Positions 1 through 10,205 of a stretch of DNA of 10,205 nucleotides are shown in pieces. Position 1 is the first letter of the stretch, and each line of letters opens with the position of its first letter. The notes below the pieces were generated by a model. That model was not told where the DNA came from and ran no database searches. It was given only the letters and a program-made list of their open reading frames with translations. Where the stretch lies: UHGV virus genome UHGV-1552111; one strand, 5' to 3'. A program made the position numbers and the translations under genes. This stretch comes from a virus.

Positions 1-32
1 TGAACAGACCACACCCACCAGCGCATTTTACG

Positions 33-620
33 ATGCCACCTGACCCGAAGCCGTACATCAGCATTATGCCCGCTAATGACGTTGGCGAGTGGCTGAATCA
101 GCACATCCTGAGCGATGAGGGTGACCTCTACAACCATGACCACCAGCATTTGCTTGAAGCGGATCTGTGCTTTCTCTGGGCGTCTAACGCTTTCGAGAAG
201 AAAGGGCGTTCCGTGCTGGGGCAGGCGGAAGAAGTGGCAATGCGGGCTGGAGGCTGGCAGAAAGCGCGGATGGAGCAGCAGATGTATGAATGGTTCGGCA
301 GGGTGCCGCAGTTCATCATCACGCTGGCCGCTGATTACTGCTCGCAATGTTCCGATCTGGAATTCTGTGCGCTGATAGAGCACGAGCTTTATCACATCTG
401 CCAGGCGACAGATGAATTTGGCGCGCCGAAGTTCACGCAGGAAGGGCAGCCAAAGCTGAAGCTGCGCGGCCATGACGTGGAAGAGTTTGTGGGCGTGGTT
501 CGCCGTTACGGTGCAAGCCGGGACGTGCAGGAAATGATTGATGCGGCGAATCAGCCAGCGGAGGTTGCTCATCTCGATATTGCCAGAGCGTGCGGGACGT
601 GCATGCTGCGACTGGCTTAA
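33..620 (+). CDS. Putative phage metallopeptidase-like protein (HExxH motif, several CxxC pairs); may extend upstream of the window
   Basis: ORF 33..620 (195 aa). HELYH motif encoded at 381..395 (cac gag ctt tat cac). CSQC before the motif and CGTC near the C-terminus suggest zinc binding. The reading frame has no stop between position 3 and the ATG at 33, so the true start could lie outside the window. Position immediately upstream of the small terminase gene. Resemblance to SprT-like or phage putative metallopeptidase families is from memory only. Confidence 0.55.
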   Translation: MPPDPKPYISIMPANDVGEWLNQHILSDEGDLYNHDHQHLLEADLCFLWASNAFEKKGRSVLGQAEEVAMRAGGWQKARMEQQMYEWFGRVPQFIITLAADYCSQCSDLEFCALIEHELYHICQATDEFGAPKFTQEGQPKLKLRGHDVEEFVGVVRRYGASRDVQEMIDAANQPAEVAHLDIARACGTCMLRLA

Positions 621-651
621 ATACTGGACTGTATAAGACGAATGGTGATTT

Positions 652-1125
652 ATGGCTGCATTAAAACCTGATGTGAAAGCCTTCATCATTCAGTCGCTTG
701 CGTGCTATGACACGCCATCGCAGGTGGTCGAGGCTGTCCAAAAAGAATTCGGGATCAAGATTACCCGCCAGCAGGCTGAATCTCACGACCCCACGAAGGC
801 CAGCGGTAAGACGCTCGCCAAAAAGTGGATCGAGATGTTCCACGCGACGCGCGAACGGTTCCTGACCGAAACCAGCGACATTCCGATAGCGAACAAATCC
901 TATCGCCTCCGCGTGCTTGACCGCATGGCAACCAAAACCGAGGGGATGAAAAACTTCTCCCTGACGGCGCAGCTTATCGAACAGGCCGCGAAAGAGGTTG
1001 GCGACGCTTACACCAATAAGCTGAAGGTTGAGAGCACTGGCAAGGATGGCGGCCCGATCAAGACCGAGACGACCAACCTCACCGCAGATCAGGCCGCAGA
1101 GATTTACCGCAAGATGATGGGGTGA
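652..1125 (+). CDS. Terminase small subunit (DUF2280-like)
   Basis: 157-aa ORF starting [29 protein letters not shown], which I recognise as the N-terminus typical of DUF2280-type small terminase proteins. Sits directly upstream of the large terminase, whose start follows its stop within a few nt. Confidence 0.75.
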
Positions 1126-1127
1126 TC

Positions 1128-2750
1128 ATGCCTCTCCCGTTTGAATTCGATTTCAGAAACCCTGATTACCAGATGGTTTTTGAATGGCGGATGGAGCGCT
1201 TACAGCGCATTCGCCAGAACCCTGAAATGCTGCCAGCGCTAAAGCAGTTTTATCGCACCAACCCGGCACAGTTCATCATCGACTGGGGTATGACTACTGA
1301 CCCGCGTAACATCGATTATGGCCTGCCGGTCACCATCCCTTTTCTGCTGTTCCCGAAACAGGAAGAGTGGATTCACTGGATCATGGAGCGGCGCGAACGG
1401 CTGGAGAACGGCATCACCGAAAAGAGTCGCGAAATGGGGCTCAGCTGGACGGCGATCGGGCTGGCTTGCTCGCTCTGCCTGTTCAACAAAGAAATGGTTA
1501 TCGGCTTCGGCTCCCGTAAAGAGGAATACGTCGACAGCACCGGTGACCCGAAGGCGCTGTTCTGGAAGGCGCGAAAGTTCGTGGAAACGCTGCCCGTCGA
1601 GTTTCGCGGTTCGTGGGACGAGAAGAAGCACGCGCCGTACATGCGCGTTGAGTTTCCCGATACTGGCGCGGTCATCAAAGGCGAGGCTGGCGACAATATC
1701 GGTCGTGGTGACCGTACCACCCTCTACCTGGTGGATGAGGCTGCATTCCTCCAGCGTCCTCTGCTGATTGACGCGGCGCTGTCGCAAACCACCCGCTGCC
1801 GTATCGACCTGAGCTCGGTTAACGGCATGGCGAACCCGTTCGCGCAGAAGCGTCACGGCGGGAAGATACCGGTATTCACATTCCACTGGCGAAATGACCC
1901 GCGCAAGGATGAAGAGTGGTATCGCAGGGAGTGCGAGAAAATCGACAATCCGGTGGTGGTGGCGCAGGAACTTGACCTGAACTACAGCGCATCTGCGGAA
2001 GGCGTCCTGATCCCGTCCGACTGGGTACAGGCTGCCGTCGACGCTCATATTAAGCTGGGCATCCAGCCAACGGGCAAGCGACTGGGCGCGATGGACGTCG
2101 CCGACGAAGGCCGGGACAAAAATGCCTTTTCGACCCGTCACGGCTTCCTTCTGGAGAACGTGCGTGAATGGTCCGGCGTGGGCAGCGACATTTACCAGTC
2201 CGTTGAGAAAGTCTTCGGCTTTTGCGAACAGGACAACCTCGAAGAGTTTCGCTTCGACGAGGACGGCCTGGGCGCTGGCGTTCGCGGCGATGCACGCGCC
2301 ATCAACGAACTGCGTAACGCTGCGCGCCGACCGTCAATACTCGCCACACCGTTTCGTGGTAGCGGCGCGGTATTTGATCCGGACGATGAAGCGGTGCGCG
2401 GGGACAACGGACAGGCCGCACGCCTGAACAAGGACTTCTTCGCCAACGCCAAGGCCCAGAGCTGGTGGTGGCTACGCAAGCTTTTCCAGAACACCTATCG
2501 CGCCGTGGTTGAGGGCATGGCCTACAACCCGGACGAAATCATCTCAATCAGCAGCGCCATGGCGAGCAAAGACAAACTCATCATTGAGCTGTCGCAGCCG
2601 ACCTACTCCATTAACGGCGTGGGGAAAATCGTTGTTGATAAACAGCCTGATGGCACCAAGTCGCCGAACCTCGCCGACTCGGTGATGATCAGCTACGCGC
2701 CAATGAATTCAGCCCTGAACATCTGGGAGCTGCTAGGGAGACAGGCCTGA
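1128..2750 (+). CDS. Terminase large subunit (ATPase + nuclease)
   Basis: ORF track gives 1122..2750 from a GTG; I prefer the ATG at 1128, preceded by GGGG 6 nt upstream. Deviant Walker A of terminase type, KSREMGLS, encoded from 1422. Walker B-like LYLVDEAAF with the DE at 1734..1739. Size (~540 aa) and position between TerS and portal fit. Confidence 0.88.
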
Positions 2751-4216
2751 TGGCACGAAACAAGCAAGCCTCTCAGCGAACGGCACAGGCCACCGCTGAC
2801 GGCTACGAGAACTTCGTCGCCCGCGTTGGGATGCAGACGCCTAACCAGCATTCAGCATCGACCTACCGGGCGAACTCCACCAGCCGCAACCGCATGCTGG
2901 TGGAATGGTCATATCGCGGTTCGTGGGTTATCGGTGAAGCGGTCGACGCTATCCCGGACGATATGACCCGAAAGGGCATTCGCATCACTTCGGAGATTGA
3001 CGCCAAAGACCGTGGCACCCTCGAAGCGCAACTGGATGAGTTGCAGATCTGGGATGCGCTGAACGACGTGCTGAAATGGTCGCGCCTCTACGGCGGCGCG
3101 GTCGGCTTCATCATGATCGAGGGGCAAGCACCAATGACCCCGCTGCGACTCGAAACCATTGGCGAGGGCAAGTTTAAGGGCATTCTCCCGCTCGACCGCT
3201 GGATGATTAACCCGGTGCTGACACGCCGCATTAAAGAGATGGGGCCGGACCTCGGCAAGCCTGAGTTTTACGACGTGGTGACCACCGCAACGGGCATTCC
3301 GGCCTGGCGCATCCATCACAGCCGCCTGATCCGCTTTGATGGCGTCACGCTGCCATTCCAGCAGAAGATGACCGAAAACGAATGGGGAATGTCGGTTGTA
3401 GAGCGTATCTGGGATCGGCTTACTGCGTTCGATAGCGCCACTGTCGGCGCGGCGCAGCTGGTCTATAAAGCGCATCTGCGTACCTATAGCGTGGAGAAGT
3501 TGCGCGAGCTTATCGCGCTTGGAGGCCCGGCGTTCGAAGCGTTGCTGAAGAACATCGACCTGATCCGCCAGTTCCAGAGCAATGAAGGTATGACGCTCAT
3601 GGACTCGCGGGATAAGTTCGAAACCCACCAGTACAGCTTTAGTGGTCTGGATGACATTCTTTCGCAGTTTGCTGAGCAGATCAGCGGTGCCGTTGGTATC
3701 CCGCTGGTACGCCTGTTCGGTCAATCCCCGAAAGGCTTCTCTACTGGTGATGCAGACCTCGCCAACTATTACGACCGGGTGAGCTCATTGCAGGAGCGCC
3801 GCTTACGGCTGCCGATGCGCCGGATACTGGACATTATGCACCGCTCGGAACTCGGAAAGCCGCTGCCGGACGATTTCACGTTTGAGTTTAACCCGCTATG
3901 GCAAATGTCAGACGTTGACCGATCAACGGTGGCCGTAAACACCACCAACGCGATCAGTACCGCGCTGGGCGACGGATTGATGACGCGTAAGGCGGCGATG
4001 ACCGACCTGCGCGAAAACTCTGACGTCACCGGCATCGGGGCATCCATTACCGACGAGGATATCGAGAATGCCGAAGACGAAGCGCCGCCAGGCATCGGCG
4101 AACTTGGCGACAAACCGCCAGAGTCGCCAGGCGGAGATCCGATATCGAACGAGCCTACGGCAGATAGCGCGGGCGGTCGGGGATATCGTAAATGGGCGCT
4201 ACGATGGTTCAAATGA
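2750..4216 (+). CDS. Portal protein (DUF1073-like)
   Basis: 488-aa ORF directly after TerL with an ATGA stop/start overlap at 2747..2753. Size and position are typical of a portal; the N-terminal region resembles DUF1073 portal proteins as recalled. The acidic/Pro-rich C-terminal tail lies in the overlap with the next gene. Confidence 0.8.
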   Translation: MARNKQASQRTAQATADGYENFVARVGMQTPNQHSASTYRANSTSRNRMLVEWSYRGSWVIGEAVDAIPDDMTRKGIRITSEIDAKDRGTLEAQLDELQIWDALNDVLKWSRLYGGAVGFIMIEGQAPMTPLRLETIGEGKFKGILPLDRWMINPVLTRRIKEMGPDLGKPEFYDVVTTATGIPAWRIHHSRLIRFDGVTLPFQQKMTENEWGMSVVERIWDRLTAFDSATVGAAQLVYKAHLRTYSVEKLRELIALGGPAFEALLKNIDLIRQFQSNEGMTLMDSRDKFETHQYSFSGLDDILSQFAEQISGAVGIPLVRLFGQSPKGFSTGDADLANYYDRVSSLQERRLRLPMRRILDIMHRSELGKPLPDDFTFEFNPLWQMSDVDRSTVAVNTTNAISTALGDGLMTRKAAMTDLRENSDVTGIGASITDEDIENAEDEAPPGIGELGDKPPESPGGDPISNEPTADSAGGRGYRKWALRWFK

Positions 4217-4841
4217 TAGCGTTACCGAAATAATGGATGCGCTGGAGCGCTACAGCGAAATCATCACCCCCTGGGCGACGAAGGTTGCTGAGAACTTCAC
4301 CGCAGACATAGCGCGCCAGAATGAAAAGCAGTGGCGTCAGCACAGCCGGAACATCAGCGCAGAACTACGCAACATGGTCGACCGCGCCCCGGTAGGCCAG
4401 GTGATGAAATCCATCGTCGCAGAGCAAATTAAGTACATCAAATCGCTGCCTCTTGAGGCCGCCGATCGGGTGTATGACATTCAGAACAAGGCCATCGAGG
4501 CCGTTGTGACTGGTGGCCGCGCTGAGCCATTCGCGAAAGAGATAGCTGCGTCCGGTGACGTGTCACGCTCACGAGCGAACCTTATCGCCCGTACCGAGCT
4601 TGGACGCGCAACCGGCGCGCTGGATCAGGCGCGTGCGCTGTCAATCGGCTCGAATGGTTATATCTGGCGTACAGCCGAAGATGGCGACGTCCGGCATTCT
4701 CATCGGGAGATGGAGGGCAAGTTTGTCGAATGGGGACGACCTCCAACGCTTGACGGCATGACCGGTCACGCTGGCGAGCTCCCGAACTGCCGCTGTTACA
4801 AAGAAATCGTCTTCCCGACACCTCATCCCTATCTCGCCTGA
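4068..4841 (+). CDS. Head morphogenesis protein, MuF / SPP1 gp7-like
   Basis: 257-aa ORF. ATG at 4068 is preceded by GAGGAT at 4054..4059. The C-terminal half (ARTELGRATGALDQARALSIGSNGYIWRTAEDGDVRHSHREMEGKFVEWG) resembles the conserved MuF-domain core. Overlaps the portal 3' end by 149 nt in another frame; the alternative in-frame ATG at 4233 has no obvious RBS. Confidence 0.75.
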   Translation: MPKTKRRQASANLATNRQSRQAEIRYRTSLRQIARAVGDIVNGRYDGSNDSVTEIMDALERYSEIITPWATKVAENFTADIARQNEKQWRQHSRNISAELRNMVDRAPVGQVMKSIVAEQIKYIKSLPLEAADRVYDIQNKAIEAVVTGGRAEPFAKEIAASGDVSRSRANLIARTELGRATGALDQARALSIGSNGYIWRTAEDGDVRHSHREMEGKFVEWGRPPTLDGMTGHAGELPNCRCYKEIVFPTPHPYLA

Positions 4842-4855
4842 ATTGCAGGTAACCC

Positions 4856-5056
4856 ATGGAAAAAACAATCTATTTCCTGAAAGAACAGGCCAGCGAAGCT
4901 ACGCGCATCACTGCTAAATACAATGGCGTAGAGGCTATTTATCAATCTGTTGGTGATAGAGCAAAGCGCTGCCAACTTATAGGTCGTGGTAATGCGCGTC
5001 AGATAAAGCATCTGCTGCGTGAGTTTATTAAATCCACTAAGGCGGCGGATGGATGA
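4856..5056 (+). CDS. Hypothetical small basic protein (66 aa), moron-like insert in the head module
   Basis: ATG at 4856 preceded by GCAGGT at 4845..4850. Its stop overlaps the start of the next gene (ATGA at 5053..5056), suggesting translational coupling. Visibly more AT-rich than the flanking genes by eye. No family recognised. Confidence 0.5.
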   Translation: MEKTIYFLKEQASEATRITAKYNGVEAIYQSVGDRAKRCQLIGRGNARQIKHLLREFIKSTKAADG

Positions 5057-6285
5057 AATATTTCTTCTACACCCAACTGGGGGAGACTCGCTATCGCCTG
5101 GCTGACGGCTCATTGCTTTGCAAAGACGTGCCGATAGGTCGAACGGGTAAGCAGCTCTATGGTGCTGATGACCTGCCAAAACTGAAACCCGATAAGTTCG
5201 GTGAAATAGTCGTCACGCGTTCTCCTGAGCAGGTATTCCATCCGGCCACGCTCGCCTCATTCGAAGGGATGAGCATCACGATCCTGCATCCTGAAGATGA
5301 AAACGGGAATGTGCGGCTGGTGAACCCCGAGAACTGGAAAGAGCTTGCGGTCGGGCATCTTCAGAACGTGCGGCGCGGGACAGGTGATCAGTCTGATTTG
5401 ATGCTGGCTGACCTTATCGTCAAAGACGAAAGCGCCATTCAGCTTATCGAAGATGGTCTGCGCGAAGTGTCGTGCGGCTATGACGCGGAGTACGAGCAGA
5501 CCGAGCCAGGTAAAGCCGAGCAGGTCGATATTACCGGAAACCATGTGGCTCTTGTCCCTAAAGGCAGAGCCGGAAATCGTTGTGCAATTGGAGACAGAGA
5601 CACAATGGCAAATCAAAAGAAAAGCTGGTGGACCCGCATGCGCACGGCCATCAAAACGGGTGACGCTGACACCATGAACGAACTGCTGGACTCTGCGCCA
5701 GCGGCGGTAACGGGTGACGAAGGGGATCTGCCGAGCGGCGTTAACCTCAACATTAACCTTTCACCGCAGCAACCATTGCCGGACAAAAAGCCGGAAATGG
5801 GCGGAGATCCAACCGGCGACGGCGAGGACGATATCAAAACCTTGCTCAAAGCCCTGCTGGCTAAGCTGGAAGGAAATGCGACGGGCAATAACAACAATAA
5901 GCCTGGCGAAAATGATAACAAAAATCCGACCTGCGACGACGAGGACAAAGAAGAGGAAACCACGATTACCGGTGACTCTGCCTATCGTGCCGAAGTTATC
6001 GTGCCGGGTATCGATCTGAGCCGTAAGGTGAAACCGACCGCGTTCAAACGTGATGTGCTGGCTGCCGCTGACAAAACACTGGTTCGCCAGGTTGTCGGTG
6101 ATGCGGATATCCGCAAATTGCCCAAGCAATCGGTAGATATGGCGTTTAACGCCGTGTCAGAGATTGCCAAAGGGCGAAACACCCGCAGCACCACGGGCGA
6201 TGCACAACGTCCAAATATGGGCATGACCAGCATCGCTTCCCTGAACAAACAAAACGCCGACTTCTGGTCTAACCGCAAAGGATAA
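5053..6285 (+). CDS. Putative scaffold/prohead protease-like protein (DUF2213-like N-terminal domain with acidic low-complexity C-terminal region)
   Basis: 410-aa ORF with AAGGCGG RBS upstream. Position between MuF-like and capsid genes. The central region is strongly acidic and Asn/Gly/Asp-rich (GNATGNNNNKPGENDNKNPTCDDEDKEEETT), typical of scaffolding proteins. DUF2213 assignment is recalled from the N-terminal sequence and is not verified. Confidence 0.65.
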   Translation: MKYFFYTQLGETRYRLADGSLLCKDVPIGRTGKQLYGADDLPKLKPDKFGEIVVTRSPEQVFHPATLASFEGMSITILHPEDENGNVRLVNPENWKELAVGHLQNVRRGTGDQSDLMLADLIVKDESAIQLIEDGLREVSCGYDAEYEQTEPGKAEQVDITGNHVALVPKGRAGNRCAIGDRDTMANQKKSWWTRMRTAIKTGDADTMNELLDSAPAAVTGDEGDLPSGVNLNINLSPQQPLPDKKPEMGGDPTGDGEDDIKTLLKALLAKLEGNATGNNNNKPGENDNKNPTCDDEDKEEETTITGDSAYRAEVIVPGIDLSRKVKPTAFKRDVLAAADKTLVRQVVGDADIRKLPKQSVDMAFNAVSEIAKGRNTRSTTGDAQRPNMGMTSIASLNKQNADFWSNRKG

Positions 6286-6289
6286 TCCA

Positions 6290-6793
6290 ATGACTGCATA
6301 TCTGTACCGGATGCCTGTTGGCATTGCCGGGGCTATCTCTCGCCCGCAGGACTTAACCGTCGAACCGGTGATCCTTAAATCCGCTAACGCCTTCGCTGCC
6401 TATGGTCTGGCTGGCAAATATGACGCTGACGGCTTTTTCGTGCCGCTGGCGGACGGTGACACCGCCGACAAGGTGAAGGGGATCTACGTTCGTCCGTATC
6501 CGACCACATCGCAGCCAGACATGGTTCGCCAGGTGGGGACGGATAAGAACTTCCCGGGCGACGCCATGAAGCGTGGCTACATGACCGTTAACCTCGGATC
6601 TGGCTTCGATGCCAGCACCATCAAAAAAGGCGACCCGGTATACGTTGTCGTCTCCACTGATGAATCCATCAAAGTGCCGCTGGGCGGCTTCATGTCCACG
6701 TCCGTCAGTGGCAAAAACGTGGCGCTGACCAACGCCGAATTCACAGGGGCCGGTGACGCTAACGGCAATGCAGAAATCTCCTGGAAGATTTAA
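6290..6793 (+). CDS. Putative capsid decoration/cement-like structural protein
   Basis: 167-aa ORF with AAGGA RBS 7 nt upstream of the ATG. Immediately precedes the major capsid gene. Gly/Ala/Val-rich composition consistent with a beta-rich structural protein. Functional call is by position and general resemblance only. Confidence 0.55.
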   Translation: MTAYLYRMPVGIAGAISRPQDLTVEPVILKSANAFAAYGLAGKYDADGFFVPLADGDTADKVKGIYVRPYPTTSQPDMVRQVGTDKNFPGDAMKRGYMTVNLGSGFDASTIKKGDPVYVVVSTDESIKVPLGGFMSTSVSGKNVALTNAEFTGAGDANGNAEISWKI

Positions 6794-6804
6794 GGAACAG
6801 ACGA

Positions 6805-7746
6805 ATGATTACTTTTGATCAGGCAACCGTTGATAGCTCTGGTGCCTTTCTCATCGGGGAGCTGGAGCGACTCGACCAGACGCTGAACCTGCCGCTGGTG
6901 GGTTATACCTGGACCCGAGATATTCAGCTGCGTGAAGACGTTTCTATCGCAGATGACATTTCCAGCTGGACTAACACCAGCTTTGGCGCTGCGGGTACTG
7001 GCGCAAATCCGAACGGTAAAAACTGGGTAGGTAAAGACTCCACTGCTATTGCTGGCGTGAACGTTGATATCGGCAAAGACGGCAATCCGCTGAACCTCTG
7101 GGGCATGGAACTGGGCTGGACCGTTGTAGAGCTGGCAGCAGCTCAGCAGGTAGGTCGCCCGATTGATACCCAGAAGTACGACGGGATGCAGCTCAAATGG
7201 CAGATGGACAACGATGAGCAGGTTTACATCGGCGATGATGCGCTCGGCCTGAAAGGGCTGGCAAACCTTGTCGGTGTGACGCTGAACAATGCGCCGAAGA
7301 CCTGGGCGAGCTCCACCAACGACGAGATCCTCGATAGCGTGAACAGCATTCTGTCGAATGCCTGGGCTGCTTCCGGCTACTCCGTCGTGCCTTCAGATCT
7401 GCGCATTCCGCCAGAGCAGTATTCACTACTGGCAAGCCGTAAGGTTTCCGAAGCGGGTAACCAGTCACTGCTGACCTATCTGGCCGTGAACACTATCGCT
7501 TTCCACCAGAACGGCGTTCCGCTGGAAATCAAAGCGGTCAAATGGCTGAAAGGGCGCGGGGTTGGCGGTAAAGACCGTATGGTCGCCTACACCAACGACA
7601 AGAAATATGTGCGCTATCCGCTGGTGCCGTTGCAGAGTGTTCCTATCCAGTATCGCGGTCTGTACCAGATTGCGACCTACTACGGCAAGCTCGGTGCGGT
7701 TGAGCCAGTGTACAAAGAAACCCTGTCCTACGTGGACGGTATCTGA
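6805..7746 (+). CDS. Major capsid protein (DUF2184-like)
   Basis: 313-aa ORF with strong RBS AAGGAA at 6792..6797. Followed by a stable GC hairpin, a common arrangement for highly expressed capsid genes. Size and position fit the major capsid protein of DUF2213/DUF2184-type head modules as recalled. Confidence 0.75.
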   Translation: MITFDQATVDSSGAFLIGELERLDQTLNLPLVGYTWTRDIQLREDVSIADDISSWTNTSFGAAGTGANPNGKNWVGKDSTAIAGVNVDIGKDGNPLNLWGMELGWTVVELAAAQQVGRPIDTQKYDGMQLKWQMDNDEQVYIGDDALGLKGLANLVGVTLNNAPKTWASSTNDEILDSVNSILSNAWAASGYSVVPSDLRIPPEQYSLLASRKVSEAGNQSLLTYLAVNTIAFHQNGVPLEIKAVKWLKGRGVGGKDRMVAYTNDKKYVRYPLVPLQSVPIQYRGLYQIATYYGKLGAVEPVYKETLSYVDGI

Positions 7747-7756
7747 TAACCAGAAC

Positions 7757-7772
7757 GGCCCCGAAAGGGGCC
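7757..7772 (+). promoter_or_regulatory. GC-rich stem-loop (GGCCCC-GAAA-GGGGCC) immediately 3' of the major capsid gene
   Basis: Perfect 6-bp all-GC stem with a GNRA-type GAAA loop, 11 nt after the capsid stop. It is followed by the AAGGAAA RBS of the next gene rather than a U-tract, so more likely an mRNA stabiliser, processing site or partial terminator than a classic intrinsic terminator. Confidence 0.5.
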
Positions 7773-7787
7773 AGAAGGAAACTTGAA

Positions 7788-8177
7788 ATGGCGAAAGAAA
7801 AGCTGGTTACCATCCATGTTCACACCCCGTTTACGCTGACGCTCGGCGATCAGTCAAAACAGGAGTTTGGCCGGGGGCGGCATAACGTACCGGAAGAGGT
7901 CGCGTCGCACTGGTTCACCCAGGCGCACTCCGAGCTTTCCGAAAGCGTGATTAGCGACACCGATGATCTGCAACCCATTATCGACAGCCTGCAAGCTCAG
8001 ATTGCCGACAAAGATAAGCAGATTATCGATAAAGATCAGTTGATTGCCGATCTGCGAGAAGCTCTGCTCAAGCTGCAAGAGCAGAACGACAGCCTGCAAG
8101 CGCAGATTGCTGCCGCCCAGACTGGCGGTAATGGGGCGAAAGATGCCAAAGAATCAAAGCCTGCCAACAGTAAGTGA
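7788..8177 (+). CDS. Hypothetical coiled-coil protein with internal repeat (possible capsid-associated or head fibre-like protein)
   Basis: 129-aa ORF with AAGGAAA RBS. The C-terminal half is heptad-like and Gln/Asp/Lys-rich with a duplicated SLQAQIA motif. The N-terminal ~50 aa look globular. No family recognised. Confidence 0.65.
7982..8113 (+). repeat. Imperfect direct repeat inside the coiled-coil gene (about 27 nt, gacagcctgcaagc[t/g]cagattgc...), copies at 7982..8008 and 8087..8113
   Basis: Read directly from the sequence: gacagcctgcaagctcagattgccgac versus gacagcctgcaagcgcagattgctgcc. Each copy encodes DSLQAQIA. Confidence 0.6.
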
Positions 8178-8550
8178 TTTTCGGCGCGACTTCCCGCAGT
8201 TTGCTGACCCGGCAAAATATCCCGACGTCCAAATCGAGTTCCGTCTGAATCTGGCCGATGAACTGCTGAGCGAAAACGTCACCGGCAAAAAGTTGTTTCC
8301 GTACTTTGCCGAGTTGTTCGTGGCTCATTACATGACGCTCTGGGCGGCAGATAGCCGGGCAATGCTGGTTGGCGGTCCGGGCGGTTCAACCAATGGTGTT
8401 CAGTCCTCTAAGTCCGTTGACAAGGTAAGCGTCAGCTATGACACCAGCGCGACGCTAAACCCTGACGCAGGCTTCTGGAATAACACCCGATATGGCGCTG
8501 AATTTTATCAGCTGATCACGATGTTCGGTGCGGGCGGTCGCCAGCTATGA
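8143..8550 (+). CDS. Putative head-tail adaptor/connector protein (DUF4054-like)
   Basis: The ORF track start at 8044 is a TTG deep inside the previous gene. In-frame ATGs at 8131 and 8143 are more plausible; I chose 8143 (GGGG 6 nt upstream), giving an N-terminus [23 protein letters not shown]. Family call is from memory; start is uncertain by about 12 nt. Confidence 0.6.
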
Positions 8551-9134
8551 GTTTCAAAAGCGGTGTAACAACGAGGGTTGATAACGCTCAGGCCATTCTG
8601 GATGCGCTCAGGTTGCTAACCAAAAAGGATGTGCTGGTCGGCATCCCTTCGGAAGACAGCGAGCGTGAAGATGTTCCGTTTGGTAATGCGGGGATCGGCT
8701 ACGTTAATGAATACGGCTCACCGGCGCAAAATATCCCCCCACGCCCGCACCTGATCCCCGGCGTTAAATCGGTAGAGGAACAGACGGTGCCGCAGCTCAA
8801 AGCAGCCGCGCAGGCTGCGCTTGATGGTAATGCGGCGGGTGCGGAAAGAGCGCTCAACCGCGCCGGAACGCTGGCCGCTAATGGCGTCAGGCGTTACATG
8901 ACTATTACCGGCTTTACACCGCTTGCTGATAGCACCGTTGAAGCCCGCGCGCGTCGAGGGCGTAAAGGGGCGAAAGCCGAGTTAGCACGCAGATCAGCAG
9001 ATGGAAAGCTTAATGCTATCAACCCGGATTCTGGTCAATTGATAAGCAATGAGAATGTAAGGCCGTTGATTGATACCGGACAGTACCGCAGAGCCATTAC
9101 CCACGTTGTGAGGGATAAAGATGCCGAATCTTGA
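8547..9134 (+). CDS. HK97 gp10-like head-tail joining / tail completion protein
   Basis: 195-aa ORF with ATGA overlap with the preceding gene at 8547..8550. Contains [24 protein letters not shown], resembling the conserved HK97 gp10-family motif as recalled. Confidence 0.65.
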
Positions 9135-9510
9135 TGTGACGGACGTACTTTTTGACCCCGATTTTTGCGACTTCAACCTGTGGGTAACGCGTCGCGTGCA
9201 AACGGTGGACGATGACGGGATCGGCAGCGACAGTGAAGTTAAAACGCAGTTTGCCGGAGACGTAACTGTTGATCGCTCTCTGGAAAACCGTCGTATGCAG
9301 GCCGGGCAGGTAATCAGTGGTGCAATTCTGATTGTGACGACTGAGCGACTGACGCAGGGACAGACTGGCCGTGATGCCGATATCGTGACGTATCAGAACC
9401 GTGATTATCGCGTGACATTCGTCGACCCGTATACGGCTTACGGTGCTGGCTTCGTCCAGGCACATTGCGAACTGTTGCCGTTTGATGGGGGTACTCCCGT
9501 TGAGCAATAA
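9121..9510 (+). CDS. Putative neck / head-tail joining protein
   Basis: 129-aa ORF with ATG at 9121 preceded by GAGGGA. Overlaps the previous gene by 14 nt. Position in the neck gene block between the gp10-like gene and the tail genes. No specific family recognised. Confidence 0.55.
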   Translation: MPNLDVTDVLFDPDFCDFNLWVTRRVQTVDDDGIGSDSEVKTQFAGDVTVDRSLENRRMQAGQVISGAILIVTTERLTQGQTGRDADIVTYQNRDYRVTFVDPYTAYGAGFVQAHCELLPFDGGTPVEQ

Positions 9511-10048
9511 CACCAGCACAGAGCGCGGCTGGCTGACACCCACCAGCGGCGATCCTGATTATGACGAAGCGCTCGACAGGCTGCTAAGCCGATGGATGCG
9601 CAATGTTTCCGGCTTGCCTGCGGGGATGGTTCGCCCGCGCTGGCAGAAAGAACAGCCATCACTACCGTCAGTTGAAACGAACTGGTGTGCGTTCGGCGTT
9701 ACCGGGTGGCCCATTGATAACAGTCCTGCATTCACCAATCAGACCGACAAGGGCGCTCAGCTCTGGCGGCATGAAACGTTCGAGTGCATGGCGTCGTTCT
9801 ATGGCCCGGCTGGTATGTCTTATGCGTCCCGTTTTCGAGATGGCATATCTATCCCGCAAAACAATGCTGAGCTGAACGCGCTTGGTTTGTCTCTGGGCGA
9901 CTATACCGGTCTGACCCCTTTCCCCGAACTTATCAACCAGCAATGGGTTCGCCGCTACGACATGACGGTGCGCCTGCGCCGGAAGGTCGTGCGCGAGTAC
10001 GGCATTAAATCGCTGGTGGAAGCGCCAGTCACCTTTTTTGGAGAATAA
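9485..10048 (+). CDS. Putative tail terminator / neck protein preceding the tail sheath
   Basis: The ORF track start at 9443 is a GTG; the first in-frame ATG is at 9485. A TTG at 9500 preceded by GGGGG is an alternative. Overlaps the previous gene by about 26 nt. Sits immediately upstream of the sheath-like gene; call is by position. Confidence 0.55.
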   Translation: MGVLPLSNNTSTERGWLTPTSGDPDYDEALDRLLSRWMRNVSGLPAGMVRPRWQKEQPSLPSVETNWCAFGVTGWPIDNSPAFTNQTDKGAQLWRHETFECMASFYGPAGMSYASRFRDGISIPQNNAELNALGLSLGDYTGLTPFPELINQQWVRRYDMTVRLRRKVVREYGIKSLVEAPVTFFGE

Positions 10049-10050
10049 AC

Positions 10051-10205
10051 TATGACGCAGGGCTTACCTGTATCCAACGTTGTAAACGTTGATGTGATCA
10101 TCTCGCCGAAAGCGGCTACTGGTCGTAACTTCGGCGCGCTGCTGATCCTCGGTTCTTCCACTGTCATTCCGGTGCAGGAGCGCATTCGCCTTTATGCGTC
10201 CGTTG
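10051..10205 (+). CDS. Putative tail sheath protein (DUF3383-like), 5' part only; continues beyond the window
   Basis: ATG at 10051 with GGAGA RBS 7 nt upstream. The frame is open to the window end and translates to [51 protein letters not shown], which resembles the N-terminus of DUF3383-type sheath proteins as recalled. Not in the ORF track because no stop is reached. Confidence 0.55.

Follow-up and report, generated by a model that had tools for sequence, protein, structure and literature searches.

A predicted zincin metallopeptidase that almost always precedes the DUF2280 small terminase gene in phages of Proteobacteria

The window analysed here is the whole 10,205-nt stretch of UHGV virus genome UHGV-1552111, and it opens with a 206-aa coding sequence on the plus strand (1..620) for a PF18894 zincin-like protein. 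The frame 3-620 is stop-free on translation up to the TAA at 618-620, and the A of the ATG lies 1 nt 5' of the window, whose opening letters TG are the rest of the start codon. The ATG was recovered from the upstream sequence of an identical prophage in E. coli TOK-001 (locus L001), where the RefSeq protein (WP_016243560.1, named 'putative metallopeptidase') is identical to that of the window. A preliminary description of the window had read the frame as open to position 3 and the protein as possibly longer than 195 aa, and both points hold. In window coordinates, residue n begins at base 3(n-1). We ruled out the ATG at 33 as the start because the family-wide motif R3-P4-x-P6-P7 lies upstream of it, nor does a well-characterised protein begin there. 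The zincin has a mass of ~23 kDa, is acidic (pI 5.2), has seven Cys among its 206 residues, lacks a hydrophobic segment, and is soluble.

The gene adjoins a plus-strand gene encoding a 157-aa protein with a Pfam match to DUF2280 (652..1125, pI 9.1), which occupies the small terminase (TerS) position and is followed by the large terminase gene (TerL; 1122..2750, plus strand, RefSeq start 1128). The zincin gene thus lies directly upstream of the terminase, as the preliminary description had it. Over bases 1-1200 the window matches Citrobacter phage Omnitron and the TOK-001 prophage at 100% identity, over bases 1-4862 its identity with the latter is 98.2%, and the zincin protein is 100% identical in Citrobacter phage Omnitron and an E. 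coli prophage. The TOK-001 gene order is holin, lysozyme, Rz-like, Rha-family, zincin, DUF2280, large terminase, portal, and head genes. Within the 60 nt 5' of the window (L001 11940-11999), a hairpin (GAAGCCC-loop-GGGCTTC) without a T-tract separates the Rha-family gene from the start of the zincin gene, and the lysis genes are followed by a clear terminator-like hairpin (L001 11253-11273).

Screening the protein against Pfam returned PF18894 (PhageMetallopep) with an E-value of 3.5e-43 and 147.3 bits (cut-off 23.7), covering profile positions 2-134 of 134, and PHROG 513 was matched over the full length (E=1.5e-96). These matches place the full-length zincin in a catalogued family as an ordinary member, and RefSeq has already given the gene a name. 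This family comprises more than 3,400 clusters in a 5.8-billion-protein collection, 903 representatives after 50% clustering, and 144 phage records. Pairwise dN/dS values between the zincin and its relatives are 0.05-0.13, which indicates strong purifying selection. Given the PF18894 and PHROG 513 matches, the more than 3,400 homologues and these dN/dS values, the 1-620 ORF is, on sequence grounds, a real gene and not a chance frame. NCBIfam returned no match, PADLOC defence models gave a chance-level match only, and we found no informative fusions; the N-terminal extensions of longer homologues contain no known domain. Our literature searches found no experimental or functional study of PF18894 or DUF2280.

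Members of the family are commonly annotated as 'transposase', including PHROG 513 itself, ZF40 gp39, JBD44 gp16, and proteins of phiPSA1, VBM1, TRS1, and others. We rejected this identity because Pfam and NCBIfam searches found no transposase or integrase domain; the label occurs solely in deposited annotations and is probably a propagated mis-annotation.

Conservation was assessed in 129 full-length representatives, which share 34-55% identity with the query. The HELYH sequence at 381-395 (codons CAC GAG CTT TAT CAC), which had been taken to mark a zinc metallopeptidase, corresponds to the zincin active-site motif H128-E129-x-x-H132, and its key residues are nearly invariant in these diverse homologues (H128 100%, E129 100%, H132 99%). 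Downstream of it, H158-D159-V-E161 (471..482; H158 99%, D159 93%, E161 96%) probably provides the third zinc ligand and catalytic support. The family also shares the N-terminal R-P-x-P-P motif (residues 3-7, 6..20; R3 72%, P4 91%, P6 89%, P7 88%) and G171 (100%). The conserved HExxH and H158-D159-x-E161 fit a predicted catalytically competent site, in which zinc would be bound by H128, H132, and a third residue, probably H158 and otherwise D159 or E161; we chose the third ligand among these by analogy with minigluzincins and Spartan.

The same residues bear on whether the protein acts as an enzyme at all. In a non-catalytic adaptor, the zincin fold would serve purely as a platform for binding DNA or the small terminase, with HExxH holding a structural metal; an acidic protein beside a basic partner fits such plain binding. 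Pseudo-enzymes, however, usually lose the general-base Glu, whereas here E129 is present in 100% of representatives and is conserved alongside both His and H158/D159/E161, which is the pattern of an active hydrolase. We therefore regard an adaptor as very unlikely and favour a catalytic protein.

The preliminary description had also proposed an extra zinc-binding element built from two Cys pairs, CSQC and CGTC. Both motifs are where it placed them (339-350 and 591-602, plus strand), and the element itself stands only in part. CGTC is a conserved C-terminal Cys pair (C198 99%, G199 96%, C201 87%). CSQC (C114, C117) is clade-specific, with Cys at each position in only ~20% of representatives and usually Ala, Val, or Leu elsewhere in the family, and we rejected a Cys4 zinc ribbon formed by CSQC and CGTC because CSQC is not conserved. 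The conserved candidate partners of CGTC are instead H48 (97%) and H50 (95%) of an H48-x-H50 motif (141..149), whose patterns co-occur with C198/C201. From this conservation and co-occurrence we infer a candidate second, structural metal site composed of H48/H50 and C198/C201.

A structure model built from a diverse alignment of 97 sequences reached a pLDDT of 94.3 and a pTM of 0.86; an earlier model from a shallow alignment (71-86% identity) had a pLDDT of 50 and was unusable. The model has the elements of the zincin fold, namely a mixed beta-sheet, a backing helix, an active-site helix that bears HExxH (helix 118-131), and a downstream third ligand, and it predicts the protein to be a distant, self-contained zincin. 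The fold comparison gave values of 7.1 for projannalysin, 6.3 for selecase, 5.9 for the Spartan SprT domain, 5.8 each for proabylysin, BepA (M48), and a predicted zincin (3e11), 5.5 for YbeY, 5.3 for BlaR1, and 4.5 for Wss1. PDB sequence searches with the single protein and the family profile returned nothing useful, and no sequence-level relative has a solved structure; matches in the BFVD viral structure library were only to distant members of the same family.

The minigluzincins (projannalysin, 4jix; selecase, 4qhf; proabylysin, 4jiu) share only 10-15% identity with the zincin, and sequence searches do not connect them. The zincin is about twice their length, with an additional RPxPP N-terminal segment, the HxH motif, C-terminal helices, and the CxxC pair, and it comes from phages, where its gene is linked to that of a terminase, whereas minigluzincins are archaeal cellular proteins. 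A profile search against SprT-like and other metallopeptidase families, which the preliminary description had suggested, matched PF18894, and no Pfam SprT-like or WLM match was found at E<=0.1; unlike SprT, Spartan, and Wss1, the zincin is acidic with no evident DNA-binding domain. Membership in SprT was rejected for want of these profile matches. Membership in ImmA/IrrE (Peptidase_M78, COG2856) was likewise rejected, as there was no Peptidase_M78 match and the constant neighbour is a DUF2280 small terminase rather than the XRE-type repressor of the ImmA/ImmR, IrrE/DdrO, and CapP/CapH type of pair. HNH endonucleases of the HK97 gp74 type are comparable in being small metal-binding accessories that sit beside terminase genes and are tied to one packaging class. 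They have a beta-beta-alpha-metal fold, whereas the protein described here has a zincin fold and no HNH domain or motif in Pfam, so an HNH-type terminase cofactor was also rejected.

The gene neighbourhood was compared in 84 closer loci (the TOK-001 prophage, three annotated phages, and 80 loci from a genome collection; 46-100% identical to the query) and in a more distant subfamily of 80 viral contigs. The DUF2280 gene lies directly 3' of the zincin gene in 84/84 closer loci, in nearly all of which the spacer is 30-33 nt. In the distant subfamily it lies downstream on the same strand in 77 of 80, within 60 nt in 62 of these; the remaining 15 have inserts of 222-1242 nt that contain homing-endonuclease-like, deformylase-like, or PAPS-reductase-like genes or small reverse ORFs. 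Annotated phages have the same order (ZF40 gp39-gp40, JBD44 gp16-gp17, AM106 orf22-orf23, VBM1, and Rhizobium phage RHph_TM3_3_3, the last with one reverse ORF between the two genes). The linked loci span phages of Enterobacterales, Pseudomonas, Acinetobacter, Vibrio, Burkholderia, and Rhizobium. When the zincin and DUF2280 genes in a phage collection are counted by genus, the two totals nearly coincide (Acinetobacter 62/62, Pseudomonas 44/44, Vibrio 8/8, Burkholderia 7/7, and Klebsiella 8/9), and the genes 5' of the zincin vary between phages. The zincin and the DUF2280 small terminase are a conserved two-gene cassette, and in phages of Proteobacteria the zincin gene is almost always immediately 5' of the small terminase gene.

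The pairing has exceptions on both sides. DUF2280 occurs without a zincin in 181 Salinibacter phages, where it is preceded by an unrelated membrane protein, which we rejected as a divergent zincin. Conversely, the distant PF18894 members PHB04, L090, L092, and L093 (32-35% identity) have no DUF2280 in the ~2-4 kb downstream that were examined; in PHB04 and L123 the zincin gene is nonetheless upstream of a terminase.

The large terminase that follows the cassette is not constant. The type found in the window is present in only six of the 84 closer loci; that of JBD44 is a Terminase_3 and those of AM106 and L123 are Terminase_6, and the cassette thus precedes at least three different large-terminase families. 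A natural swap is seen in Escherichia phage vB_EcoM-606R2, whose large terminase is 96% identical to that of the window. Its small terminase is of the Terminase_2 type and lies directly after Rz, the zincin gene is absent, and only the last 39 residues are in common with the DUF2280 protein of the window (64% identity). This shared 39-aa tail with a Terminase_2 small terminase identifies the DUF2280 protein as the small terminase, and the swap indicates that the zincin accompanies the N-terminal DUF2280 domain and neither the large terminase nor the head genes. The mosaic joint lies within the small-terminase gene (window 1006-1125 plus 1122-2750 versus L089 3048-5245), and the tail appears to be exchanged jointly with the large terminase. 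In an Ewingella sp. locus (L061, 5644 onward), the DUF2280 frame continues for 695 codons, which looks like a fusion of small and large terminase, or a frameshift or assembly error.

These distributions also bear on the proposal, made in the preliminary description, that the gene is accessory cargo outside the packaging machinery. Such a gene would encode a protease against a host protein or defence system that occupies the slot between lysis and terminase genes and has no role in packaging. In the TOK-001 prophage the zincin gene follows a Rha-family gene, and accessory genes are common in this region of lambdoid phages; moreover, vB_EcoM-606R2 has a near-identical large terminase and head genes without a zincin, and the Salinibacter phages have DUF2280 without it. 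Accessory genes are, however, patchy and variable in position, whereas the zincin keeps its place beside DUF2280 in 84/84 and 77/80 loci across many genera and backbones while the upstream genes and the type of large terminase change, and it has no PADLOC defence-model match. The occurrence at the same position in relatives, which the preliminary description had recommended checking, thus runs counter to its own proposal, and we consider cargo unlikely compared with an accessory that is dedicated to the small terminase.

The 31-nt spacer between the two genes (621..651, plus strand) contains a tandem direct repeat and a Shine-Dalgarno-like GGTGA (644-648). The repeats, R1 (cTGGACtg, ~625-631) and R2 (aAGACga, ~636-642), are on the plus strand near -30 and -19 relative to the DUF2280 start, with a period of 10-11 nt. 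They exceed shuffled sequence (p<0.05) in 29 of 68 and 27 of 64 unique spacers. A third segment, R3', which we located at codons 28-31 of DUF2280 (733..742, plus strand; +82 to +91), is the reverse complement of the repeats and covaries with them across loci. For example, GTC-CAA is found with TTGGAC, GTC-AAG with CTTGAC, GTC-CTG with CAGGAC, GTA-AAG with CTTTAC, and GTG-CAA with TTGCAC. The element is weak in the window, where only GTCCA (736-740) of R3' pairs with R1, and strong in relatives (L033, L034, L063, L173, L154, and L091).

Covariation was tested on alignment A4 with a 9-pair helix and 500 shuffles. Standard pairs made up 67.9% of cells versus 59.9 ± 1.1% in the shuffles, and 73 cells were altered on both sides versus 34.9; neither observed value was reached in any of the 500 shuffles, in a test that is inflated by the relatedness of the junction sequences. 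Helix registers shifted by 1-3 columns paired just 24-44% of cells. At the wobble position of codon 30, U·G occurs 36 times versus 5 for C·A, and this tolerance of U·G over C·A hints at pairing in the mRNA. Single-sequence minimum-energy folds include the R1/R2-R3' helix. RNAalifold gave no consensus structure at the junction, the element has no match in Rfam, and no promoter or terminator signal was found there. The pattern could reflect a long-range mRNA pairing that gates translation of the small terminase; three DNA boxes for the small terminase, resembling a packaging site, would explain it as well. In addition, the minimum-energy fold of the window and of L034 pairs the ribosome-binding region GAAUGGUGAU (640-649) with UUCAUCAUUC (682-691), which corresponds to codons 11-14 of DUF2280, and this predicted pairing would sequester the Shine-Dalgarno sequence.

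The junction raises the possibility that the two genes are held together in cis. The adjacency of zincin and DUF2280 could stem from such constraints and not from a shared function, which would speak against a joint role: expression of the small terminase, or a packaging site, would need the junction sequences, and the zincin would have its substrate elsewhere, e.g., in late regulation or lysis timing. The constant 30-33-nt spacer is in line with this, as are the direct repeats before the DUF2280 start that covary with the complementary segment at +82 to +91, and the single-sequence folds that pair the two and that, in a subset of loci to which the window belongs, enclose the ribosome-binding site as well. 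However, the repeats stay with DUF2280 where a gene has been inserted (L118, L122, L124, L125, and L131), so the junction element does not depend on the zincin ORF specifically, and the linkage of zincin and DUF2280 itself persists through insertions. The lack of an RNAalifold consensus structure also weighs against a cis element, which would moreover leave the constant partner protein family unexplained. Linkage in cis alone, with a zincin substrate elsewhere, therefore seems improbable to us.

Our working interpretation, which we put forward tentatively as a serious possibility, is that the zincin serves DUF2280 small terminases as a dedicated accessory, most likely a protease that would act on its adjacent basic partner. 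It may act at the start of DNA packaging alongside the small terminase, and the charge contrast between the two proteins (pI 5.2 versus 9.1) accompanies their adjacency. Cleavage of the DUF2280 protein could serve its processing or turnover, by a protease-partner logic analogous to that of the ImmA/ImmR, IrrE/DdrO, and CapP/CapH pairs; alternatively, the target could be a protein that occupies the packaging site. We place much less confidence in any specific substrate than in the overall picture. A bolder version, which we consider doubtful, would make the zincin an obligatory catalytic third component of DUF2280 packaging initiators that processes the small terminase or clears the packaging site, and in which the junction element, through pairing of R1/R2 with codons 28-31, might gate synthesis of the small terminase by sensing upstream translation.

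The usual description of a terminase is that of a machine made of two proteins, HNH endonucleases being the only additional factor that is widespread. In the present case, a whole class of small terminases is accompanied by a zinc-protease-like protein. This class is represented in hundreds of genomes at species level and in over 140 sequenced phages, among them medically relevant phages of Pseudomonas, Acinetobacter, and Klebsiella. If the zincin is needed for packaging, it would define a new accessory step and provide a function for DUF2280 and for a family that is widely mislabelled 'transposase'; otherwise, the tight linkage would indicate an unusual cis-regulatory junction. As far as our searches show, neither the near-obligate pairing of the zincin with a small-terminase class nor the swap with Terminase_2 has been described in the literature.

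Further downstream, the window encodes a head-maturation-protease-like protein (5053-6285; PHROG 12864 and 530). The presence of this separate gene, and the position of the zincin gene upstream of the small terminase, led us to reject the zincin as a capsid maturation (prohead) protease. Between the head-morphogenesis gene and the head-protease-like gene is a stretch of ~190 nt (4863-5052) with an orphan ORF (4856-5056, 66 aa) that has no PHROG match; the prophages of E. coli TOK-001, Apirhabdus apintestini, and Pantoea stewartii, which otherwise match the window at 94-98% identity, lack this stretch. Prophages or phages assigned to four genera of Enterobacterales, namely those of A. apintestini (L005), P. 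stewartii (L006), and E. coli (L001) and Citrobacter phage Omnitron, share the packaging and head module at 96-100% nucleotide identity, a pattern that suggests either a wide range of hosts or very recent spread.
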